IMG/VR virus record: IMGVR_UViG_3300032294_001063
From: an uncultured virus (IMG/VR IMGVR_UViG_3300032294_001063)
Taxonomy: Duplodnaviria; Heunggongvirae; Uroviricota; Caudoviricetes
DNA: 64,000 nt
Strand: one strand, 5' to 3'
The translations under genes and the position numbers were made by a program. This document shows positions 1 through 64,000 of this stretch, piece after piece (position 1 is the stretch's first letter; the number at the start of each line of letters is the position of its first letter). The notes beneath the pieces are model-generated. The model saw only the letters and a program-made list of their open reading frames with translations, did no database searches and had not been told where the DNA came from.

Positions 1-1
1 A

Positions 2-370
2 CCTACTAGCGGCAGCGGTTCTGGCTGGTCAGAACTAGACTTAGCCGCTTTAGAAGGAGAACTTTTTCTTTTAGGACATTGGAAAAATTACGATGAACTT
101 GAAGAAAATTTATCAATGCCAGAGCTTATATCAACTCTTAAAGCTTTAAAGAAAAGGGAACACGAAGAAAGAAAGTTCTTAGCATCTTTAAAGGGAGTAG
201 ATTTAGGTGAGTACGAAGAAGAGAGTAAAGAAGGTTCTAGTTTCGAAGAGATAGAATTGAGAGCAGCAGGAATACACGCTAATCCCAATGATGTCATTTC
301 ACTACAAGGAAGATTTGCAGCTCAAGCTGGATTCGGAATTGGAGAAGGACTAGGATACACCAAGGAGTAA
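2..370 (+). CDS. Tail assembly chaperone, frameshift-extension part (gpT-like)
   Basis: Frame open from nt 2 (PTSGSGSGWSELDLAALEGELFLLGHWKNYDELEENLS) into the tracked ORF at 116; immediately upstream of the tape measure gene. Confidence 0.7.
   Translation, partial: PTSGSGSGWSELDLAALEGELFLLGHWKNYDELEENLSMPELISTLKALKKREHEERKFLASLKGVDLGEYEEESKEGSSFEEIELRAAGIHANPNDVISLQGRFAAQAGFGIGEGLGYTKE
3..38 (+). CDS. 3' end of tail assembly chaperone (gpG-like), partial
   Basis: Frame 3 reads LLAAAVLAGQN* and overlaps the -1 frame ORF, just upstream of the tape measure gene. Confidence 0.55.
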   Translation, partial: LLAAAVLAGQN

Positions 371-381
371 TATAAACATAA

Positions 382-3300
382 ATGGCTGAAGAGACAATAA
401 GTACACGAATAGTCGCTAACGCTGACTTCTCAGCCCTTATCGCCGATGTGCATAGGGTTACTTCTAGTCTATCTAAATTACAAGAGCAATTAGCTAACTC
501 CAACAAGATGTTGGCAAACCAAATTGCCGTAATGAATAGATCGTTTTCTGACACCCTTAGAAGCACTGGACAGTACTCCACACACTTTGTAAGCTTGCAA
601 TCAGATGTTGAAAAATTTGGTAAAAATCTTGATGGCGGAAAACTTAAACTAAATCAATACTTTAACACATTTAGACAACATGCACAGCAATCTGGTGGGC
701 TTATAAGAGATTTAGCAAAACAACAAGTAGCCTTACAGAACTCAGTATTACAACCGCTAGGCAGAAATGCACAAGGACTTATGCAGTTCAATGTGCATGT
801 TCCAAGAGGTCTTGATGAGGTAAAAAATAAAACCGCTATAGCAAGACAAGAGCTTCAGATTATGAATAAGGTAATCCAGGATGGTGCTGGACAACTTATT
901 AACTGGGGTAAAAATACACAGTGGGCTGGTCGTCAGTTAACAGTTGGACTAACAGTTCCTTTGGTAGCTTTTGGAGCACAAGCAGCAAAAGCATTTAGAG
1001 AAGCAGATCAAGAGTTAGTTCGTTTAACTAAGGTGTACGGAGATGTTGCAGGTACCTCAGCAGCAGAGCTTGGTAGAGTTAGAGATGAAGTTGTACAAAC
1101 ATCAAAAGAAATTTCAGCAGCAATGGGTGTTAGCTTTAAAGAAACTATTGGATTAGCAGCAGATATTGCGGCAACTGGAAAAACAGGAGATGAGCTTTTA
1201 GGCTCAATTCAAGAAACAACCAGACTGGCAGTACTTGGTGAAGTAGATAGACAAGAAGCTATGAAAGCAACACTTGCAATTCAATCTGCATTTAAATCTA
1301 ATACAGACGAATTAGCACAATCAATTAACTTTCTTAACGCAGTTGAAAACCAAACATCAACAACTCTTAACGATTTAGTAGAAGCAATTCCTAAAGCTGG
1401 TCCAGTTGTTAAGGGGTTAGGCGGAAGCGTACAAGACTTAGCGCTGTACATGACAGCTATGCGAGAAGGTGGAATTAATGCTTCTGAAGGAGCAAACGCT
1501 CTAAAGTCTGCACTAGCATCTTTAATTAACCCAACAGATGTTGCTGTAGGTAAGTTTAAAACTTTAGGAATTGACTTACTTGGAATTGTAAATGATAATG
1601 CTGGCAATCTAACTGGAACTCTAATGGCGCTACAGGGCGCATTAGACAGACTAAATCCACTACAAAAGCAACAGGCTATTGAGCAGTTGTTTGGTAAGTT
1701 CCAGTTTTCAAGACTAAATGCTTTATTTGAAAACTTAGGTAGAGAAGGAAGTCAGACTCTACAGGTATTAGATTTAATGAAAGCATCAACTGCAGAACTA
1801 GCAGCTGTTGCTGATCGAGAATTAGCTGCTGTAACAGAGTCTGCATCTGGTAAATATCGCAGAGCAATAGAAAGCTTAAGAGCATCTTTAGCAGAAGTTG
1901 GAGAGCAATTTTTAAAGATTAATACAGTTCTTATTCAAGTAATCGATAAGGTTGTTCAATTTGCTAACAATTTGCCAGGTCCAGTAAAACAAGTACTGGC
2001 ATTGGCTGGTGGCTTTACAGCAGTAATTGGTCCAGTAATCATGCTAACTGGTGTACTTGCTAACTTCTTTGGTTATATTCTAAAGGGTATATTCCACATG
2101 AAGGCGTTCTTTAAAGGCGGAGAAGGATGGAAATATTTAACACCAGAAATGCTTGCTGCAGAAAAAGCAGGAAGATTAGTTGAGCAGTCTTTTTATAGTG
2201 ATGCTAAAGCAGCTGCAGTATTAAAACAAGCACTTGGTAATTTAATTGATGAATTTTCAATATTAGAAGCAAAAGCAAAGTCAGGAGCAATGGCTGTAAA
2301 TCCAGCAGTTTCAACAATGGCTGGTAATTTGGTTATGGCTGCAGGCGGACCTAGAGTCGTAAATCCAGATCACCCATTAGCGGGAACACAAGGAACAAGA
2401 GCAAGTTCTCATATGGTTCCAAGATCTGGAATGACAGAGGCGCAAAGACTACAACAGACTATGTTTGGCATGGTTCCAGGATCAATACCAGTAAATCAAA
2501 AAATTGGTCAAAACCCACAAATTTATATGAACGAGCCTCTGCCAAATGTTCCTGGAGTTACAACAGTAAATGGTGTATCTACAGGTATAGTTTCTGGAGA
2601 AGCAGCTAAATGGCATGCAATGATGGCTACTTTAGGAATGCAATCAAAAACAGAAATTGAAAATCTAAAAAGAACAATTGTGGCAACTGGCACCGTAAGC
2701 AAAGAGTTTATGATGCAGTTTGACGACATCCTTCCAGTTGTATCAAAACTTACTGATAACGCTGCTAGAGAATCTGCTTTAATTGTTGCAGAGCTACGTG
2801 CAGGAAAGATGACCGTAGAGACAGCTAAAGCAAAAATTATCGCTCTTAATCTAGAAACAGAAAGAATGATTGCTTCTGCAGTTCAGTCTCAAGCTGCTGC
2901 TATGGGAAGAACAATTAATCCAACAGTAGTTCCTACATTAAATCAGCCAGTTGTAGATGCTACTGGTAAATCTAATATGCGAGAATTATTTAAAAAGGGT
3001 AAAACAAGAGACTTTATTAATAAAATATCAGGGGTACTTGGTGTAAGAACATCTGGTGCTGGATATAATATAGAAACAACAATACCTAAAAAATTTAATC
3101 AAGGTAATATTGTTCCAGGAACTGGAAACACAGATACGGTTCCAGCAATGCTTACGCCAGGAGAATTTGTTGTAAACAAAGAAGCAACTGCAGCAAACTT
3201 GCCATTACTACAAGCAATTAATAATGGTCAACAATCTATGACAAGTGAATATAATGTGGGCGGAATTGTACAAGCATTTTTAAAGATGACTAAATTTGGC

Positions 3301-6300
3301 GGACAAAAGCCAATGGTTTCAAAAAATTTAATAGACAAAATGTTCCCAGGACGTTTAACATCTCGTGCAAATGCTCCATACTATGAGCCAAAGGGTAACG
3401 CTGGCGTTTTCGGTGGTAATGTTTCTGGTAGAAAGTTTTCTGCATCAACAGCAAAAATAAATAAAGATATGGAAACCGAAGGGGTAGACCCAAGAGTCCT
3501 GCTTGCTTCCATAAATGCAAGAGGCGGTGGATCAAGATTATCTACCGATGTATTTTTAGATGGTTTGGCAAACTCAGGTGTAATTTCAAAAGCAGAGAAA
3601 AGAAGACTTTCAAAGTTAATATTTAACTCTTACGCAAAAAGAATTATGTCAATGGATAAAGTTAATGACAGTAATAATCCAGTATATTCAACATCAGAAG
3701 CATTATTGAGAAAAGAGCTTGCTAGCAACCCGATAGGTCTGTCAGCTTGGGACCAGTGGTCACGATCCCCAGGAAGTTTTGCACATCCAACAAGAAGAAG
3801 TTCTACTGGGTTTTTAAATCAAATTCAAGTTGGTGGAAAGTCTATTAAGTTTTCAAACTTAGAGGCTTCAAAATCAAATAAATTTTATCATTCAAAAGAA
3901 GAATCAAATCCGTTTATAAAAATACTATCATCACTATTTTCTACAACAAAATTAAATAGAGGTGGTCCAGTAGGCAATATATTAAAGAGCACCGCATTTA
4001 AAAACCTAGGCGCAAGATTTGGCAAAATGGGAGACAAGTGGGGAGCAACTTCCTTATCTATTGGAATGGGAAGAAAGTTATTTGGAAGTTCTGGACTAAC
4101 TCCTAAAGCTCAAAATTTAATGTATGGAAAGCTAATTGAAAATCTTGAAAAAGAAAGACCATATGGCTATGTCAAAGATGCTCAGGGTAGACTTAAGAAT
4201 GCTCTAGAGCCAGATATTGTAGATACACTTATCAAGTCATCAGCTAGCGATGTACTTAGTTCAGGTGGAAAAAGCTTAAGCAGAATTGATAGAGAAATAT
4301 TAAGATCCAAATATGCAAACTGGGATTCAAAATCATGGACTCCGTCAACTTCTAAAATAAGAAAACAAATGTTTGGAATGAACAGTGGTGGAATGGTTCC
4401 AGGTGTTCAGTATCTAAATAATGGCGGAATGGTAAATGGAGTTCAGTATTTAAGAAGGGGTAGCAAGCGTCCAGTAGAGGCAGCACCATCTATGGGAAGC
4501 GGAATAGCTTCGTCATTTGGCGGTATGGGATTAATGGCCGCAGGATCAATGATTGGTGGCGGTGCTGGACAAGTAATGAGCAGTGCTGGTATGGCAATGA
4601 CATTTATGCCAATGCTATCAATGATACCTAAAGTCAATCTTCAATTAAGTGCAATGCAGAAAAAATTAGTAGAACCAATTGGACCATTAAATAAATTAAA
4701 TGCAGGAATATCTGGTAAGGCAAAGAATTTAACTGGACTTTCAAGAGCGTTTGGTCCAGTTCTTAGAGGACTTTCTTTATTAACTCGTGCATTTAGCCCA
4801 CTTGGAATTGCTCTTACTGCAAGCATATTTGGAGTAAGAAAGTTAATTGAAATTTATAAAGAAAATCAAGAACAACTTCGTATTAATAGGCTAGAATATG
4901 GAATGTCATCTGATGCCATTAAAAAAGCTGGATACTCAATAACAGATTATGGCGCTAATATAAAGAAGGCTATAGAAGATTCTAAGGCATTGCAAGAAAG
5001 AAATAAAATGCTTTATGAAAGCATGTTCCAGGCAAACATTCCAATAAAGATGACAATTGCAGAATATAAAAAGCTTCGTGAAGAAACAAAGAAGAAGATG
5101 CCAGACCTAATTGAATTGTTTAATCAAAAGGGTAATGCTGATGTTGCAACAACTGCGACAAGATTAAAGGCACAGTTCATGTCACTTGGAGACAATATTG
5201 AAACAGCAACAGCTAAAGTTTATGCACTTATGGCTCAATCAAATAAAGCACAAATGGCAGCTGGAGCCATTGGAACAAAGGGATTTGCATCAATAAAAAC
5301 AGCAGTTGATGCAGCAGTATCTTCAGCAGGAAGCTTTGACGATGCAATGACAAGTGGTGACTCTAAGGCCGCTGCAGACTCTCTAATGATTGCCTTTGAA
5401 GGAATTGGAAATGCAATAAAAGATAATGCAAAAACAAACAAATTAGAATTTGGCGATTCAATGGATCAGGTATTAAAGAAGATGGTTGCATCTGGCAAGG
5501 GTCAGGTAACAATTAATCAATCTGTTCTAAATGAATTAAAGAAGCAAAATCCTGAACTCGCTAAGATATTAAATTCTACAGACACTGCTACATCGGCATG
5601 GTCTAAGTACCAGCTTGCCCTACAAGGAGTAAATCTAGACCTACAAACTCTTTCTGGATCTGCTGCTAATGCTGCATTAAAATTACAGTCTCTAGTTGTT
5701 TCTAATACTACAGCTACTCTTAAGAATACTGCTGGTATTAAAGAACAGTATGCAAAATATGAAGGACTTCAAAAGAGAATTAAAGACTTGCAAAAGGCTG
5801 CAATGGGTCAATCTGCTAGACAGCAAATTGATAGCCGAAAAACAATAGAGGGACTTAATGAGCAGATTAAAAAGATTAAGGATGCTGCTGATGCTAAAAT
5901 TAAGGCTCTTCGTGCTCAAAGCCAAGCAGAAAACGATAACTTAGAATTACAAAAATTACAATTAGAATATCAACAAGCTATTGCCCGTGGTGATCAAGAT
6001 GCTGCTGCGAGATCTCAAATTGCTATTCAGCAACTTACAAATCAAGTTCAAACTAAAAAAGCAGAAGAATCAATTATCGCTAAAGCCGAACTTGAAATTA
6101 AACCACTTCAGGCACAAATCGACAAGCTTGGTAAAAAGAATCAAGAGTTGGCAGATAAGGCAGCCCTTGCGGGAGAAAGTTTGTCTAGACTTCAAGCACA
6201 GGCTGATGGGCTTAAAGAAAAGTTATCTGGTTTAGAAAAAGCATTATCTTCAGCAGCCTTTAATAAGCTTATAATGGGTGACGCTTATGAAGGAAGTAGT

Positions 6301-7104
6301 CAACAAAAAACAGATTTAGCTGGAATAGAATCATTTAATACTGCCCTTGGAGCACCAAAGTCTGTTGAAAAGGTAATTCCAAAGGGTGCAAAAGCAAGAC
6401 ACAGAATTCCAGAAACATTCTCTGATACTCCAGGAGGTGCAAAAGATTTACTAGATAAATCTGTAAAACAAATGACTGTGCAGGCTTCAGTTGTAAATCT
6501 TATTGGAGACATTAAAAACGCTGGAACTACAAACACTGGAATGCCTACTAATCTGCAAGGTGATAGAACAAGCAAGTCTAATCCTTTACAAGTTCCTACT
6601 AGCAGCATTTCTGCTAATTTAGTCCGTGAAGATGGAGAGCTTTCTGATAAAGGTGAGGCAAGCATTATATCTAGCCTTAAATTAGAAAAGGGTCAGTTCT
6701 TTAAATTTAATGGAAAGACCTATGAGGTTTTAAGAACTGGATGGGGATTTGGAGACAGAGCAAGGCCAGTTGGCAGATCACTTGGTGGACCAGTAACTCC
6801 TGGTAGAAAGTATTTAGTAAATGATAGAATAAATGCATTAGGTGCTCAGCAAGAAGTCTTTATGCCTACAATGCCAGGAGTAATAAAGCCTAATATTGAT
6901 ACAGCATTTAATATACCATCACAACAAAATGTTAAAATTCCAAACATTTCAAACAGTCCAAATAGCAATAATACATATAATATTGATATTGAGCTAAATG
7001 GAACAACGGTTACAGCAGATGACGTTATGAAGGCCCTTGAGTCTAAGATGAAATTGGTTGGTGCTACACTAGGTAGACCAATAAATGTAGGAGGTAAGTA
7101 CTAA
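382..7104 (+). CDS. Tape measure protein
   Basis: 2240 aa, Ala/Gly-rich helical; TP901-type core (FREADQELVRLTKVYG...ASEGANALKS); hydrophobic segments; GNTDTVPAMLTPGEFVV motif. Confidence 0.95.
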   Translation: MAEETISTRIVANADFSALIADVHRVTSSLSKLQEQLANSNKMLANQIAVMNRSFSDTLRSTGQYSTHFVSLQSDVEKFGKNLDGGKLKLNQYFNTFRQHAQQSGGLIRDLAKQQVALQNSVLQPLGRNAQGLMQFNVHVPRGLDEVKNKTAIARQELQIMNKVIQDGAGQLINWGKNTQWAGRQLTVGLTVPLVAFGAQAAKAFREADQELVRLTKVYGDVAGTSAAELGRVRDEVVQTSKEISAAMGVSFKETIGLAADIAATGKTGDELLGSIQETTRLAVLGEVDRQEAMKATLAIQSAFKSNTDELAQSINFLNAVENQTSTTLNDLVEAIPKAGPVVKGLGGSVQDLALYMTAMREGGINASEGANALKSALASLINPTDVAVGKFKTLGIDLLGIVNDNAGNLTGTLMALQGALDRLNPLQKQQAIEQLFGKFQFSRLNALFENLGREGSQTLQVLDLMKASTAELAAVADRELAAVTESASGKYRRAIESLRASLAEVGEQFLKINTVLIQVIDKVVQFANNLPGPVKQVLALAGGFTAVIGPVIMLTGVLANFFGYILKGIFHMKAFFKGGEGWKYLTPEMLAAEKAGRLVEQSFYSDAKAAAVLKQALGNLIDEFSILEAKAKSGAMAVNPAVSTMAGNLVMAAGGPRVVNPDHPLAGTQGTRASSHMVPRSGMTEAQRLQQTMFGMVPGSIPVNQKIGQNPQIYMNEPLPNVPGVTTVNGVSTGIVSGEAAKWHAMMATLGMQSKTEIENLKRTIVATGTVSKEFMMQFDDILPVVSKLTDNAARESALIVAELRAGKMTVETAKAKIIALNLETERMIASAVQSQAAAMGRTINPTVVPTLNQPVVDATGKSNMRELFKKGKTRDFINKISGVLGVRTSGAGYNIETTIPKKFNQGNIVPGTGNTDTVPAMLTPGEFVVNKEATAANLPLLQAINNGQQSMTSEYNVGGIVQAFLKMTKFGGQKPMVSKNLIDKMFPGRLTSRANAPYYEPKGNAGVFGGNVSGRKFSASTAKINKDMETEGVDPRVLLASINARGGGSRLSTDVFLDGLANSGVISKAEKRRLSKLIFNSYAKRIMSMDKVNDSNNPVYSTSEALLRKELASNPIGLSAWDQWSRSPGSFAHPTRRSSTGFLNQIQVGGKSIKFSNLEASKSNKFYHSKEESNPFIKILSSLFSTTKLNRGGPVGNILKSTAFKNLGARFGKMGDKWGATSLSIGMGRKLFGSSGLTPKAQNLMYGKLIENLEKERPYGYVKDAQGRLKNALEPDIVDTLIKSSASDVLSSGGKSLSRIDREILRSKYANWDSKSWTPSTSKIRKQMFGMNSGGMVPGVQYLNNGGMVNGVQYLRRGSKRPVEAAPSMGSGIASSFGGMGLMAAGSMIGGGAGQVMSSAGMAMTFMPMLSMIPKVNLQLSAMQKKLVEPIGPLNKLNAGISGKAKNLTGLSRAFGPVLRGLSLLTRAFSPLGIALTASIFGVRKLIEIYKENQEQLRINRLEYGMSSDAIKKAGYSITDYGANIKKAIEDSKALQERNKMLYESMFQANIPIKMTIAEYKKLREETKKKMPDLIELFNQKGNADVATTATRLKAQFMSLGDNIETATAKVYALMAQSNKAQMAAGAIGTKGFASIKTAVDAAVSSAGSFDDAMTSGDSKAAADSLMIAFEGIGNAIKDNAKTNKLEFGDSMDQVLKKMVASGKGQVTINQSVLNELKKQNPELAKILNSTDTATSAWSKYQLALQGVNLDLQTLSGSAANAALKLQSLVVSNTTATLKNTAGIKEQYAKYEGLQKRIKDLQKAAMGQSARQQIDSRKTIEGLNEQIKKIKDAADAKIKALRAQSQAENDNLELQKLQLEYQQAIARGDQDAAARSQIAIQQLTNQVQTKKAEESIIAKAELEIKPLQAQIDKLGKKNQELADKAALAGESLSRLQAQADGLKEKLSGLEKALSSAAFNKLIMGDAYEGSSQQKTDLAGIESFNTALGAPKSVEKVIPKGAKARHRIPETFSDTPGGAKDLLDKSVKQMTVQASVVNLIGDIKNAGTTNTGMPTNLQGDRTSKSNPLQVPTSSISANLVREDGELSDKGEASIISSLKLEKGQFFKFNGKTYEVLRTGWGFGDRARPVGRSLGGPVTPGRKYLVNDRINALGAQQEVFMPTMPGVIKPNIDTAFNIPSQQNVKIPNISNSPNSNNTYNIDIELNGTTVTADDVMKALESKMKLVGATLGRPINVGGKY

Positions 7105-7577
7105 TGCCAGCTTTATCTTTACCTAGAGGCTCCGTTCTTTGGATAGAAGCCAAAGACCTACTTGCCACTCCAGCTGGCACAACTAAAATTTGGAACAAGG
7201 TTACCGAGCATAATAGAAGCCCGCTAGAAATTAATATTGAAAGAATTGAAATGGCAACTAGAACATCTAATGGAACACTTAGAAAAAATCATATTGCTGA
7301 TAAGAGGAGTTTTTCTATGTCATGGGAAATGCTACCTTCGTATAGAAGTTTAACAGTAGATGGCGGTTGGGGGGCAGAAGACCTAAGAGAATTCTACCTT
7401 AGCGATGACGGAAAGAAATCATTTAACATCAGAATTAACTTGGCAAAAACAGGATCCGATCAATCTTCTTCAGGATATGAATCATATACAGTTGCTCTTA
7501 GTGAATGTAGCTTTAGTGTAGTTAAAAGAGGCACACAGCCACACTGGAATGTTTCTTTAACAATGGATGAAATCTAA
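7104..7577 (+). CDS. Minor tail protein (distal-tail-like)
   Basis: Follows TMP with TAATG overlap; beta-rich 157 aa. Confidence 0.7.
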   Translation: MPALSLPRGSVLWIEAKDLLATPAGTTKIWNKVTEHNRSPLEINIERIEMATRTSNGTLRKNHIADKRSFSMSWEMLPSYRSLTVDGGWGAEDLREFYLSDDGKKSFNIRINLAKTGSDQSSSGYESYTVALSECSFSVVKRGTQPHWNVSLTMDEI

Positions 7578-9706
7578 TGATATCTGCCTCAAATTCTCTT
7601 AAAACATTATTAGAGCAACAGTCTACAATTATAATAAATGCTGGATGCACAGTAGAATATAATATGAATATTCTGGTAGACAACATTGTTGTATCTGGTG
7701 CAGATATCAGCAGAACAGATTCTGCAAATAACGTATACTATCCATTTAAAAAATTATTTCCAGTAGATTCTGTGGTCAAGCAAAACAGGCCAATAAAGGC
7801 TGGAATCAAATATGCTATCGTTGGTGACGTTGGGTTAAATACTTATAGAAATCCAAAAAGTAGTGAGTATGCTTTAAGCTATAGGACATATTATCCTGGA
7901 GCAGAGTCTACTTATAAATATTATGTTTCAGATAAAGGCACTGGTCTTGATGTAACGGCTACATATCCAAAAACAATATTAACAAATAAAATAGTTGTTA
8001 GATTTGAGCTAGGCCACTCTACTCCATCTACATGGACTATATATAGCGGGGCAACACAATTAGCAACAGGCACAAGTGCCGATATAAAATCTTTTGGGAG
8101 CCCAGATGCAGGCACAGTAACAATTTATTATAATGGAACATCCTGGGTAAAAACAGAACCTACTTCTATTTCAACACCTATTAATATGACAAGTCTTAGA
8201 GTAACTACTTCTGGGGTTAGCGGTAAATATATTGGTCTTATTGAAATGTCTCCTAGATGGGTAAAAGACATTACTGATAGGGTTGTAGATTTTGATATTA
8301 CAAAAGAAACTTCTAGCGGATCAGACGATATACTTCCAGTAGGATCTGTAACAGCAAACTCTTTAAGTTTATCGGCAGTATCATATGAGGACCCAAGAGA
8401 TGTCGTATCTTTTGATAAAACTATGTCTTTTAATTCTGCAAAAACTTATATGTATAAGGGAATAGAGATGTCTCCTTATTTTAAAATATACCATACAGAT
8501 GGTGCGTTAACAGATTCTTCTGGAAAATACGATAAGATTAGTCAAGGATTATTTTATGTAGATAGCTGGTCAATATCAGAATTTGGAAACATTTCTGTAA
8601 CGGCCCTTGATGGGGCAAGAATTTTACAGCAGATGATCGCACCTAGCATAGTTTGTAAAGACTATACAACGGTAGCAATTGTAAGAACATTGCTGGATAA
8701 TATTGGATTTACTAATTATAATTTTAATATTACATCTACAGATACATCAATATTTTCACCAAGATACTGGTGGACGGATGATGGTGGAACAGTATGGGAT
8801 TCAATACAAAGACTGTGCAGAGATTCCCAAATGGTTGCTGTGTTTGATGAAAACAACGTATTACAATTTTATACTAGAGAGTATTTGTTTAGTACAGTTG
8901 GAAAAACACCTTTAGAATTTAGATATAGCGCTAGCGGAAGTAATCTGCCAAATATTCTATCTCTAGAAAAACAAGATTTGCCATCAGCCAATCAGGTAAA
9001 GGTTTTATGGAAAAGCGTTACTACAAATAACTATACTGGTAACTCGCAGCCTATATGGGCATCTAATGAGAGAAATCTAGGAGCACTTTCTTTAGAAGGG
9101 GACATGGCCGCAATACCTGGGCAAACCACTGGCCCGTATGACCTATCTGGAACCAACACTTATATTAAATTAAATTTAGTTGTTGCAAACGATGCTCTTA
9201 AAAGTAATATTTTAAATGAATATAGCGGATATCTTATAATTGATTCAGAGATTATAGAGTACGATGCAATACAATATGAATATAAAGATCTATCTGGCGT
9301 AACGCAAACTAAGGATATTACAAGCGGTTCAGAAGCACTAAAGTATCTTGGATTAAGTCAGCCAGGAGCAAGCAATTATCAGCCAAATGGAAAGTATAGA
9401 ATAAAAACAAGAGGCGCATTTGGAACAAAAATAGTTGCACACTATAAACAGGAAAACATATTAAATTCTTGGGCAGGATACGACACAGTATGGAGTGAGG
9501 CTAGTGGATCTACCCCAGTTTTAACAAATGTCGCTAGCGTAACTGCTACAGTTTCTACAACTCAGGTTCCCACAGACTCCCCATTTGATTCTAATGCATA
9601 TATACAAAGCTTAACTTCTCAAGGCTGGTCTCAATCCGATGCTGCTTCTTCTGCCAGATATGCCGCTCAGGCAGAGTACTGGTATCGTACGTTAGGAATA
9701 AGATAA
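7577..9706 (+). CDS. Tail protein (baseplate/hub-like)
   Basis: 709 aa; position in tail module; VWDSIQRLCRDSQMVAVFDENNVLQF resembles a hub domain. Confidence 0.7.
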   Translation: MISASNSLKTLLEQQSTIIINAGCTVEYNMNILVDNIVVSGADISRTDSANNVYYPFKKLFPVDSVVKQNRPIKAGIKYAIVGDVGLNTYRNPKSSEYALSYRTYYPGAESTYKYYVSDKGTGLDVTATYPKTILTNKIVVRFELGHSTPSTWTIYSGATQLATGTSADIKSFGSPDAGTVTIYYNGTSWVKTEPTSISTPINMTSLRVTTSGVSGKYIGLIEMSPRWVKDITDRVVDFDITKETSSGSDDILPVGSVTANSLSLSAVSYEDPRDVVSFDKTMSFNSAKTYMYKGIEMSPYFKIYHTDGALTDSSGKYDKISQGLFYVDSWSISEFGNISVTALDGARILQQMIAPSIVCKDYTTVAIVRTLLDNIGFTNYNFNITSTDTSIFSPRYWWTDDGGTVWDSIQRLCRDSQMVAVFDENNVLQFYTREYLFSTVGKTPLEFRYSASGSNLPNILSLEKQDLPSANQVKVLWKSVTTNNYTGNSQPIWASNERNLGALSLEGDMAAIPGQTTGPYDLSGTNTYIKLNLVVANDALKSNILNEYSGYLIIDSEIIEYDAIQYEYKDLSGVTQTKDITSGSEALKYLGLSQPGASNYQPNGKYRIKTRGAFGTKIVAHYKQENILNSWAGYDTVWSEASGSTPVLTNVASVTATVSTTQVPTDSPFDSNAYIQSLTSQGWSQSDAASSARYAAQAEYWYRTLGIR

Positions 9707-10941
9707 TGAGTAATCAGAGATCAATTCAAACATCATTATTTTCTTTAACAAATAATAGCACAAATCCAAATCAACATTCTGTTGCAGTTAAGAGTTCTGG
9801 AATATCAACCTCTTATTCACACTATGCGTTTGGAACAGCGATGTTTTTTCCAGGCACAGTTAATGATGTTGTTAGCTCTGGAGGACTAGGTTTTTTTACT
9901 AGCTCAAATGGAAATACTGGTTATTATGTTTCAGTACAAACAACCACTCATTTATCTGATACAGCAGATAAAGAAATAAAAATTTATAAGGTTGTCAATG
10001 GCAAGAAGACTATATTGGCAGATAGCCAATCTACCCCATCAAAAACATTAACTGGAATATTGGCTGGAACAGTATATAAACTAGATGTAAATGTTTCTGT
10101 AGGAGCCTCTTCTGTAACAATTGATGCTTATGTAAATAGCTATAAGATAACTACAACAGATAGCTCTTCTCCACTAAGTAAAACAAACAACGTGGCCATG
10201 TTTGCAAATAGTGGTAAGGTTAACTATGACTATATATATGCTGCTCCAATAACTGAAGATCAATATCAAAGTGGAATTATGCAAAACGTGTATGAGGGTA
10301 AATATGGCCCTAAAACTCTTAGCTTCTTATTCGGAGATAAACTTATTGAGAATAAAAATATTTCTTCTGGACAAACTGCATGGCTAGAGGAGTTTGGAAC
10401 AACTGCTAGAGAGCTAAAGCAAATAAAAATTAAATATCAAGATAGGCCAGCAGACCCTCTGTTTGCCACAGTTGGAATTAATAAGCTAGCATCTATTTTA
10501 GGACAAAGACTTACCTCATTTGGAGCAGAGGTTTTTGTTTTAAATAATTCTGGAATGATGATCCCATTGTCGGACGGCAACCTATATTCATTTGCAATAG
10601 TCGGAAACTCTATAACAATTTCTGGAGAGCACGAATACACCTCTAATACATTAAGCGACACAACAAATCCAGAGCCAGTGGTTTTTGAAACTGCATGGAT
10701 TCAAAGAGAAGATGATGCTAAAAATTTAGGCACATGGATACAGTCTCAGTGGTCCAAGCAGCAACGTGTTATTGAGATGGAAATATTTAGCAATCCTCTA
10801 ATATCGGTTGGAGATATTATTACTATAAACTATCCAAAAAATGATTTGGACGGTACACAAAAATTTGTTGTAACAAGGGTAACAAACTCATTTAAAGAAG
10901 GGTTAAGTACTAGCATATCAGCACGTTCTATTTATAGCTGA
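9706..10941 (+). CDS. Tail protein
   Basis: 411 aa; C-terminal NPLISVGDIITI hub-like motif. Confidence 0.65.
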   Translation: MSNQRSIQTSLFSLTNNSTNPNQHSVAVKSSGISTSYSHYAFGTAMFFPGTVNDVVSSGGLGFFTSSNGNTGYYVSVQTTTHLSDTADKEIKIYKVVNGKKTILADSQSTPSKTLTGILAGTVYKLDVNVSVGASSVTIDAYVNSYKITTTDSSSPLSKTNNVAMFANSGKVNYDYIYAAPITEDQYQSGIMQNVYEGKYGPKTLSFLFGDKLIENKNISSGQTAWLEEFGTTARELKQIKIKYQDRPADPLFATVGINKLASILGQRLTSFGAEVFVLNNSGMMIPLSDGNLYSFAIVGNSITISGEHEYTSNTLSDTTNPEPVVFETAWIQREDDAKNLGTWIQSQWSKQQRVIEMEIFSNPLISVGDIITINYPKNDLDGTQKFVVTRVTNSFKEGLSTSISARSIYS

Positions 10942-10960
10942 TAAATGGTATAATAAAAAT

Positions 10961-11362
10961 ATGGCTAAGAGTAAAAAAGAATCCACAACCTCGGTTGGAG
11001 TTATCCCTCCATTAACAGACTATGCTGACGGCATAAGTAGTTTTTACCTAGCCCCACATTTTGGAAGAAATTACCCAGTAAGAAGAGATGGAGATATGAT
11101 CTCTGTTTCTATAGAGGATGATGCTTTTGTCTATGCAGAAGACGAAGATGATCAAACAAATCCTAAGGATCCAGAAAACCCACAGGATCCAGAAAAGCCA
11201 TCTCTAGGCAGAAAAGCTCCAACACTCATGGATATAGAACTTGTTTCTAGCCAAGTGGTTTATGATGCCTCAAATAATCCAACATCAAGAGTTACTTTTA
11301 AAATTAGAAATTCAAGTGGTGAGGCTGTAAAAGCGGTAAATGTTTTAGTGGAGAAAAAATGA
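10961..11362 (+). CDS. Hypothetical virion protein
   Basis: ORF in tail module; TGGTATAAT ends 6 nt before ATG (leaderless). Confidence 0.6.
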   Translation: MAKSKKESTTSVGVIPPLTDYADGISSFYLAPHFGRNYPVRRDGDMISVSIEDDAFVYAEDEDDQTNPKDPENPQDPEKPSLGRKAPTLMDIELVSSQVVYDASNNPTSRVTFKIRNSSGEAVKAVNVLVEKK

Positions 11363-12261
11363 TAACTAAATTTGGAAAAAGATTCTTGGTAGATTTTATT
11401 GCTGGTAACTCTAATTTTACATATAAGGAGTTGTCTTTCGGTATTGCCACTGCAACTCAACTACCTGCGTCAGACACTAACACAAGGCTGGGATTTGAGA
11501 TATATAGATTACCAGTAAGCCTATCTTCTATAAACATTGAAGATGACGGTGCTGGAGGGTTTAATTACTATGCAATATTTAAAACTACAATACCTCAAGA
11601 TATTTCTGGAGTAATAAGCGAAATTGGATTATACCCTGGATTTAGAAAATCTATTAATTTTTATGACAGCAAGTTTATAACATCGTTTGAAAATAATACT
11701 TTGTGGGCAGACTCTAACGGAGATAGTCCAGCACTACAGCCAAATTCAACAGATGGCACAACCTTTGTTTCTAAGATTGGCGAGAACATGATTAGGTTTA
11801 ATGTAAATCAGTCATCATCTAAAGAATATAAAAATTCAATTGCCCTTTTAGATTTATCTGGATACAGCGTAAATGATAGTCTAACCCTTGCATATAAAAA
11901 AGCAGATAACAACACGTCAAAAATTAGAATTAAGTTTTATAGCTCTGGCTCAGCATATTATTACGCTGATTTTACTCCGTCTGGAATAAATGAGGATAAG
12001 GTTCAATCTGTTTCAATGTCAGATGTATTTAATAATATAGTTGGGTCTCCAGATCTAACAAACATTACTAGCATAGGGGTTGAGGTTACCGCTGGATCTG
12101 GCGGTAACACAGTTGTGTATTTTGACGGACTAAGAGTAAATGATGAAGATACATTTGATCCTCAATATGGTTTAATTGCAAGACATATTCTTACAACTCC
12201 ACTTAAGAAACCATCTGGTCGTCCAGTGGATGTAGAATATAAGTTGCAGTTGGAGTTTTAA
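11359..12261 (+). CDS. Minor tail/baseplate protein
   Basis: MITKFGKRF...DTRLGFE...ISEIGLY pattern typical of tail-collar/fibre-anchor proteins. Confidence 0.65.
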   Translation: MITKFGKRFLVDFIAGNSNFTYKELSFGIATATQLPASDTNTRLGFEIYRLPVSLSSINIEDDGAGGFNYYAIFKTTIPQDISGVISEIGLYPGFRKSINFYDSKFITSFENNTLWADSNGDSPALQPNSTDGTTFVSKIGENMIRFNVNQSSSKEYKNSIALLDLSGYSVNDSLTLAYKKADNNTSKIRIKFYSSGSAYYYADFTPSGINEDKVQSVSMSDVFNNIVGSPDLTNITSIGVEVTAGSGGNTVVYFDGLRVNDEDTFDPQYGLIARHILTTPLKKPSGRPVDVEYKLQLEF

Positions 12262-14325
12262 ATGTCAGCATTAGATGCAGCCAACTGGGAAAGATACTAT
12301 CCTAGAGATTTAATTACAAATCCTACTCCAGCAAATTTAGCTGCTAATGCTGCTTCTGATAAAAATAATTTTACAGTTGTTGTGCCAAATTTAAAAATAG
12401 ATGCTAGCTATGCATTTCAATTTCAATATGTTTTTGAAGATGGCGTAAAAAGTGATTGGTCTCCAGGATATTTTTTAAACACTCCAACAGAATCAGTTCC
12501 TTCTGCACCAACAGCAACAGTATCTGGTGGCGCTGGTTTTATTCAGGTTTCCCTTCCTACATTCCCAGCAAATGCTAGTCGTGTTGATGTTAGAATTGCT
12601 GGCGGTATATTTGGAGATGGAACTAAAGTTGCAAGTTCTTTTACATCTGCTGGAACAAGAACAATTACAGCACCAGGATCAGCTGCGCCTGGTCTAGCAT
12701 ATGTAGTAACTCTTTTAACCGTAACTCCATCTAAAATTAATGGAGATCCATCTACTCCAACAACTGTTTATGTAACAGACCCAACAGCAAATATTCAGTC
12801 TCCAGAAAACTCTGTTACTCCTTCTATACCAACTGTAAGCTCTGTATTAGGAGCTATACAAGTTGCGTGGAATGGAAAAACTTCTACAGGAGGAAATCAA
12901 CCATATGGTTTTGATGCAGCTAAAGTTTATGTGGGGACCACAGCTGGATTTACACCTTCTTCATCAAATCAAGTAGATGTATTAAATTTTGCAAATGGGC
13001 AAAATGTTTTAAATATTGGTGTGGGAACATTAGTAAATGGTGTTGCGCTAACTTACGGCACAGATTATTATGTAAAGATTGCAACTACAAACGGTACAGA
13101 TACATCTACCGCAGTTTCTGCAAGTGGTAACCCAGTAAGAGTTGGTCAGGTTACAAGTGGAGACATAGTAACTATTAGAGCAGATAAGATTGAAACTGGA
13201 ACTTTATCTGCTGGTTCTAAAATAACCGCAGGAGCTCCTGGTGGCAAAAGAGTTGAATTAAGCGGAACTGGAGACACTCCGTTTGCAATATATGGCACAG
13301 GCGGAACTAAAATATTTGATTATAATTCAACAAGCGATAAGCTTACAATTGTTGGAGATGGAACATTTAGTGGAAATTTAAGTGCAGCTGGTGGAACATT
13401 TAGCGGAAACATTAGTGGTGCAAGTGGAACATTTACTGGAAATCTTTCTGCAAGCAATGGATTGTTTTCTGTAAATAATGGAGTTTTAACAGCACAAACT
13501 GGAACTATTGGCGGATGGACTATTACTGGATCTACTTTAGAAAGTTCTTCTTCAAGCAATAGTCAAATAAGACTTACTCCAGTTACTGCAAATGGTGGAA
13601 AGATAGCTTTGTTGCAGAATGGAATTGAAAGAATAACAATTGATCCAGTTGAAGGAATTAAAGACTCCGTTGGAAACTTTACATTAACTCCATCTGGTAA
13701 TTTAACAGTAAGAGGAACAATAACATCTGGTTCTACAATTACTGGAGCAGATATTACAATGACTGGAAATGCTGGTCAAACTGGAGTTGGATCAACAAAA
13801 TTACTTTTTCAGGCATCTAACTATGCAATAAGTGCTGGAACATCTTCATTTACATATGGAGGAAGTAGCGGATACTATGATTCTGAAGGAGACTGGATAA
13901 GCGCAACTGATCCGCAAACAATTACATCAAATGATATTAGATTTACAGACGCAACATACGGCGGTGCAATTCCATACAATACAGATTTTTATTACGGAGA
14001 AATGTGGCTTGGATCTGGAAATAGTATTTCAGGAAAAGCAGGATCTATAGACTTGTGGGTAAATCATCCTACTGGCTATATGGGAATAAGTATTATTGCC
14101 GATGCGGCAGAAAAAAACATAAATATTTTTGGAGACTCATCCGCTGGGTTTGGAACACTTCATAGAAGCAGCACTACAGATTCATTTAGAGAGTCCCCAG
14201 CATTTTTGCAGGTAGACTCTGCTGGTAGATTGAGTAGAGGTAGAGCAGTTATTACTGGAGGCTCAAGCTCACCAAACAACGTGTTAGGTTTAACTGGCGA
14301 CCTATACTTTTCGACTGCGGTGTAA
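12262..14325 (+). CDS. Tail fibre protein
   Basis: FN3-like N-terminal domains; G-T-F-S-G-x-L-S-A repeats; GTIGGWTI; C-terminal GDLYF. Confidence 0.8.
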   Translation: MSALDAANWERYYPRDLITNPTPANLAANAASDKNNFTVVVPNLKIDASYAFQFQYVFEDGVKSDWSPGYFLNTPTESVPSAPTATVSGGAGFIQVSLPTFPANASRVDVRIAGGIFGDGTKVASSFTSAGTRTITAPGSAAPGLAYVVTLLTVTPSKINGDPSTPTTVYVTDPTANIQSPENSVTPSIPTVSSVLGAIQVAWNGKTSTGGNQPYGFDAAKVYVGTTAGFTPSSSNQVDVLNFANGQNVLNIGVGTLVNGVALTYGTDYYVKIATTNGTDTSTAVSASGNPVRVGQVTSGDIVTIRADKIETGTLSAGSKITAGAPGGKRVELSGTGDTPFAIYGTGGTKIFDYNSTSDKLTIVGDGTFSGNLSAAGGTFSGNISGASGTFTGNLSASNGLFSVNNGVLTAQTGTIGGWTITGSTLESSSSSNSQIRLTPVTANGGKIALLQNGIERITIDPVEGIKDSVGNFTLTPSGNLTVRGTITSGSTITGADITMTGNAGQTGVGSTKLLFQASNYAISAGTSSFTYGGSSGYYDSEGDWISATDPQTITSNDIRFTDATYGGAIPYNTDFYYGEMWLGSGNSISGKAGSIDLWVNHPTGYMGISIIADAAEKNINIFGDSSAGFGTLHRSSTTDSFRESPAFLQVDSAGRLSRGRAVITGGSSSPNNVLGLTGDLYFSTAV

Positions 14326-14330
14326 TTTAA

Positions 14331-17300
14331 ATGCCATATACTTTTATTAAAAAATCTGGTGGATGGACAGAGATTAAATCTATATTTGTAAAAAAATCAA
14401 CTGGTTGGGCAGAAGTTAAAAATGTATTTCTTAAAAGAGCATCTGGCTGGGTAAAAGTATTTACTAAAGCATCTTTGCCAGATACAGTAACTGCTCCATC
14501 TATAAGAACAACAAATACTTCTGGTGTTGGAGATCAATATGACGGCCCATTAGCCGTAAGCCCAAGATTTTTAAACGATAACCTATTTGGTAAAGACGGA
14601 GTTTACACAAACTTTACTTCTAAATTTGGAAGAAAATTTACAAGAGCAGATGCGGCAGCCGCTTTGCCATCAGAAAGATCTACAGTAGTTACTGGAGATT
14701 TATTTACTTCAGCTGGAGGCGTGACTACAGCAGACAGATCAGCTCTTGACGGCAAATTTTTATTTTTTGAGTTAACTGTACAAAATGGCTCTGCTGCAAA
14801 CGAAATACAATCCGTATCTTCACCAGTTAAAATGATTAAAAGAGCTCCAACTACAACAGATTTTCAATGGACTGGAGTAGAGCAGGTTGGCACCGAACTT
14901 GTTTTAAATTATGTTTATGAAAATTATTACTATAATAGTATAGATCCAAACTTATCATACATAAAATGGTGGAGAAATACTACTGATGTTCCTGGCGGAA
15001 CTTTAATTAAAACAGAAACTATTGCAGCAACTACTACTGGAACTCCAAACTCAACATCAAGATCAGGAACAAGTCGCTATACGCCAACTTCAGCAGACCT
15101 TGGCTTCTATATTGTAGCTGAGACTACTGCTGTAAATTCAAATACTATACATTTTGGTTATACGGATAACTACAGTGTTACCTCGTTTCCAACTGGAGTA
15201 ATAGGTTCAGCTCTTACCTTTTCTAATGTTGAGGTTCAAGATTATTTGGGAAGAAAAGGTTTAGATAACAGAGACCGCTGGCCAGTAGGAACATTAAATA
15301 GATATGCTTGGGTACTTAATGGATATGATGCTAATACTACAATAAGAGTTAGATACAGAATGTATAATTTTGATAATGGCAGATATTATAAACCATCTAC
15401 TGGAGCAATTCAAGCAGATACTGCAGCAGGAGCAAATGCTGCTTATGATTCCTGGAATAGCGACGGAAGTGGAAATGGATATATTAGTAGCATTTCTGTA
15501 AATGGAACGGTAGCAACATGCTATGATTTTTTTGACTTGGATTCGACATTTTTTAATGGTGGAGGCGCAGGGCCAACTTGGTGGGTAGAGGTAGAGCTAA
15601 GTGCTACCAGAGGTTTAGGAAGAGTTTATGAAATGGGATATGCTGGTCCTAATATTTTTTATACTGGAAAAGCAATTACTTCTTCAATTTCAGCAAGCCC
15701 ATCTTCTGCCCAAGCTAATACAAATATAACAATTTCTGGATCTTTTCTTGGAACACCCCCTACTCCATCTGAAAATGCATATCCTCGTCAATATCGAGTT
15801 AACTACGGAGATAACACAAATAGTGGATGGCTTCCAGTAAATGAGTACCCATCTGGAACACTAAATCCAAGCTACAGTTTAACAAAACAATACTCTACGC
15901 CTGGAACATATAATGTATCAATTGATACAATACCGTATTATTCAATTTATAATACATCTGTTACAATTAATCCAGCACTGTCTCCACCAACACCAACTGG
16001 AGTTATTTGGAATGGAACATCTTTTGTTATATCTTATACTGGTGGATCTGGACCATGGTTTCAATCCTGGTACAGAGTAGACAATACCACATATCCTGTA
16101 GACGGAACTGGATTTGATTCAGGCTCAGCAACACAAAATACAAGTACAATAACATACACTCCTGGATTTACACCAACACCTGGATCAATATATTATTTCT
16201 GGGTTAGATCCGCATTAACCGCTACATCAAATTCAGCTGGAGTAAATGTAAGCTCATACAGCACTACAAGAGTTCAAGTTGCAATACCTCAAGTTGCTAC
16301 TGCCCCAACATCTGTTACAGCTGCAAACAACAACAGTTCAACAACACTAACTGTTTCCTGGTCTGGTGCTACAAATGCAGCTTTTTATAGAATTTATTGG
16401 AACACTAGCGGAACAACTCCGTCATCAGCCTCTGGAGTATTTGACGAAGAAAAAGCTGTTAATGGAAGCACAATAACTTCAACATCTGGCTCTTGGGCTT
16501 GGGGTCCTGGCGATCCAGATAAAAATGGCGCAACTCCAACACTAGGAACTGCCTACTGGTTTTTTGTTTCATCATCAGCAGACGGAAACACATGGTCATC
16601 TTGGACTAGAACATCTGCTGCCGTTTCTACAATTATTCCAGCTCCTGTACAAAACAGTTCACCAACAGCTAGGGCAACTAGCACATTTTCTACAACACTA
16701 GTAAGGTATCCAGACAGCATTACTTGGTCAGGCGGAACATATAGTAATGCTTCAAGTGTAACTTCAATATTATTGTATAGCACAAGTGAAAACAACTTGC
16801 AGGCTCCTGGTGGAAATACTAGTACCGCAACTAGAACAGCCAATCCATACCCATTAAGTACAGTCGATGGTCAAGACCCAGCTTATTATTTTGCGGTAAG
16901 AGATACAGTAGTTGGAACCAATGGAACAACATACTATTACTATAGCAATAGAATATTGTCTGCTCAAGCTCTTGCAATTGCGTTTTCATATAATCCAGGA
17001 GTTAGTGCAACAGGTGGTTGGTCAGCAACTATATCTGGAACTTCACAAGCTGGATCAACATATTCTATAACTTCAGGAACTGGATCAATAAATGCTTCAA
17101 CTGGACAAGTAACAGTAACAGGTTTAGGTTCTAATGTTACTACTTCAGTCACAGTTACTAAAGCTGTTCCTGGATATAATAATACTACAGCAACTGCATC
17201 TGGAACTTCTGCTACTGTTTCAAACTTTACTCTAACTTACAATGGAAATGGTAATACTGGTGGAAGCACAGCAGATACAGTTGGTAATGGATCAGTTACA

Positions 17301-17750
17301 CTTAGGGCTAATGGGTTTACAAGAACCAACTGTACGTTCCAGGGATGGTCTACATCTTCTACAGGAGGAGTTACTAACGCTCCTGGAACTTCATTTAATT
17401 TAACATCAAACACTACGTTGTGGGCGGTATGGGCAGCAAATGCAAACTCTGCAACCGCACCAACAGGATTTAAATTCGATGGAAACAACTTGCCTACGTC
17501 GGGAAGAAAGAGGTGGTCTTGGACTGGAGTCGGAACAGTTACTGGTGGTACAGCAACTGGTATTCGTGTTCAAATGAGTTCGACTAGCTCTACATCTGGA
17601 TTTACCACACAAACAACACTTGCCACTAGCGCAAGAAGTTGGGACGTTGCAGTAAGCCCAGTAACATCTCCAAGATGGGTGAGAGTTGCTATGGTCTATA
17701 ATGATGGACTAGGAAATAGCCAAGTAGGCACAAATTCAGCTGCATTATAA
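14331..17750 (+). CDS. Large tail fibre/adhesin with Ig/FN3/PKD-like and Listeria-Bacteroides-type repeat domains
   Basis: 1139 aa, Ser/Thr/Gly-rich; N-terminal KK..GW x3; VNYGD..YSTPGTYNV (PKD-like); LTYNGNG..NGFTR..FQGWS..TLWAVW. Confidence 0.75.
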   Translation: MPYTFIKKSGGWTEIKSIFVKKSTGWAEVKNVFLKRASGWVKVFTKASLPDTVTAPSIRTTNTSGVGDQYDGPLAVSPRFLNDNLFGKDGVYTNFTSKFGRKFTRADAAAALPSERSTVVTGDLFTSAGGVTTADRSALDGKFLFFELTVQNGSAANEIQSVSSPVKMIKRAPTTTDFQWTGVEQVGTELVLNYVYENYYYNSIDPNLSYIKWWRNTTDVPGGTLIKTETIAATTTGTPNSTSRSGTSRYTPTSADLGFYIVAETTAVNSNTIHFGYTDNYSVTSFPTGVIGSALTFSNVEVQDYLGRKGLDNRDRWPVGTLNRYAWVLNGYDANTTIRVRYRMYNFDNGRYYKPSTGAIQADTAAGANAAYDSWNSDGSGNGYISSISVNGTVATCYDFFDLDSTFFNGGGAGPTWWVEVELSATRGLGRVYEMGYAGPNIFYTGKAITSSISASPSSAQANTNITISGSFLGTPPTPSENAYPRQYRVNYGDNTNSGWLPVNEYPSGTLNPSYSLTKQYSTPGTYNVSIDTIPYYSIYNTSVTINPALSPPTPTGVIWNGTSFVISYTGGSGPWFQSWYRVDNTTYPVDGTGFDSGSATQNTSTITYTPGFTPTPGSIYYFWVRSALTATSNSAGVNVSSYSTTRVQVAIPQVATAPTSVTAANNNSSTTLTVSWSGATNAAFYRIYWNTSGTTPSSASGVFDEEKAVNGSTITSTSGSWAWGPGDPDKNGATPTLGTAYWFFVSSSADGNTWSSWTRTSAAVSTIIPAPVQNSSPTARATSTFSTTLVRYPDSITWSGGTYSNASSVTSILLYSTSENNLQAPGGNTSTATRTANPYPLSTVDGQDPAYYFAVRDTVVGTNGTTYYYYSNRILSAQALAIAFSYNPGVSATGGWSATISGTSQAGSTYSITSGTGSINASTGQVTVTGLGSNVTTSVTVTKAVPGYNNTTATASGTSATVSNFTLTYNGNGNTGGSTADTVGNGSVTLRANGFTRTNCTFQGWSTSSTGGVTNAPGTSFNLTSNTTLWAVWAANANSATAPTGFKFDGNNLPTSGRKRWSWTGVGTVTGGTATGIRVQMSSTSSTSGFTTQTTLATSARSWDVAVSPVTSPRWVRVAMVYNDGLGNSQVGTNSAAL

Positions 17751-17759
17751 GGAGGAAAT

Positions 17760-17972
17760 ATGATAAGCAAGGATGATAAAATACAAATTATCAATAGTAA
17801 GATAAGTATACTTGAAGGGGTTATTTATAATTTAGATATAGAGTTGGCTGCAGAATCAGCAAAGTCTAATCCAAATAATGAACATATTCAAAATGTATTA
17901 TCTGAAAAAAATGATAATTTGCTGGCTTTAAATGCCATCAATCAGCTCCTAGACATTGAAGTCTCGGAATGA
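17760..17972 (+). CDS. Small helical protein (possible fibre chaperone)
   Basis: RBS AAGGAGG; similar to next ORF. Confidence 0.6.
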   Translation: MISKDDKIQIINSKISILEGVIYNLDIELAAESAKSNPNNEHIQNVLSEKNDNLLALNAINQLLDIEVSE

Positions 17973-17994
17973 TATAATATGAAAGGAGGAAAAA

Positions 17995-18225
17995 ATGACA
18001 ATTGAATTAACAAATGAAGAAAAATTAACTATAGTCAATCAGCACATTAAGTCTGTAGAGTACAGCCTATATGGACATCAGCTAGATTTAATTCAAGCTA
18101 ATGCAGTATCATCTCCTGATGCAGGGCAAGTTTCTGCAATTAATGGAAGAATTGCTGAGTCAAATGCTATTAAGGCAGCCCTAGTTATTGAAAAAAATTC
18201 ATTAACTGTAAACCCAACAGAATAG
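17995..18225 (+). CDS. Small helical protein (possible fibre chaperone)
   Basis: RBS AAGGAGG; similar to previous ORF. Confidence 0.6.
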   Translation: MTIELTNEEKLTIVNQHIKSVEYSLYGHQLDLIQANAVSSPDAGQVSAINGRIAESNAIKAALVIEKNSLTVNPTE

Positions 18226-18234
18226 AGATAAAGA

Positions 18235-18420
18235 GTGGCAGAAAAAGCAGAGCTAATTATTACAGCCCTACAACAGCGCATTGGAGAAATCGTATCTAAT
18301 TATGAAACTCAAATTGCAATACTTAGGGCAGAAATCACTAAGCTTGTTGAAGAAAAGGATGCTAAGGTTGAAGCTATTCAAGAATACGAAAGCCACCTTA
18401 ACGATATCAAGTCCAACTAA
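18235..18420 (+). CDS. Small coiled-coil protein
   Basis: GTG start; heptad pattern. Confidence 0.6.
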   Translation: MAEKAELIITALQQRIGEIVSNYETQIAILRAEITKLVEEKDAKVEAIQEYESHLNDIKSN

Positions 18421-18766
18421 TTTTCCTTCTGGTCTTGCTGTTAAAACAGATAAAGATACATATTGGATTAAAGATGGTAAAAGGTATAGGCTAATTTCAG
18501 ATAGGGCCGCCCAGTCTTGGTGCTTTACTACGGTATTAGCAACTGAGGCGGCATTATCAGGAATTAAACTAGTTGGAAAACTAGGCTTTCGAGACGGCAC
18601 CTTGATCAAGAATGTCGCAGATGGTAAAATGTATCTAGTATCACAGAATAAACTAAGACACATCATAGATCCAGATTCTTTTGATAGATATGGTCTAGAT
18701 AGGTCAAAAATGATTGAAGTTTCTGAAAAAGAAATTTTGTCACACGATTTAGGAGAAAAACTTTAA
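18359..18766 (+). CDS. Hypothetical protein with two internal beta repeats
   Basis: Repeats YWIKDGKRYRL / YLVSQNKLRHI; start reassigned from 18281. Confidence 0.6.
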   Translation: MLRLKLFKNTKATLTISSPTNFPSGLAVKTDKDTYWIKDGKRYRLISDRAAQSWCFTTVLATEAALSGIKLVGKLGFRDGTLIKNVADGKMYLVSQNKLRHIIDPDSFDRYGLDRSKMIEVSEKEILSHDLGEKL

Positions 18767-19191
18767 TGGCAGCATTTGATGACGGCACACCTTTAGACGC
18801 AGCTGCATTACAAGATTTAGAAAGACGTCTAGTAGAAATAAGAGCAAGTATTCCAAAAGTAGGTGCTACTCCTGCTGCTGCAAATTCACCTGGAAATCTA
18901 GAAAATAAAACAGTTTCAGCAAGCCAAATATTAGGTGGTTTGCATACAGGGGTTACATTAGTTCCAGGAAAAGCAACCCCATTTACAATCAATTTTAAAA
19001 CTACTTTACAGTCAAATCCAAAATCAGTTGTAATAACTCCAGTAAGAACTGCAGACATTCCAAGCGTATTTAGCTTTGCAATAGATAGCAAAACATTGGG
19101 TCCAACTGGAGTTTCTGGAAATGCTTATTTAAACTCATCAGCTAAATCATCATTTACAATAGGTTTTTATTGGATGGTAATTTGCCACTAG
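18766..19191 (+). CDS. Minor tail/virion protein
   Basis: FDDGTPLDAAALQDL N-terminus plus lectin-like beta C-terminus. Confidence 0.55.
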   Translation: MAAFDDGTPLDAAALQDLERRLVEIRASIPKVGATPAAANSPGNLENKTVSASQILGGLHTGVTLVPGKATPFTINFKTTLQSNPKSVVITPVRTADIPSVFSFAIDSKTLGPTGVSGNAYLNSSAKSSFTIGFYWMVICH

Positions 19192-19195
19192 CCTA

Positions 19196-19223
19196 TTGAC
19201 AGGCTGATTTAATATGCTACAAT
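19196..19223 (+). promoter_or_regulatory. Sigma70/SigA-type promoter
   Basis: TTGACA-16-TACAAT with extended TG. Confidence 0.6.
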
Positions 19224-19237
19224 TTAGATAATATCAA

Positions 19238-19262
19238 GGTCACGACTCCGTGACCCTTTTTT
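19238..19262 (+). terminator. Intrinsic terminator-like hairpin
   Basis: GGTCACG-actc-CGTGACC followed by CTTTTTT. Confidence 0.7.
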
Positions 19263-19277
19263 ACGCAGGGAAGTTAA

Positions 19278-20078
19278 ATGACAAACGATTTAAAATGGAT
19301 GTTGTCATCCGATCAGCAATTCCCTTATCAAGATGATAAGATGATTGCTCTATGGTTTAAGGTCATGAAATGGTTTAAGCCAGACGTAGTAGATTATCTT
19401 GGGGATACTGACGATCAAGCCTGTTATAGTAAATATACAGAAGGAAGATCCGCAGAGTTTCTTCAACTTCATAAAGATGATAGCCGTGATTTAATTGTTC
19501 CAATGATGCGCCATGAAGCAAAAGGCGCAAGAGATTTTTATGCAAAGACTCGTGAAATGCTACCAGATGCACAATTGTTTTCAGCACTAGGTAACCACGA
19601 CATACGTATCTTTGATTACATAGATAAAAAGCTTCCAGATTATGCAAAGGATGTTACTCCAGAATCGCTGTGGTCTTTAGACTCTTTAGGTTACGATTAT
19701 ATTTATTACGACTCATTGCCTAAGCGCCGCTTTGGTGATGTTCACGTTCATCATGGTATTTCAATTGCAGCAACTGGTTCTGTGCGTAAGGATATGGAAG
19801 ATCTTCAGGTTTCTTTAATTAGAGGTCACTCACACAGAATTGCTTCACATATGGTAACATATGAACTTAGAAATAATGGAGAAGGGGAAACCCTTCGAGG
19901 CTATGAGATTGGGCATATGTGTGATGAAAAGGGTCCAGGTATGAAGTATACTCAGCACCACGATTGGCAAAAGGGTTTTGCTATTGCACATATTGTAAAT
20001 GATTATCCTCATATTCAAATGATCCATATTGCTCCAGACTACTCATGCGTTGTGGACGGAAAGACATTCTCGCTATGA
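19278..20078 (+). CDS. Calcineurin-like metallophosphoesterase
   Basis: SDQQ, LGD, GNHD, HHG, GHSH motifs. Confidence 0.85.
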   Translation: MTNDLKWMLSSDQQFPYQDDKMIALWFKVMKWFKPDVVDYLGDTDDQACYSKYTEGRSAEFLQLHKDDSRDLIVPMMRHEAKGARDFYAKTREMLPDAQLFSALGNHDIRIFDYIDKKLPDYAKDVTPESLWSLDSLGYDYIYYDSLPKRRFGDVHVHHGISIAATGSVRKDMEDLQVSLIRGHSHRIASHMVTYELRNNGEGETLRGYEIGHMCDEKGPGMKYTQHHDWQKGFAIAHIVNDYPHIQMIHIAPDYSCVVDGKTFSL

Positions 20079-20263
20079 TGAAGTGTCAGAAATGTAGCGG
20101 TAGAGTGTTTGTAGATAGAGTATTTTCTCAAAAACTACACACAGAATTATTCTGCATTCTTTGCGGTAAGCGATGGATGATTAACAAGGAAACAAGTGCA
20201 TTTGGTAAATGGTTAGAGAAAACCGACAGAGACTACGCAAAAAATTCGTCTATTTCTTCTTAA
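20075..20263 (+). CDS. Small zinc-ribbon protein
   Basis: CxxC...CxxC. Confidence 0.65.
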   Translation: MMKCQKCSGRVFVDRVFSQKLHTELFCILCGKRWMINKETSAFGKWLEKTDRDYAKNSSISS

Positions 20264-20691
20264 ATGGCAAAGTACATAAAGTACTAAGACTATCAAGAGC
20301 TAGGGATGAAGTTGTTGCTTGGTCCTATGTAGATAAAAAAAGAGTTATGTATTCGTATGCTCAAGTAGATAAAAGTATGGAAAGGGCATATACAGTAGTA
20401 GAGGCAGGTAAAATTTTAGGTAGGCACAGGGTAACTATAGAGGAATATATTTTGCAGGGCAAAATTAAACAACCACAAAAAGTATATCCAATTAGTAATC
20501 CAGAAAGCACCTGGTCTAAATATATGTTAAGCGAATCGGACATTCTGGACATTCATCAATTTATTATTGATGCTGGACATATAAGAGATTTGCCTTCAAG
20601 ATCAGAGCTGCAGGCTATTCTCAAACACAATTTAATATTGTATACTAAGACAGAAGATGGAAAGTTTGTACCTGTATGGAAGGCGGAGTAA
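20209..20691 (+). CDS. Putative HTH DNA-binding protein
   Basis: YTVVEAGKILGRHRVTIEEYILQGKI, excisionase/MerR-like HTH. Confidence 0.65.
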   Translation: MVRENRQRLRKKFVYFFLNGKVHKVLRLSRARDEVVAWSYVDKKRVMYSYAQVDKSMERAYTVVEAGKILGRHRVTIEEYILQGKIKQPQKVYPISNPESTWSKYMLSESDILDIHQFIIDAGHIRDLPSRSELQAILKHNLILYTKTEDGKFVPVWKAE

Positions 20692-20897
20692 TGTCAGAGA
20701 CAAGAGTAAAAGTGGACCTATCGTTCACACGCAATCTAGGAAACTATGAGAGTATTAAAATTGGTATAGGAGTAGAAGACGATGTTCGTAGCGGAGAAAA
20801 CGTGGATGCTGCTACAGAAAGAGTCTACGCTTTTGTCGAGAACAAGCTTATTGAAAAAACTCGTGAAGTAGAAGAAGAGTTAAAACGTGCCAAATGA
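20691..20897 (+). CDS. Conserved phage protein
   Basis: TRNLGNYESIKI motif; RBS GGAG. Confidence 0.6.
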   Translation: MSETRVKVDLSFTRNLGNYESIKIGIGVEDDVRSGENVDAATERVYAFVENKLIEKTREVEEELKRAK

Positions 20898-21207
20898 GAA
20901 GCAGCCGTATGTGCTAATTGGTTTATATGAATCTCTTTATTTAGAAAAGTATGGCAGAAAGCCAAGGCTAAATAAGTTTCGTGAGAAGTGGGCTATGCAG
21001 GATGTAATAGATAGTGTAGGATTTGATAGAGCCAGAGATCTTTTGGTATACTATTTTAAAACCAATAAGTCTGGACATCCACTTAGCTTCTTTTTCTATA
21101 ACTTTGATAAGATTGATTACTTGAAATCAGAACGTGAAAAAGATGAAAAGCATCGTAGACTGCTACTGCAGGCAACGAAAGAATTAGTAGAAGGCGGAAG
21201 CGAATGA
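20887..21207 (+). CDS. Hypothetical replication-associated protein
   Basis: Overlapping operon position before helicase. Confidence 0.55.
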   Translation: MPNEKQPYVLIGLYESLYLEKYGRKPRLNKFREKWAMQDVIDSVGFDRARDLLVYYFKTNKSGHPLSFFFYNFDKIDYLKSEREKDEKHRRLLLQATKELVEGGSE

Positions 21208-22448
21208 ATACAGAGGCAGAGTTACTATCAGCCGTATGCAAGAACAAAGACATAAGCACACTGCTCGCAGATAACGTAGATGAAATTTTTACATCACATA
21301 AGGATATTTGGGATTCGCTAAAATCATATTACTATAAGTTTAAGGCTGTTCCAGAAGCTGGAATTCTTATGGAACGGTTTAAAGATTTTGAGCCAGTTGA
21401 AACAAAAGCAGAAACTGGATATTATTTAGATAAGTTAAAAAATGAATATCTGACTAGCAGGTTAAAGAATATTATTCTTCAAAGTGGATCTGCTCTTAAA
21501 GAAGATGCTGCATCCAGAGTTCTTGGAGATTTGCAAGCAAAGCTTTCTCAGCTATCTAAGTTTACTAATCATGTTCGTGACGTAGATGTTACAGATATTG
21601 ATTTAGCAGAAAAACATTTTTTAGCAGTTAAAGAGCGTTCAACGATTATGGGCGGAGCTCCAGGAATTTTAACAGGCTTTGATGCAATTGATAAAGCATA
21701 TCCTACTGGAATGGCCCCAGGACATCTTATCGTTGCTATTGGTTGGCCAGGTCGTGGTAAGACATGGTTTACATCTTACCTTGCTTGTAAGGCTTGGGAG
21801 CAAGGCTTTAAGCCTATGATTGTGTCTCTTGAAATGTCTCCAGAAAATATGCGTGATCGTATTTATACAATGATGGGTTCTGGATTATTCCGTGCATCAG
21901 ATTTTGCAAAGGGTGACGTTAATGTTGATACGTTTAGATCTTGGGGACAAAAGAGATTTGAAAACAAAAACGGTTTTATTCTTGTATCTAATGAAGGTAT
22001 GGGAGAAGTAAATGCAAATACCGTTCAGGCTAAAATTGACCAACATAAACCAGATTTAGTTATTTTAGATTATCACCAGCTCTTCTCAGACAATAAGAGA
22101 AGCACTGGTGCTACTGAGCGTAATATGAATGTGTCTCGTGAGTTTAAGATGCTTGCTATGACAAACAACATTCCAGTTATTGATATCACTGCTGCAACTA
22201 TGGATGACATTACAGATCAAGATGCTCCACCCATGTTGTCTCAGGTAGCTTGGTCAAAGGCTATCGAGTATGATGCTGATATGGCTATTGCTATTCACAA
22301 ATATACAGATACTAATATGATTGAAGTTGTTAGTCGAAAGAATCGTCATGGTCAAGACTTTAATGTATTTTTGGATTGGGATATCAATAGGGGTATCATC
22401 AAAGAGATTTATGAAAATCCTTTTGCGAATGACCCATCGAAAAATTAA
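21204..22448 (+). CDS. dnaB: Replicative DNA helicase
   Basis: Walker A GWPGRGKT, SLEM, LVILDY, IEYDAD, KNRHG. Confidence 0.95.
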   Translation: MNTEAELLSAVCKNKDISTLLADNVDEIFTSHKDIWDSLKSYYYKFKAVPEAGILMERFKDFEPVETKAETGYYLDKLKNEYLTSRLKNIILQSGSALKEDAASRVLGDLQAKLSQLSKFTNHVRDVDVTDIDLAEKHFLAVKERSTIMGGAPGILTGFDAIDKAYPTGMAPGHLIVAIGWPGRGKTWFTSYLACKAWEQGFKPMIVSLEMSPENMRDRIYTMMGSGLFRASDFAKGDVNVDTFRSWGQKRFENKNGFILVSNEGMGEVNANTVQAKIDQHKPDLVILDYHQLFSDNKRSTGATERNMNVSREFKMLAMTNNIPVIDITAATMDDITDQDAPPMLSQVAWSKAIEYDADMAIAIHKYTDTNMIEVVSRKNRHGQDFNVFLDWDINRGIIKEIYENPFANDPSKN

Positions 22449-22731
22449 AAGATTTCAAATAGATGTTGAGTTTCATGATAATTCACAGCTTATTAGCTTG
22501 AGACCTCAATATGAAAACTTGTTAATTCAAGATATGAGGGGTAAGGGATATGTCAGAGTACTTGACATAGACCCAGCATTTTCGGTAGAATTTACAGGCG
22601 AGACATGGAAGTTCTTAATGAGCATTCATGGTGTTTATGTGGGAAAGAAGAAGGCATGGCAATTAGAGGGTATAACACAAGGGAAGTCGATACCACGCAC
22701 TACACGCCAAATCATATCAAGTCAATCCTAA
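22429..22731 (+). CDS. Hypothetical protein
   Basis: ORF between helicase and primase; start reassigned. Confidence 0.55.
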   Translation: MTHRKIKRFQIDVEFHDNSQLISLRPQYENLLIQDMRGKGYVRVLDIDPAFSVEFTGETWKFLMSIHGVYVGKKKAWQLEGITQGKSIPRTTRQIISSQS

Positions 22732-23654
22732 AATCAATAGGACTTGAAGTTGTTGGTGAAACTGGTAATGACTTTCTATGCTACTGCCCATTTCATTCTA
22801 ACAGACATACATCAAGCTTTAGCGTAAGTCGTGAAAAGGGTGCATTCATATGTTTTAATCCTTCATGCGGTGAAGCTGGTACTCTTCAGGAATTAGTAAA
22901 GCGTGTAATGCACAAGAATGACTTTGAGGCCATGAGATTTATTTCAACAAAAGAAGCAGAGTCGCTAGAAAACTTTGACAGTTTGTTAGAGGAGGCAATG
23001 AATGAAAAGCCTATCTTTGAAGAGTTTTCCCAAGAAACTTTAAACAAGCTACATAATGGATTAATTAATAGCGACAAGGCAAAGTTATATTTTAAATCTC
23101 GTGGTATTGAAATGCAAGCGGTGACAGATTTTTATTTAGGATATTCTGAAAACATGGATATGGTAACTGTTCCAGTTCATAGCCCAGATGGAATGCCAAT
23201 TGGGATTGTCGGAAGATCAGTTGAAGGAAAGTCTTTTAAAAATAGTACAAATCTTCCAAAGAGCAAAACACTTTTTAATATTCACCGTGCTAAAAAAATA
23301 GGATCTCATGTGATAGTCGTAGAGTCTAGCTTTGACGCAATTCGTGTTCATCAGGCTGGGTTTCCAAATGTTGTTGCAACACTAGGAGGATTTTTGTCTA
23401 CAGAGCAACAAAATTTATTAAATAGACATTTTAATAAAATAACTATTATGACTGACGCAGATCAGGCTGGAAGAGAGCTTGGTAGAAGTATAGTTAATAA
23501 ATTAAAATTCAAAGACCTCTTGTGGGCTTCGTTTGAATATGGTAAGATATATCCTCATGATGCAAAAGATGCTGGCGACATGACCGATGAGGAAATAAAG
23601 ACCTGCATTAAAAATTCTGTATCCGATATAGAATACAGATCTTGGAACTCGTGA
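22656..23654 (+). CDS. dnaG: DNA primase
   Basis: CPFH zinc finger; TOPRIM VVESSFD, DADQAG, KDAGD. Confidence 0.93.
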   Translation: MAIRGYNTREVDTTHYTPNHIKSILKSIGLEVVGETGNDFLCYCPFHSNRHTSSFSVSREKGAFICFNPSCGEAGTLQELVKRVMHKNDFEAMRFISTKEAESLENFDSLLEEAMNEKPIFEEFSQETLNKLHNGLINSDKAKLYFKSRGIEMQAVTDFYLGYSENMDMVTVPVHSPDGMPIGIVGRSVEGKSFKNSTNLPKSKTLFNIHRAKKIGSHVIVVESSFDAIRVHQAGFPNVVATLGGFLSTEQQNLLNRHFNKITIMTDADQAGRELGRSIVNKLKFKDLLWASFEYGKIYPHDAKDAGDMTDEEIKTCIKNSVSDIEYRSWNS

Positions 23655-23706
23655 TATAATAAAAAATACAGATGGATATATACCATCAACTATAAAGGAG
23701 AAATAA

Positions 23707-24378
23707 ATGAGTATAGTAAAAGGTCTAAAAGACCTCAACAAGGCACTAGATAAGCCTACCTATAGCGGTGGGGATGAAAATAAAGGTCGTTGGCTAAAGA
23801 TTGAAGACGGCGAAAGCGTAAAGATCAGATTCCTTCAGGAACTAGATCCAGATTCACCAACATATAATGATAAGCTTGGTTGCGGATTTATCGCATTAGA
23901 GCACACAAATCCAAAGGATTATCGCCGTAAGGCTCTAGACACAATGGAGTCAGAAGGTCGTGACTGGGCAAACGAACAACATCGCAAGGACCCAAAGGCT
24001 GGCTGGAAAGCCAGAACACGCCTATACATCAACGTTCTAGTAGACGATGGTAAAGAAGAGCCATACGTAGCAATTCTTTCACAAGGTACAAGCGGTAAAA
24101 CAATTACTCCTACCCTAATTGAATACGCTGGTGAAATGGGAAGCATCACCAATCTTATGTGGCGAATCAAGCGTAACGGTTCAAAAACAGATACAAGTTA
24201 TACAATTATCCCTCTTGCAAAGGATGAAGCACCATTTGATTTCTCTGCTCTAGAGTTGTATGACCTAGAAAAAACAGCAGTTCGTCACGTACCATATGCA
24301 GAGCAAGAAGCTTTCTATATGGGTGAAGGTGGAAATGCAGAAGAGTCTTCTGCATCATCCAGTAGCGTAGACTGGTAA
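23707..24378 (+). CDS. Single-stranded DNA-binding protein (gp32-like)
   Basis: KIEDGESVKIRF, RIKRNGSKTDTSY, acidic tail ending VDW; own promoter and strong RBS. Confidence 0.75.
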   Translation: MSIVKGLKDLNKALDKPTYSGGDENKGRWLKIEDGESVKIRFLQELDPDSPTYNDKLGCGFIALEHTNPKDYRRKALDTMESEGRDWANEQHRKDPKAGWKARTRLYINVLVDDGKEEPYVAILSQGTSGKTITPTLIEYAGEMGSITNLMWRIKRNGSKTDTSYTIIPLAKDEAPFDFSALELYDLEKTAVRHVPYAEQEAFYMGEGGNAEESSASSSSVDW

Positions 24379-24388
24379 TATAAATATG

Positions 24389-24432
24389 TACAGGGCTAGT
24401 CTATTGACTAGCCCTGTAATATTTGTTAGAAT
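24389..24432 (+). promoter_or_regulatory. 13-bp inverted repeat overlapping a promoter
   Basis: TACAGGGCTAGTC-tatt-GACTAGCCCTGTA; TTGACT-17-TAGAAT; ATG 6 nt after -10. Confidence 0.7.
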
Positions 24433-24438
24433 AACAAT

Positions 24439-24645
24439 ATGATCTCATACAATATACCAGACCCATTTGAAACATTTGTGTCTAATAAGTATAAGAACTA
24501 CGTAGGGGCAATTTATGATTTCTTTGCCAGAGAATGGCATATGAAATGCGGATGTTGCAAAGAGGATTTATATGCACCAACCAAAAAGATATTGACTAAA
24601 GTTAGACTATATCATACTAGAAACGAATGCACAGGCGGATACTAA
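24439..24645 (+). CDS. Small Cys/His protein (leaderless)
   Basis: CGCC...H...C. Confidence 0.6.
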   Translation: MISYNIPDPFETFVSNKYKNYVGAIYDFFAREWHMKCGCCKEDLYAPTKKILTKVRLYHTRNECTGGY

Positions 24646-27600
24646 TGAGCTTTACACACCTACACGTTCACTCCTATTATTCGTTAATGGATGGACTAAA
24701 TTCTCCTAAAGAATTATGTCAGGCTGCCTTAGATGCAGGACAAACAGCAATTGCAATTACAGATCATGGAACACTATCTTCTCATCGTGAAATGCAAATT
24801 GCAGCAAAAGAACTAGGCATCAAGCCAATACTTGGAGTAGAGGCGTACATATCTCCAACAGATAGATTTGATCGCTCTTCTAAAACAGATAAGTCTATTC
24901 AGGCTTACAACCATATTATTCTTCTAGCTAAAAATAAAAAAGGATTAGATAATATAAATGCATTGCAGGAGCTTGCTTGGAACGAAGGCTTTTATCATAA
25001 ACCAAGAATTGATAGGGAGGTATTGAAAGAATATGCGGAAGGTATTATTGTTCTTTCTGGATGCCTCAATGGGCTTATTAGTAAGGCTATTGAACGCCAG
25101 GAATTCTCAGAAGCCAAACTTATACTCAAAGACTTTAAGCAAACTTTTGGGCAAGATTTTTACATTGAGGTTCAATCTCACAATCCAAAAGAAATCAACG
25201 AAAAACTATTAGAGCTAGCAGACGAGCTTAAGATTAAGGCGGTGGCAACAGGTGATGCCCACTTTGCTAAGGAAGAAGATCGTATTTTAGAAGAAGCAAT
25301 GCTTATTCTATCAACATCCCCTAAGTCAGACAAAGAAGCTGATTTTGATATGTCCCGTAATATAAAGGATATGTTAGATAGATTTAACTATCTTTATCCA
25401 GATAGAAAGATATCGTTTGCAGACTATAATTTATTTATCCAAACAAGAAATGAAATTGAAGCTGACTTTAATAAGTCTGGAATTACTCGCAAAGATATTT
25501 ATGACAATACAATGGAGATAGCCGATAAAATTGGAGAATACGATTTTAACAGGGGTCTAGACCTTCTCCCTGTTCCTAAGACCAATGCTGATAAAAAGCT
25601 TGGCGAAATGGCCTTAGAAGGCCTTAAAAGGCTAAACCTATCAGAAGACCAGACCTACTTAGACAGGCTTGACGAAGAGTTATCTATAATTAAAGATAAA
25701 TCATTTGCTTCATATTTCTTAGTTGTGGCAGATATGATTAATTGGGCTAAAGAAAATAATATTATGGTTGGCCCTGGTCGTGGTTCTGCAGCAGGCTCCC
25801 TTGTTTGCTATGCATTAGGAATTACGGATGTAGATCCAATTAAATATGACCTGCTATTTTTCCGATTTATTAATCCAGAACGTAATGACTTTCCAGATAT
25901 TGATACAGACTTTGAAGACCGTCGTCGTAAAGAGGTTAAAGATTACTTAAAGAAAAAGTTTAAGCACGTTGCATCTATTTCCACATATACTTATTTTAAA
26001 GATAAGGGTGTAATTAGAGACGCTGCCCGTGTATTTATGGTGCCCTTGTCTGACGTTAATCGTGCAATGAAATCAATTGATACCTTTGAAGACTTTATGG
26101 ATTCTCCAAATACAAAAGAATTTAGAATGAAATACCCAGAGGTTGTTTGGTTGGCAGAAAGACTACGTGGCAAGATTCGCAGCGTAGGAGTCCATGCTGC
26201 TGGAGTTGTTGTTGCTAAAGATGATATTAGAAAGTTTGCACCAGTTGAGTCTCGTGCAGATGCTAGCGATGATGTGTCTGGAAGAATCCCAGTAGTTGCA
26301 TACGATATGGATACAGTTGCAGACATAGGACTTATTAAACTAGATGCACTAGGTCTTAAAACTTTATCTGTAATTTCAGATACAATTAAATCAATTAAAG
26401 ATAGAAGTGGTAAATCAATTAATCTATCTAACCTTCCTTTAGATGATCCAAAAGTTTATAAAACGCTTAGCGAAGGATACACAAAGGGAGTCTTTCAGGC
26501 TGAAGCAACACCGTATACCAATCTTTTAATTAAGATGGGTGTAGACAAGTTTGAAGATCTTGCTGCGTCAAATGCTTTGGTTCGTCCAGGCGCAATGAAT
26601 ACAGTTGGTGCGTCTTATATTAAGCGTAAGCATGGAGATGAAGCTGTTCAATTTATTCATCCAATTATGAAACCTTTTACAGAAAACACATATGGGGTTA
26701 TTATATATCAAGAGCAGGTTATGCAGGCCTGTGTACACTTAGGTGGTATGACTTGGTCAGAAGCCGATAAGGTACGAAAAATTATTGGAAAGAAAAAGGA
26801 TGCAAAAGAATTTGATGAGTTCAAAGACCGTTTTATTGATGGGGCTTCAAAACATATTTCTAAGAAACAGGCAGAGACGTTATGGCATACATTTGAGGCG
26901 CATGCTGGGTATTCGTTCAATCGTTCCCACGCTGTTGCTTACTCTATGCTTTCTTATTATACTGCTTGGCTCAAAACTTACTACCCTTTGGAGTTCATGT
27001 TCTCGATTCTTAAAAACGAAAACGACAAAGACGTTCGAACAGAATATTTAATTGAGGCTAAAAGACTTGGCTTGAAGGTTTTACTACCACATATTAATGA
27101 GTCAGATATCTATTTTTCTTTACAAAAAGATGCAATTAGATTCGGTCTTGCAGAGGTTAAATTTATTTCTGATAGCATTGCAAATAAAATTATAGACAAT
27201 AGGCCATTCTCAAACTACAAAGATTTTATTGAAAAGTCTTCTAAAAAGGGAAGCGGAATTAACAGCAGAGCTATATCGGCCTTGAATGCTATCGGTGCTG
27301 CAGCATTTGAAGATAATCCTAGAGAAGGCAATGAAAAAGATAATTACTATGAATTCTTAGGTATCCCTACGTTTAACTTAGACCTTCCACCAAGAATTAA
27401 AACTCAGGCAAAGCCTATCTCAGAGTTTGACGACTTGGGATCATTTGTTATGTTTGGTATGGCTAAGTCTATTAAAAGAGGAAATGGGTGGGCTAGAATT
27501 GAGTTGGTCGATGAGACTGGATCTATAGGTCTATTTCATAATGAACAAACTCCAATTGAAACAAATCAAATGTATTTTATTTTAGTAGGAGACAATAGAA

Positions 27601-27911
27601 TTGCAAGGTATGTAAAGGTACAAGATATTAATCCACAGTCTAAAGATTCTTTTGTTGACTACCTTTATAGAAAAGAATACGACCTTGAAGAAAATCAATA
27701 TCATGTGGTAGACTTTACTCCCTATAAAACAAAAGCTGGCAAAACAATGGCACATATTGTAATGTCAGATAGGGATAAAAATTTAACTAGAGCTATCGTA
27801 TTCTCTAGTATGTATAAAACTGCCTTAGCAAAAATGCGTGAGGGAATGAAGTGTCAGGTTGTTTTGTCTAAACTAGATGATGGCACCCTGATGATTAAGG
27901 AAATAAAATGA
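24645..27911 (+). CDS. dnaE: DNA polymerase III alpha subunit (family C)
   Basis: PHP HLHVHSYYSL, TDHG; GRGSAAGS; PDIDTD; HAAG; FNRSHA. Confidence 0.97.
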   Translation: MSFTHLHVHSYYSLMDGLNSPKELCQAALDAGQTAIAITDHGTLSSHREMQIAAKELGIKPILGVEAYISPTDRFDRSSKTDKSIQAYNHIILLAKNKKGLDNINALQELAWNEGFYHKPRIDREVLKEYAEGIIVLSGCLNGLISKAIERQEFSEAKLILKDFKQTFGQDFYIEVQSHNPKEINEKLLELADELKIKAVATGDAHFAKEEDRILEEAMLILSTSPKSDKEADFDMSRNIKDMLDRFNYLYPDRKISFADYNLFIQTRNEIEADFNKSGITRKDIYDNTMEIADKIGEYDFNRGLDLLPVPKTNADKKLGEMALEGLKRLNLSEDQTYLDRLDEELSIIKDKSFASYFLVVADMINWAKENNIMVGPGRGSAAGSLVCYALGITDVDPIKYDLLFFRFINPERNDFPDIDTDFEDRRRKEVKDYLKKKFKHVASISTYTYFKDKGVIRDAARVFMVPLSDVNRAMKSIDTFEDFMDSPNTKEFRMKYPEVVWLAERLRGKIRSVGVHAAGVVVAKDDIRKFAPVESRADASDDVSGRIPVVAYDMDTVADIGLIKLDALGLKTLSVISDTIKSIKDRSGKSINLSNLPLDDPKVYKTLSEGYTKGVFQAEATPYTNLLIKMGVDKFEDLAASNALVRPGAMNTVGASYIKRKHGDEAVQFIHPIMKPFTENTYGVIIYQEQVMQACVHLGGMTWSEADKVRKIIGKKKDAKEFDEFKDRFIDGASKHISKKQAETLWHTFEAHAGYSFNRSHAVAYSMLSYYTAWLKTYYPLEFMFSILKNENDKDVRTEYLIEAKRLGLKVLLPHINESDIYFSLQKDAIRFGLAEVKFISDSIANKIIDNRPFSNYKDFIEKSSKKGSGINSRAISALNAIGAAAFEDNPREGNEKDNYYEFLGIPTFNLDLPPRIKTQAKPISEFDDLGSFVMFGMAKSIKRGNGWARIELVDETGSIGLFHNEQTPIETNQMYFILVGDNRIARYVKVQDINPQSKDSFVDYLYRKEYDLEENQYHVVDFTPYKTKAGKTMAHIVMSDRDKNLTRAIVFSSMYKTALAKMREGMKCQVVLSKLDDGTLMIKEIK

Positions 27912-28111
27912 CAGAGGATATCGAAGGTCTAGTTACTTCTATAAGTATTAATCAGGTACTAGTAGCAGTTCTACAAGAATATGGAAAACTTACTGTTCCG
28001 ACACTTAAATTTTTAGAGTCAAAGGCAGAAGAAAAAGAATTAGTAATTGATTATGATGAGGATGGCCCATCATTTACTTTTAGTTTAAGGGATAAAGTTG
28101 AACAGCAATAA
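27908..28111 (+). CDS. Hypothetical protein
   Basis: ATGA overlap. Confidence 0.55.
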   Translation: MTEDIEGLVTSISINQVLVAVLQEYGKLTVPTLKFLESKAEEKELVIDYDEDGPSFTFSLRDKVEQQ

Positions 28112-28445
28112 GGTTTTAACAGAGTATGGGCTTGATGCATTAGCAGCAATTCTTCACGAAACAGCAATAGAAAAAGGTTTCTGGGATGGAGAATATTCTA
28201 ATGACAAGATTGGAAATAAACTTGCACTTGTACACTCAGAAGTTACTGAGGTATTAGAAGCAATTAGAAAAAGCAAAGGTTCACAGGAAGTTGTTGAAGA
28301 AATGGCAGACGTTATTATTCGACTACTAGATGTATATGCAGCAATGAGAAATGAAGATCAGGTTTCTCACAGCCTTGACGAAATATTAGAGGCAAAAATA
28401 AATAAAAATAAAGATCGTCCAAGGCTTCACGGCAACCTTTTTTAA
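28098..28445 (+). CDS. MazG-like NTP pyrophosphohydrolase
   Basis: HSEVTEVLEA...EEMADV..R motif. Confidence 0.85.
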   Translation: MNSNKVLTEYGLDALAAILHETAIEKGFWDGEYSNDKIGNKLALVHSEVTEVLEAIRKSKGSQEVVEEMADVIIRLLDVYAAMRNEDQVSHSLDEILEAKINKNKDRPRLHGNLF

Positions 28446-28478
28446 TGATATAATAAGCAGAGAGAAGAAAGAATAATA

Positions 28479-29483
28479 ATGACAATTGTATTAGATGATA
28501 TATTAGCAAAACTAGATCCAAAAACAAGAGCAAGAGTTCAGTCCGCACAAGATGTTAAGGTTGAAAAACAGCCTACCCCAAGTATCGGTTTGAATATGGC
28601 ACTAAGAGGTGGACTAGGTTACGGAAGACAGGTGCTAGTCTGGGGAAATAAGTCTGCTGGTAAGTCTTCTTTCTGTCTGCAGATGATTGCTTTGGCACAA
28701 AAAGAAGGAAGAACGTGTGCATGGATTGATGCTGAAGCATCTTACGATCAGTCCTGGGCAGAAGCTCTTGGAGTTGATTCATCTAAGCTAATTTATTCTC
28801 CAGCAAAAACTGTTAACGATATGGTTGATGTTGCAACAAAGCTTATGGATGCTGGAGTAGACATGATTGTAGTTGATTCTATTTCAGCACTACTACCAGC
28901 AATTTACTTTGAAAAAGACGGAAACGAAATGAAGGATTTGCAGGATACTAAGCAAATCGGCGCTGAAGCAAAGGATATGACACACGCAGTCAAAATGTTA
29001 AATTATGCAAACAAAAACACACTACTTGTTCTTATCTCCCAACAAAGAAACCAATTTGGCTCTATGCATGCCTCACACATACCAACGGGAGGAATGGCAG
29101 TTAAATTCTTTTCATCCACTGTCATTAAGCTTTGGTCTTCTGAGGCTGAAGCTAATGCTATTAAAGCTGGCGTTAAAGTGGGCGACAAAATCATTGAGCA
29201 ACGAGTCGGAAGGCCAGTTAATTGGATTATTGATTACAACAAACTTGGCCCACCAAACTTATCTGGACAATATGACTTCTACTATCAAGGAGAAACATTA
29301 GGCGTTGATAGCACAGGAGAAACATTGGATGTTGCAGAAATGACTGGCGTTGTAGAAAAAGGTGGAGCCTGGTATACAGTTAATGGTGAAAGGTTTCAAG
29401 GTCGTGCCAAGGCGGTACAGTATCTTCGTGAAAACCCAGATGTAGTTACAAAACTACAAGGTGATATAAGTGCCAGATCTTAA
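28479..29483 (+). CDS. recA: RecA/UvsX recombinase
   Basis: GNKSAGKS, IDAE, VVDS, TGG.AVKF, KGGAWY, QGR. Confidence 0.95.
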   Translation: MTIVLDDILAKLDPKTRARVQSAQDVKVEKQPTPSIGLNMALRGGLGYGRQVLVWGNKSAGKSSFCLQMIALAQKEGRTCAWIDAEASYDQSWAEALGVDSSKLIYSPAKTVNDMVDVATKLMDAGVDMIVVDSISALLPAIYFEKDGNEMKDLQDTKQIGAEAKDMTHAVKMLNYANKNTLLVLISQQRNQFGSMHASHIPTGGMAVKFFSSTVIKLWSSEAEANAIKAGVKVGDKIIEQRVGRPVNWIIDYNKLGPPNLSGQYDFYYQGETLGVDSTGETLDVAEMTGVVEKGGAWYTVNGERFQGRAKAVQYLRENPDVVTKLQGDISARS

Positions 29484-29655
29484 TGAATTTATTTCTTCAG
29501 AAAAAATTCATGCGCCAGAGTTAGAGCGCTTCGGAGGAAAGAAGCCGTGCTCTAAGTGTGACAAAGATGCGGAAGAATATTTTTGGGATGCAGTATCTCT
29601 TACCATGAGCTGGGAATGTCCAGATGGCCATAAAAATTCATTTAGGATTAACTAA
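29470..29655 (+). CDS. Small zinc-binding protein
   Basis: CSKC...CPDGH. Confidence 0.6.
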   Translation: MPDLNEFISSEKIHAPELERFGGKKPCSKCDKDAEEYFWDAVSLTMSWECPDGHKNSFRIN

Positions 29656-29966
29656 TGTCAGAAAGATCTGAAGTAAAGCGTGATGGCGCTAAAGCTCAAA
29701 AAAATTCTGGACGTGGTGATTATCAAAAGGGAGACGCTAAATGGAAGCAGTTCCTTGTAGATTATAAAGAAGCTTCTTCTTCTTTTAATTTAAATAAGCC
29801 AGTATGGTCTAAGATTTGTACAGATACATTTAAAGTTAGTAGAGATATGCATCCAGCATTAAAAGTTATTATAGGTGAAGATTCCAAGGTAAGACTTGGA
29901 GTTATTGAATGGGCAGTTTTAGAAGAACTGATCCAATTTTGGGAGGAAAACAATGGGGTCAAATAA
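29655..29966 (+). CDS. PD-(D/E)xK Holliday junction resolvase-like protein
   Basis: SGRG...KGD...VDYK. Confidence 0.6.
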   Translation: MSERSEVKRDGAKAQKNSGRGDYQKGDAKWKQFLVDYKEASSSFNLNKPVWSKICTDTFKVSRDMHPALKVIIGEDSKVRLGVIEWAVLEELIQFWEENNGVK

Positions 29967-30084
29967 TAAAATACCATTTAATAAAACAGTTATTAAAGAT
30001 GGTAGGATTGTCAGGATTAGAAAAGACGGTACCGTAAAAGCAGATTTGGGCCCGTACAATACCAAGCAGACCAAGGCTAAATAA
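29953..30084 (+). CDS. Small basic protein (43 aa)
   Basis: RBS GGAGG; MGSNNKIPF...; not in ORF track. Confidence 0.55.
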   Translation: MGSNNKIPFNKTVIKDGRIVRIRKDGTVKADLGPYNTKQTKAK

Positions 30085-30188
30085 TGACAACATTTTTGTT
30101 AGGACTAATGCTAGGCTTTACAATTGGATACGGCTTGGGTTTATTTATAGATAAAATAGATAAGAGGATAAAAAATGGCGGACGATAG
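30084..30188 (+). CDS. Small membrane peptide (34 aa)
   Basis: TAATG overlap; MTTFLLGLMLGFTIGYGLGLF. Confidence 0.5.
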   Translation: MTTFLLGLMLGFTIGYGLGLFIDKIDKRIKNGGR

Positions 30189-30513
30189 AAACACACTTGA
30201 ACTCATTAGTTCAATTACTGAGTTTAATGACCTGCATGAATATATGGGAGATGATCAGTTAGACAAGGCTTTGGCAATTGTTGTAAAGCTATTGATGAAT
30301 CCAGATGTTCCTTCAGCTAAGGCTCCGTATTTAATTATTGAGCTTCAGGCTATGTCTACTAAGTTTTCAATGATGGCATCCTATTATTCAACCATTGCTA
30401 AGGATAAGGCTGGCACAACAAACAATAATAAGAAGAACATTTATTACTCAGCAAAAGAGTCCATAGACAAACTTGTAGACGCACTTAAATATGTAGTTAG
30501 GTATAATTCATGA
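30175..30513 (+). CDS. Conserved phage protein
   Basis: RBS GAGG; operon context. Confidence 0.6.
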   Translation: MADDRNTLELISSITEFNDLHEYMGDDQLDKALAIVVKLLMNPDVPSAKAPYLIIELQAMSTKFSMMASYYSTIAKDKAGTTNNNKKNIYYSAKESIDKLVDALKYVVRYNS

Positions 30514-30959
30514 TTAAAAAAAGAATTTTGTTTTTGTTTATTTTTGCTGGTTCAGTAATCGGGTTATTTGTTTTAAATTCTAATGAACCAAATTGCATTA
30601 ATCTATATGTAGATTATGGAAATAATTCTACAATAGAAAAGAAATGTGTCAGTGCCAGCGGTAAAGTTAATTCTCTAGATCTATTAAAAGCAAATGGATA
30701 TAAGATAGAAGGAACAGCAAAGTATGGAAATGCCGTTGTTTGTAGAGTAAATAATTTTCCTGACAACACACTTGAAAAGTGTCAAGACATGCCACCAGCA
30801 GATGCATACTGGGCTGTATTGGTAAAAAAGAATCAAGTTTTACCATTCCCAAGAAATGAATGGGGTTGGGCACAAAAGGGAATTAATGAAACTTTTGTTG
30901 AACCAGGAGATCATCTTGGTCTAGTATTTTCTACTAAAGGAGAAGTAAGGTGGCCGTAG
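30510..30959 (+). CDS. Exported protein resembling actinobacterial cobalamin-ECF-associated (DUF4430/transcobalamin-like) domain
   Basis: N-terminal TM/signal; LYVDYG..C..VVCRVNNFP..C..PP..AYWA..W.WAQKG..PGD.LG. Confidence 0.55.
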   Translation: MIKKRILFLFIFAGSVIGLFVLNSNEPNCINLYVDYGNNSTIEKKCVSASGKVNSLDLLKANGYKIEGTAKYGNAVVCRVNNFPDNTLEKCQDMPPADAYWAVLVKKNQVLPFPRNEWGWAQKGINETFVEPGDHLGLVFSTKGEVRWP

Positions 30960-31093
30960 AATTATTAGAAGAAAAAGTTAAGAACAAATCTTTTCCAATA
31001 TTGATTATTGCTCAGCTTTTTATTACAGTTGTTGCTTTATCTGTAGTTAATGAAATTGCAGTAGATGTTTGGCGTTCTTTAAGGGGTCACTAA
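30950..31093 (+). CDS. Small single-TM peptide (47 aa)
   Basis: GTG start after AAGGAG; hydrophobic core; ends WRSLRGH; TAATG overlap. Confidence 0.55.
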   Translation: MAVELLEEKVKNKSFPILIIAQLFITVVALSVVNEIAVDVWRSLRGH

Positions 31094-31590
31094 TGGTAAT
31101 ACTAAGTAAAATTTATACTAAAACTGGTGATGATGGTCAAACCTCTAATGCTAATAACGAAAGAGTGTCTAAGACTAGTCCCATAATGGAAGCAATAGGT
31201 GCTGTGGATGAAGCTAACTCCGCTATTGGAATGGCAACCGATGAGTATAATGATATCATTGAAAGAGTCCAAAGCGACCTATTTGATCTTGGGGCAGAGC
31301 TTGCGGGTGCCTCAACAATAACAATATCTGAAAACAGAGTAACATATTTAGAAAATGTAATTGATGATTATAATGAATACCTAGAGCCATTGAGATCTTT
31401 TGTTTTACCAACAGGACCACTTCATAATGCAAGGACTATTGTAAGAAGAGCGGAGCGTGAAGTTTGGAAGATAGAAAACGTAAACCCAAACATTGCTAAA
31501 TATTTAAATCGTCTATCAGACTTGTTGTTTGTTATGGCTAGATATCACAATAAAGGAAAAGAAAAAATGTGGGTGCCAAATAATGGGTAG
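31093..31590 (+). CDS. pduO: ATP:cob(I)alamin adenosyltransferase (PduO-type)
   Basis: KIYTKTGDDGQT, GAVDEANS, QSDLFDLGAELA, ARTIVRRAER, YLNRLSDLLF. Confidence 0.93.
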   Translation: MVILSKIYTKTGDDGQTSNANNERVSKTSPIMEAIGAVDEANSAIGMATDEYNDIIERVQSDLFDLGAELAGASTITISENRVTYLENVIDDYNEYLEPLRSFVLPTGPLHNARTIVRRAEREVWKIENVNPNIAKYLNRLSDLLFVMARYHNKGKEKMWVPNNG

Positions 31591-32368
31591 AGATATAGTA
31601 AAGAACCTTAAATTTAAGAAGCATACTGGTAAGCATTTTGACCCAGAGCTTTTTGCACAATTGCTTGATGAGTCATACAGAAACACTAAACGTGCAGATG
31701 GCGAGATGACTAAAAAATCATTTAGTCCAAGCTCGTTAGGTTATGGTCATGGTACATGCCCAAGATACTGGTATATGGCTTTTACTGGCGCAATGTTTAT
31801 AGATGATAATGATGCGGTAGCAGTTGCTAACATGGCTCAAGGAACACAGGCTCACGAACGTTTACAAAAGCTTATCTCAACTATGCCACAGTTTAAGGCT
31901 GAAGAAGAAGAAATTATTAATGACTATCCTCCAATTAGGGGATTTATAGATCTTATTATGGAGTATGATAATGAGATAGTGATTGGTGAAATTAAAACTG
32001 CCAAGCAAGAGGTTTGGGATGCAAGGCAATCTGAAATGAAACCTACTACAAATCACCTGCTTCAGCTTCTTACATATATGAAGCTTAAAAAAGCTAAAGA
32101 AGGATTTTTTCTTTATGAAAATAAAAATACACAGGAGCTAATAGTTATTCCAGTATCCATGAATGAAAAAAATACGGCTATTATTGAAGAAGCCTTTACT
32201 TGGATGTGTGAGGTATGGGACAACTTTAAAGATGGGGATCTTCCAATGCGTCCAGCAGGTGCTTCAAAGTCTAAGATGCCATGCACATACTGTCCTATTA
32301 AAAAAGAATGCTATGCAGGCTTAACAGGAACCGTTCAAATAGAATCATACAAGGTGCCAAAGCTGTGA
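31583..32368 (+). CDS. Cas4-like (RecB-family, Fe-S) exonuclease
   Basis: CPR..., GT..H, GFID...EIKT, QL..Y, CTYCPIKKEC. Confidence 0.85.
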   Translation: MGRDIVKNLKFKKHTGKHFDPELFAQLLDESYRNTKRADGEMTKKSFSPSSLGYGHGTCPRYWYMAFTGAMFIDDNDAVAVANMAQGTQAHERLQKLISTMPQFKAEEEEIINDYPPIRGFIDLIMEYDNEIVIGEIKTAKQEVWDARQSEMKPTTNHLLQLLTYMKLKKAKEGFFLYENKNTQELIVIPVSMNEKNTAIIEEAFTWMCEVWDNFKDGDLPMRPAGASKSKMPCTYCPIKKECYAGLTGTVQIESYKVPKL

Positions 32369-32649
32369 TATGTGCCAATAAAGATTGTTTAAATGGAAAA
32401 GAATTTAATCCTAAAACTCATAATCAAAAATATTGTTCTGATGAATGCTGCAGAATTGCAACTAATAAAAGAATTATGGAAAAATATTATGAGAAAAAGG
32501 CTATTAGAAATGGTGCTGTACGTGGATGCAAAAAATGTAAAGCACAACTAAGCAGATATAATGAAACAAATTTATGTGCCTCATGTCAGAAAAAAATAGA
32601 TATTACTGCAAAAAATAAAATAAAGGGAATGCTAGATGAAATTAGCTGA
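32365..32649 (+). CDS. Cys-rich zinc-binding protein
   Basis: Multiple CxxC/CxxxC motifs. Confidence 0.65.
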   Translation: MICANKDCLNGKEFNPKTHNQKYCSDECCRIATNKRIMEKYYEKKAIRNGAVRGCKKCKAQLSRYNETNLCASCQKKIDITAKNKIKGMLDEIS

Positions 32650-33202
32650 CCTTGTAAAGACCAGGGCAAATAAAGTTTTGGGCATAGACGCTTCAACAAA
32701 TTCGGTTGCTTTCTGTCTTATGGAAAATGACAAACCCTTAAAATGGGGTAAAATAGAATTTGTAGGGGCTGATATATATGAAAAAATATATGATGCAAAA
32801 GTTAAAACACACGCTATGCTAGAAGAATTAAAGTCAGATTATATTGCGGTAGAGGGGGCCATACTTGTCAGATCACCCGATGCTGTGATAAAATTGTCTT
32901 ATGTATATGGAGTTGTTATTGCTGAGCTTATGTCTACTGGTTCTAAGGTTATTACTATTAGTCCATCCTCGTGGCAGGCGTTCATTGGCAACAAAAATCC
33001 AACGAAAGATGAGAAGTCTGCAATAAGATTAAAGAATCCAGGATACGCAGACTCTTGGTATAAAACTCAGTTAAGAAATATGCGTAAGCAAAGAACTGTA
33101 GATTATTTTAATAAAAAATATAATCTATCTATAAAAGATTTTGATGTAGCAGATGCATTCGGCATTGCTCATTATGCTAACAAGGTGCTTACTGAAAGAT
33201 GA
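32636..33202 (+). CDS. ruvC: RuvC-like Holliday junction resolvase
   Basis: VLGIDAS, IAVE, DVADAFGIA. Confidence 0.85.
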   Translation: MKLADLVKTRANKVLGIDASTNSVAFCLMENDKPLKWGKIEFVGADIYEKIYDAKVKTHAMLEELKSDYIAVEGAILVRSPDAVIKLSYVYGVVIAELMSTGSKVITISPSSWQAFIGNKNPTKDEKSAIRLKNPGYADSWYKTQLRNMRKQRTVDYFNKKYNLSIKDFDVADAFGIAHYANKVLTER

Positions 33203-33345
33203 AGTTTTATCAAAGCAAAGAGTGGCTATATAGAAGGTACGTTGTCCAAAAAAAGACAGTTACTGAAATTGGCAAAGAGTGTGGAGTATCTGCTATGACT
33301 ATACAGAGATACTTAGAACAGTTTGGTTTAATTAAAAAAAGATGA
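33199..33345 (+). CDS. Small HTH protein (48 aa)
   Basis: WLYRRYVVQKKTVTEIGKECGVSAMTIQRYL; not in ORF track. Confidence 0.65.
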   Translation: MKFYQSKEWLYRRYVVQKKTVTEIGKECGVSAMTIQRYLEQFGLIKKR

Positions 33346-34043
33346 ATTTAGACAGTATGTGTTATAAGATTTTTCATATTCCAAATTATGGTGAGTCTGC
33401 TCAAGAAAGATCTTGGTTATTCAATGATCTTGATTCGTACCTTTCTAATAAAATTGATAGGTTAAATACGGATACTGTGCTAATAAGTAACGAAGATCAA
33501 TACTTTGATTTCAATGAAAAGTATAACTTGATTAAAGCTAATAGAAAGTTTAAATGGGGAGAGCTTGGAATTTGGGCTAGTAACCTTTTAGCAATAAAAA
33601 ATTTTATAGAAACAGATAAAGAATATTTAATGTTAATGGAAGACGATATTCATGTTCCTGACAAGGATAGGTTTCTAGAATTATTAATTGGTTATATGGA
33701 CAGTCTTCCAGAAGACTGGGAAGTCTTTAGCTATTTTGTTCATGAGAATCAGTTTACAAGATTTCAAAATATATACGGGAATACAGATATTGTTCCAGCC
33801 TACCAGGACTGGTCCATGCTTTGCTACGTACTAAATAAAAAATCGGCTATAAAAATATTAGATCTATGTTTAATTAATGGTTTTGATATGCCTATAGACT
33901 GGTATATATACCGACAGCCCGAAGTGTTTAAATCTTATACCCTAAGCCCTATTGCGGAAATGGGATGTAAATTGTATGATATAGTATCAACATTTCAAGA
34001 AAGAGAAGAGTGGCACACAGTGCCAGAAAAGAGAAACGCATGA
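33342..34043 (+). CDS. Glycosyltransferase family 25-like
   Basis: GELGIWAS, LMEDD, CYVLNKKSA.K, PID. Confidence 0.8.
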   Translation: MNLDSMCYKIFHIPNYGESAQERSWLFNDLDSYLSNKIDRLNTDTVLISNEDQYFDFNEKYNLIKANRKFKWGELGIWASNLLAIKNFIETDKEYLMLMEDDIHVPDKDRFLELLIGYMDSLPEDWEVFSYFVHENQFTRFQNIYGNTDIVPAYQDWSMLCYVLNKKSAIKILDLCLINGFDMPIDWYIYRQPEVFKSYTLSPIAEMGCKLYDIVSTFQEREEWHTVPEKRNA

Positions 34044-34657
34044 GCAGAGAACTAGCAGAAAAACTACCTAATTGGTTTTTAGGTAATAAAACTCAAGATG
34101 ATTTTAATAGGTTGCTTCAGGAGTTTAAGGGCAAGCCAAATTTAAAGTTCCTTGAGATTGGTTCATTTTGTGGAAACAGTGCAGCATGGACAATTGAAAA
34201 TATTTTAACAGACAAAACGTCTAATCTTACCTGTGTAGATCCATGGAATGGAAATGTCGCACACGAAGCTTTTGACTTCTCGGATGTAGAAGCAGCATTT
34301 GATCAGCAACTTGAGCCATTCAAGGATCAGCTAATTAAACAAAAGGCATACAGCGATGAATGGTTAATGAAGAATAGATCAAAGCAATACGACTTTATTT
34401 ATATTGATGGTGACCATATGCCACAAGCATTTATGATGGACGCTCTGCTTTCGTGGGAACTTTTGAAGCCAGGCGGTATTATGGCAATTGATGATTATGC
34501 ATGGACTCATCCAAGAGGATCTAGGTATAATCCAGGACCAGCAATTGATATGTTTGTAAGTATGTATTCAGAACACCTAGAGGTAATTGAAAAAGGATGG
34601 CAGGTTTGGGTTAGAAAGAATCCAAATTATATTCGACCAGAGCACATTCACGAATAG
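34040..34657 (+). CDS. Class I SAM-dependent methyltransferase (Methyltransf_24-like)
   Basis: LEIGSFCGNS, VDPW, FIYIDGDH, LKPGG..IDDY. Confidence 0.88.
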   Translation: MSRELAEKLPNWFLGNKTQDDFNRLLQEFKGKPNLKFLEIGSFCGNSAAWTIENILTDKTSNLTCVDPWNGNVAHEAFDFSDVEAAFDQQLEPFKDQLIKQKAYSDEWLMKNRSKQYDFIYIDGDHMPQAFMMDALLSWELLKPGGIMAIDDYAWTHPRGSRYNPGPAIDMFVSMYSEHLEVIEKGWQVWVRKNPNYIRPEHIHE

Positions 34658-34667
34658 GAGAAAATAA

Positions 34668-35009
34668 ATGGCGGGATATCCAGAAAAAGAAAAAGGTTAT
34701 CAGATGTGGGTTACAGATCTTCAATTAATGGCAACATCTGCCCCATCAGGCAATAAGATCATTACAGAGTGCTTAGAAATAGCAGGCATGCTAATTGAAA
34801 AAAATATATCATATGGAGACTCAGCCTTGTCACCAATTAGAATATTTTCTCAGGCAGATAATCAAGAGCAGATTAAAATTCGTATTGATGATAAAATAAA
34901 TAGAATTAAAAATGGCTCAGGGTTTGCAGGAGATAACGATATTGATGACATGATTGGTTATTTAATCTTACTTAAAATTGCCAAGAAACTTGCTATTTCA
35001 GTCGACTAA
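34668..35009 (+). CDS. DUF1599/Nmad1-like protein
   Basis: KNISYGDS...IRIDDKINRI...DMIGYLIL. Confidence 0.7.
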   Translation: MAGYPEKEKGYQMWVTDLQLMATSAPSGNKIITECLEIAGMLIEKNISYGDSALSPIRIFSQADNQEQIKIRIDDKINRIKNGSGFAGDNDIDDMIGYLILLKIAKKLAISVD

Positions 35010-35025
35010 GAGTATACTCTAGTAT

Positions 35026-35565
35026 ATGTCCGAAATTGAATTAGCAGATCATTTTGATCGCATGAACGTAGTGGTCTCAGAACTACTTAAGGGAAACAAT
35101 CCGACCCAAATTGCAACCGTCACGGGCTTTAAGAGAGCCGAAGTGGTGGAGTTGATAGAGGAGTGGAAGAGTGTTGTACACAACGACACAGCGGCCCGTG
35201 AAAGGGCTAAGGAGGCCATATCTGGAGCAGACCAACACTATGCAATGCTTATTAAAGAAGCATGGAAGACAGTAGAGGATGCAGACCAAGCAGGACAGCT
35301 AAGCGTTAAATCTGGTGCTCTTAAATTAATTGCAGATATTGAAGGCAAGCGAATTGGAATGCTTCAAGAAGTGGGTCTTCTTGATAATGCTGAATTAGCA
35401 AATCAAATTGCAGAAACAGAACGCAAACAGGACATCCTTGTGAAAATATTAAAGGAAGTAACTGCTTCGTGCCCTAAGTGTAAAATGGATGTAGCAAAAA
35501 GGTTATCTCAAATTACTGGTATCGTTGAGCCAATAGAGATAGTTGAGGAATCTAGTGGATCTTAA
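35026..35565 (+). CDS. Putative terminase small subunit/HTH protein
   Basis: N-terminal HTH, helical, directly before terminase; leaderless after TTGCTA-17-TATACT. Confidence 0.55.
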   Translation: MSEIELADHFDRMNVVVSELLKGNNPTQIATVTGFKRAEVVELIEEWKSVVHNDTAARERAKEAISGADQHYAMLIKEAWKTVEDADQAGQLSVKSGALKLIADIEGKRIGMLQEVGLLDNAELANQIAETERKQDILVKILKEVTASCPKCKMDVAKRLSQITGIVEPIEIVEESSGS

Positions 35566-37345
35566 TTTTAATGATTTAATTGATATTCTAGATGGCGAAG
35601 AGTTTGATGAACGTCCAGTAGACTTACGCACATTTGTGACAAGTCCAGATTATTTAGGCCTACCACCTTTATCTGAATATCAATATACATTAATTGAAAA
35701 ATCTTCACAGGTTTATAAAGAGTCTACGCTGATTAAATTATTCGGAGAAGACGAAGGCAAAAGAATGTTTAAGCAAACAGCCAACGAGGTTGTTGCTCAG
35801 CTAGGTAAGGGTTCTGGAAAAGATTACTGCTCAACCATATCAGTAGCTTATATAGTATATTTATTGTTGTGTCTTAAGGATCCAGCTCAGTATTATGGTA
35901 AGCCTCCTGGAGACTCTATTGATATTATTAACATTGCTATTAACGCACAGCAGGCTAACAATGTTTTCTTTAAGGGATTTAGAACACGAATAGACAAGTC
36001 TCCATGGTTTACTGGAAAGTATACTGAAAAGGCTTCTGAAATAAAGTTTAATAAGAATATAACAGTACACTCAGGTCACTCAGAGCGTGAGGCCTGGGAA
36101 GGATACAACGTTATCGTAATCATTCTTGATGAAATTTCAGGCTTTGCTACAGAAAATACAACTGGGCATGAACAAGCAAAAACTGGTAGTGCAATATATG
36201 AGATGTATCGTGCATCAGTGGATTCACGTTTTCCAGACTATGGAAAGGTTATTTTACTTTCATTTCCAAGATACAAGAATGACTATATTCAGCAAAGATA
36301 TGAAGATGTTGTTGCAGAAAAAGAGGTGGTGGTCAGATCTCACCACTTTAAACTTGACGAATCTTTACCAGATGGAACAGAAGGAAATGAGTTTGATATC
36401 GAGTGGGAAGAAGACCATATCCTGTCTTACAAATATCCAAGAATGTATGCCCTTAAAAGACCAACCTGGGAAATTAATCCTACAAGAAGTATTGATGACT
36501 TTAAGGTAGCGTTTTATAAAAATGCACCAGACGCACTTGGAAGATTCGCATGCATGCCTTCAGAAGCTATAGATGCATTTTTTAAATCTAGAGAAAAAAT
36601 TGAAAACGCATTCAGTAATAAAGCTTTAGCTGTAGATGAATTCGGAAGATTTGAAAACTGGTTTGCCCCAGATCCAGATAAAGAATATTTTTTGCACGTT
36701 GACTTGGCGCAAAAGCATGACCACTGTGCAGTTGCAATGTCACACGTACAGAAGTGGGTTAATGTAAAAGTAACCGATACATATTCTCAACCAGCTCCAA
36801 TTGTAGAAGTTGATGCAGTTAGATATTGGACACCTACTCCAGATAAGTCTGTAGATTTTACTGAGGTTAAAGATTATATATTATCACTTAGAACAAAAGG
36901 ATTTAAAATTCGTGTGTGTACGTTTGACCGATGGAATTCACACGACATGATGCAACAATTAAAGCAGTACGGAATTAATACAGAAAACTTATCTGTTGCA
37001 AAAAAACATTATGATGATATGGCAATGGTTGTAGCCGAAGATAGATTAAATGGGCCAGCAATTAAATTGCTTATTGATGAGTTACTTCAATTAAAAATTA
37101 TGAGAGATAGGGTTGATCACCCAAGAAAAGGATCTAAAGACTTAGCGGATGCCGTATGCGGTTCTGTATATAACGCAATTAGCAGAAGCAGGCCACAAAA
37201 CAATGAAGAGATAGACATACATACCTACAGCTCTTTAAAGTGGGATAGAGAAAAAGAAGAAGATGAAATAGTAGTTAATATGATAAGACCACCAAGAATG
37301 CCCAAGAACTTATCAGATATGTTAGACGGAATGGAAATAGTATGA
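35555..37345 (+). CDS. terL: Terminase large subunit
   Basis: GKGSGKD Walker A, ILDE Walker B, HVDLA..HD and KDLADA nuclease motifs. Confidence 0.9.
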   Translation: MDLNFNDLIDILDGEEFDERPVDLRTFVTSPDYLGLPPLSEYQYTLIEKSSQVYKESTLIKLFGEDEGKRMFKQTANEVVAQLGKGSGKDYCSTISVAYIVYLLLCLKDPAQYYGKPPGDSIDIINIAINAQQANNVFFKGFRTRIDKSPWFTGKYTEKASEIKFNKNITVHSGHSEREAWEGYNVIVIILDEISGFATENTTGHEQAKTGSAIYEMYRASVDSRFPDYGKVILLSFPRYKNDYIQQRYEDVVAEKEVVVRSHHFKLDESLPDGTEGNEFDIEWEEDHILSYKYPRMYALKRPTWEINPTRSIDDFKVAFYKNAPDALGRFACMPSEAIDAFFKSREKIENAFSNKALAVDEFGRFENWFAPDPDKEYFLHVDLAQKHDHCAVAMSHVQKWVNVKVTDTYSQPAPIVEVDAVRYWTPTPDKSVDFTEVKDYILSLRTKGFKIRVCTFDRWNSHDMMQQLKQYGINTENLSVAKKHYDDMAMVVAEDRLNGPAIKLLIDELLQLKIMRDRVDHPRKGSKDLADAVCGSVYNAISRSRPQNNEEIDIHTYSSLKWDREKEEDEIVVNMIRPPRMPKNLSDMLDGMEIV

Positions 37346-37599
37346 GTATATATCAAGAAAGAGCTAAAGAGTGCAAATGTTGTGGCAAGCATGTGCCTCT
37401 ACCTACAGTTTTAAAAGAATATAATGGTGTACCTTTATGCCCAACAACCTTTTCTAATGTGGTAGAATACAAGAGAATATGGAAGTCTTTTGGATCCAGG
37501 CCATCTGGAAGCATTAGAAAACATTTTTCTGATTACGTTCAGCAATTAGTAGAAACAACAATTAATGAAAGTGAAAATGTAATTTCAAATGAACCTTGA
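37342..37599 (+). CDS. Small Cys-containing protein
   Basis: CKCC...CPT. Confidence 0.55.
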   Translation: MSIYQERAKECKCCGKHVPLPTVLKEYNGVPLCPTTFSNVVEYKRIWKSFGSRPSGSIRKHFSDYVQQLVETTINESENVISNEP

Positions 37600-37921
37600 A
37601 GACAATGATGATAATGAAATGTTAGCCTATTATCTAGAAATAGGGGTTGTTAATCTAGAGGGTATGGACGAGAGCGGAGAAATGATTTATTCAATAAATC
37701 AAGAACTTGCTAAGGAACTTGCTCCAGAATTATGGCAATCTCATATTGACTATGTTGATAAGTCTTTAATTGAGTTGTATGAAGCTGGCTTGGTAGATAT
37801 TGAATATGACGAAAACCTAGAGGCAAAAATACGTCTGAGTGAAGAGGGTCATCGAATAGCTAAAGAAAAAGGCTTGATAGAGATAGACCCTATAGATTTT
37901 AAAAACATTCCAAACGATTAA
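37589..37921 (+). CDS. Acidic hypothetical protein (winged-helix-like C-terminus)
   Basis: LIELYEAGLVDI...LSEEG. Confidence 0.55.
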   Translation: MNLEDNDDNEMLAYYLEIGVVNLEGMDESGEMIYSINQELAKELAPELWQSHIDYVDKSLIELYEAGLVDIEYDENLEAKIRLSEEGHRIAKEKGLIEIDPIDFKNIPND

Positions 37922-37997
37922 TAATTATGATATAATTATATTAGGATGCCCATTAGGGGTCCTATAAATTAACTTATTCGCTTTAAGGAGGAATAAA

Positions 37998-38417
37998 ATG
38001 GTAACACATTACGCATGGGATCTTTTTAAGGATCCATTTTTTATTGGCTTCAACGATATGTTTGATCGCCTAAATACAGTACACACAACAGCATCACACC
38101 AATCATACCCACCTTACAATATTGTAAAGTTGGGGGATGACACATTTCGTGTAGACCTAGCTTTGGCTGGGTTTGACAAGAAGGATGTTGATGTAACTAT
38201 TGATAACGGAACCCTTGTAATTAAGGGCGAGGTATCAGCAGAAGACTCTGGTGAAGCAATCCATAAAGGAATTGCTGCCCGTAAATTCACCCGCACATTT
38301 GCGCTTGGGGAATATATGGAAGTCACTGGTGCTGAATTAAAGAATGGCCTATTGTCAGTTACAGTTGAAAAAATTGTGCCTGAAGACAAAAAGCCAAAGA
38401 CCATCAAGATCAAATAA
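37998..38417 (+). CDS. Small heat-shock protein (Hsp20/IbpA)
   Basis: YPPYNI, LALAGF, HKGIAARKFTRTF, LKNGLL, IKI. Confidence 0.95.
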   Translation: MVTHYAWDLFKDPFFIGFNDMFDRLNTVHTTASHQSYPPYNIVKLGDDTFRVDLALAGFDKKDVDVTIDNGTLVIKGEVSAEDSGEAIHKGIAARKFTRTFALGEYMEVTGAELKNGLLSVTVEKIVPEDKKPKTIKIK

Positions 38418-38430
38418 ATAGTATAATAGA

Positions 38431-38549
38431 AATCTGCACCCCGTCACTGGGGAGTCGCAGATTCGGGCATCGCCGCCCAGGATAGTCGGGGGAGACAGCG
38501 ACTATAAATAACTGGTATAGTCCTGAGCATGACTGTAAAAAACTGCTCA
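38431..38549 (+). ncRNA. Candidate structured RNA (hairpins plus H-type pseudoknot)
   Basis: GC-rich intergenic after TATAAT; stems AATCTGC/GCAGATT, GGGC/GCCC, ATAGTCG/CGACTAT; pseudoknot TATAGTC/GACTGTA with TGAGCA/TGCTCA. Confidence 0.6.
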
Positions 38550-38567
38550 TCAAAATTAAGGAGAGAT

Positions 38568-38972
38568 ATGTTTGAATATAGAATTAAGCAAGTAAACAAG
38601 GTAGTTGATGGAGATACTATCGATGTTGATATTGATTTAGGATTCAGCATTTCATACTCTCAAAGACTAAGACTTGCAGGAATAGATACCCCAGAGTCTA
38701 GAACAACAGACAAGTTTGAAAAAACACTTGGAATTGAATCAAAGGATTACTTAAAGAATAAACTTAAAGATGCTAAAAATGTAGTTGTGAAGACAGAAAA
38801 GCCAGATAGTTCAGAAAAGTATGGAAGAGTACTTGGGTGGGTTTATGTTGATGGCAATACAAAATCTCTTAACGAACAAATGATAGAAGATGGATATGCA
38901 TGGTCATATTTAGGAGATACTAAAGTTAAAGATTTTTCAATACTGGCAGAAAAAAGAAAAAAGATTAGGTGA
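38568..38972 (+). CDS. Thermonuclease (SNase family)
   Basis: VVDGDTI, RLAGIDTPE, KYGRVLG; RBS AAGGAG. Confidence 0.9.
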   Translation: MFEYRIKQVNKVVDGDTIDVDIDLGFSISYSQRLRLAGIDTPESRTTDKFEKTLGIESKDYLKNKLKDAKNVVVKTEKPDSSEKYGRVLGWVYVDGNTKSLNEQMIEDGYAWSYLGDTKVKDFSILAEKRKKIR

Positions 38973-40072
38973 TCAGTATGCAAAAAAATCAATTGATGCC
39001 AAAGGTAATTGTATATAGCGGAGTCTTAGACAATACAGAGTTTATTACTTCAACAATTAAGCAATCCGAAGCCGAAGAAAATCAAGGCAGATACTATATA
39101 AATAAGTGGGGTAAATGGGGTCGTATAGGGACAAGCACACAATTAAAAAACTGGTTATTTAGTTTAAGCAATGGATCACTACTAAATGTTGGAGATGAAT
39201 CTGACTGGTGTATTAATAAAAGAACATGGTTTCTTTTAAATAAAGATGATAAAAGCAGCCATAAATGCGATAATACAAATGATGAAGTTTATGTTCCAGA
39301 AGACTATGCCCCTATAGAAAAGGAAGACCTTGACTGGTTCAAAAATAATTATTTTAATTTAATATCTGATGAAAACTCAATAGATCAAAGAAAAATGCTT
39401 ACTAGCATTAGGTCAGCATATAAGAAAGTTTTACTAGACTATATAAAAGATTGGGGAGCAGACGAGTCTTTTGATAGAGTAAATAATTTTAATCTTAAAG
39501 ATGGCTCATGGCAGATACCTAACTTTGGCATACTGCATCATTCTAAAACCCCAGACGACTATTCAATGTCTATGACTTACCATACAGATACTCATCAATA
39601 TGATACAGAGCGTGGCGGAAATCATTTTATATTAACTATTACAATGTATTTAAACGATGATTACGAAGGTGGAGAGCTTACATTTTTAAACGAAGATGAT
39701 GGAGATGTAATTCACTATCGACCAAAGGCGGGAGACATAACAGTTTTCCCATCTGCAGTACCATATTGGCATGGTGTAGAGAGAGTTGAGTCTGGAGACA
39801 GATACCTGGTAAGAACTTTCTTGGCCAAAGAGTTTGAGCCGTCTGATTCATGGAAAAAAAATGCAGAGCATTATGGATTAGAAGAGTATAAAAAGATGGA
39901 GCACGAAAGAATATCTAAAGAGTATAACGATCCTAAATATTTTAGATTAGCAGTTTATGAAGACGATGTTGTTACTAAAAATAGTAATGGCTCTATTCAT
40001 ATAGGTGACTATACTGGTATGGTTGGTTTCCCTTTTAATGTAAATAAAAAAAGAGGATATTATAAAAACTAA
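38969..40072 (+). CDS. 2OG-Fe(II) oxygenase (prolyl-4-hydroxylase-like)
   Basis: HTD, YLNDDYEGGEL, WHGV, GDRY. Confidence 0.85.
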   Translation: MISMQKNQLMPKVIVYSGVLDNTEFITSTIKQSEAEENQGRYYINKWGKWGRIGTSTQLKNWLFSLSNGSLLNVGDESDWCINKRTWFLLNKDDKSSHKCDNTNDEVYVPEDYAPIEKEDLDWFKNNYFNLISDENSIDQRKMLTSIRSAYKKVLLDYIKDWGADESFDRVNNFNLKDGSWQIPNFGILHHSKTPDDYSMSMTYHTDTHQYDTERGGNHFILTITMYLNDDYEGGELTFLNEDDGDVIHYRPKAGDITVFPSAVPYWHGVERVESGDRYLVRTFLAKEFEPSDSWKKNAEHYGLEEYKKMEHERISKEYNDPKYFRLAVYEDDVVTKNSNGSIHIGDYTGMVGFPFNVNKKRGYYKN

Positions 40073-40082
40073 AATTCATTGG

Positions 40083-40847
40083 ATGCAAAGACACGGAAAC
40101 GACTCTCTGCCCGAACTAAAATCTTTATCTAACAAGCTTGAGTCTTGCGGGTACGAGTCTGTTCTTTTGGTGTATCATTCATTGTTGCCAGACTATATGA
40201 TAAGGGTTGCAAATATTATTAATCCTGATCATAATTTAAAGTATATGTTTGCAATTAGGACATATGCCATAAGCCCAGAATATTGTGCAATGATGTGCGA
40301 AGCCTTTCATTTAATTGATCCCAACAGAATTATTTTGAATATTGCAGCTGGGGATTTAAAGCCAGAAGAAACTAGCGTTGAGGATGTTGTTAAAATAGGT
40401 GGTTTTTTAAAAGACTATTCGGATAGGGTAGAGTATACTTCAGAGTGGCTAGAAAAGTTTTTAAATTTAAAGTATTTTAAAAATAAACCAGAGTTAGTTG
40501 TAAGTGGTACTTCTTCAAAAACAATTGATAACTCAGAAAGATATGGGGATATACACTTAGCCATGCTATCAAGCTACAGAGATGGTCTTGAGGTTGGCAC
40601 AAAAAGAAAAATGGCGTCCTGCCCAGTTATCATAAGAGATACTCACGAAGAAGCTAAAGCTGTATTTGATTCCCAAGAAAATAGAATGACTAAAATTTCT
40701 ATGATTTATGGAACAGAAGATGAAGTAATTGAAAAAATTAAAAGGCTTGGAGATATAGGTATTACAGACTGCCTACTTAATTCAGATAGAGCAGGAGAAG
40801 ACGATAGGATACATAAGATGGTAAAGAAAATGTTGAAGGGTGAATGA
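40083..40847 (+). CDS. Luciferase-like (LLM-class) flavin-dependent oxidoreductase; start possibly 40059/40062
   Basis: LESCGYESVLL, LKYMFAIR..AISPEY, RIILNIAAG, VVSGTS, GTEDEV..KI..L..GI. Confidence 0.75.
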   Translation: MQRHGNDSLPELKSLSNKLESCGYESVLLVYHSLLPDYMIRVANIINPDHNLKYMFAIRTYAISPEYCAMMCEAFHLIDPNRIILNIAAGDLKPEETSVEDVVKIGGFLKDYSDRVEYTSEWLEKFLNLKYFKNKPELVVSGTSSKTIDNSERYGDIHLAMLSSYRDGLEVGTKRKMASCPVIIRDTHEEAKAVFDSQENRMTKISMIYGTEDEVIEKIKRLGDIGITDCLLNSDRAGEDDRIHKMVKKMLKGE

Positions 40848-40850
40848 GGT

Positions 40851-41036
40851 ATGCCCATATACGAATATAAGTGCGAATGTTCTCCAGAAGACATTGTTTC
40901 AAAAGAGCGATCTATAACCTCTGTTGAACCAAACTATCTGTGTAATTCATGCGGGAAAAGATTGCAAAGGCACTACGGTTCTTTTGGCATACAGTTTAAA
41001 GGCAATGGCTTTTATAAGACTGATAATCCTAAATAG
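40851..41036 (+). CDS. FmdB-family zinc-ribbon protein
   Basis: MPIYEYKC...C..CG...FKGNGFYKTD. Confidence 0.85.
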   Translation: MPIYEYKCECSPEDIVSKERSITSVEPNYLCNSCGKRLQRHYGSFGIQFKGNGFYKTDNPK

Positions 41037-41051
41037 GGTATAATTTATATC

Positions 41052-41324
41052 ATGATAAGAACACGAAACTTAATCTTAAATGGAACTGCACAAGAGCTAA
41101 CAATTGATGATCCAGTCAATACTCCATGTACGCTATTTGTAGATAACACAGATAACTCTAAGCATGCATACCTTGGCACTTCAAGTGTTACAACCTCTTC
41201 TTATGGAATAAAGTTAGAACCAGGTCAAGTATTCAGTATAGACTTATCTCCTTCAAGTAAACTTTATGGTGTTGGAGAATCTACACCAGTATCTATTTTA
41301 ATAATAGAAAAAAATTCAATCTAA
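41052..41324 (+). CDS. Small beta-sandwich protein (possible decoration protein)
   Basis: YLG...VT...YGIKL.PG...LYG; leaderless. Confidence 0.5.
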   Translation: MIRTRNLILNGTAQELTIDDPVNTPCTLFVDNTDNSKHAYLGTSSVTTSSYGIKLEPGQVFSIDLSPSSKLYGVGESTPVSILIIEKNSI

Positions 41325-41391
41325 TTAAATAAACATATCTGGTATAATTACTAAGTAAGCAAAAATATTGCATTACTTAGGAGATACCTAG

Positions 41392-43935
41392 TTGACTAGA
41401 AAGTTACAATACTTTTTAACCAGCCTTTTTATTATTGGCTGGCTTTTCCTTTTTAGCCCTAACTTTGCTAATGCTAATGAGCCACCAGCGCCTTCAGAAC
41501 AGGTTGTTGTAAGCCCTGCACAACAAGCAGTTAACACAGCTATTGCAACTGCAACTATAGAGGTAGCACAAGCAGTTGCAGCATCAGAAACAGCCACTGC
41601 TACAATAGCAACAGCAGTTCAGGCAGTAACAACATCTAACATAGCAGTGTCTACTGCAAATACTGCAGTAGCAGCAGCGGTAGCAGCAGTTGCAGAAGTT
41701 GCAAATACATCAACAGTTGTGGAAACAGCAACGGCAGTAGTTAGCAATGTAACGAGTGCAGTAACTTCAGTAACAACAGCGGTTCAAGCAATTCCTGCAA
41801 ATGCAACAACAGCAAATTCAGAGGTAGCATCTGCCCAGGCAGCAGTTGAATCAGCAACTACAGTAATAACAGCCGCATCAGAGACTGTTGTATCATCATC
41901 AAACACTTTGTCAACAACACCTCTTACTACAGTTGGAGAGGTAGCCGCAGCTGTTGCAACAGAAGTAGCGCAGGCCGAAACAGCCTCTACTGCAATACAA
42001 GTAGCTCAGTCAGCAGTAGATACAGCTACTGCTACAGTTGCAACGGCAACCACGGCTGTATCAGCAGTAAATCCAGCACGTACAGAGGCACAAACACAAT
42101 TAACTCAAGCAAATATAGCAATTAATAACGCTCAAGATGCTGTAAACGCTCTAGCTTCAACTATTGGAACAAGCGTAAATGTATTAGCAAACGTAGATGA
42201 TGCTGGCGTAAGAATGACATTGCCTTTTAATTTACGTATGGGTGACGTTGTTTATAATAACGTATTTGTTGGATCAAATGCAACAATTACTTTTGGAGTT
42301 AATGAAGGCGGAACATATCATACTACCCCTAATGCACCATCTATATCTATAGCAGGATGGGACTGGACTACGTGGAGTAATGGTTCTGGAATTACATACT
42401 CAACTACTACAAATACCCTTTCGGTTGCTTGGGATCTTAGAGTTTTCCCATTAACTACCGCTGAAACACAAATGACTCAAGTTAGATTTAATGCAGATGT
42501 TAACCCATCCAACGGAGCTTGGCAGGCAGACGTTAATGTTACTGGGCCAATACCAAATGGTGCTAGATTTAATATAAGAGAAGCAGCAGGCGGAGCCATA
42601 ACACCTATTGTTGATACTAATCCAGGACCTGGATTTAATGGAACAATAAGTCAGGGACCAGCATTTACTCCAATTGCAGATCCAAATACAGCAACAATAC
42701 AGTCTGCAATAGATGCAGCAAATGCACAAATTGCTACATTAAACTCAACGATTACAAATGTTGTTGCAGCAAATACAGCAAATGCAAATACAGTGATTGC
42801 ACCAAGAACAACTGTTTCACAAAACACGATAAATGCATTAGCAACATCAAATACAGCATTGACTGAAAAGATAGCGGATCTTGCAATTATTTCTACAGCC
42901 GTAGAAAAAGTAACTACGGCACCTACAATAGTAGCAGCAGCACAAACAGTAATTGATTCAGTTCCTGAACCAGCACCAGTACCTACACCAGCACCTGAAC
43001 CTGCTCCTACTCCACCAATACCAGTTGAGCCACCAGTTGTTGAGCCACCAGTTGTTGAGCCACCAGTTGTTGAACCACCAGTTGTTGAACCACCTGCAGA
43101 AGAGCCACCTGCAGAAGAGCCACCTGCAGAAGAGCCACCTGCAGAAGAGCCACCTGCAGAAGAGCCACCTGCAGAAGAGCCACCTGCAGAAGACCCAGTC
43201 ACAGAAGATCCTGTGGTGGATGAACCAGAAGTTGAAGAACCAATTGTAGATGAGCCAATCATAGAAGAACCAGAAGTTGAAGAACCAGAAACTGGGTCAG
43301 AAGAGGCAGTAGAAGAATCTGTTGATGACGCATTGTCTGATGGAAAAATAGATGCAGAAGAAGCAGAAGATATTTTAAATGAACTTGCAAGTGATGGTGA
43401 AGTAACTGCAGAAGAAGTTCAAAATCTTGCAAACGCTTTATCCGAAGATGGAAAATTAACTAATGCAGAAAAAGAATTAGTAGCAGACGCTCTTGTAAAA
43501 TCGCTTGAAGAAGGAGAGTCTTTGACTAAAGAACAAATCCAGGCAGCTGGAATTGAATATAAGGATTTGCCTGCAGATACTCCAGTTGAAGTAAGACAAG
43601 ATGAAAATGGTAATGAAGTTGTTATTACAGCAGAAGTAGCAGCATCATTAGTTTTGCTTGAAAATCCTGCAGAGTTATTGTCAACAGCATTTTCAGATCC
43701 TGGAGCAGCACTCCAAGCATTAGGAAATATAGGTGCTGATATGTCAGATGAAGAAAGAGAAGAAGCAACAGATATGGTTGTAGCTACAGTTGTAGCAGCA
43801 GGTGCAGCAATTAACGCAGCAGCAGTAGCCGCAGGAGGAGCCACTGGAGGTGGCACAGGAAGCGGAGGAAATTCTGGTGGGGGTGGTGCTTCAGGTGCCA
43901 ATTCACCAGGTTCACGAGGAGGTAGAAAATGGTAA
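41392..43935 (+). CDS. Large exported/membrane-anchored surface protein
   Basis: Signal peptide; Ala/Thr-rich helical stalk; NIDO-like domain (DDAGVRMTLPFNL..VFVGSNATITF); Pro/Glu repeats; DGx(I/V/L)xxxE repeats; hydrophobic and Gly-rich tail. Confidence 0.75.
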   Translation: MTRKLQYFLTSLFIIGWLFLFSPNFANANEPPAPSEQVVVSPAQQAVNTAIATATIEVAQAVAASETATATIATAVQAVTTSNIAVSTANTAVAAAVAAVAEVANTSTVVETATAVVSNVTSAVTSVTTAVQAIPANATTANSEVASAQAAVESATTVITAASETVVSSSNTLSTTPLTTVGEVAAAVATEVAQAETASTAIQVAQSAVDTATATVATATTAVSAVNPARTEAQTQLTQANIAINNAQDAVNALASTIGTSVNVLANVDDAGVRMTLPFNLRMGDVVYNNVFVGSNATITFGVNEGGTYHTTPNAPSISIAGWDWTTWSNGSGITYSTTTNTLSVAWDLRVFPLTTAETQMTQVRFNADVNPSNGAWQADVNVTGPIPNGARFNIREAAGGAITPIVDTNPGPGFNGTISQGPAFTPIADPNTATIQSAIDAANAQIATLNSTITNVVAANTANANTVIAPRTTVSQNTINALATSNTALTEKIADLAIISTAVEKVTTAPTIVAAAQTVIDSVPEPAPVPTPAPEPAPTPPIPVEPPVVEPPVVEPPVVEPPVVEPPAEEPPAEEPPAEEPPAEEPPAEEPPAEEPPAEDPVTEDPVVDEPEVEEPIVDEPIIEEPEVEEPETGSEEAVEESVDDALSDGKIDAEEAEDILNELASDGEVTAEEVQNLANALSEDGKLTNAEKELVADALVKSLEEGESLTKEQIQAAGIEYKDLPADTPVEVRQDENGNEVVITAEVAASLVLLENPAELLSTAFSDPGAALQALGNIGADMSDEEREEATDMVVATVVAAGAAINAAAVAAGGATGGGTGSGGNSGGGGASGANSPGSRGGRKW
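43027..43191 (+). repeat. 15-bp coding tandem repeats (EPPVV x4, EPPAE x7)
   Basis: GAGCCACCAGTTGTT and GAGCCACCTGCAGAA units. Confidence 0.95.
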
Positions 43936-44111
43936 GAATAATAAAAAACATAATCAAAGATCTAGTTGATCAGGCCTGGACCCTTCTAGGTATGTTTATA
44001 GCCTGGGTAGTTTTAGACGGAAGTGCAAAAACTGTAGTAGGATATGGAATTATAGCTACCACAGCACTTTGGATATTGACAAGCCCTGCTAGAAATAAGG
44101 ATTCAGAGTAG
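43929..44111 (+). CDS. Small two-TM membrane protein
   Basis: WTLLGMFIAWVVLDGSAK..VGY. Confidence 0.65.
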   Translation: MVRIIKNIIKDLVDQAWTLLGMFIAWVVLDGSAKTVVGYGIIATTALWILTSPARNKDSE

Positions 44112-44125
44112 GGTATAATAGAGGT

Positions 44126-44344
44126 ATGAAAAGAATAACTGCTATTGCTTTGTCAGGGCTATTAATGCTATCATTAACTAGCTGCGGATATCAAGGTCAT
44201 TACAGATATCCTTGCCAAGATCCTGCAAATTGGGAGAAGGCGGAATGCAATCCTCCAATCTGTGAAGCAACAGGCACATGCACTAAAGATGTAATTGGTA
44301 AAGATCCAAATACAACAACTGAAACAGGTAATTCAAATGGCTAG
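44126..44344 (+). CDS. Small Cys-rich lipoprotein
   Basis: Lipobox LTSC; YRYPCQDPANW..C.PP.C...C. Confidence 0.7.
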   Translation: MKRITAIALSGLLMLSLTSCGYQGHYRYPCQDPANWEKAECNPPICEATGTCTKDVIGKDPNTTTETGNSNG

Positions 44345-44744
44345 AGAAAGACTAAGTCCTCAAGATCTGGACGCTAGATTAAAATTTATTTTAGGAATAA
44401 CATTGGGCACGATTCTTTTGTGCACATCATTAGGTATTCTATACGCACTTATTTTTGTAACGCAACCAATTGGAGCTCAGTCAGAAAATGACAAGATGTT
44501 TTTTAATGTTCTTGGTAGCGTTGCAACATTTATTACAGGAACACTTGCAGGTCTATTGATTGGTCAATCTGGTGCTAAAGACATTATGTCAGCACAGTTG
44601 GCAAACAAGGAAATGGACGCAAAAAATACACAGGCAGACAAAAAGCTTGAAGCAGAAATTGATGCAACCGCTGCACGTTTAGCAGCAAAGCCAGACGGTG
44701 CCATGCCAGAAGTACAGCCAGTTGATGAAGATTGGGATAAGTAA
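44337..44744 (+). CDS. Two-TM membrane protein (holin candidate)
   Basis: Two hydrophobic helices; upstream of endolysin. Confidence 0.55.
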   Translation: MARERLSPQDLDARLKFILGITLGTILLCTSLGILYALIFVTQPIGAQSENDKMFFNVLGSVATFITGTLAGLLIGQSGAKDIMSAQLANKEMDAKNTQADKKLEAEIDATAARLAAKPDGAMPEVQPVDEDWDK

Positions 44745-44746
44745 TT

Positions 44747-44968
44747 ATGTCAGACTCAACTAAAAAGACGCTTGCTAAAACATTAAGCTGGGAAACATTT
44801 CATTTAATTGGTGTTGCTGGAATAATTGCAATTGTTACATATATTATGACTGGTGAAGTCGAATATGAATATGCAACACTGGGTGCTTTAGGATATATTT
44901 TATGGGAAGCTTTAGGATACTTTCTACACGAAAGAGTCTGGGCAAAATTTGGGAATAAGGTGAAGTAA
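44747..44968 (+). CDS. DUF2061-like membrane protein
   Basis: KTLAKTLSW...YFLHERVW. Confidence 0.7.
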   Translation: MSDSTKKTLAKTLSWETFHLIGVAGIIAIVTYIMTGEVEYEYATLGALGYILWEALGYFLHERVWAKFGNKVK

Positions 44969-45543
44969 TGGCAGATCAAGGAACAGCAGCACGTCTTATT
45001 GAAGTTGCTACAGCAGAAATAGGAACCATTGAAGGTCCTAAGGATAACGAAACTAAATACGGTGCCTTTATGAAAGCTAACTTCCAACCTTGGTGTGGAA
45101 GTTTTGTTAACTGGTGTGCAAACGAAGCTGGAGTAAAGATTCCTAATACTGTGTACACACCAAGCGGTGCACAAGCATTTAAAAAAGCTGGTCAATGGAT
45201 TGATGGAGACATAGCAGATCCAGAACCAGGAGATATTGCCTATTTTGATTTCCCATCAGATGGCGTCGATAGAATTTCTCACGTTGGAATTGTTGTAAAA
45301 GACAATGAAGACGGAACTGTTTGGTGTATTGAAGGAAATACTTCTTCAAAGAAAAAGGGAAGTCAAAGAAATGGTGGAGAAACCTGCAAACAGCTTCGTG
45401 CTTTTAAAAAAAATAAAGCTGGTGTAATGATTTCAATAGTAGGATTTGGTCGTCCAAAATTTAAGTCAGCAGGTGCAGCACCTGTTGCAGAACAAAAATC
45501 TGCCAAGTCTAAGACAAAAGTTTGCCCAACCTGCGGAAAGTAA
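44968..45543 (+). CDS. CHAP-domain endolysin
   Basis: PWCGSFV, PGDI.F, SHVGIV, IEGNT, GFGRP. Confidence 0.88.
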   Translation: MADQGTAARLIEVATAEIGTIEGPKDNETKYGAFMKANFQPWCGSFVNWCANEAGVKIPNTVYTPSGAQAFKKAGQWIDGDIADPEPGDIAYFDFPSDGVDRISHVGIVVKDNEDGTVWCIEGNTSSKKKGSQRNGGETCKQLRAFKKNKAGVMISIVGFGRPKFKSAGAAPVAEQKSAKSKTKVCPTCGK

Positions 45544-45687
45544 ATGAATACATACAGCATTAAGATTGAAATAAATGCAGAAGTTCAAGCATTTAGCGAA
45601 GAAGATGCTGCAGAGTATATCAATGATATATTTGGCATAGATGAAGAAGTTAAAAGCGTTAAAGTAATTAGCGTTAAGGAGAAATAA
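45544..45687 (+). CDS. Small acidic protein (47 aa)
   Basis: VQAFSEEDA; not in ORF track. Confidence 0.55.
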   Translation: MNTYSIKIEINAEVQAFSEEDAAEYINDIFGIDEEVKSVKVISVKEK

Positions 45688-45688
45688 A

Positions 45689-46486
45689 ATGGCAAAAGAA
45701 GGATACAAGCCTACTTCTGGAATGCAATCAGCAGCACGTCGTGCCATTAAATTAAAAGAACAAGGCAAGGCAAAGGGTGCGGGTACTGCAGTTGGATGGA
45801 CCCGTGCAGGACAACTTGCTAGAGGAGAGACTTTAAGTCTTTCTACAGTTAAACGTATGTATTCTTATTTCTCACGTCATGAAGTAGATAAAAAAGGTAA
45901 GGACTGGGACAATGCAGAAAGCCCATCTAATGGAAAGATTATGTGGTTAGCATGGGGTGGAGACGCAGGATTTTCCTGGTCTAGAAAAATAGTTGAACGG
46001 GAGAAAAATATGAAAAAATCATTAGAAATACAGGAAGCACTAGAAGAAATTAAAGACATCCTAGATGATGTGGTTAATCCTATCACTAAGGCAATTGAGA
46101 TTGAAATTGAAGAAGATGACGAAGAAGATGACACAGAAGAAGATGACACAGAAGACACTGAAGGATGCGACTGTGAAGGTTGCGAAGAGTGTAAGTCAAA
46201 TGGCGGATGCACAGAAAAGATGTGCTCAGGACATAAAAAGATAAAGAAATCTGAAGATCTATCAGATGAAGAAATTTCGAAGTCTTATGAGTCAGATAAT
46301 GAAGATGAAGATAAATGGGATAATGTTGAAAAAGCATGCTGGGCTGGATATACTCAAAGAGGTATGAAAGAAAAGGGTGGCAGAATGGTGCCAAATTGTG
46401 TCCCAATAGAAAAATCATACGATGAAGAAGATAAAGAAGAGCCTAAAATTAAAAAGTCCATATGGGGTGGAACTTTTCTTAAATAA
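45689..46486 (+). CDS. Putative head-internal/morphogenesis protein
   Basis: GT.VG..RA.QLA.GE.LS..TVKRM.S.F.RH..WGGD domain; acidic linker; CW.GY...G.K...VPNCVP. Confidence 0.6.
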   Translation: MAKEGYKPTSGMQSAARRAIKLKEQGKAKGAGTAVGWTRAGQLARGETLSLSTVKRMYSYFSRHEVDKKGKDWDNAESPSNGKIMWLAWGGDAGFSWSRKIVEREKNMKKSLEIQEALEEIKDILDDVVNPITKAIEIEIEEDDEEDDTEEDDTEDTEGCDCEGCEECKSNGGCTEKMCSGHKKIKKSEDLSDEEISKSYESDNEDEDKWDNVEKACWAGYTQRGMKEKGGRMVPNCVPIEKSYDEEDKEEPKIKKSIWGGTFLK

Positions 46487-46489
46487 GTA

Positions 46490-46519
46490 TTGACATAGCC
46501 GCAGATTTTACTGTATAAT
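46490..46519 (+). promoter_or_regulatory. Sigma70/SigA-type promoter
   Basis: TTGACA-18-TATAAT. Confidence 0.7.
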
Positions 46520-46558
46520 ATATATCAGTGGGATGCTGCGGTTTATGTTTAGGGAATA

Positions 46559-46786
46559 ATGTTAAATCTAACAGAACTAGGTGTCGAAGTCTTTATTAAA
46601 AGGGCTAAGAATATAACCCCCTTTTGGGACAATTACGATCTAGTAATTTGGAAAAAAGATATTAACGGATTTACAAATGTAAAGGGCATGTTCAGACAGA
46701 ACGCATGGGGGACAGCAGAAAGAATTTCTGTTGATAGTAACGGAATATGGAAGTTGCCCGCAAAGCATGTCAAGCATTTTAAATGA
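46559..46786 (+). CDS. Hypothetical protein
   Basis: ORF after promoter; Trp-rich. Confidence 0.6.
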   Translation: MLNLTELGVEVFIKRAKNITPFWDNYDLVIWKKDINGFTNVKGMFRQNAWGTAERISVDSNGIWKLPAKHVKHFK

Positions 46787-47078
46787 TTTAGGCATAGACG
46801 AAGATGATTTAGATTGGTTCCACCTTGCGATATGCAGAGGAATGGATACCAATTTGTTTTATGAAAAATATGAATCTGATGCTAACATCGCAAGAAACAT
46901 AGATGAAATGTGTTTTAGTTGTCCAGTAATGAAAATGTGTTATGAATCTGGATCAGAAGGTAATGAGTATGGTGTGTGGGGCGGAGTATATTTAAGTTCA
47001 GGATCTATCGATAAATCAAAAAATTTACACAAAACACCAGAAGACTGGAAAAGGTTAAAGAGAAAAAATGTTTATTAA
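46767..47078 (+). CDS. whiB: WhiB-family transcription factor
   Basis: Four Cys (C..C..CPV...C) and YGVWGG; basic tail. Confidence 0.9.
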   Translation: MSSILNDLGIDEDDLDWFHLAICRGMDTNLFYEKYESDANIARNIDEMCFSCPVMKMCYESGSEGNEYGVWGGVYLSSGSIDKSKNLHKTPEDWKRLKRKNVY

Positions 47079-47388
47079 TAAAAAAGACATTAACGAGCAT
47101 TTTAAATATGGAATAAATGAATGGACTGGCGAACCAAACAAACCTGTTTTTTACACCGAAGAAATGAAAAAAGCAGTACATCAAGTAAAGAAGCCACCTA
47201 TGCTTCTTATGGACATAGTAATGTACCCAGAGTTTTTAGCGTTAAGACTGTATGAAGATAATTTTTTACAATTTGAAGGAACCAAAAAAGAAATGGTTAT
47301 TGATTATGTAGGAAAGATCAAGCGGTTGCTTGAGTCATACGGAGTAAGATGCGAGCTGGAGGGCAAGCCTAGTGAAAGAGTACTATGA
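47068..47388 (+). CDS. Hypothetical protein
   Basis: Overlapping operon. Confidence 0.55.
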   Translation: MFINKKDINEHFKYGINEWTGEPNKPVFYTEEMKKAVHQVKKPPMLLMDIVMYPEFLALRLYEDNFLQFEGTKKEMVIDYVGKIKRLLESYGVRCELEGKPSERVL

Positions 47389-47569
47389 CGTTATTAGTGT
47401 TGTATATATCCATTCAGAAGAATGTCATGGCACGGTAGAAAAACTTGGTGCATGGGCATCAATAGTTAAATATAATAAAGATGGCACGGAGTACAGCGAA
47501 TTAATGGAAAATGAAGAGTTCAGTATAATTGATGAAATAGTTTTTAAACATATTGAGGAATCGGAATAA
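47372..47569 (+). CDS. Hypothetical protein (SH3-like)
   Basis: Overlapping operon; beta-rich. Confidence 0.5.
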   Translation: MKEYYDVISVVYIHSEECHGTVEKLGAWASIVKYNKDGTEYSELMENEEFSIIDEIVFKHIEESE

Positions 47570-47805
47570 TGGAAAAAATATTGTGTTACAGCTGCAACAA
47601 GTCTAAGAACAAGTTGGACGCTAAGAAATCTGCCCTTTTACCTATTAATTTACTAATTTGTGAAACTTGTTCTTCTTCTAAATTTGAGCCACGTTGGGTC
47701 ATTATATTAGCTGGCAGATCTTCTGGTCCAGATCATGTTAAAGAATATATAGTAAAAAGACGTTATGTCGGGAATGAAATCACCGCTTCGGAGCTTTTAA
47801 TTTAA
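47569..47805 (+). CDS. Zinc-finger protein
   Basis: CYSC...CETC. Confidence 0.6.
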   Translation: MEKILCYSCNKSKNKLDAKKSALLPINLLICETCSSSKFEPRWVIILAGRSSGPDHVKEYIVKRRYVGNEITASELLI

Positions 47806-47853
47806 GTCAACTATTATAGATTATAAATTATAGTCAAGTATAATTAGTCTATT

Positions 47854-48135
47854 ATGAGTATTCTTGAATGGATTGTGCTTTCTGCCGCTGCCGCCTCTGG
47901 CCTAGGATACTTTGGCAATAAATTTTTTAAGCTTTTTAAAACATGGTTTCAATTTATTCAGGACTGGAACGGAACAGAAGATAGGCCTGGAGTTGTAGAA
48001 AGATTAGAGCTTGGACACCTTAGGTTTGAGCATTTAGACGAAGAGATTAGAATAATTAAAGCTGAATTGTTTAATAATCATGGCACCTCATTAAGGGATG
48101 CAATTGATAGAATTGAAAAAAATACCTCTAAGTAG
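47854..48135 (+). CDS. N-terminally anchored membrane protein (DUF2746-like)
   Basis: TM plus RPGV.ERL...N.GTSLRDAIDR. Confidence 0.55.
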   Translation: MSILEWIVLSAAAASGLGYFGNKFFKLFKTWFQFIQDWNGTEDRPGVVERLELGHLRFEHLDEEIRIIKAELFNNHGTSLRDAIDRIEKNTSK

Positions 48136-48176
48136 CCTACTTGCACATCGAATTTTAAAATAGTATACTAGGTTAT

Positions 48177-48743
48177 ATGACCTGCATAGTAGCCCTTATT
48201 CATGAAAATAAAGTCCTTTTAGGGGGCGACGCTGCCGCATCAGACGATAAATCTGGTTTAATATTTCAACGTACAGATCCAAAAGTTTTTAAAGTTGGTC
48301 AGTTTGGTATAGGGTTTGTCGATAGCTTTAGAATGGGACAAATTTTACAGTATGCTTGGACACCACCAGTTTATAAACCAACTGCTGGATACAGAAACCT
48401 AGATAAGTTTATTAGAACAAAATTTGTAGAATCAATTAAAGATGCATTTAAAGAGCAGGGCTATGGAAACTTTGGCTCTAGCACTGAAGATGGTGATGAG
48501 GGTGGAATATTTTTAATAGCAGTGCAAGGTGCTGGAAGAATATTTACAATGGATTCTGATTTTCATATAGGTGAAGCAGATGTTCAGTATATGGCCGAAG
48601 GTGCTGGACAAGAACTTGCTCTTGGATCATTGTTTTCAACTGGACTAATCAAGACCCCACGTAAACGTGTTAGAATGGCTTTAGAGGCTGCAGCTAAGTT
48701 TAATATGAGCGTCAGGCCTCCCTTTACAATTATTGAAGTCTAG
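48177..48743 (+). CDS. Ntn-hydrolase, HslV/proteasome-beta-like protease
   Basis: N-terminal MTC (Thr nucleophile), GGD, PKVF, A.G.G...ALG. Confidence 0.75.
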   Translation: MTCIVALIHENKVLLGGDAAASDDKSGLIFQRTDPKVFKVGQFGIGFVDSFRMGQILQYAWTPPVYKPTAGYRNLDKFIRTKFVESIKDAFKEQGYGNFGSSTEDGDEGGIFLIAVQGAGRIFTMDSDFHIGEADVQYMAEGAGQELALGSLFSTGLIKTPRKRVRMALEAAAKFNMSVRPPFTIIEV

Positions 48744-48757
48744 AGTATAATAGATTT

Positions 48758-49084
48758 ATGAAATGGGTTAATCGTTTAGCAGCAACCGTCATTGGATTAA
48801 TCGGTATCGGCATCATTAAAGAGTTTTTTAATAGGTACGATGTCCTAGTATTTGATAAAAAAGATATAGAAGAGGCTAGACAAGACCAGGAAAATCCTGT
48901 ATCCAACCTAGTAGACTTGCGTGGAACCCCCACACATGCTTGTGTTTGTGGATCAATTCATTTTTATGTAAGGGCTATCTTTGATGATTACGAGATCGCA
49001 ACTTATTTTTTAGATATGCAGTGCGTTGAGTGTGGAGCTTTATTAACAGCGCCAACTCCATTAGACAGAGAGATAAAAGAGTGA
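48758..49084 (+). CDS. Membrane-anchored zinc-binding protein
   Basis: TM; DLRG.PTH.C.CG...C..CG. Confidence 0.6.
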   Translation: MKWVNRLAATVIGLIGIGIIKEFFNRYDVLVFDKKDIEEARQDQENPVSNLVDLRGTPTHACVCGSIHFYVRAIFDDYEIATYFLDMQCVECGALLTAPTPLDREIKE

Positions 49085-49251
49085 GAAAATCAGACAGAAT
49101 TAGACTGCTTGAAATGGAAATGCTTAGAATGCAATTTCAAATTGAGTATTTGAGCACAGCGGTTAGCCTACTACTAGAAGAAAATAAAGTAAAGGGTCCA
49201 GAAATGGACGCTGGCAAGTGGTACAACTCCAAATTAAACAAAGATAAGTAG
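49081..49251 (+). CDS. Small coiled-coil protein
   Basis: GTGA overlap. Confidence 0.5.
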   Translation: MRKSDRIRLLEMEMLRMQFQIEYLSTAVSLLLEENKVKGPEMDAGKWYNSKLNKDK

Positions 49252-49291
49252 GCTATTGACAAGACTTATTGCATTTAGTATTATATAGTCT

Positions 49292-50227
49292 ATGAATAAA
49301 AAAATACTAGTGGGCCTAATTGCCCTTACACTATCAATACCATCAATATCGCATGCAAACGTAAAGAACAGGACCGTATCGGCTCCGACCCTTGCAATTC
49401 TTGATACTGCTTTAGATACATCTATCCCAGCTATTAAAGAAAAACTTGTATACGAAGTATGTATACTAGAGTGGACAACATGTCCTAATGGAAAATCTTT
49501 TATGGAGGGTCCAGGATCCTCATTTTTACCACTAACATCTATTACAAGAAATGGATTTGATCATGGAACTCAAATGGCTTCCGCAGCAATTTCTGCAAAT
49601 CCAAATATGAACATAGTTTTTGTTAGAATTATTGGACAAAACATTAATGGTGATAGACAAATTACAACAGAAAAAACAGTTCATTCTGCTTTAGACTGGG
49701 TGTATGCTAATAGAGATAAGTTTAACATTAAGGCAGTTTCTATGTCTATGGGAGACTCAACTAGAGCATCGGGACAAAATTACTGTCCGTCTACCCCAAC
49801 TACACAACAATCAATTAAAAACTTGTTGTCTGTTGATATCCCAACATTTTTCCCTACTGGAAATGGTCGTGACTATTCCAGAATTGATTGGCCATCTTGC
49901 ATTCCAGAGGCTTTTGCTATAGGCTCTGGCTCTAGAAATGGAATTGATCTAATTAGCAACTCTGATCAATCTCTAACAGATTTTTATTCCGTTGGTAACG
50001 CAAGAGTTCTAGTCCCTGGAAATGTTGTTAGAAATGCTGCTGGAACATCCGTATCTGCTCAAATTGCAGCAGCACAATGGCTTACATTAAAGCAGGCTTA
50101 TCCACAATATACGGTTCAGCAAATTTCTGACCTGATTAACAAGACTGCTGTCAAAATTAATAGAGGTAAGAAGTTTCCAAATTCTTTTGGTAACCTATTT
50201 GACCTAAGTAGGGCAATCAATGGATAA
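49292..50227 (+). CDS. Secreted subtilisin-like (S8) serine protease
   Basis: Signal peptide; ILDT, HGTQMA, TGNG, GTSVSA; promoter TTGACA-17-TATTAT. Confidence 0.88.
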   Translation: MNKKILVGLIALTLSIPSISHANVKNRTVSAPTLAILDTALDTSIPAIKEKLVYEVCILEWTTCPNGKSFMEGPGSSFLPLTSITRNGFDHGTQMASAAISANPNMNIVFVRIIGQNINGDRQITTEKTVHSALDWVYANRDKFNIKAVSMSMGDSTRASGQNYCPSTPTTQQSIKNLLSVDIPTFFPTGNGRDYSRIDWPSCIPEAFAIGSGSRNGIDLISNSDQSLTDFYSVGNARVLVPGNVVRNAAGTSVSAQIAAAQWLTLKQAYPQYTVQQISDLINKTAVKINRGKKFPNSFGNLFDLSRAING

Positions 50228-50432
50228 GCAAATGACAGTGCTTGAGTCTATTGTACAAGATGTAGCAAAGGCCCTTTTTCAAAAATGGGCCAATGCTCTT
50301 CCTGAAGAACAGCAGTCAGAAGAAACAATTGCTAATTTAAATAAAAATGCCACAGAGTCTACATATTTTGTAGTTAAAATGTTTATGGATAAGTTTAATG
50401 AAGCAGCCGATGAACTTAAGGATAAAAATTGA
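50220..50432 (+). CDS. Hypothetical protein
   Basis: Overlapping operon. Confidence 0.55.
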   Translation: MDKQMTVLESIVQDVAKALFQKWANALPEEQQSEETIANLNKNATESTYFVVKMFMDKFNEAADELKDKN

Positions 50433-50731
50433 TAGTAACAGATCAAAATTTTGCTCAAGTTATTGAGTCTAATAGCTTAGTGCTTGTGGATTTCTGGGCT
50501 GAATGGTGCGGACCTTGTAAAAAGGTTTCACCAATACTTGACGAGATATCAAATGAAACTGGTTTACTAGTTGGTAAGTTAAATGTTGATGAGAATCCTG
50601 TAAAAATGGAAGAATACTCTGTACATTCAATACCAACTATGGTATTATTTAGTTCTGGTCAACCAGTTAAAACAATTGTTGGGGCAAAGCCTAAGCATAT
50701 GTTATTAAAGGAGTTGTCAGAATGGATCTAA
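50429..50731 (+). CDS. trxA: Thioredoxin
   Basis: DFWAEWCGPCK, SIPT. Confidence 0.95.
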   Translation: MIVTDQNFAQVIESNSLVLVDFWAEWCGPCKKVSPILDEISNETGLLVGKLNVDENPVKMEEYSVHSIPTMVLFSSGQPVKTIVGAKPKHMLLKELSEWI

Positions 50732-50955
50732 CGTTTAACAAATGGATTTCATATGGCATAGAAAAGGGTTGGTGTGGACCACCTGTATGTTCTACGCATG
50801 ATGGATTACCAATGTCTGAACAAGAAGACAGAAATTTTGATGAGGGACAAGACCCTTGCATTCATATCGTTCGAATGTACGAAGACGATGATATGAAAAA
50901 AAGTATTGAAGAAAGTCACTCTCCGTCACAATGGCGGAACTCGTACACAAGATAG
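50722..50955 (+). CDS. Conserved phage protein
   Basis: GWC.PPVC.THDG.P...DPC. Confidence 0.6.
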   Translation: MDLTFNKWISYGIEKGWCGPPVCSTHDGLPMSEQEDRNFDEGQDPCIHIVRMYEDDDMKKSIEESHSPSQWRNSYTR

Positions 50956-51002
50956 AATTCCATGCTCATTTAGAGGTGGATAAATTAAGGAGAATAAATT
51001 AA

Positions 51003-52037
51003 ATGAACTCATTTAAGAAAGTATCGCTAATCATCGCTGCAGCCCTGACTAGCACAATGCTTGTATCGCCAGCAGCTCAGGCTAATGCTGGAACTGTTAC
51101 CCTAACGGTGGCGGGAACTGCAGCAACAGGTGGAACAGTAGCAACAACTCCTGTATCACTACCAGTGCCAGCAGATAACAGTATCGATGCAGCAGATGCA
51201 TTGAGAATTGCAGTAACATCACTAGACACTGGAACAGTAGTAACAGCAGTTGCAACTAATGCAACAATTGTACCTGCTCTAGCAACATCATCAGTACCAG
51301 TAACTGCATCAAGCGGTTCATCAACACTTTCAGTTTCAACAGGAACTGGAAATTCAGCAGACTTTTTTGTATATACTAAGTCTACAGCAGTAGGAACAGT
51401 TGCGATTACTCGTGCTGGAACTACAACAGTTTATTATGTACAAGGCACAGCAGGTGCTTTGAACTCAATTGCTATTACAGCGCCATCATCTGGAGCAGCA
51501 GGAACTGTTGCAACACTTAGAGTAGCTGGATACGATGTATTCGGAAACCTAAGAGGTGGATCAACAATTAACACTCTTGTAAGCTCAAATGGTGCAGCCC
51601 TTGTTACAGCGCTTACAACAGATACAGCAGTAGCAACACTTGGAACTAAGGATCAAACAGTTACTCTTCCTGCTTCAGGTCAAGTTGTAGTTACAGCATA
51701 TGCAACAGTAGCAGCAGCAGTAACAGGTCTTGCAACACCAGTAGGTTCTGTAGTTGCAACAATTGCAGTCCGTGATCTTGCAGGCGAGCTTGCAGCAAGA
51801 ACAGCAGAACTAGCAGTTGCCAATGCAGCACTAGCGTCAGAAAGAGCTGGACGTGCAGCAGATAAGGTAGCCTCAGATAAGGCACTTGCAGACGCAGCAG
51901 CAAAGCTTGCAGCAGATGCAGCAACAGCCAAAGCAGCAGCAGATCTTGCTAAGGCCACTTACATTGCAGAGTATAACGCTCTAGCAAAGAAGTGGAATGC
52001 CAAGAATCCTCGTGCTAAGGTTAAGCTAAAGAGATAA
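51003..52037 (+). CDS. Secreted surface (S-layer-like) protein
   Basis: Signal peptide; Ala/Thr/Val-rich Ig-like body; coiled coil; basic C-terminus YNALAKKWNAKNPRAKVKLK; strong RBS. Confidence 0.7.
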   Translation: MNSFKKVSLIIAAALTSTMLVSPAAQANAGTVTLTVAGTAATGGTVATTPVSLPVPADNSIDAADALRIAVTSLDTGTVVTAVATNATIVPALATSSVPVTASSGSSTLSVSTGTGNSADFFVYTKSTAVGTVAITRAGTTTVYYVQGTAGALNSIAITAPSSGAAGTVATLRVAGYDVFGNLRGGSTINTLVSSNGAALVTALTTDTAVATLGTKDQTVTLPASGQVVVTAYATVAAAVTGLATPVGSVVATIAVRDLAGELAARTAELAVANAALASERAGRAADKVASDKALADAAAKLAADAATAKAAADLAKATYIAEYNALAKKWNAKNPRAKVKLKR

Positions 52038-52053
52038 TTCTCTATATTGTTCG

Positions 52054-52077
52054 TGGGGCAGGGGAAACCTTGCCCCA
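52054..52077 (+). terminator. Terminator-like hairpin
   Basis: TGGGGCAGGG-gaaa-CCTTGCCCCA. Confidence 0.6.
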
Positions 52078-52104
52078 TTGACATATAAATGCTAAAATAT
52101 ACTT

Positions 52105-52230
52105 ATGGAATACATAGAAGATGCTATAAGAGAAAAAATAGCAGATGAAATTAGATATTTAGAATTACCATATGAATGGAAACCTAACGAAGTTATTAGA
52201 TACATCGTTAGAAAAATAGAAGGGCAGTAA
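52105..52230 (+). CDS. Small protein (41 aa, leaderless)
   Basis: TGCTAAAAT ends 6 nt before ATG; not in ORF track. Confidence 0.55.
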   Translation: MEYIEDAIREKIADEIRYLELPYEWKPNEVIRYIVRKIEGQ

Positions 52231-52404
52231 ATGTTTAATAAACTAAGATTGTGGATCCTAGAGCAACAGGTGAAAGCTATTGTTGCAGAAGATTCAGTAA
52301 GTAATAAAAAGGCAGCGCCTAAGAAAAAGGTTGTAAAGAAGCAGGCTCCTAAGAAAAAGACGCCAGCAAAAAAGACAGTAAAAAAGACAACTAAAAAGAA
52401 GTAA
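52231..52404 (+). CDS. Small Lys-rich histone-H1-like protein (57 aa)
   Basis: KKAAPKKKVVKKQAPKKKTPAKKTVKKTTKKK; not in ORF track. Confidence 0.6.
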   Translation: MFNKLRLWILEQQVKAIVAEDSVSNKKAAPKKKVVKKQAPKKKTPAKKTVKKTTKKK

Positions 52405-52526
52405 TGAGTTTAGAAAAAATATGTGAGATATCGGGTTGTCCTAATCAAGCAACTCGTATCGCAGGCACAGGAACAAGCTACGTTGTTGTTTGTGAAAACT
52501 GTTGGCACGATAAGTATAGGAAATGA
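52404..52526 (+). CDS. Small zinc-finger protein (40 aa)
   Basis: C....C..A...VCENC. Confidence 0.55.
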   Translation: MSLEKICEISGCPNQATRIAGTGTSYVVVCENCWHDKYRK

Positions 52527-53161
52527 TAAACAAAGAAGTAAAAGAAATTTCAAAAGGTGTATATTATATAAAACAGTATATATCTAAGGAAACTGCAGAA
52601 ACTTTATCAAAGTATTTAAGCTCTGATTCAGTACATGTTTTAAATAAAACTAGTTCTGATGAGGTGTATAGTGGACTCTCTGGTTCAAAGTTAAATAATC
52701 CAGGAACTGTTATGGGATATGGGCCAAGTGGAAGTTATAATGTAGCTATAGACATATCAACATTTATTCTTTTTTCAATTAATGAGCTAATTGGTAATTA
52801 TTTTAATGGTAAACATCAGGTAAAGAGTTGGTTTTTTAGTTGTATGAAAACTGGATCTTTTAATCCATATCATACAGACAACTATTATCTTAACGATGAT
52901 GGTAAGCGAGTTATTGATCCAAATTTTGCTTATGATAAATCTGCAATTTTATATTTAAATGATAATTATGTTGGTGGAGAATTATTTTTTCCAAATCAAA
53001 ATTTATTAGTTAAACCAGAAATAGGAGACCTAATATTTTTTGAAGGAGATCTTGATAAGCCACATGAAGTAAAAAAAGTTGCTAGCGGAGAAAGACATGC
53101 GTTTATTACTTTTTATGAACCAGAGGGGTATTTAGCGGATAATGGAAATATTAGCAAATAA
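52523..53161 (+). CDS. 2OG-Fe(II) oxygenase (prolyl-4-hydroxylase-like)
   Basis: HTD, YLNDNYVGGELFF, PHEV, GER. Confidence 0.88.
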   Translation: MINKEVKEISKGVYYIKQYISKETAETLSKYLSSDSVHVLNKTSSDEVYSGLSGSKLNNPGTVMGYGPSGSYNVAIDISTFILFSINELIGNYFNGKHQVKSWFFSCMKTGSFNPYHTDNYYLNDDGKRVIDPNFAYDKSAILYLNDNYVGGELFFPNQNLLVKPEIGDLIFFEGDLDKPHEVKKVASGERHAFITFYEPEGYLADNGNISK

Positions 53162-53756
53162 AATATTTGTTATTGAAAACTTTTTATCACCTCAAACGTG
53201 TGATTTTATATCAGATAGCTTTTCTCAAAATCTAGTAGATAGTCCTAGCTGGGAAAATGGATCTGGAGATTATTCTGCTGGTTCCAGCAAAGATTTCTGG
53301 GGTAAAGGTATGTCTGCTGGTCCAGCATATACGTACTCGCATAGAAAAGAAGAGCTATCGGCAAAAAACAAGATGCTTCCGTATGACGGCAACAATGACT
53401 TATCTAAGGACTTGTTAACAGGAGTTGCTTTGTTACAAGAAAAAGCAGTTGCAGATATATTTAAAAAAGATATTTATATGAAGCATATGATGTATTGTTA
53501 TATGCGCCCTGGAGCTGAAAACAAACTTCACCACGATAATTGGTTAGAAGATCAGGTAAATGATCATTCTGGCCTACTATATTTAAACGACGATTATGAG
53601 GGAGGCCTTTTGCAGTTTCCAAATGAGAGCATATCTCTAAAGCCAAAAAAGGGCACATTTATATGCTTTGTTGGAGACGATACCCTGCCACATGAGGTCA
53701 CAAAAATCACATCTGGGCATAGAGTAAACCTTATATCCTTTTACTCTATTAGGTAG
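53142..53756 (+). CDS. 2OG-Fe(II) oxygenase (prolyl-4-hydroxylase-like)
   Basis: HHD, YLNDDYEGGLL, PHEV, GHR. Confidence 0.88.
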   Translation: MEILANKIFVIENFLSPQTCDFISDSFSQNLVDSPSWENGSGDYSAGSSKDFWGKGMSAGPAYTYSHRKEELSAKNKMLPYDGNNDLSKDLLTGVALLQEKAVADIFKKDIYMKHMMYCYMRPGAENKLHHDNWLEDQVNDHSGLLYLNDDYEGGLLQFPNESISLKPKKGTFICFVGDDTLPHEVTKITSGHRVNLISFYSIR

Positions 53757-53845
53757 ATTGTGCTTCTTCTAACAAAAAATGCTATAATATCTTTAATAGA
53801 TGGTATTCTAGACCCATCTAAATAAAAACCTATAGGAGAAACAAA

Positions 53846-54010
53846 ATGACAGACGGTATCAACTTAGACGGCTTCACAGCAAATCGTAAGCCAGCAGGAA
53901 CAAACGACATCAATGCAACTGGAGAATACTCACCAGCAACTGGATCATTCCCAGCAGCTAAGGATGTTTCATCTCAGGATGGCGCAGGACTCGGAAACAA
54001 CGGTAAGTAA
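53846..54010 (+). CDS. Small Gly/Ala/Pro-rich peptide (54 aa)
   Basis: TGCTATAAT promoter; RBS AGGAG; MTDGINLDGF...GLGNNGK; not in ORF track. Confidence 0.7.
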   Translation: MTDGINLDGFTANRKPAGTNDINATGEYSPATGSFPAAKDVSSQDGAGLGNNGK

Positions 54011-54011
54011 C

Positions 54012-54167
54012 ATGTGCGTAGAGTGCGGATGTGAATCAGTTGGAAGCGAGACTGGTATTGCAAATATCCCAGGAGGCATATTAGATGTTTCTAGGGACGG
54101 AGAAGCAGGATTGACACTAAGCATGACTGCAACACCAGAACAAAGAGAAAATTTTATTAATGAGTAA
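54012..54167 (+). CDS. Small protein with N-terminal MCxxCGC
   Basis: Start reassigned to ATG after the previous stop. Confidence 0.6.
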   Translation: MCVECGCESVGSETGIANIPGGILDVSRDGEAGLTLSMTATPEQRENFINE

Positions 54168-54375
54168 TAATGGCACTGGTATGGATACTCCGCCAAACAA
54201 TCAACCATCTGGCGCAGTAACTTCACAAGAAGCAACAAGAAAAAATCCTTCGCAGGGCAAGTTTAAATCTGGGTTTTCTGGTCCAAAGCCACCAACCAAG
54301 ATTGATAGAAACAAGCATGGTATTCGTAGAGAAACCGTACTTGGACAAAAGAAAACAAAGCCAAAGAAGGTTTAA
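54160..54375 (+). CDS. Small basic disordered protein
   Basis: Pro/Lys-rich. Confidence 0.55.
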   Translation: MSNNGTGMDTPPNNQPSGAVTSQEATRKNPSQGKFKSGFSGPKPPTKIDRNKHGIRRETVLGQKKTKPKKV

Positions 54376-54383
54376 TTAAATAT

Positions 54384-54421
54384 TCCCCACTAAGCCCTAC
54401 TAAGGGCTGGTGGGGATCTTT
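54384..54421 (+). terminator. Intrinsic terminator
   Basis: TCCCCACT.AGCCC-tactaa-GGGCT.GGTGGGGA followed by TCTTT. Confidence 0.65.
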
Positions 54422-54432
54422 ATTGGAGAATT

Positions 54433-54522
54433 ATGTGTAAGAATTGCGGGAACTGCTCAGCAGAACATAATGGAAGAACTATAGATGATGCTATAGATGA
54501 AACCCTTGACTCTCCCATATAA
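54433..54522 (+). CDS. Tiny Cys-containing peptide (29 aa)
   Basis: RBS GGAG; MCKNCGNC. Confidence 0.45.
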   Translation: MCKNCGNCSAEHNGRTIDDAIDETLDSPI

Positions 54523-54560
54523 ATATTATATAATAAGTATCTAACAGAAAGAAGTTTTAA

Positions 54561-54791
54561 ATGTTTTGGTCGTGGGTATTAGCTGTAATAGGCGTTGCTG
54601 GCATCTATTTTGTAGGGCGGAAGACAATATGGGGATGGCTAGTATTACTATTTAATGAAATTCTTTGGATCACCTATGCTTTAGTGACTAATCAATATGG
54701 ATTTATATTTTCAGCAATAGCGTATGCTATCGTGTATATTAGATCATATATACACTGGTCTAAAGATAAAGTAAATGATATACCGCTATGA
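54561..54791 (+). CDS. Three-TM half-size PnuC-like membrane protein
   Basis: GRK..WGW......LW..Y........Y....Y..W; promoter TTGACT-17-TATAAT at 54506-54534. Confidence 0.6.
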   Translation: MFWSWVLAVIGVAGIYFVGRKTIWGWLVLLFNEILWITYALVTNQYGFIFSAIAYAIVYIRSYIHWSKDKVNDIPL

Positions 54792-54925
54792 ATAAAAAAA
54801 CTATCACACTCATTGGGCTAATAGTAGCCCTTGTAGCAGTTGCATATGCAACATATAACAGCATTAGTCAGTTAAAAGACATAGACTATGACCCATTTGA
54901 TACGGAAGAAGAGGAAGATGATTAA
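54788..54925 (+). CDS. Small membrane peptide with acidic tail
   Basis: ATGA overlap. Confidence 0.5.
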   Translation: MNKKTITLIGLIVALVAVAYATYNSISQLKDIDYDPFDTEEEEDD

Positions 54926-55220
54926 ACCAATTGGTGGTATGCTATTACTAACAAAAGAGACAGATAAAGAGAAGACTACTCAGTCTGGCTTAGTTATCTC
55001 TGCAGTATTTAATGACTCTGGACCAAAAGTCGGAACTATCGTAGATATGGGTGCAGGAGAGGTAAACTACAGAGGTGACCTTATGCCAATCCCAGAGCTT
55101 GATATCGGAGACATGGTGTATTTTCCAGATCACACTGGCACGGAGATTGAGGACGATCAATCTAACAAATATATTCTAATTAATCATAAACACATTATGG
55201 CTAAACTAGAACGCAATTAG
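54918..55220 (+). CDS. groES: Co-chaperonin GroES
   Basis: IKPIG, TTQSGLVI, G.IV..G.G, IGD.V, GTEI, IMAK. Confidence 0.88.
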   Translation: MIKPIGGMLLLTKETDKEKTTQSGLVISAVFNDSGPKVGTIVDMGAGEVNYRGDLMPIPELDIGDMVYFPDHTGTEIEDDQSNKYILINHKHIMAKLERN

Positions 55221-55248
55221 TGAAGCGAAAAGTGCAGCGGGAGAAGAG

Positions 55249-55371
55249 ATGAATTCTACAGAATTTGACGATGAGTATGATCTTGACAGATCATTGCGTC
55301 TAAAGCGTGTAATAGAGCAGGTGCTTGAAGAAAACGCTGAACTTCTTGAAAGGTTAAAAGATAATGATTAA
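55249..55371 (+). CDS. Small protein (40 aa)
   Basis: ENAELLERLKD; preceded by repeat motif. Confidence 0.5.
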   Translation: MNSTEFDDEYDLDRSLRLKRVIEQVLEENAELLERLKDND

Positions 55372-55495
55372 TAAGATTAAATGTAAAATAAAAGGACATG
55401 TATTAGTACAGGCAGGAACCTGCCCGTTTACAGGATCAAGTTACGAATATTGCGAAAGGTGTGAAGTAATGATTCCAATTCAGGTGGCAGTATGA
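55364..55495 (+). CDS. Small Cys/His protein (43 aa)
   Basis: C...GH...CP...CERC. Confidence 0.5.
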   Translation: MINKIKCKIKGHVLVQAGTCPFTGSSYEYCERCEVMIPIQVAV

Positions 55496-55737
55496 TTGAT
55501 TGGCTAATAAACAAATTGTTTTGGTGGGCTCCAGTAAGAGAAGCTATTTTTGCAGAGGTTAATTTATACAACTCAATTACCAGAACTATTAATGATCCAG
55601 AGTCTATGAATATAGTTTCATCATTCTGGGATGAAGAAGACGGCTGGCGTGGATGGAAAGTAAAAGATGATGGTTCATATTACTTTCATGATGTGCCTGA
55701 AAAAACACTAGGAGACATAATGGAGGTGCTCGTATGA
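55492..55737 (+). CDS. Hypothetical protein
   Basis: ATGA overlaps. Confidence 0.55.
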   Translation: MIDWLINKLFWWAPVREAIFAEVNLYNSITRTINDPESMNIVSSFWDEEDGWRGWKVKDDGSYYFHDVPEKTLGDIMEVLV

Positions 55738-56114
55738 TATACCATAAACACTTATTGGTTAATGCTAAAGTAAATAATGCGGTAAAGTCAGAAGCCCAAG
55801 GAATCGAATTTCTTCGTGATCTCGTTGAAAGAATCGATATGAAAATTATCAAAGGACCGTTTGCTTCTTATGTAAACAAAGAGGGAAATAGAGGACTTAC
55901 TGGTGTCGTAATGATTGAGACAAGCCACATAGCTTTTCATATCTGGGATGAAGTAAGACCAGGATTAGTTCAATTTGACCTATATACTTGTGGTCAACTA
56001 GAATTAGATAGAGTTCTATCTATATTTAAAGAAACATTTGATGTAGCATCACTAGACTATGTTCTATTTGATAGAGAGCATGGATTTAAAGTAGAAGCGG
56101 AAGGAAGCATATGA
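55734..56114 (+). CDS. speD: S-adenosylmethionine decarboxylase-family (pyruvoyl) protein
   Basis: KHLL, GLTGVVMIETSHIAFHIW, DLYTCG. Confidence 0.82.
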   Translation: MIYHKHLLVNAKVNNAVKSEAQGIEFLRDLVERIDMKIIKGPFASYVNKEGNRGLTGVVMIETSHIAFHIWDEVRPGLVQFDLYTCGQLELDRVLSIFKETFDVASLDYVLFDREHGFKVEAEGSI

Positions 56115-56278
56115 TGGGATTCCTAGATAACCTAGAAGAGTATATTGATTTTGAAGAAGATATCGATAAAGATCCAGAACTAGATACTAAGTCAGAAGCA
56201 GGATACAGCACAGGCAAGTGGTCAGATGATGATGACTATAAAGGTAATATAACTCCATTCTTTGGTAGAAATAGATAA
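56111..56278 (+). CDS. Small acidic protein
   Basis: ATGATG overlap. Confidence 0.45.
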   Translation: MMGFLDNLEEYIDFEEDIDKDPELDTKSEAGYSTGKWSDDDDYKGNITPFFGRNR

Positions 56279-56329
56279 GATTAATATGGCCTATATAGTG
56301 CGAAAAAGTGCGGCGAGAAGAGAAGACAT

Positions 56330-56518
56330 TTGCGAAAATTACTAAAAATGTATGGAACTGAGGTAGAGGAGCTATCTGCTCCTACTGATCTAATAATCCA
56401 TACTAAGGCTCCAGGTAAATGGAAGCTGATCGATATGGAGACGGGGCAGGAATATGTAGGCTCCCCAGTTCCTACTAAATACGGGCATTGGATAAGGACT
56501 AAAGACTCTTCTATATAA
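56330..56518 (+). CDS. Conserved phage protein
   Basis: TK.P.KW.L.D.ETG..Y.G. Confidence 0.6.
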   Translation: MRKLLKMYGTEVEELSAPTDLIIHTKAPGKWKLIDMETGQEYVGSPVPTKYGHWIRTKDSSI

Positions 56519-56561
56519 AATATATGCTAAAATTGCTATATAAGAGAAAGAGTTAAATATT

Positions 56562-56702
56562 ATGTCTGAGGAAGATACCGAAAAAGAGATTTGCCATTAC
56601 TGTGCAAATAAGGCTAAATATACAGATGTCGCAGAGATAGCTAAACAGCGATATGCTGTAATTGGTGTTTGCCAATGCCACTATGTGCACGAAGCACCCT
56701 AA
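56562..56702 (+). CDS. Small Cys/His protein
   Basis: CHYC...VCQCH. Confidence 0.5.
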   Translation: MSEEDTEKEICHYCANKAKYTDVAEIAKQRYAVIGVCQCHYVHEAP

Positions 56703-56875
56703 TGGACTACACATATAGCTTCTACTGTAAATGTGGTTCAGTCCTTGATCTTGATTTATCTAATGAAATATCATATGAGCCTAAATGTTTGAAATGTAAT
56801 TCTAGTCGACTACAATTAAGATATAGTATTATCAATGGTGAGCTATATATGAACGATGATATTTTAAGAGATTAA
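56702..56875 (+). CDS. Small zinc-ribbon protein
   Basis: CKCG...CLKC; TAATG overlap. Confidence 0.55.
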   Translation: MDYTYSFYCKCGSVLDLDLSNEISYEPKCLKCNSSRLQLRYSIINGELYMNDDILRD

Positions 56876-57039
56876 TGGCTGATTGCGATCATGAGTTTAT
56901 ACCCATACTATATGGGTGTCCTCCAGATATATATGCTCCAGAGGTAAAAGCTGGCACAGCCTTTGCGGGAGGAAATCGGATGCCAAATGCTCCTGATTAT
57001 AGATGCAAGAAATGTAAGACGGGGAAGCAAAAGAATTAA
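56875..57039 (+). CDS. Small Cys protein (54 aa)
   Basis: C.H..IPILYG.P...GG...Y.C..C. Confidence 0.55.
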   Translation: MADCDHEFIPILYGCPPDIYAPEVKAGTAFAGGNRMPNAPDYRCKKCKTGKQKN

Positions 57040-57295
57040 GATCAAAGAAACACTAAAGCCATATAAAGCCCAATTCTATAGATCACCTCTATGGGTAAGG
57101 GCGGTGGCAACAGTATGCATTATCTACATAATAATACCCATAGACCTATTTGATATACTCTTTCCTTGGATGGCATATAGCGATGATATCTTCATAGCAG
57201 GGATATTGCTTAAATTATTACACAAGTATGGCTCATTGCCTGATGAAGATCCCATCAAGCCAATAGAGCTTATCAAGCAGATACTTGGCAAATAG
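56987..57295 (+). CDS. DUF1232/YkvA-like membrane protein (start uncertain)
   Basis: YIIIPIDL...P..YSDD. Confidence 0.65.
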   Translation: MLLIIDARNVRRGSKRIKIKETLKPYKAQFYRSPLWVRAVATVCIIYIIIPIDLFDILFPWMAYSDDIFIAGILLKLLHKYGSLPDEDPIKPIELIKQILGK

Positions 57296-57822
57296 ATCCA
57301 TATCCTAGGTTCCCCCCTCCATTTAACACCTCTCTAATAGCCTCCTATGGCTTATTTTGACCTATTTTAGATAGTATCTACCATAAAATATACTACTAAT
57401 TCTTGACTAAATACTACTGATATATATGTAGTTAGATATACATGTAATTGGACCCCTCCATTTTACTCCACCGTAATCCACTTTGCTCCATATTGGAGCC
57501 CATGTCCTACTATATTTGAGGGATTTTGTCAATACCCTCGTAAATGGCATATTTGGCCCACATTGTCAAGGCTTCAGGGGCATTTAATATGTCCCCGTAA
57601 ACGGGAAATTTTGCCCACAATTTTGACAGATTTAGATCACATTCTGTTATATTCTATATATGTTTCTTTAAATAAATATACATTTATATTATATTTTCTA
57701 AAATTTTGAGGGATTTTTTATATGTCTTCGTAAACGGACAAATTGGCCCACATTTTTTCCACAAAAAATCCACAGGCTGTGGATAAACCTGTGGATAATT
57801 TGGGCTATATGTTAGATTAGAT
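57296..57822. other. Non-coding junction between convergent gene blocks; putative replication origin/terminus region
   Basis: No ORFs; three ~45-bp repeats; AT-rich tract; four DnaA-box-like 9-mers. Confidence 0.6.
57755..57798. promoter_or_regulatory. DnaA-box cluster
   Basis: TTTTCCACA 57755, AAATCCACA 57766, TGTGGATAA 57778 and 57790 (reverse complement TTATCCACA). Confidence 0.7.
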
Positions 57823-58239
57823 CTACATGTATGACTGATCTATATACACTCTATTGTTGTTGGTATTTGTTTCGTGTAACCAAGAGTATCTATAGTTTTG
57901 TTCCCGCTCTTTTGGTAAGCGGTCTATGATTGCTTTCCGCTCCGTGTTAGTTATAGGTAATTTAACATTGTTAAATGTATTCTTATCTTTTATCTTATCT
58001 ATAACTTGGTCTAGTTTGTATGCTATAGCAAGACCTTCTGATACCATACCGCCGTTTTCGACTTCTCGTTCATATCGTCTTGCTTGCTTCTCAATAACCC
58101 ACGCTACAACTTCCATAATGCGGTCTAGAGTATAAGTTGGTTGGTCTGCTAGGAAACCTCCCAGAGAAGCAGGGTTAAAGAAATGGTCTTCTGAGTAATT
58201 ACACAGAAGTTCTGCAATTTGTTGTTCTTTAGTTTTCAT
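57823..58239 (-). CDS. Hypothetical early protein
   Basis: TGTCAG-box promoter and AACGAAAGG leader. Confidence 0.65.
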   Translation of the reverse strand: MKTKEQQIAELLCNYSEDHFFNPASLGGFLADQPTYTLDRIMEVVAWVIEKQARRYEREVENGGMVSEGLAIAYKLDQVIDKIKDKNTFNNVKLPITNTERKAIIDRLPKEREQNYRYSWLHETNTNNNRVYIDQSYM

Positions 58240-58260
58240 ACTCCGCCTTTCGTTTTTAAG

Positions 58261-58282
58261 ATTATATCATAAGGGGCTGACA
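58261..58282 (-). promoter_or_regulatory. TGTCAG-N10-TATAAT promoter
   Basis: Fixed-spacing motif; box lies in the inverted repeat AAGGGGCTG/CAGCCCCTT. Confidence 0.7.
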
Positions 58283-58319
58283 CTTGGCCAGCCCCTTACT
58301 TGTCCACCTACTGGACAGC

Positions 58320-58466
58320 TTACTTCTTTGGCTGTGGCTTCTCCGCCTGGAAGACCACGCCCTGTGCTGCAGCATCCTGCAGAGCCTTATTAGCGGCGGA
58401 CGAGAAACGTCCACGCTTTCCTACAGTAATTCCCTTTGCTGCTAGATATTCACGCTTTGTTGCCAT
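58320..58466 (-). CDS. Stand-alone Lsr2-like DNA-binding domain protein (48 aa)
   Basis: MATKREYLAAKGITVGKRGRFS; promoter TTTACA-17-TATAAT; RBS GAAAGGGG; not in ORF track. Confidence 0.7.
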   Translation of the reverse strand: MATKREYLAAKGITVGKRGRFSSAANKALQDAAAQGVVFQAEKPQPKK

Positions 58467-58566
58467 TTGTTTATCCCCTTTCAAGAGATGTTTTATTTAT
58501 TATATCGGATACCCACGATTTTGTAAATACCCCCGTAAGAGCTAAGATCAGCCCCTACGTTCCGCC

Positions 58567-58767
58567 TTATATATTAAGTTGTAAATCCATTGATGTATCT
58601 TCATTTAGATATACATCTGTAGCTTCAATTACATCATTCGTTGCAATTGGATCCCATTCAGTTTCAGGTAATGAGTTTGCAATCTCCGCTGCCTCATATG
58701 GATCGGCAGCTTCAAGGATAGTATAATAGTTCTGATATTTATTTCCAAATACTCTATAAGCTGGCAA
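58567..58767 (-). CDS. Small acidic protein
   Basis: LEAADPYEAAEIA. Confidence 0.55.
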   Translation of the reverse strand: MPAYRVFGNKYQNYYTILEAADPYEAAEIANSLPETEWDPIATNDVIEATDVYLNEDTSMDLQLNI

Positions 58768-58981
58768 GCTCTCTACTCTCCCATTCCGCTAATGTTCTAA
58801 CAGTAAAGTCTCTACCTAGATTATAACAATATTTTACCGCCTTTGTCAATGACTCTGTCTCATATATTGGGATAGACATAGGTATATCAGTTTTATCATA
58901 CACCTCAAACATATCCACCCCTCCAGGAGAACAACCGTAATTAACTTCCAGGATTTCTAAGCTTGGCTCATAATTGCTCAT
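58754..58981 (-). CDS. Hypothetical protein
   Basis: Start reassigned after RBS AAGGGG. Confidence 0.55.
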   Translation of the reverse strand: MSNYEPSLEILEVNYGCSPGGVDMFEVYDKTDIPMSIPIYETESLTKAVKYCYNLGRDFTVRTLAEWESRELASL

Positions 58982-59130
58982 TTTGTCCCCTTCTCTTTGG
59001 CCAACTTTTGCTGCTCTCGCCACCTCTGCCAATGATTAACTTGTGTAATCTCGACATCTACTTCAGGTGGGCATTCAAGAACATATGGCACTCCGCCCAC
59101 TATCTCTATCTTTACTTTATGCTTGCTCAT
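58978..59130 (-). CDS. Small protein (50 aa)
   Basis: MSKHKVKIEIVGGVPYVLECPPEVDVEI; not in ORF track. Confidence 0.5.
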   Translation of the reverse strand: MSKHKVKIEIVGGVPYVLECPPEVDVEITQVNHWQRWREQQKLAKEKGTK

Positions 59131-59260
59131 CGCCTAGCCTATCTTTAATTAGTTTAGCAATGAGATTGTGTGCTTCAATGTTCTCTGTTTCTGACCCGCC
59201 CCACAAAAGTCTTTGTGCTTCTGCTAAGACCGAATCAACATATTGATCAGTTACCTTCAT
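59117..59260 (-). CDS. Small protein
   Basis: Start at MKVTDQ after GAGG. Confidence 0.5.
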   Translation of the reverse strand: MKVTDQYVDSVLAEAQRLLWGGSETENIEAHNLIAKLIKDRLGDEQA

Positions 59261-59564
59261 CCTCTTCCTCCTCTTCTTCTTCAAACATTGTGTCGACAAT
59301 GTATTCACGATTTAACATCCATTCAAGCACATCGTCTTGATGTTGTTCTGCCCCGTATTCCAGAGAGAACCCGTGGCCAGCCTCTACAGCCTCACAGAGG
59401 TTGTCCCACATCTGGTCCTGTGTCACGTTGGCCCTGTATGAATCGTCCTCTAAAATGCCATTAATTGTGGACCAAGTCCATAGCCAAACCAAGGAAAGGC
59501 CTAGGTCGGTGGTGTCAAGAATCTTTAAACATTCGTTTAGTTTATCTTTATCATCAGGCTTCAT
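59247..59564 (-). CDS. Acidic hypothetical protein
   Basis: Start MKPDD after GGAG. Confidence 0.55.
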   Translation of the reverse strand: MKPDDKDKLNECLKILDTTDLGLSLVWLWTWSTINGILEDDSYRANVTQDQMWDNLCEAVEAGHGFSLEYGAEQHQDDVLEWMLNREYIVDTMFEEEEEEEDEGN

Positions 59565-59829
59565 TACGTGCTCCAATCGCAAACGACAGTTGATAAGTTA
59601 GTTCATATAAGGCTACTAGAGTATCTAGGCGCCCTTCACATTCTGTACGGACCATAGAGTCCATTGCCTCTTCTGACTTTTCTTCTTGCTCTAATGCGCT
59701 TGCAAGGTCTTCCTCAGCAATCAACATTAGATTCTTTAGTTCGCCGTGCAAGATGTCGAGACCTGACACACCTGCATTAACCATACGTTGTAAATGGGGC
59801 GGGAGCCCAATATCTTCAACAGTCATCAT
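59554..59829 (-). CDS. Hypothetical helical protein
   Basis: TGTCAG-box promoter and AACGAAAGGA leader. Confidence 0.6.
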   Translation of the reverse strand: MMTVEDIGLPPHLQRMVNAGVSGLDILHGELKNLMLIAEEDLASALEQEEKSEEAMDSMVRTECEGRLDTLVALYELTYQLSFAIGARNEA

Positions 59830-60020
59830 ACATATATCCTTTCGTTAGAAGCATTCATTATATCAGTAGCCACTGACAATAAATGCTCTGTTGCCATAAT
59901 TTGTCCCTGGATATTAATCTTAGATTCAACATTCAAGTCTTTATCTAAGTCTTGGTTAAGACTAATTAAATGAAGTTTCATATACTCTAGAAAGTATGAT
60001 GATTTAGTCTGTGTAGTCAA
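59826..60020 (-). CDS. Small helical protein
   Basis: TTG start after GGAGG. Confidence 0.5.
   Translation of the reverse strand: MTTQTKSSYFLEYMKLHLISLNQDLDKDLNVESKINIQGQIMATEHLLSVATDIMNASNERIYV
59857..59878 (-). promoter_or_regulatory. TGTCAG-N10-TATAAT promoter
   Basis: TGTCAGTGGCTACTGATATAAT. Confidence 0.75.
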
Positions 60021-60186
60021 AGTAGCCCTCCGCCCATAGTCCCTGCATAAAACTAACAGCGTCCTCTAAGTCTTTAACTAAGGGGTCCTTGTTCATTAAA
60101 TCTGACGGGGATCGAAGATAGAAAAGCTTTACATCGTGTATAGCATTAATCATTCTATTTAGATCTTCTTCTGTATAACCTAGCAT
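60004..60186 (-). CDS. Small protein
   Basis: RBS GGAG; GLWAEGYFD. Confidence 0.55.
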   Translation of the reverse strand: MLGYTEEDLNRMINAIHDVKLFYLRSPSDLMNKDPLVKDLEDAVSFMQGLWAEGYFDYTD

Positions 60187-60353
60187 AAATCATACTCCAT
60201 ATCCCAAGATACATCAGGCCAACCTAAATCATATCTTGTACTATCTACTTTACCTAAATCGTCTAGGTGAGCATTAATTTTATTATGTGCTTCATTTTCA
60301 TTATTAGCCATTACACTGCCTGCTAATTTAATTACAAAGTCATAACTTCTCAT
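60180..60353 (-). CDS. Small protein (57 aa)
   Basis: ATGA overlap; V.A.NE.EA motif; not in ORF track. Confidence 0.5.
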   Translation of the reverse strand: MRSYDFVIKLAGSVMANNENEAHNKINAHLDDLGKVDSTRYDLGWPDVSWDMEYDLC

Positions 60354-60565
60354 AAGTAATCCTCATCTCCCTCTTTTAGATTATAGAATTTATTAAATTC
60401 AGATTGAACAAACTTATCTCCTGACATTTCAGCAAATTGCTTATCTGCATAATATTGCCCCTCGTCAAGATTGCTATTAATCCAATCTTCAAGTAATTGT
60501 TCTGCTATATCTTGATAGCAAGCGTCAATTACCATTTGATTTACATCTTCTAAGAAACTAGCCAT
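60350..60565 (-). CDS. Small acidic protein
   Basis: RBS AGGAGG; upstream TGTCAG-N10-TAGTAT at 60626-60605. Confidence 0.55.
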   Translation of the reverse strand: MASFLEDVNQMVIDACYQDIAEQLLEDWINSNLDEGQYYADKQFAEMSGDKFVQSEFNKFYNLKEGDEDYL

Positions 60566-61349
60566 TTAGTGCTTCCTCCTGTGTGTATGTTTTTTCATTT
60601 GCTAATACTACACTATGGGTCTGACATTCTGCCATTTCTACTTCATTCTGCCAAGAGCCCTGCCCACATTCGGAGCAGAATTCACCGCAGTCATTTTCGC
60701 AGTAATCCAATGTATCAAAAGATTGACAAGCATAGCAACGATTCTCATATTCTAGAATAGTTTTAACATCACCACGGACAATCTCTAGTTCTCCGCCCCA
60801 ACCTGTTTCTTCCTCATACTCTAATGTAAGAAGAGAGTTCGGAACAAGATTACTTAATTTAGTTAAGATAGTTACAGCAGGTGACCAAGCAGTTTCATAT
60901 TTATAGACAAGCCAGTTGTCATCACCTTCTGATTTATATTCAAGTAATTCTGTATTTGAATACTCTTCGTCATCACGAACGGCTACATCCCACTTAGTTC
61001 CCCAGTTGGAGTTATTCCACGAATACCAATCTTTTTGAGTTTTAGCAAACTCAACAGACTTCTTAAACCAATTAGGGTCATTGGTGTCAATACCACCACG
61101 AGAAGGTTGGCAAGCATATTCCTCATCAGTAATTCCGTCATCCTTATATGAGTGGATATTGTGGAAAGCAAAGACAGGATTATTATATTCAACCTGCTTA
61201 ATTTTGGTGGGGAAACCCATAGAAGAGATATCACCCATACCATAGTTCTCCATTGCTAATGTGAATGGACGATTTAGTCTTTCTTTGATAGAATCAATTT
61301 CCTCTTTAGGTCCTTGAATAGTTAACGTGTTATAACACCAATTTGGCAT
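60558..61349 (-). CDS. DUF1281/YubB-like protein with C-terminal Cys cluster
   Basis: MPNWC.N.L.I.G, WYSWN..NWGTKWD, ETAWSP. Confidence 0.7.
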   Translation of the reverse strand: MPNWCYNTLTIQGPKEEIDSIKERLNRPFTLAMENYGMGDISSMGFPTKIKQVEYNNPVFAFHNIHSYKDDGITDEEYACQPSRGGIDTNDPNWFKKSVEFAKTQKDWYSWNNSNWGTKWDVAVRDDEEYSNTELLEYKSEGDDNWLVYKYETAWSPAVTILTKLSNLVPNSLLTLEYEEETGWGGELEIVRGDVKTILEYENRCYACQSFDTLDYCENDCGEFCSECGQGSWQNEVEMAECQTHSVVLANEKTYTQEEALNG

Positions 61350-61374
61350 TTTATTTCCTTTCGCTAATAACCCA

Positions 61375-61396
61375 ATTATATATTAGACCACTGACA
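61375..61396 (-). promoter_or_regulatory. TGTCAG-N10-TATAAT promoter
   Basis: TGTCAGTGGTCTAATATATAAT. Confidence 0.75.
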
Positions 61397-61528
61397 TTTG
61401 TCTATGCAATATGGGTGTGTTTTACACCACATCCGATCAAAGCTGATCTCAATATGTGAAATTTCCAGGAATTAATATTGACATCCGTAAATAGCATATG
61501 ATACCCTCAGGTCTTTTGGGGGCCAAAC

Positions 61529-61677
61529 AAAAAATCCCTCAGCTAAGCTGAAGGATCTTAAGATAAGTAAGGCTGCTAGCAGAACGAAAGGAATTTAGTA
61601 TACGCTGCTTTATTTAACGACTTGGGGGAACCCCTGGTAGCCGCACCATACTTCAATGAAAAGGCCCGCTAGGACCT
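61529..61677 (-). ncRNA. Candidate small regulatory RNA (~150 nt)
   Basis: TGATATAAT at 61692-61684; 5' hairpin AGGTCC/GGGCCT; no ORF >12 codons; terminator ATCCTTCAGC-tta-GCTGAGGGAT-TTTTT. Confidence 0.65.
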
Positions 61678-61704
61678 ATTCATATTATATCATATCTTAG
61701 TTAA

Positions 61705-62109
61705 CTAAACTGAGAGAGTAACGTCAGCATACTTCTCAACAAAGTTACTTAGGTCCATAGTAAAGAGCGCTTCATTGCTCATCCCATTAACCTTGTTATC
61801 TAAGTCATTACGTGGAGCCTCTTCGTGAAGACTAAACGTTTGCTGTTGGAAATCGACAATAGCAATCTTGTGCTCATTATCGCCAATCTCATTTACGTGC
61901 AGGCCCCATCCAGTTTCTGAATTCCATTCATCTGCTACCATTTGACTGATTGTAATACGTGTAGCATATGATGGGTCATTCCACCTAGGACGTGCTTTAA
62001 ACACTGCCTCTGCTAATCGAGCAAGCATTTGGTGGCCCGCCCAGTGCCCGTATAGTACAATTGTATTTCCATTCGGCTGTACGAATCCGAAGTTTGCTCT
62101 GTCTCCCAT
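61705..62109 (-). CDS. Conserved phage hypothetical protein
   Basis: MGDRANF...LYGHWAG...RW.D.SYATR. Confidence 0.65.
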   Translation of the reverse strand: MGDRANFGFVQPNGNTIVLYGHWAGHQMLARLAEAVFKARPRWNDPSYATRITISQMVADEWNSETGWGLHVNEIGDNEHKIAIVDFQQQTFSLHEEAPRNDLDNKVNGMSNEALFTMDLSNFVEKYADVTLSV

Positions 62110-62110
62110 T

Positions 62111-62320
62111 TTATTCCGCCTTTTCTAGTATAGGTGCTGCTTCTTCTTTTTTATTTAATTCTATCATCTCAAATGAGACCTTGTCAAGGGCATCCTTGTT
62201 TTTATTGTAGTGGTGGCCACAAAAGAACAGCTCACCATCTACTAGTTTAATTAGATACATAGCTTGAGCTGTACCGCATTGATCACAGCCAATCCATCTA
62301 GTTAGATCCTCAGATGTCAT
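62111..62320 (-). CDS. Small zinc-binding protein
   Basis: CDQCG.AQA...GEL.FCGHH; start reassigned. Confidence 0.6.
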   Translation of the reverse strand: MTSEDLTRWIGCDQCGTAQAMYLIKLVDGELFFCGHHYNKNKDALDKVSFEMIELNKKEEAAPILEKAE

Positions 62321-62465
62321 AGTCAACAGTTCCAAATTCAATACGGTCTGCAATGTCATCATATACTTGGCCATCATCCTCAGATTCAGCCCACACACGA
62401 ATATTTGCGACAATTACTTCACGAGCAAATTTGACGCCATCTTCAAAACCATCTTGGTAATCCAT
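62310..62465 (-). CDS. Small acidic protein (51 aa)
   Basis: RBS GGGAG; YQDGFEDG; not in ORF track. Confidence 0.55.
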   Translation of the reverse strand: MDYQDGFEDGVKFAREVIVANIRVWAESEDDGQVYDDIADRIEFGTVDYDI

Positions 62466-62466
62466 T

Positions 62467-62679
62467 TTATCTCCCTGTATATCCAGTCGGCTCGTATTCA
62501 GATACGTATGATTCTTTTAAATTATACTTATCTCTAATCCGACTTACCTTCTCAATGCTACCAGTTCCAATGTTGAATGTCAATGGTGACAATGCCTGTG
62601 GGTCTAGCCCAATCATTTGTGCATCCCAATAGGCCATCTCCATAGATAGCCTATCAGGAGCAGTCAATTCAAAGTACAT
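62467..62679 (-). CDS. Hypothetical protein
   Basis: TAATG overlap. Confidence 0.55.
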   Translation of the reverse strand: MYFELTAPDRLSMEMAYWDAQMIGLDPQALSPLTFNIGTGSIEKVSRIRDKYNLKESYVSEYEPTGYTGR

Positions 62680-63332
62680 TATGCTTCCCTCACATAACAG
62701 ATTTCAGTATCGACAATCTCAATGTTGCCACTCTGTGAATCAACAAAAAGATTATCTGTGATTTCTGTTTCGAAGTCATAGTCTTCAAGTATGTTCAGGT
62801 CAATTGTTCCACTAACCTCGATGGTTGCGGTGAATTCAATTGTTCTAGTTAATTCAATGTTAAGCGCTTCAGCAATTGCACGAAGAGTATCTTGGTCATC
62901 TGAATCAGCATATGCTTCAGTGATAATATCTTTAACTGTATTAATGTTGGATTCAAATACCCCAACACGCTTTTGTGCTTGACGTCCATTGTGTAGGTCC
63001 CACTCAATGCTGGCAACCTTATCAGTTGCATATTCTGCATCTGAATAACCACGGATTACTTTGTATGTAACCAATAGGTTAGAGTTATATGTATCAGGAA
63101 CTACAGATGTTGTTGTTTCTGTTGTCATTTTATTTCCTTTCGTTTCTGTTATAGGTGTATCTGTATACGGTATTGTAGCATCTTCCACTGACAATAATGT
63201 GCAATTGGAGTTACATCGGCATGTGAGGTCCATCACACCCGCTGGCCATCCATATCCATCTTTAATTGTATATTCAATTAATGCGTCACAGTCTCCTGTG
63301 CACACCCAGGTATACTTTTGATATTTGGTCAT
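62679..63332 (-). CDS. Hypothetical protein with two probable in-frame starts (63332 and 63128)
   Basis: Leaderless ATG 63332; internal promoter and RBS before ATG 63128. Confidence 0.6.
   Translation of the reverse strand: MTKYQKYTWVCTGDCDALIEYTIKDGYGWPAGVMDLTCRCNSNCTLLSVEDATIPYTDTPITETKGNKMTTETTTSVVPDTYNSNLLVTYKVIRGYSDAEYATDKVASIEWDLHNGRQAQKRVGVFESNINTVKDIITEAYADSDDQDTLRAIAEALNIELTRTIEFTATIEVSGTIDLNILEDYDFETEITDNLFVDSQSGNIEIVDTEICYVREA
63172..63193 (-). promoter_or_regulatory. TGTCAG-N10-TACAAT promoter
   Basis: TGTCAGTGGAAGATGCTACAAT. Confidence 0.7.
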
Positions 63333-63338
63333 GCGAGT

Positions 63339-63360
63339 ATTATAGCGGTACCCACTGACA
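63339..63360 (-). promoter_or_regulatory. TGTCAG-N10-TATAAT promoter
   Basis: TGTCAGTGGGTACCGCTATAAT; ATG 6 nt downstream. Confidence 0.75.
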
Positions 63361-63457
63361 TATACAAGCTTTTCAGGGTGTTTTTTATGTGATCCGTAAC
63401 ACAGAAATTTCGCCTTCAAGGTTGCGGGCATCTCACATATTGATATTAAATTCTTAG

Positions 63458-63531
63458 CGATCCATAACGGACTTGAACCGTCGACCTCTACCGTGACAGG
63501 GTAGCGCTCTAACCAACTGAGCTAATGGACC
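63458..63531 (-). tRNA. tRNA-Asp (GTC)
   Basis: GGTCCAT/ATGGATC acceptor; TAGCTCAGTTGGTTAGAGC D-arm; CT-GTC-AC loop; GGTTCAAGTCC T-arm; no encoded CCA. Confidence 0.93.
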
Positions 63532-63535
63532 AAAT

Positions 63536-63562
63536 GAAAACGGGGGAGTTTCCTCCCCCGTT
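63536..63562 (-). terminator. Intrinsic terminator
   Basis: CGGGGGAG-gaaa-CTCCCCCG-TTTT. Confidence 0.75.
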
Positions 63563-63575
63563 GCAAATCATTTTG

Positions 63576-64000
63576 TTAGAATGATTTTACCAACTTGAGA
63601 ATTTTATTTTTCTCTGCGGTAAGAATTGGGTCAAACCCTGATGCACCAGCCATTAGTGTTTCAGAATTTCCACGACCTGAACGATAATAATCAAGGCGCT
63701 CAGTTAGTGCATTGAACGCACCCCACTTTGTTCCCTTGATTGTAGCGTTAGTAGGTGAGTTGTGATACAAATCGTCAATGAGAACAACTTTGTTTTCCCA
63801 CTTTTTCATTGCACCCTTCAAATCTTTATCAGGCTTTGGATAAAGAGTTGTAATCAACTTTGAAAATTCAGCATCGGTAATTGCTTGAGAATAAAGAGAT
63901 TGAGCCTCTTTTTCAAACTCATCGAAATACCCAAGAGCAAGCCCAAGAGTTTCACGAGCAACTTGAATGCGACCTTCAACAGATTGTGTGTGTCGAATCT
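63576..64000 (-). CDS. DUF932-family protein, 5' partial
   Basis: Frame open to window edge: IRHTQS...ARETLGL...GTKWGAFNALTE.LD. Confidence 0.8.
   Translation of the reverse strand, partial: IRHTQSVEGRIQVARETLGLALGYFDEFEKEAQSLYSQAITDAEFSKLITTLYPKPDKDLKGAMKKWENKVVLIDDLYHNSPTNATIKGTKWGAFNALTERLDYYRSGRGNSETLMAGASGFDPILTAEKNKILKLVKSF

Follow-up and report, generated by a model that had tools for sequence, protein, structure and literature searches.

A small H-type pseudoknot of phage gene boundaries, set in a modular leader cassette: a candidate roadblock to RNA decay and ribosome traffic

The preQ1-I and SAM-II aptamers are pseudoknots similar in size and topology to the RNA described here, and pseudoknots of the BWYV type place an A-rich third loop (L3) in the minor groove of stem 1. 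In phages, the gene 32 leader carries an H-type pseudoknot that has a single-nucleotide first loop (L1) and lies ahead of A/U-rich letters and the ribosome binding site (RBS); this knot serves as the autogenous operator for one protein, SSB. STAXI is a tandem pseudoknot found near antirestriction genes, and intercistronic stabiliser hairpins occur in bacterial operons.

Coremin (xrRNA-C) is hosted by beny-, cucumo- and other eukaryotic RNA viruses, where it acts against Xrn1. The activities given for RNAs of this type in passages of three papers are mechanical, namely the stalling of 5'-3' exonucleases, a block to scanning ribosomes and the stimulation of frameshifting (PMC6546385; PMC10321173; PMC10520033). 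Read from the names of its mutants in part of PMC6546385, the coremin spacer is composed of G12, U13U14, A15A16A17 and C18U19, and one natural Watson-Crick variant, xrRNA-WCC, is placed 8 nt past the last ORF in a passage of PMC10321173. The pseudoknot of the T2/T4 gene 32 mRNA leader is mentioned in part of PMC10690425. Passages of Perreault et al. 2011 (PMC3088659) locate hammerheads between phage or prophage genes, including those of the ardA type, where they are thought to split long transcripts into gene-length mRNAs of differing stability. In addition, a rule of thumb from a passage of PMC5737381 holds that invariant letters combined with a wide spread over phyla mark “sophisticated” RNAs (ribozymes, riboswitches).

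The locus considered here lies in the window, the whole stretch of 64,000 nt analysed from an uncultured virus of the Caudoviricetes, between an hsp20 gene and a gene for a staphylococcal-nuclease-like (SNase) protein (Table 1). The original prediction had described a GC-rich island after a TATAAT hexamer, with three hairpins and a 34-nt pseudoknot ending shortly before the RBS, and all of these coordinates were borne out in the sequence; the GC content is 57.5% at 38440-38519, compared with about 25–45% on either side. The SD sequence AAGGAG begins 8 nt past the end of the second helix (P2). SNase was the sole Pfam match of the downstream protein, which has 591 relatives among the IMG/VR candidate stretches, the N-terminus MFEYR/MYEYR being kept in relatives. 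No close DNA relatives of the window were found among GenBank phages.

Table 1. Features from the hsp20 gene to the SNase gene, in positions of the window.
Feature	Position	Strand	Details
hsp20 (small heat-shock protein, upstream gene)	37998..38417	+	Pfam HSP20, E 1.9e-18; stop TAA 38415-17
ATAGTATAATA box, putative promoter	38418..38428	+	contains -10-like hexamer TATAAT 38422-27
HP1, 5' hairpin	38431..38463	+	AATCTGC 38431-37 / GCAGATT 38457-63; inner CCCC/GGGG; asymmetric internal loop; inverted repeat I1
HP2, short GC hairpin	38465..38478	+	GGGC 38465-68 / GCCC 38475-78; seen in fold
HP3 unit, optional module	38482..38514	+	ATAGTCG 38482-88 / CGACTAT 38499-505; loop GGGGGAGACAG; conserved tail AAATAACTG; inverted repeat I2
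H-type pseudoknot, 34 nt	38516..38549	+	covariation; covariance model (CM) score
Pseudoknot P1, 7 bp	TATAGTC 38516-22 / GACTGTA 38531-37	+	
Pseudoknot P2	TGAGCA 38524-29 / TGCTCA 38544-49	+	
Pseudoknot loops	L1 C38523; L2 U38530; L3 AAAAAC 38538-43	+	
A/U-rich spacer, SD and SNase start	38550..38570	+	spacer 38550-57; SD AAGGAG 38558-63; ATG 38568-70
Staphylococcal-nuclease-like protein, 134 aa (downstream gene)	38568..38972	+	Pfam SNase, E 2.6e-17

Folding of the single sequence is of little help here (z-score -1.66 for the + strand, -1.82 for the - strand). The case for the pseudoknot is made by A3, an alignment of 77 relatives gathered through their neighbouring proteins; sets gathered by pattern fix P2 and two of the P1 pairs by construction, and therefore only this protein-anchored set counts for covariation. 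In A3, 89.8% of cells are paired, against 24–51% when the partners are slid, both sides change in 9 of the 12 pairs, and the covariation score was reached by none of 500 shuffles. Since kinship alone may let related sequences outscore shuffles without any structure, it is the slid-partner control and the pairs free of unpaired cells that carry the argument. Such pairs comprise three of P1 and four of P2, with compensatory changes in two of the three in P1 (the third is invariant) and in all four in P2. Within the P1 core, columns 7-20 hold GC in 54 sequences and CG in 23, columns 8-19 AU in 64, UA in 12 and GC in 1, and columns 9-18 CG in all 77. For P2 the counts are GC 75, AU 1 and GU 1 (columns 12-36), AU 67 and GC 10 (13-35), GC 72 and AU 5 (14-34), and CG 63, UG 13 and UA 1 (15-33). 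The G.U pairs, with the 13 UG at 15-33, are compatible with the + strand only. Furthermore, P2 variants such as TGGACA/TGTCCA, GGGTA/TACCC and TAAGCA/TGCTT were found by covariance-model search and not by regular expression.

Outside the helices or at their edges, C10, U11, A16 and AAA are invariant in 77 of 77 A3 sequences, the unpaired letters among them being the C of L1 and the AAA of L3. The window copy has the same build: its P1 closes with C38522-G38531, C38523 occupies column 10, and the loop strand fits UGRRYA, pairing past an L3 that ends in AAAC. A covariance model made from the relatives scores this copy at 46 bits (E 3e-13), with the runner-up in the 64 kb at 11 bits. On these comparisons the 34-nt H-type pseudoknot at 38516-38549 is strongly supported as a real structure, and the clear covariation among homologues decides in favour of the original prediction a test on which it could have failed.

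The knot recurs well beyond this locus. Among 80 loci anchored on Hsp20 it follows hsp20 on the same strand in 63, and all 64 covariance-model matches within these 63 lie on the gene (+) strand. Genes after the knot are Zn-ribbon-like (28), SNase-like (23) or other (16), with 20 places that hold no SD or start, and the upstream genes are diverse, ArdA-like genes among them. The knot is not specific to the nuclease; it is tied to its intergenic position. Its core pattern occurs in at least 125 stretches of bacterial and archaeal genome contigs, where simple arithmetic gives about 9 matches by chance, and in at least 121 stretches of IMG/VR viral contigs; the knot-bearing contigs among the matches listed are assigned to many phyla and to archaea. 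Two false positives of the regular expression (position 9117 of the window and relative L037) were set aside, while L161, L246 and L284, which represent one conserved ORF without P1, are still inside the 133- and 239-copy counts given below. In one type III-A CRISPR array the knot is carried by 5 of 140 spacers, all five in the orientation that would give a crRNA able to pair with the sense RNA.

As to catalogues, Rfam 15 has no family for the knot, which answers a check proposed with the original prediction. The window has no match at the gathering score, a scan of 38300-38700 at E ≤ 10 returned only noise, and the knot stayed unmatched in a gathering-score scan of 12 genome loci; E-value scans of six multi-copy genome loci and six relatives' loci gave only tRNAs, weak hammerhead matches and noise. 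STAXI was rejected as the identity of the knot, there being no Rfam match. Searches by topic and sequence words found no paper on the knot, although the supplements of PMC10690425 and PMC5737381 may list it under another name. The knot is a very widespread, uncatalogued family at gene boundaries in phages and mobile DNA.

The family is anchored on the stop codon of the gene upstream. Among the matches listed, 159 of 239 unique copies have a sense-strand ORF stop at most 45 nt upstream, and the gap from stop to CCTGAG peaks at 8, 9 and 10 nt (33, 19 and 13 copies), whereas the antisense control, with 88 copies having a stop, is flat (2, 4 and 5 copies at these gaps). As the family is defined here, its knot starts about 5–7 nt past the upstream stop codon. 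With 8, 9 and 10 nt all frequent as gaps, none of the three frames is favoured, and recoding at the stop codon was rejected. The window copy departs from this rule, its P1 starting 98 nt past the hsp20 stop (38417 to 38516) with the promoter box and three hairpins in between; relatives L054 and L056 have the direct, stop-proximal form.

The downstream side bears on a role in translation, by which the knot, 8–13 nt before the SD, would be an insulator or standby platform holding the RBS single-stranded, or an ON/OFF device. We regard this as rather unlikely. The start of an ORF of at least 50 aa does lie 10–50 nt downstream in 71 of 82 distinct protein-anchored copies, and the SD spacing of the window agrees with it, but shared ancestry confounds this tight spacing within the phage set. 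Among the genome matches listed, the distance from knot to next start is broad (14–66 nt) while that to the upstream stop is sharp, and an SD with a start within 70 nt is present in only 33 of 133 copies; the 20 phage-set places mentioned above have neither SD nor start after the knot. The ON/OFF form draws on the 3' strand of P2, which together with the next letters can pair with AAGGAG in some relatives (CTCCTT, complementary to it, follows P2 in L001, L007, L054 and L062), and the MFE fold of the window pairs CUC.AU with the SD region. As a general rule, however, an anti-SD switch was rejected: in 50 of 77 sequences CTGCTC is followed by an A, which pairs with U11 instead of the SD G.

What follows the knot is more varied. 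Among the matches listed, a U-tract begins 0–3 nt past P2 in 44 of the 133 copies from genomes and in 35 of the 117 from IMG/VR. Of these 133 genome copies, 5 precede a type III hammerhead and 2 a tRNA, while 61 are without any scored neighbour feature; hammerheads follow none of the 117 listed IMG/VR copies. Stem III of the hammerheads starts 0–2 nt past P2, so that on cleavage the upstream fragment retains the knot. A pseudoknot-dependent terminator or attenuator, in which closure of P2 beside a U-tract releases RNA polymerase, would make sense of these U-tracts and of L102-L105, where new TATAAT boxes come after the knot and its U-tract. It is nevertheless very unlikely, as two thirds of the copies among the matches listed are without a U-tract, and in the window AUCAAAAUUAAGGAG stands directly 3' of P2, with no U-tract, hammerhead or tRNA after the knot. 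The terminator scan found no terminator-like site at 38418-38567, from the end of hsp20 to the start of the SNase gene, where no GC-rich hairpin is joined to an immediate U-tract.

Upstream of the knot, the leaders are assembled from modules. A TA[TG]AAT box at most 130 nt upstream precedes the leaders of most distinct relatives, and the full ATAGTATAATA box recurs behind upstream genes other than hsp20 (L022, L059, L072). In the window the TATAAT box is a putative promoter, the activity of which we infer; the sigma-70 scan of the window leaves it unlisted because it has no -35 hexamer. It lies 3 nt before HP1. Allowing up to 2 mismatches, the ATAGTATAATA box shows no enrichment over the window, with 51 matches against 54 expected, and a second exact copy at 58718 falls within a minus-strand ORF region with no structure after it, and was therefore dismissed as a chance match. 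HP1 is nearly invariant in sequence over 39 distinct copies, with little covariation (foot pairs TA 28, TG 5, CG 3, unpaired 3), and its variation in these copies is too low for the covariation test to judge. In other relatives a different hairpin module, TGTCC..GGACA, replaces HP1. The place of HP2 holds hairpins of other sequence, for example TTCGGGTCGCTACCCGAA and GCGGGCCGCTACCCGC, and on such examples, with no formal count behind them, shows what appears to be module swapping. HP3 is present in 11 distinct leaders only and absent from most; in both stem and tail it is similar to the pseudoknot unit, as seen in direct repeats D1 and D3. The leader cassette as a whole moves as a block behind varied upstream genes (L021, L022, L042, L059, L060, L072).

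A block that travels in this way, with a promoter-like box of its own, a hairpin at its 5' end and structure at its 3' end, could be a separate trans-acting small RNA, decoy or antitoxin running from the TATAAT box to the knot, with SNase or the host as target. This is highly improbable, considering that no terminator or processing site lies past the knot in the window, that tandem repeats are missing and that SNase is not a constant neighbour. The more specific proposal of an RNA antitoxin or decoy of SNase is not supported, the knot being single-copy and tied to intergenic position: no tandem repeats occur in 38200-38800 and there is one model match in the whole 64 kb. A ToxI-like type III antitoxin, in contrast, consists of repeats of about 36 nt arrayed in tandem immediately before its toxin gene, and its partner is a ToxN/AbiQ-type endoribonuclease to which the RNA is bound, whereas the protein downstream in the window is an SNase and an inconstant neighbour.

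The main idea of the original prediction was a ligand riboswitch or thermosensor that controls SNase through competition between HP3, P1 and P2, and to this we give very little credence. Its three-way competition stands in part. The pairing of GACTATA 38500-06 with TATAGTC 38516-22 is present, and the MFE fold computed without pseudoknot terms uses it, but it is not conserved among relatives: the competitor between the 3' arm of HP3 and the 5' arm of P1 has at least 6 bp in 3 of 11 distinct HP3-bearing leaders (the window, L001 and L128), falls to 2–5 bp in the others and is absent where HP3 is absent, as it is in most relatives. A fold forced to HP3 plus P1 is isoenergetic with the MFE, P2 not yet counted. 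These two results also withdraw the description “switch-like”. Size and topology do resemble the preQ1-I and SAM-II aptamers; against a riboswitch leader, no Rfam match appears at E ≤ 10, the downstream genes are unrelated in function and belong to no single pathway, a conserved expression platform is lacking (there is no terminator), and the single-nucleotide L1 and L2 would leave scant room for a pocket. Among the three functions originally put forward, an exonuclease-resistant RNA comes closest to what the family context suggests.

To our knowledge, no self-cleaving class is as small as 25 nt. This weighs against a further reading, distinctly unlikely overall, in which the knot is a very small self-cleaving or catalytic RNA, or a recognition or processing site read by an RNA-binding protein or RNase of phage or host. 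The invariance of C10, U11, A16 and AAA across 77 sequences and the near-invariance of HP1 over its 39 distinct copies are in its favour, but an invariant L1 and an A-rich L3 are equally needed by a purely structural triplex pseudoknot. The presence of the knot in many phyla and archaea among the matches listed argues for a universal partner or for none. The flanking genes are diverse, and a conserved protein partner is missing from them. The knot also adjoins hammerheads, a type of neighbourhood that has yielded other ribozyme classes according to a passage of PMC5737381. In a bolder variant of the wider proposal given below, the invariant loop letters may mark a catalytic or factor-binding RNA; together with the many phyla they fit the rule of thumb from the same passage, and by that analogy the knot may have a more specific biochemical job.

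The reading we prefer, with a probability of roughly 0.5, is a roadblock cassette in which promoter, 5' hairpins and knot hinder RNA decay and ribosome traffic between cistrons. The knot belongs to a widespread gene-boundary family, and so an RNA-protecting roadblock is more likely than a switch for the nuclease. The region 38418-38567 is a non-coding, modular cassette composed of a -10-type box, interchangeable hairpins and the 34-nt H-type pseudoknot at its end; HP1, HP2 and the optional HP3 unit would form the extreme 5' end of the transcript, and the knot would act as a compact, ligand-free mechanical obstacle. Across the family as a whole, a ribosome that finishes translating the gene before the knot would just abut it, and the knot would become the 3'-terminal structure of the upstream message through termination (U-tract) or processing (hammerhead, tRNA) and would shield that message from 3'-to-5' exonucleases.

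In the window, since there is no terminator in between, the hsp20 message would extend into the knot, and the promoter-proximal transcript would carry the knot just before the SNase SD; the knot would therefore cap both RNAs during distal decay. The knot and the 5' hairpins together would further hinder 5'-end-dependent decay and keep structure upstream away from the RBS. The window copy breaks the positional rule of the family and has no end-forming neighbour, and thus the 3'-cap reading is indirect here; a role in the 5'-UTR fits at least as well.

A wider proposal, which we put forward only tentatively, is that the knot (25–34 nt) might be the prokaryotic counterpart of xrRNAs: a self-sufficient, host-independent cap, coremin-like as far as the GUUAAAC linker, that ends or fences messages. 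Such a cap would be used across many bacterial phyla and archaea, alone, with a U-tract, or with hammerheads and tRNAs, would be conserved enough for repeated targeting by type III CRISPR, and would here have been placed in a shuffled promoter-leader cassette. If the knot blocks nucleases or ribosomes, it would rank among the smallest and most widespread RNA stability devices of prokaryotic viruses and be a natural counterpart to the xrRNAs of eukaryotic RNA viruses. It would also explain how phages give adjacent cistrons of long transcripts different lifetimes, while providing annotators of uncultured phage genomes with a marker of gene ends and of the RNA strand, and synthetic biology with a 25-nt insulator or cap. 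For RNA catalogues, a pseudoknot with several invariant nucleotides, present on hundreds of contigs, is missing from Rfam 15; for the window itself, a tempting riboswitch or antitoxin story for the nuclease is removed as unsupported.

Among known systems, luteoviral frameshifters of the BWYV type share with the knot a compact H-type fold, a very short L1 and an A-rich L3, and their spacing of about 6 nt from the A-site codon equals that from stop codon to P1 in the phage family (the likeness being drawn in part from a passage of PMC10321173). The phage knot differs in having no slippery site and no preferred frame, and two of the three frames usually hold stops in the consensus, so a reading as a recoding signal is not adopted. 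The T2/T4 gene 32 leader resembles the leader in the window in its H-type knot, in the single nucleotide of L1 and in the A/U-rich letters that separate knot and RBS; that operator serves SSB, whereas the downstream genes of the window family vary and none is an SSB. As with hammerhead punctuation, the knot follows ArdA-like genes, and it directly precedes hammerheads in 5 copies among the matches listed; it has no hammerhead core itself, and the relevant passages of PMC3088659 give no description of it.

The likeness to coremin and xrRNA-WCC is one of sequence and fold. Each is a tiny hairpin-plus-spacer pseudoknot (passages of PMC6546385, PMC10321173 and PMC10520033). In these passages hp1 of coremin is 3 bp long, the same as the GAC/GUC helix of the minimal phage form, against 7 bp for P1 of the window, and the pyrimidine bridging to stem 2, which is C in the phage knot, may only be C or U in coremin (PMC10321173). 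The coremin spacer letters equal the commonest phage L3 plus the first letter of P2, GUUAAAC-U, and the three A's that are essential in coremin are invariant in the phage family (PMC6546385). According to the same passages, stem 2 of coremin is non-canonical or of 3 bp and its loop is YGAD (or YGNNAD) with a 10-nt spacer, whereas the phage knot forms 5–6 Watson-Crick pairs and has a longer loop, CUGAGCAW, the spacers agreeing as far as AAACU. Coremin also requires a hairpin, hp2, directly after the spacer for Xrn1 resistance, and in the window AUCAAAAUUAAGGAG takes that place. Finally, coremin blocks a 5'-3' enzyme in the passages cited, while the context of the phage knot, with a hammerhead, tRNA or U-tract after it, points to protection of the 3' end.

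The pseudoknot lies between an hsp20 gene and an SNase-like nuclease gene of an uncultured phage that also encodes a PolIII-alpha-type polymerase, a DnaB-like helicase and RecA, with genes for a 2OG-Fe(II) oxygenase and a luciferase-like protein in the same neighbourhood. No match to the window was obtained among the DNA of GenBank phages. Checked in the window sequence, the coordinates of the original prediction are all correct, and its GC-rich island is confirmed at 57.5%, against roughly 25–45% in the surroundings. One ORF call, from 38529, begins at an ATG within the knot; relatives conserve the start of the nuclease gene at 38568 instead. Folding of the window sequence alone is unremarkable (z-score -1.66, with 16 of 200 shuffles equally stable; -1.82 on the minus strand), and the case for structure therefore rests on relatives.

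Features of the window, with the leader and its pseudoknot
Feature	Position	Strand	Detail
Very long ORF	382-7104	+	2240 aa, at window start
hsp20	37998-38417
TATAAT	38422-27	+	within ATAGTATAATA
HP1	38431-63	+
HP2	38465-78	+
HP3	38482-505	+
HP3 unit	38482-38514
Promoter-like site	38492-38521		GAGACA, 18-nt spacer, TATAGT with TG before
Competitor pairing	38500-06 / 38516-22	+	GACTATA / TATAGTC
P1	38516-22 / 38531-37	+	TATAGTC / GACTGTA
L1	38523	+	C
P2	38524-29 / 38544-49	+	TGAGCA / TGCTCA
L2	38530	+	U
L3	38538-43	+	AAAAAC
SD	38558-63	+	AAGGAG, 8 nt past P2
SNase-like nuclease gene	38568-38972
Zn-ribbon gene	40851-41036		2.3 kb beyond; Zn_ribbon_8 match E 5e-5, under Pfam cut-off
tRNA-Asp (GTC)	63457-63531	-	sole Rfam or ARAGORN hit in window

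Relatives were gathered independently of the RNA, as 80 IMG/VR loci retrieved via the SNase protein and 80 via Hsp20, and the same leader is present in about half of the former and most of the latter. A first alignment, A1, holds 70 distinct copies of the knot; a second, A3, holds 77 sequences, namely A1 without one copy bearing an insertion (L101) and with eight variants detected by the covariance model only.

Base pairs of the knot in alignment A3 (77 sequences)
Helix	Pair	Counts
P1	9-18	CG 77
P1	8-19	AU 64, UA 12, GC 1
P1	7-20	GC 54, CG 23
P1	6-21	AU 35, GC 16, CG 5, UA 5, GU 4, other 12
P2	11-37	UA 50, other 27
P2	12-36	GC 75, AU 1, GU 1
P2	13-35	AU 67, GC 10
P2	14-34	GC 72, AU 5
P2	15-33	CG 63, UG 13, UA 1
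P2	16-32	AU 70, other 7

Compensatory changes occur at four P2 pairs, contributed by the model-found variants; neither the outer P1 pairs nor pair 11-37 hold generally. Overall, 89.8% of cells are paired in A3 as compared with 24–51% when partners are slid, and its covariation score was reached by none of 500 shuffles, such that the knot now has the covariation support called for when it was proposed. The RNA is assigned to the plus strand because 13 U.G cells would read A.C on the opposite one. Invariant throughout A3 are C10 (L1), U11, A16, G18 and the AAA of L3, a loop held at about 6–7 nt, with three added A's in copies whose P1 has 3 extra bp, that of the window among them. The 64 kb contain a single copy according to the covariance model (46 bits, E 3e-13; runner-up 11 bits).

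The original prediction tied this RNA to the nuclease, a link which the relatives do not bear out. The covariance model matches 64 times, in 63 of the 80 loci retrieved via Hsp20, every time on the gene strand and 30–140 nt past hsp20, and the genes that follow vary: Zn-ribbon-like proteins account for 28 distinct N-termini, SNase-like ones for 23 (and 2 more that have an additional M) and others, including luciferase-like and kinase-like proteins, for 16, while at 20 places neither an SD nor a start follows. The knot is not tied to the nuclease. Since the gene directly after it differs between relatives, the leader looks like a junction for swapping gene cassettes. In the window the order past the knot is SNase, 2OG-oxygenase, luciferase-like and then the Zn-ribbon gene (38568-41036); many relatives carry a small Zn-ribbon gene (MPxYxYxC...) directly after the knot, others an SNase, 2OG-oxygenase or luciferase-like gene.

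Compared across relatives, the leader is a mosaic of modules. TATAAT is followed after 3–8 nt by a hairpin, either of the HP1 type (CTGCACCCC..GGGGAGTCGCAG) or of an alternative type (TGTCC..GGACA, then CGGGCTAATAGTTACGCC). Hairpins differing in sequence occupy the HP2 position, after which come an optional HP3 unit, GGAU and the knot. The 39 distinct copies of HP1 are almost invariant and so permit no test of its pairing by covariation. Reduced arrangements include the knot alone, directly past the hsp20 stop (L054, L056), HP2 with the knot (L034), and the knot with a U-tract and further, new TATAAT boxes after it (L102-L105). In L012 (1448-1484) a deletion runs from the hsp20 stop region to L3, leaving only the 3' half, AAACTGCTCC, before the SNase RBS. 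Across these arrangements the constant part of the leader is the knot, with the hairpins as accessories. The window leader also contains a second promoter-like site, the -10 of which is the P1 5' arm; relatives do not conserve this site (AATAGT, ATTGAC). Just upstream of hsp20, some relatives have tRNA genes (L083, 726-800 and 1326-1399; L088, 1096-1168; L136, 1206-1426 and 1446-1506), and L136 has a weak ROSE_3 thermometer-like match directly before the hsp20 start (23.7 bits, E 0.43, under gathering score).

A switch based on three-way competition between HP3 and P1 had also been proposed. The competing pairing is present in the window but is not general: among 11 distinct HP3-bearing leaders, the HP3 3' arm and P1 5' arm can form 6–7 bp in only three (the window, L001 and L128), 4–5 bp in six and 2–3 bp in two. 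It occurs where HP3 and P1 have a common AGTC/GACT core (direct repeat D3) and is gone where P1 (L022) or HP3 (L006, L129) differs. The minimum free energy fold of the leader (-40.5 kcal/mol) includes the competitor, and the fold constrained to HP3 and P1 has equal energy before any contribution from P2 is counted. There is no sign that the competition has been selected. The HP3 unit resembles the knot unit in its stem core, ATAGTC, and in an A-rich tail with CTG at its end (tail AAAUAACUG; direct repeats D1, D3). Its letters are invariant in relatives. It may be a diverged duplicate of the knot unit, possibly a second knot that has diverged and whose stem 2 would have 3 bp (CAG/CUG).

Beyond these loci, the pattern ACCTGAGCANGT-N(2-9)-AAACTGCTC is found in at least 125 stretches of genome_contigs, with an estimated 9 or so expected by chance, and in at least 121 stretches of IMG/VR. 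Taxa named among the listed genome matches are Patescibacteria, Lactobacillaceae, Bacteroidota, cyanobacteria, Actinomycetota, Pseudomonadota, Methanobrevibacter and DPANN archaea. Many of the records are MAGs, and phage contigs may have been mis-binned in them. The usual form is minimal, with a P1 of 3–4 bp (GAC/GUC) and an L3 of NNUAAAC. Upstream genes are diverse (ArdA-like, Hsp20 in L233, coat-like, Mu-F-like). In some contigs, successive small genes, some of them ArdA-like, are each followed by a knot, giving two or three per contig (L162 at 863, 1502 and 2092; L199 at 1502, 1928 and 2039; L181 at 906, 1502 and 2650), and L217/L235 carry tandem knots 48 nt apart (1502, 1550). Rfam 15, scanned with the window and with the relatives' and genome loci, gave no match for the motif. 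Nor was the motif found in the parts of the published literature covered by the search, passages of PMC10690425 and PMC5737381 included.

Of 239 unique pattern copies, 159 have a sense-strand ORF (40 aa or longer) whose stop is no more than 45 nt upstream. Across the 239 copies listed, the gap from stop to CCTGAG has its peak at 8–10 nt (33, 19 and 13 copies at 8, 9 and 10 nt), against a flat distribution in the antisense control (88 copies; 2, 4 and 5 at these gaps). Given a P1 of 3–4 bp, the first paired base falls about 5–6 nt past the stop; with the stop codon in the ribosomal A site, it would be just outside the mRNA channel. No reading frame is favoured, as all three gap classes are common, and the next start lies at widely varying distances (14–66 nt).

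What follows the knot is often end-forming. In the genome set (n=133), 44 copies are followed by a U-tract, 33 by an SD with an ORF, 5 by a hammerhead and 2 by a tRNA, and 61 have no such neighbour. Of the 117 copies in the IMG/VR pattern set, 35 precede a U-tract, 67 an SD-like start and none a hammerhead. The five hammerheads (L165, L203, L214, L224, L234) are of type III, rated weakly by Rfam (HH9, under gathering score), with the 5' strand of stem III opening 0–2 nt past P2. Their cleavage site lies 6–8 nt beyond the knot, which thus remains the 3' structure of the upstream fragment. This arrangement agrees with the idea, as set out in part of PMC3088659, that hammerhead cleavage divides the polycistronic RNAs of phages into pieces of gene length.

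In one genome (G001) all five pattern matches fall in a single CRISPR array of 140 spacers (C1:1029054-1038717, L286-L291). The knot-bearing spacers have differing flanks and one orientation. The sample of five is small, and five of five has a roughly 1-in-16 chance for either orientation. Adjoining cas genes (L292, minus strand) are of type III-A, comprising Cas6, Cas10/Csm1, Csm2, RAMPs, Csm4, two Card1-like CARF nucleases and Cas1. Read as its reverse complement, the repeat ends with ATTGAGAC, which resembles the 8-nt crRNA tag of Cas6-processed repeats; crRNAs would thus be complementary to sense-strand knot RNA, an orientation that would match the requirement of an RNA-sensing system.

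Taken together, the fold, its strand, its anchoring to stops, the end-forming neighbours and the independence from the following gene fit a ligand-free roadblock at gene boundaries. Set against five rival explanations, this reading as a whole has, in our estimate, about an even chance of being correct. The best-supported role for the family would be to cap the upstream message at its 3' end. For the window copy such a role is indirect, because the knot is atypically placed inside a promoter-leader cassette, 98 nt past the hsp20 stop and behind a promoter box and hairpins, and no end-forming signal was found after it in the window leader. On read-through hsp20 transcripts it would act as a distal cap; on promoter-proximal transcripts, the knot and the 5'-terminal hairpins might obstruct 5'-end-dependent decay or, alternatively, insulate the RBS. 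The window copy may serve both kinds of transcript.

The closest published system, as far as the portions of PMC6546385 and PMC10321173 consulted describe it, is coremin, an xrRNA found in RNA viruses of eukaryotes. Coremin and the phage family in its minimal form have a 3-bp hairpin and a single pyrimidine bridge (PMC6546385, PMC10321173), and the coremin spacer, its letters being read from mutant names, equals the commonest L3 of the phage family, with A's essential in the former as AAA is invariant in the latter (PMC6546385). A Watson-Crick variant of coremin has a short stem 2 and is located 8 nt past an ORF (PMC10321173). The two differ in host, in the length of stem 2, in the second hairpin that coremin requires and in the direction from which the enzyme that coremin is known to stop approaches. 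The resemblance would be a likeness of mechanism rather than membership.

Follow-up and report, generated by a model that had tools for sequence, protein, structure and literature searches.

What is encoded in a 355-nt intergenic gap on the minus strand of an uncultured phage, and do the genes that surround it answer to the pyrimidine-rich segment that it contains? The window, that is, the whole 64-kb stretch of phage DNA analyzed here (IMG/VR record IMGVR_UViG_3300032294_001063), has a G+C content of 37% and includes one block for the tape measure and tail, another on the plus strand for replication (DnaB, primase, Pol III alpha and RecA) and, from ~57.8 kb onward, a block of small genes on the minus strand. 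The gap, which houses the RNA gene discussed below, is flanked upstream by a gene of 134 aa (61705-62109, minus strand, phrog_31860) and downstream by a gene of 263 aa that starts at 61349 (60558-61349, minus strand, DUF1281_C). Read on the minus strand, it presents in succession the element TGATATAAT, a 6-pair hairpin, a U-rich stretch, a core of ~95 nt, and a terminator-like hairpin with its U run; past the terminator there is a second conserved block (61525-61480), then a palindrome, and finally the promoter and leader that belong to the 263-aa gene. The host of the phage is probably to be sought among the low-GC actinobacteria, and both the PafBC-type boxes and the SD sequences of the GAAAGG/AAGGAG type fit such a host. 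The INPHARED phage collection holds no DNA match to the region, near or distant.

The original prediction placed in this gap an ORF-less small RNA on the minus strand, and the coordinates and motifs that it gave for the unit were all correct on rereading. The stretch from 61677 to ~61526 has the anatomy of a stand-alone non-coding RNA gene, with a predicted transcript of ~150 nt, and we regard it as almost certain that this gene is real and uncatalogued. The extended -10 promoter attributed to it, TGATATAAT (61692-61684, minus strand), begins 13 nt past the stop of the upstream gene; an element of the form TGnTAYAAT is found within the first 45 nt in 60 of 85 unique family sequences and at most 75 nt upstream in 72 of 111 unique cores, and the extended -10 is kept in all of the aligned intergenic regions (26/26). 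At the predicted +1 stands a 5′ hairpin, P0 (61677-61662, minus strand; AGGUCC-UAGC-GGGCCU, 6 pairs), with the U-rich stretch next to it, and the equivalent segment folds at or below -5 kcal/mol in 46 of 53 family members by means of stems that differ in sequence (AGGUCC/GGACCU, AGGCC/GGCCU, GGACC/GGUCC). This hairpin and its U stretch could possibly be the terminator of the upstream gene instead. At the other end, the predicted intrinsic terminator (61559-61526, minus strand) is composed of a 13-pair hairpin (61559-61531) followed by UUGUUU, and a strong hairpin with a run of at least 4 U downstream, of variable sequence, is present in 56 of 83 family members.

The claim that the unit contains no real ORF also stands. 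The sole internal frame, which opens with TTG and comprises 26 aa (61576-61656), is not conserved. A small ORF running from an invariant GUG to the UAA-N-UAA of the junction was considered and rejected, neither the length nor the peptide being conserved: the frames that start from this GUG have 3-30 codons, and the 85 sequences yield 53 different peptides. Taken as a whole, the unit folds with an energy of -46.7 kcal/mol (z = -2.54). In other words, its own promoter, an intrinsic terminator, no conserved frame and a covarying structure, the characters by which an sRNA is recognized from its sequence, are all present here.

The structure was approached by means of the covariation alignment across related phages that the original prediction had proposed as a check. 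An alignment of 54 diverse core sequences (A1) was the input both to RNAalifold and to the covariation count, which together define a three-way-junction core at 61655-61563 on the minus strand. In the RNAalifold consensus, P1 pairs 61651-61645 with 61573-61567; P2, which has a variable tip, pairs 61644-61639 with 61622-61617; the junction strand UAAAUAAA occupies 61616-61609; and P4 pairs 61608-61604 with 61580-61575, leaving A61577 bulged, and ends in an apical loop or tip (61603-61581) that bears the anti-leader segment, AUUCCUUUCGUU. Of the 17 consensus pairs, 9 have double-sided changes, and these changes number 162 against 52.2 in shuffles, a value that 0 of 500 shuffles reach. Paired cells amount to 95.6% of 911 as against 77.7% in shuffles, the covariation score is 0.457 against 0.138, and when the partners are slid by 1-3 columns as a control, pairing falls to 23-46%. 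G-U pairs are present in the minus-strand reading only, with U-G in 54 of 54 sequences at columns 14/96; such pairs are mismatches on the plus strand, and therefore it is the minus strand that is functional. The letters that do not vary are GGU-GC..CUA, AG..GY-UAARUAAAGC and AGCAGCC. Placed on the fold, the invariant GGUGC, UAARUAAAGC and AGCAGCC correspond to junction strands and helix ends.

This conservation, structural in an RNA sense and specific to one strand, bears directly upon the possibility that there is no RNA gene here, and that the site acts at the level of DNA or is the RBS remnant of a decayed plus-strand gene, the latter an alternative that the original prediction itself had put forward as what might undo it. 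It is true that the plus strand reads AACGAAAGGAAT, which is RBS-like. However, the plus strand has no start codon at SD distance, the compensatory pair changes and the strand-specific G-U pairs denote selection on the minus-strand fold, and the promoter and terminator of the minus strand are conserved, and we find it scarcely credible that the site is of either kind.

The RNA is thus a member of a large family, single-copy in freshwater phages of ~105-116 kb. Among the IMG/VR relatives of the flanking proteins (64 + 80 loci) the whole gap is alignable in most cases; a profile search with the RNA part finds homologues in 131 of the 144 related IMG/VR loci, with 84 unique sequences, and a degenerate pattern of the core matches at least 120 viral contigs. 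Each of the five canonical genomes that are complete or nearly so (at least 92%; 109-116 kb) carries one copy (5/5). In the 64-kb window the RNA is present once, both by the profile and by covariance model R1, with which the window copy scores 84.4 bits (E = 9e-18) and the runner-up, at 13.2 bits (E = 0.57), is noise. The idea of host-encoded copies was rejected: in 185,579 species genomes the core pattern has 3 matches, each of them on a short MAG contig of 2.9-3.5 kb. In all the canonical genomes the RNA is located ~200 nt upstream of the 263-aa gene, and in two related genomes, G001 and G002, it is placed elsewhere, ~1.5-1.8 kb past that gene.

With regard to catalogued families, a search of the whole window against Rfam 15 has tRNA-Asp alone above the threshold, the RNA unit being left without a family; over 61340-61720, with E values up to 10, there is no credible family, the best sub-threshold hit being NsiR1 (E = 0.23), which touches the terminator only, and 8 further diverse members have no match with E up to 1. 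Resemblances to SRP RNA, 16S helix 18/45, the L11-binding region, tRNA loops and the hammerhead/twister cores were considered and dropped because the similar letters covary away or differ in order, and none of them was borne out by any program. In the literature listings, no published description of this RNA was found, nor of PafBC-type promoters in phages.

A conserved structure so near to a gene could also be an element acting in cis, be it a terminator or insulator of the upstream gene, or a device for gene 61349 that works like a riboswitch or as a long-range anti-SD. This would agree with the constant site ~200 nt upstream of gene 61349 in the canonical genomes, with the aptamer-like aspect of a three-way junction with invariant junction bases, and with two variant contexts that have no separate terminator and in which a gene or a promoter comes directly after. 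However, gene 61349 has its own conserved promoter past the terminator, the sequences of the terminator vary freely of the core, no alternative pairing between the two was seen, the RNA of G001 and G002 lies ~1.5-1.8 kb past the 263-aa gene, and the complementary leader stands before 8-12 dispersed genes. Neither does the unit have the form of a riboswitch with a terminator platform, as no competition between aptamer and terminator was found, the downstream promoter is a separate one, and there are relocated copies. A role in cis is, on these grounds, quite improbable.

The segment that the original prediction singled out falls in the loop of P4. This anti-leader segment, AUUCCUUUCGUU, lies at 61594-61583, and within it the 8-mer CUUUCGUU (61590-61583) is invariant in the family: its core, TTTCGTT, is found in 115 of the 123 pattern matches listed for viral contigs, and of the 67 unique P4 inserts 60 contain TTCGTT. 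In the folds of the full-length sequences (n = 84) the mean unpaired probability of CUUUCGUU is 0.66, with values of at least 0.7 in 36 of 84 and below 0.4 in 5 of 84, and in 23 of the 60 P4 inserts TTCGTT forms a hexaloop on a stem of at least 4 pairs. The loss of the segment in homologues, or its burial in a stem, had been named as evidence that would speak against a regulatory loop; for the core, neither is what is found, since it is conserved and mostly unpaired. Four types of P4 loop, ..UACUAAAUUCCUUUCGUUCUG.. (that of the window), UUAC-UUUCGUUG-GUAG, CCU-UUCGUUG-AGG and AUUUC-UUUCGUUG-GAAAU, have CUUUCGUU in common and differ in their flanks.

The same scaffold is also kept with P4 loops that are unrelated: an ACA triloop (G001), CUGGGGGUGUU (G002), AGUGUGG, CCUCGAAAA and GUAAUU. 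The scaffold should therefore have some function beyond that of presenting the CUUUCGUU loop. In the genome G005, where the tip of P4 is AGUGUGG and lacks the motif, it is the loop of P2 that carries CCCUUUCG, the tip of P2 being CACCCUUUCGG. For the G-rich loop CUGGGGGUGUU of G002 no complementary target was found in any start region, genome-wide. A case of compensatory retargeting was considered for L095/G002, in which the loop CUGGGGGUGUU faces a GCCCCCA ahead of the start of that gene, and was rejected as unsupported: genome-wide, the match at GCCCCCA is of 6-7 nt, and 6-mer matches as good as this one occur at 284 other places. The leaders just upstream of starts contain no run of at least 8 nt, although two overlapping 8-mers fall slightly past one candidate start.

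The counterpart of the loop would be a leader shared by several genes. In the window, RCGAAAGG occurs 6 times as against 1.61 expected, a number reached by 1 of 100 shuffles, and AACGAAAG occurs 7 times as against 1.55 expected. Four of the five RCGAAAGG copies outside the RNA gene stand 5-7 nt before the minus-strand starts at 58239, 59829, 61349 and 63128, where the leader takes the form A(A/G)CGAAAGG. All four are complementary to AUUCCUUUCGUU, as had been claimed: AGCGAAAGG at 61365-61357, in the SD region of the gene that starts at 61349 (263 aa, DUF1281_C), and AACGAAAGG at 58254-58246 (gene start 58239), at 59846-59838 (gene start 59829) and at 63144-63136 (ATG at 63128, within the ORF listed as 62679-63431), always on the minus strand. 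Counted by hand, with the automatic run count in agreement, AUUCCUUUCGUU pairs with the four leaders over 9, 10, 11 (with one G-U) and 11 nt. By duplex energy, a calculation restricted to the 21-nt loop places the four leaders at ranks 1, 3, 4 and 5 among 97 start regions; with a 38-nt segment that includes the stem of P4 the ranking is less clean (2, 6, 7 and one beyond the first 10 of 97), and a result as good comes from 7 of 200 segments when shuffled. Runs of 9-10 nt are also reached by other start regions in the window, and, as AACGAAAG is found within A/C-rich leaders, the match could in part be owed to the usual surroundings of a strong SD.

Beyond the window, reading by hand finds in every loop type a complementarity of 10-12 nt to the local leader, in differing registers. 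Loci whose RNA has UUUCGUU carry [AG]CGAAAGG before the 263-aa gene in 66 of 69 cases, and the 11 loci whose RNA does not have it show [AG]CGAAAGG in 2, CCGAAAGG in 4 and AGAAAGG or AGAAGGA in 5, many of all these loci being near-identical. No compensatory change between loop and leader was found; the A-to-G variants of the leader are merely tolerated as G-U. A kissing interaction with a hairpin in the leader of gene 61349, AUAUC-AACGAAAG-GAUAU with a loop of 8 nt, was also considered and is not statistically established: 30 of the 35 unique leaders allow a stem of 4 bp or more, the covariation is weak (pairing of 68.8% as against 65.1% after shuffling, with a score of 0.039 against 0.023 that 9 of 500 shuffles reach), and with shuffles made per lineage the observed stem is reached in anything from 4 to 500 of 500 trials.

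The 16S rRNA of actinobacteria ends at its 3′ side in CCUCCUUUCU, and hence the original prediction spoke also of a mimicry of the anti-SD. If so, the loop could act on the host, either by pairing with the SD regions of the host or by mimicking the 3′ tail of 16S rRNA, and so disturb host translation. The CCUUUC of the loop is part of that tail, and SDs of the GAAAGG type are common in related phages. However, the UCC that completes the resemblance is found in only 30 of the 115 loop-bearing members among the matches listed, so that what the family conserves is not a likeness to the 16S tail, and the conserved word extends as far as GUU, a match to AAC in the leader of the phage that the 16S tail does not offer. 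An action on the host is improbable. The original interpretation is thus supported in part: the anti-SD mimicry is not borne out, whereas the ORF-less, conserved and structured RNA gene with its conserved loop is.

The four leaders have a further property in common, namely the promoter from which they are read. According to PMC8635444, the in vivo motif of PafBC is tGTCgg(N10)tA(N3)T; at promoters where a -35 is lacking and a -26 element is present, PafBC enables initiation by the housekeeping holoenzyme, and it is single-stranded DNA that activates PafBC. The original prediction had noticed a TGTCAG box before all four genes, and TGTCAG-N10-TAYAAT is indeed present ahead of all four leaders, at 61396-61375 for gene start 61349 (here TGTCAG-N10-TATAAT), at 58282-58261 for gene start 58239, at 59878-59857 for gene start 59829 and at 63193-63172 for the ATG at 63128, on the minus strand in every case. 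The hexamer TGTCAG alone is at chance in the window (31 found, 30.6 expected); the composite TGTCRG-N10-TAnnnT is found 8 times against 1.13 expected (0/100 shuffles), 6 of the 8 in the minus-strand block. At each of the five TAYAAT sites in the window the spacing is exactly N10, and the five boxes, once aligned, show no conserved -35. By motif, then, the TGTCAG box matches the published PafBC-type promoter.

If promoter, leader and RNA form a circuit, as the original prediction suggested, they should go together, and in the whole genomes compared they do. Seven related genome records were set beside the window, with sites counted as TGTC[AG]G-N9-11-TAYAAT. Where the loop CUUUCGUU is present, the number of PafBC-type sites is 5 in the window (64 kb) and 12, 9 and 11 in three genomes, on a single strand and in a single block; where it is not, namely in G003 (which has no RNA) and in G001 and G002 (which have other P4 loops), the numbers are 3, 1 and 1. 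In the former set the non-self sites of AACGAAAG fall at start regions in 5/6 (window), 12/12, 8/10 and 9/10 cases, and in the latter (G003, G001 and G002) in 5/9, 4/6 and 3/5, so that even the genomes lacking the loop have AACGAAAG at 3-5 of their start regions. The SDs of the GAAAGG type are preceded by C in 31 of 54 instances with the loop as against 11 of 57 without it. G005, which is intermediate, has 10 PafBC-type sites, with AACGAAAG at start regions in 6/7. The base of this comparison is 4 genomes against 3, plus 1 intermediate, all of them related and not independent events. Such a pattern of loop, promoter and leader is what an antisense idea would predict, as drawn from few related genomes, and as G001 and G002 keep the scaffold with one PafBC-type promoter each, it is the loop, and not the scaffold, that would track the promoters.

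It could nonetheless be argued that the RNA acts through its three-way-junction scaffold, as a protein-binding molecule, a decoy or an RNP, and that the complementarity to the leaders is secondary or accidental; in its boldest version, the RNA would be a ligand of a host protein of the Sm-fold/WYL kind, such as PafBC. The parts that are invariant are junction strands and helix ends and not the loop alone, the members with very different P4 loops retain the scaffold, and the promoter of the RNA itself is not of PafBC type. Furthermore, the WYL domains of PafBC are said in PMC6789036 to have an Sm fold, with RNA or another nucleic acid proposed as ligand, a proposal on account of which we keep this reading open, and the activation of PafBC by single-stranded DNA (PMC8635444) would be in line with it. 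However, CUUUCGUU is present in 115 of the 123 matches listed, in four flank contexts, and is the exact complement of the leader core of the phage itself; G001 and G002 have the scaffold but one PafBC-type promoter each; and the scaffold has no known protein partner. An RNA that works by its scaffold in this way is the main rival reading, though to us a rather improbable one. Even so, the members that join the scaffold to unrelated loops, and the G-rich loop that has no target, leave the invariant junction unexplained by antisense pairing, and the scaffold might recruit an Sm-fold/WYL protein.

In summary, the best single mechanism for this RNA would be an antisense repression, from loop to leader, of the genes that have PafBC-type promoters, to which we give a probability of about one half. 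The P4 apical loop would present CUUUCGUU (AUUCCUUUCGUU in this phage), which would base-pair in trans with AACGAAAG(G), the SD-bearing core of the short leaders of these promoters. The pairing would cover the ribosome-binding site, so that the translation of the early messages, or their stability, or both, would be lowered as the RNA accumulates, and the likely part of the conserved junction scaffold is to make the RNA more stable or to bind a protein. What the sequences show is the anatomy of the gene, its conserved fold and exposed loop, the complementarity, and the joint presence of the RNA with the promoter and leader cassettes; we infer that the RNA is expressed, that loop and leaders pair, and that the genes are thereby repressed. 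If we accept this, the RNA could be seen as the trans partner of a leader associated with starts, in which an exchangeable antisense loop, borne by a scaffold, is directed against an SD regulon driven by PafBC, the DNA-damage activator of the host: the phage would obtain an early burst of expression on the alarm of the host, and the RNA, as a timer, would subsequently shut it off. This wider picture we offer as tentative and, taken as a whole, more probably wrong than right. In most members the exchangeable loop would be exactly complementary to the SD leader that the regulon shares, and the variants with other loops, together with the motif moved to P2, would make of it, if true, a retargetable platform of RNA regulation in phages.

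The meaning of these results does not depend on the mechanism alone. The family is abundant and strongly covarying, it belongs to uncultured lake phages, and its candidate targets are concrete, 4 to ~12 leaders per genome under one class of promoter. If the pairing is real, there would be a post-transcriptional off-switch on phage genes wired to the PafBC alarm of the host; and if the antisense idea should fail, the invariant junction would still represent a new class of structured RNA for the catalogues. To our knowledge, hardly any regulatory RNA encoded by a phage has been described outside the enterobacterial phages. A review of these RNAs (PMC12197685) makes no mention of the Actinobacteria.

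Several known systems can be compared with the one described here. As regards the means of recognition, the RNAIII, RsaE/RoxS and 6C RNA of Gram-positive bacteria are independent of Hfq, and with C/U-rich hairpin loops they pair with purine-rich SD regions. The arrangement proposed here, a pyrimidine-rich loop that would face a purine-rich SD, is analogous; in contrast, the present RNA is unrelated to them in sequence and fold, has no Rfam match, is encoded by a phage, and has as loop motif CUUUCGUU and not a run of C. The 6C RNA is an RNA of actinobacteria and is mentioned in PMC6789036. As regards the promoters, they are like the PafBC-dependent promoters of actinobacteria ('sigma adaptation') in their exact spacing and core and in having no -35 (PMC8635444). 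Unlike the host promoters, the phage copies, which are of PafBC type by motif, stand ahead of small early genes.

The closest working model is the c4 RNA of P1/P7, which is processed from a precursor. In that system, according to PMC12197685, sequences presented by loops pair around the RBS of a phage mRNA and block its translation, and by analogy the RNA described here is phage-encoded, a candidate for action in trans, and has a loop complementary to the RBS region of phage genes. It differs from c4 RNA (RF01695) in that no C4 match appears with E up to 10 over 61340-61720, or with E up to 1 in the 8 further members. Furthermore, c4 serves one immunity operon in temperate enterobacterial phages, whereas here the carrier is a large phage of actinobacteria and the candidate targets are from 4 (window) to ~12 dispersed leaders.

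Finally, as regards the leaders, the nearest parallel is the SAS/ESAS of the Cluster K mycobacteriophages, the reader of which was left open as "either RNA or protein" in the available portion of PMC3203893. As described there, SAS/ESAS and the present leader are both asymmetric, SD-containing repeats that precede, at a distance of a few bases, the start codons of a subset of the non-structural genes, with a single orientation, and both are conserved beyond what pairing with 16S rRNA explains. They differ in sequence, the 13-bp consensus of SAS being GGGATAGGAGCCC (PMC3203893, in the same portion) and the repeat of this phage AACGAAAGG, and, unlike SAS, the repeat here is tied to one class of promoter. 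Above all, a complementary RNA is encoded here by the same phage, none being reported for SAS in that portion of PMC3203893, and if the pairing is real, this RNA would be the first RNA reader of a leader associated with translation starts.

Between the terminator of the predicted small RNA of about 150 nt and the next promoter, the minus strand holds a conserved block of the form GCCCnCA...UGAGGGUAnCAU...UUUACGG (61480-61525), and this block is kept in all 26 of the 26 intergenic regions aligned. A small ORF was considered for it and rejected, because the ATG within the block varies among the relatives. Three further units bearing TTTACG are found on the minus strand at 57544, 57601 and 57734, that is, within 57.5-57.75 kb. 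A second element of the same intergenic region, the palindrome GUGGUGU-AAA-ACACACC (61413-61431, minus strand), is located shortly before the PafBC-type promoter that belongs to the 263-aa gene, and in the aligned intergenic regions of the relatives it is conserved with some variation.

The set of PafBC-type promoters (TGTCRG-N10-TAnnnT) in the window extends to a fifth, at 63339-63360 on the minus strand, and as its ATG (63332) comes only 6 nt past TATAAT, the sequence suggests that the message would be leaderless. The same layout, a promoter followed by a close ATG, is found again in relatives. Given this promoter with its nearby ATG, the listed 250-aa ORF (62679-63431) is likely to conceal distinct starts near 63332 and 63128. 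The motif is matched a sixth time by TGTCAG-N10-TAGTAT (60605-60626, minus strand), which precedes the start at 60565, and the leader that follows this match is of the GGAGG type, without AACGAAAG.

Among the scaffold variants, which keep the three-way junction with other loops, three viral contigs (L223, L248 and L257) have no separate terminator hairpin: a U run comes directly after the P1 helix, a TGTCAG promoter comes next, and the P4 loop reads CCUCGAAAA or CCUAGAAAU. In several loop types the P4 tip contains UUUACUU, which, judged by eye, is complementary to AAGUAAA, part of the invariant strand of the junction that shortly precedes it, and this pairing potential hints at an alternative fold or a switch.

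In cellular genomes, the only matches to the core pattern are three MAG contigs of 2.9-3.5 kb (L185-L187), labeled Bacteroidia, Polynucleobacter and "bacterium", and they are likely to be phage fragments binned in error, giving no clue to the host.

As regards neighboring genes, a tRNA-Asp (GTC) lies within the early block, at 63457-63531 on the minus strand; in L264, a distant scaffold variant, a tRNA is found no more than 11 nt after the RNA.

Finally, at about 57768-57800 on the minus strand, two TTATCCACA words stand on either side of a terminator-like hairpin, and this arrangement adjoins an AT-rich, gene-free stretch of some 550 nt (57.25-57.8 kb). This stretch, together with the two words, may represent an origin-like region, TTATCCACA being the DnaA-box consensus.
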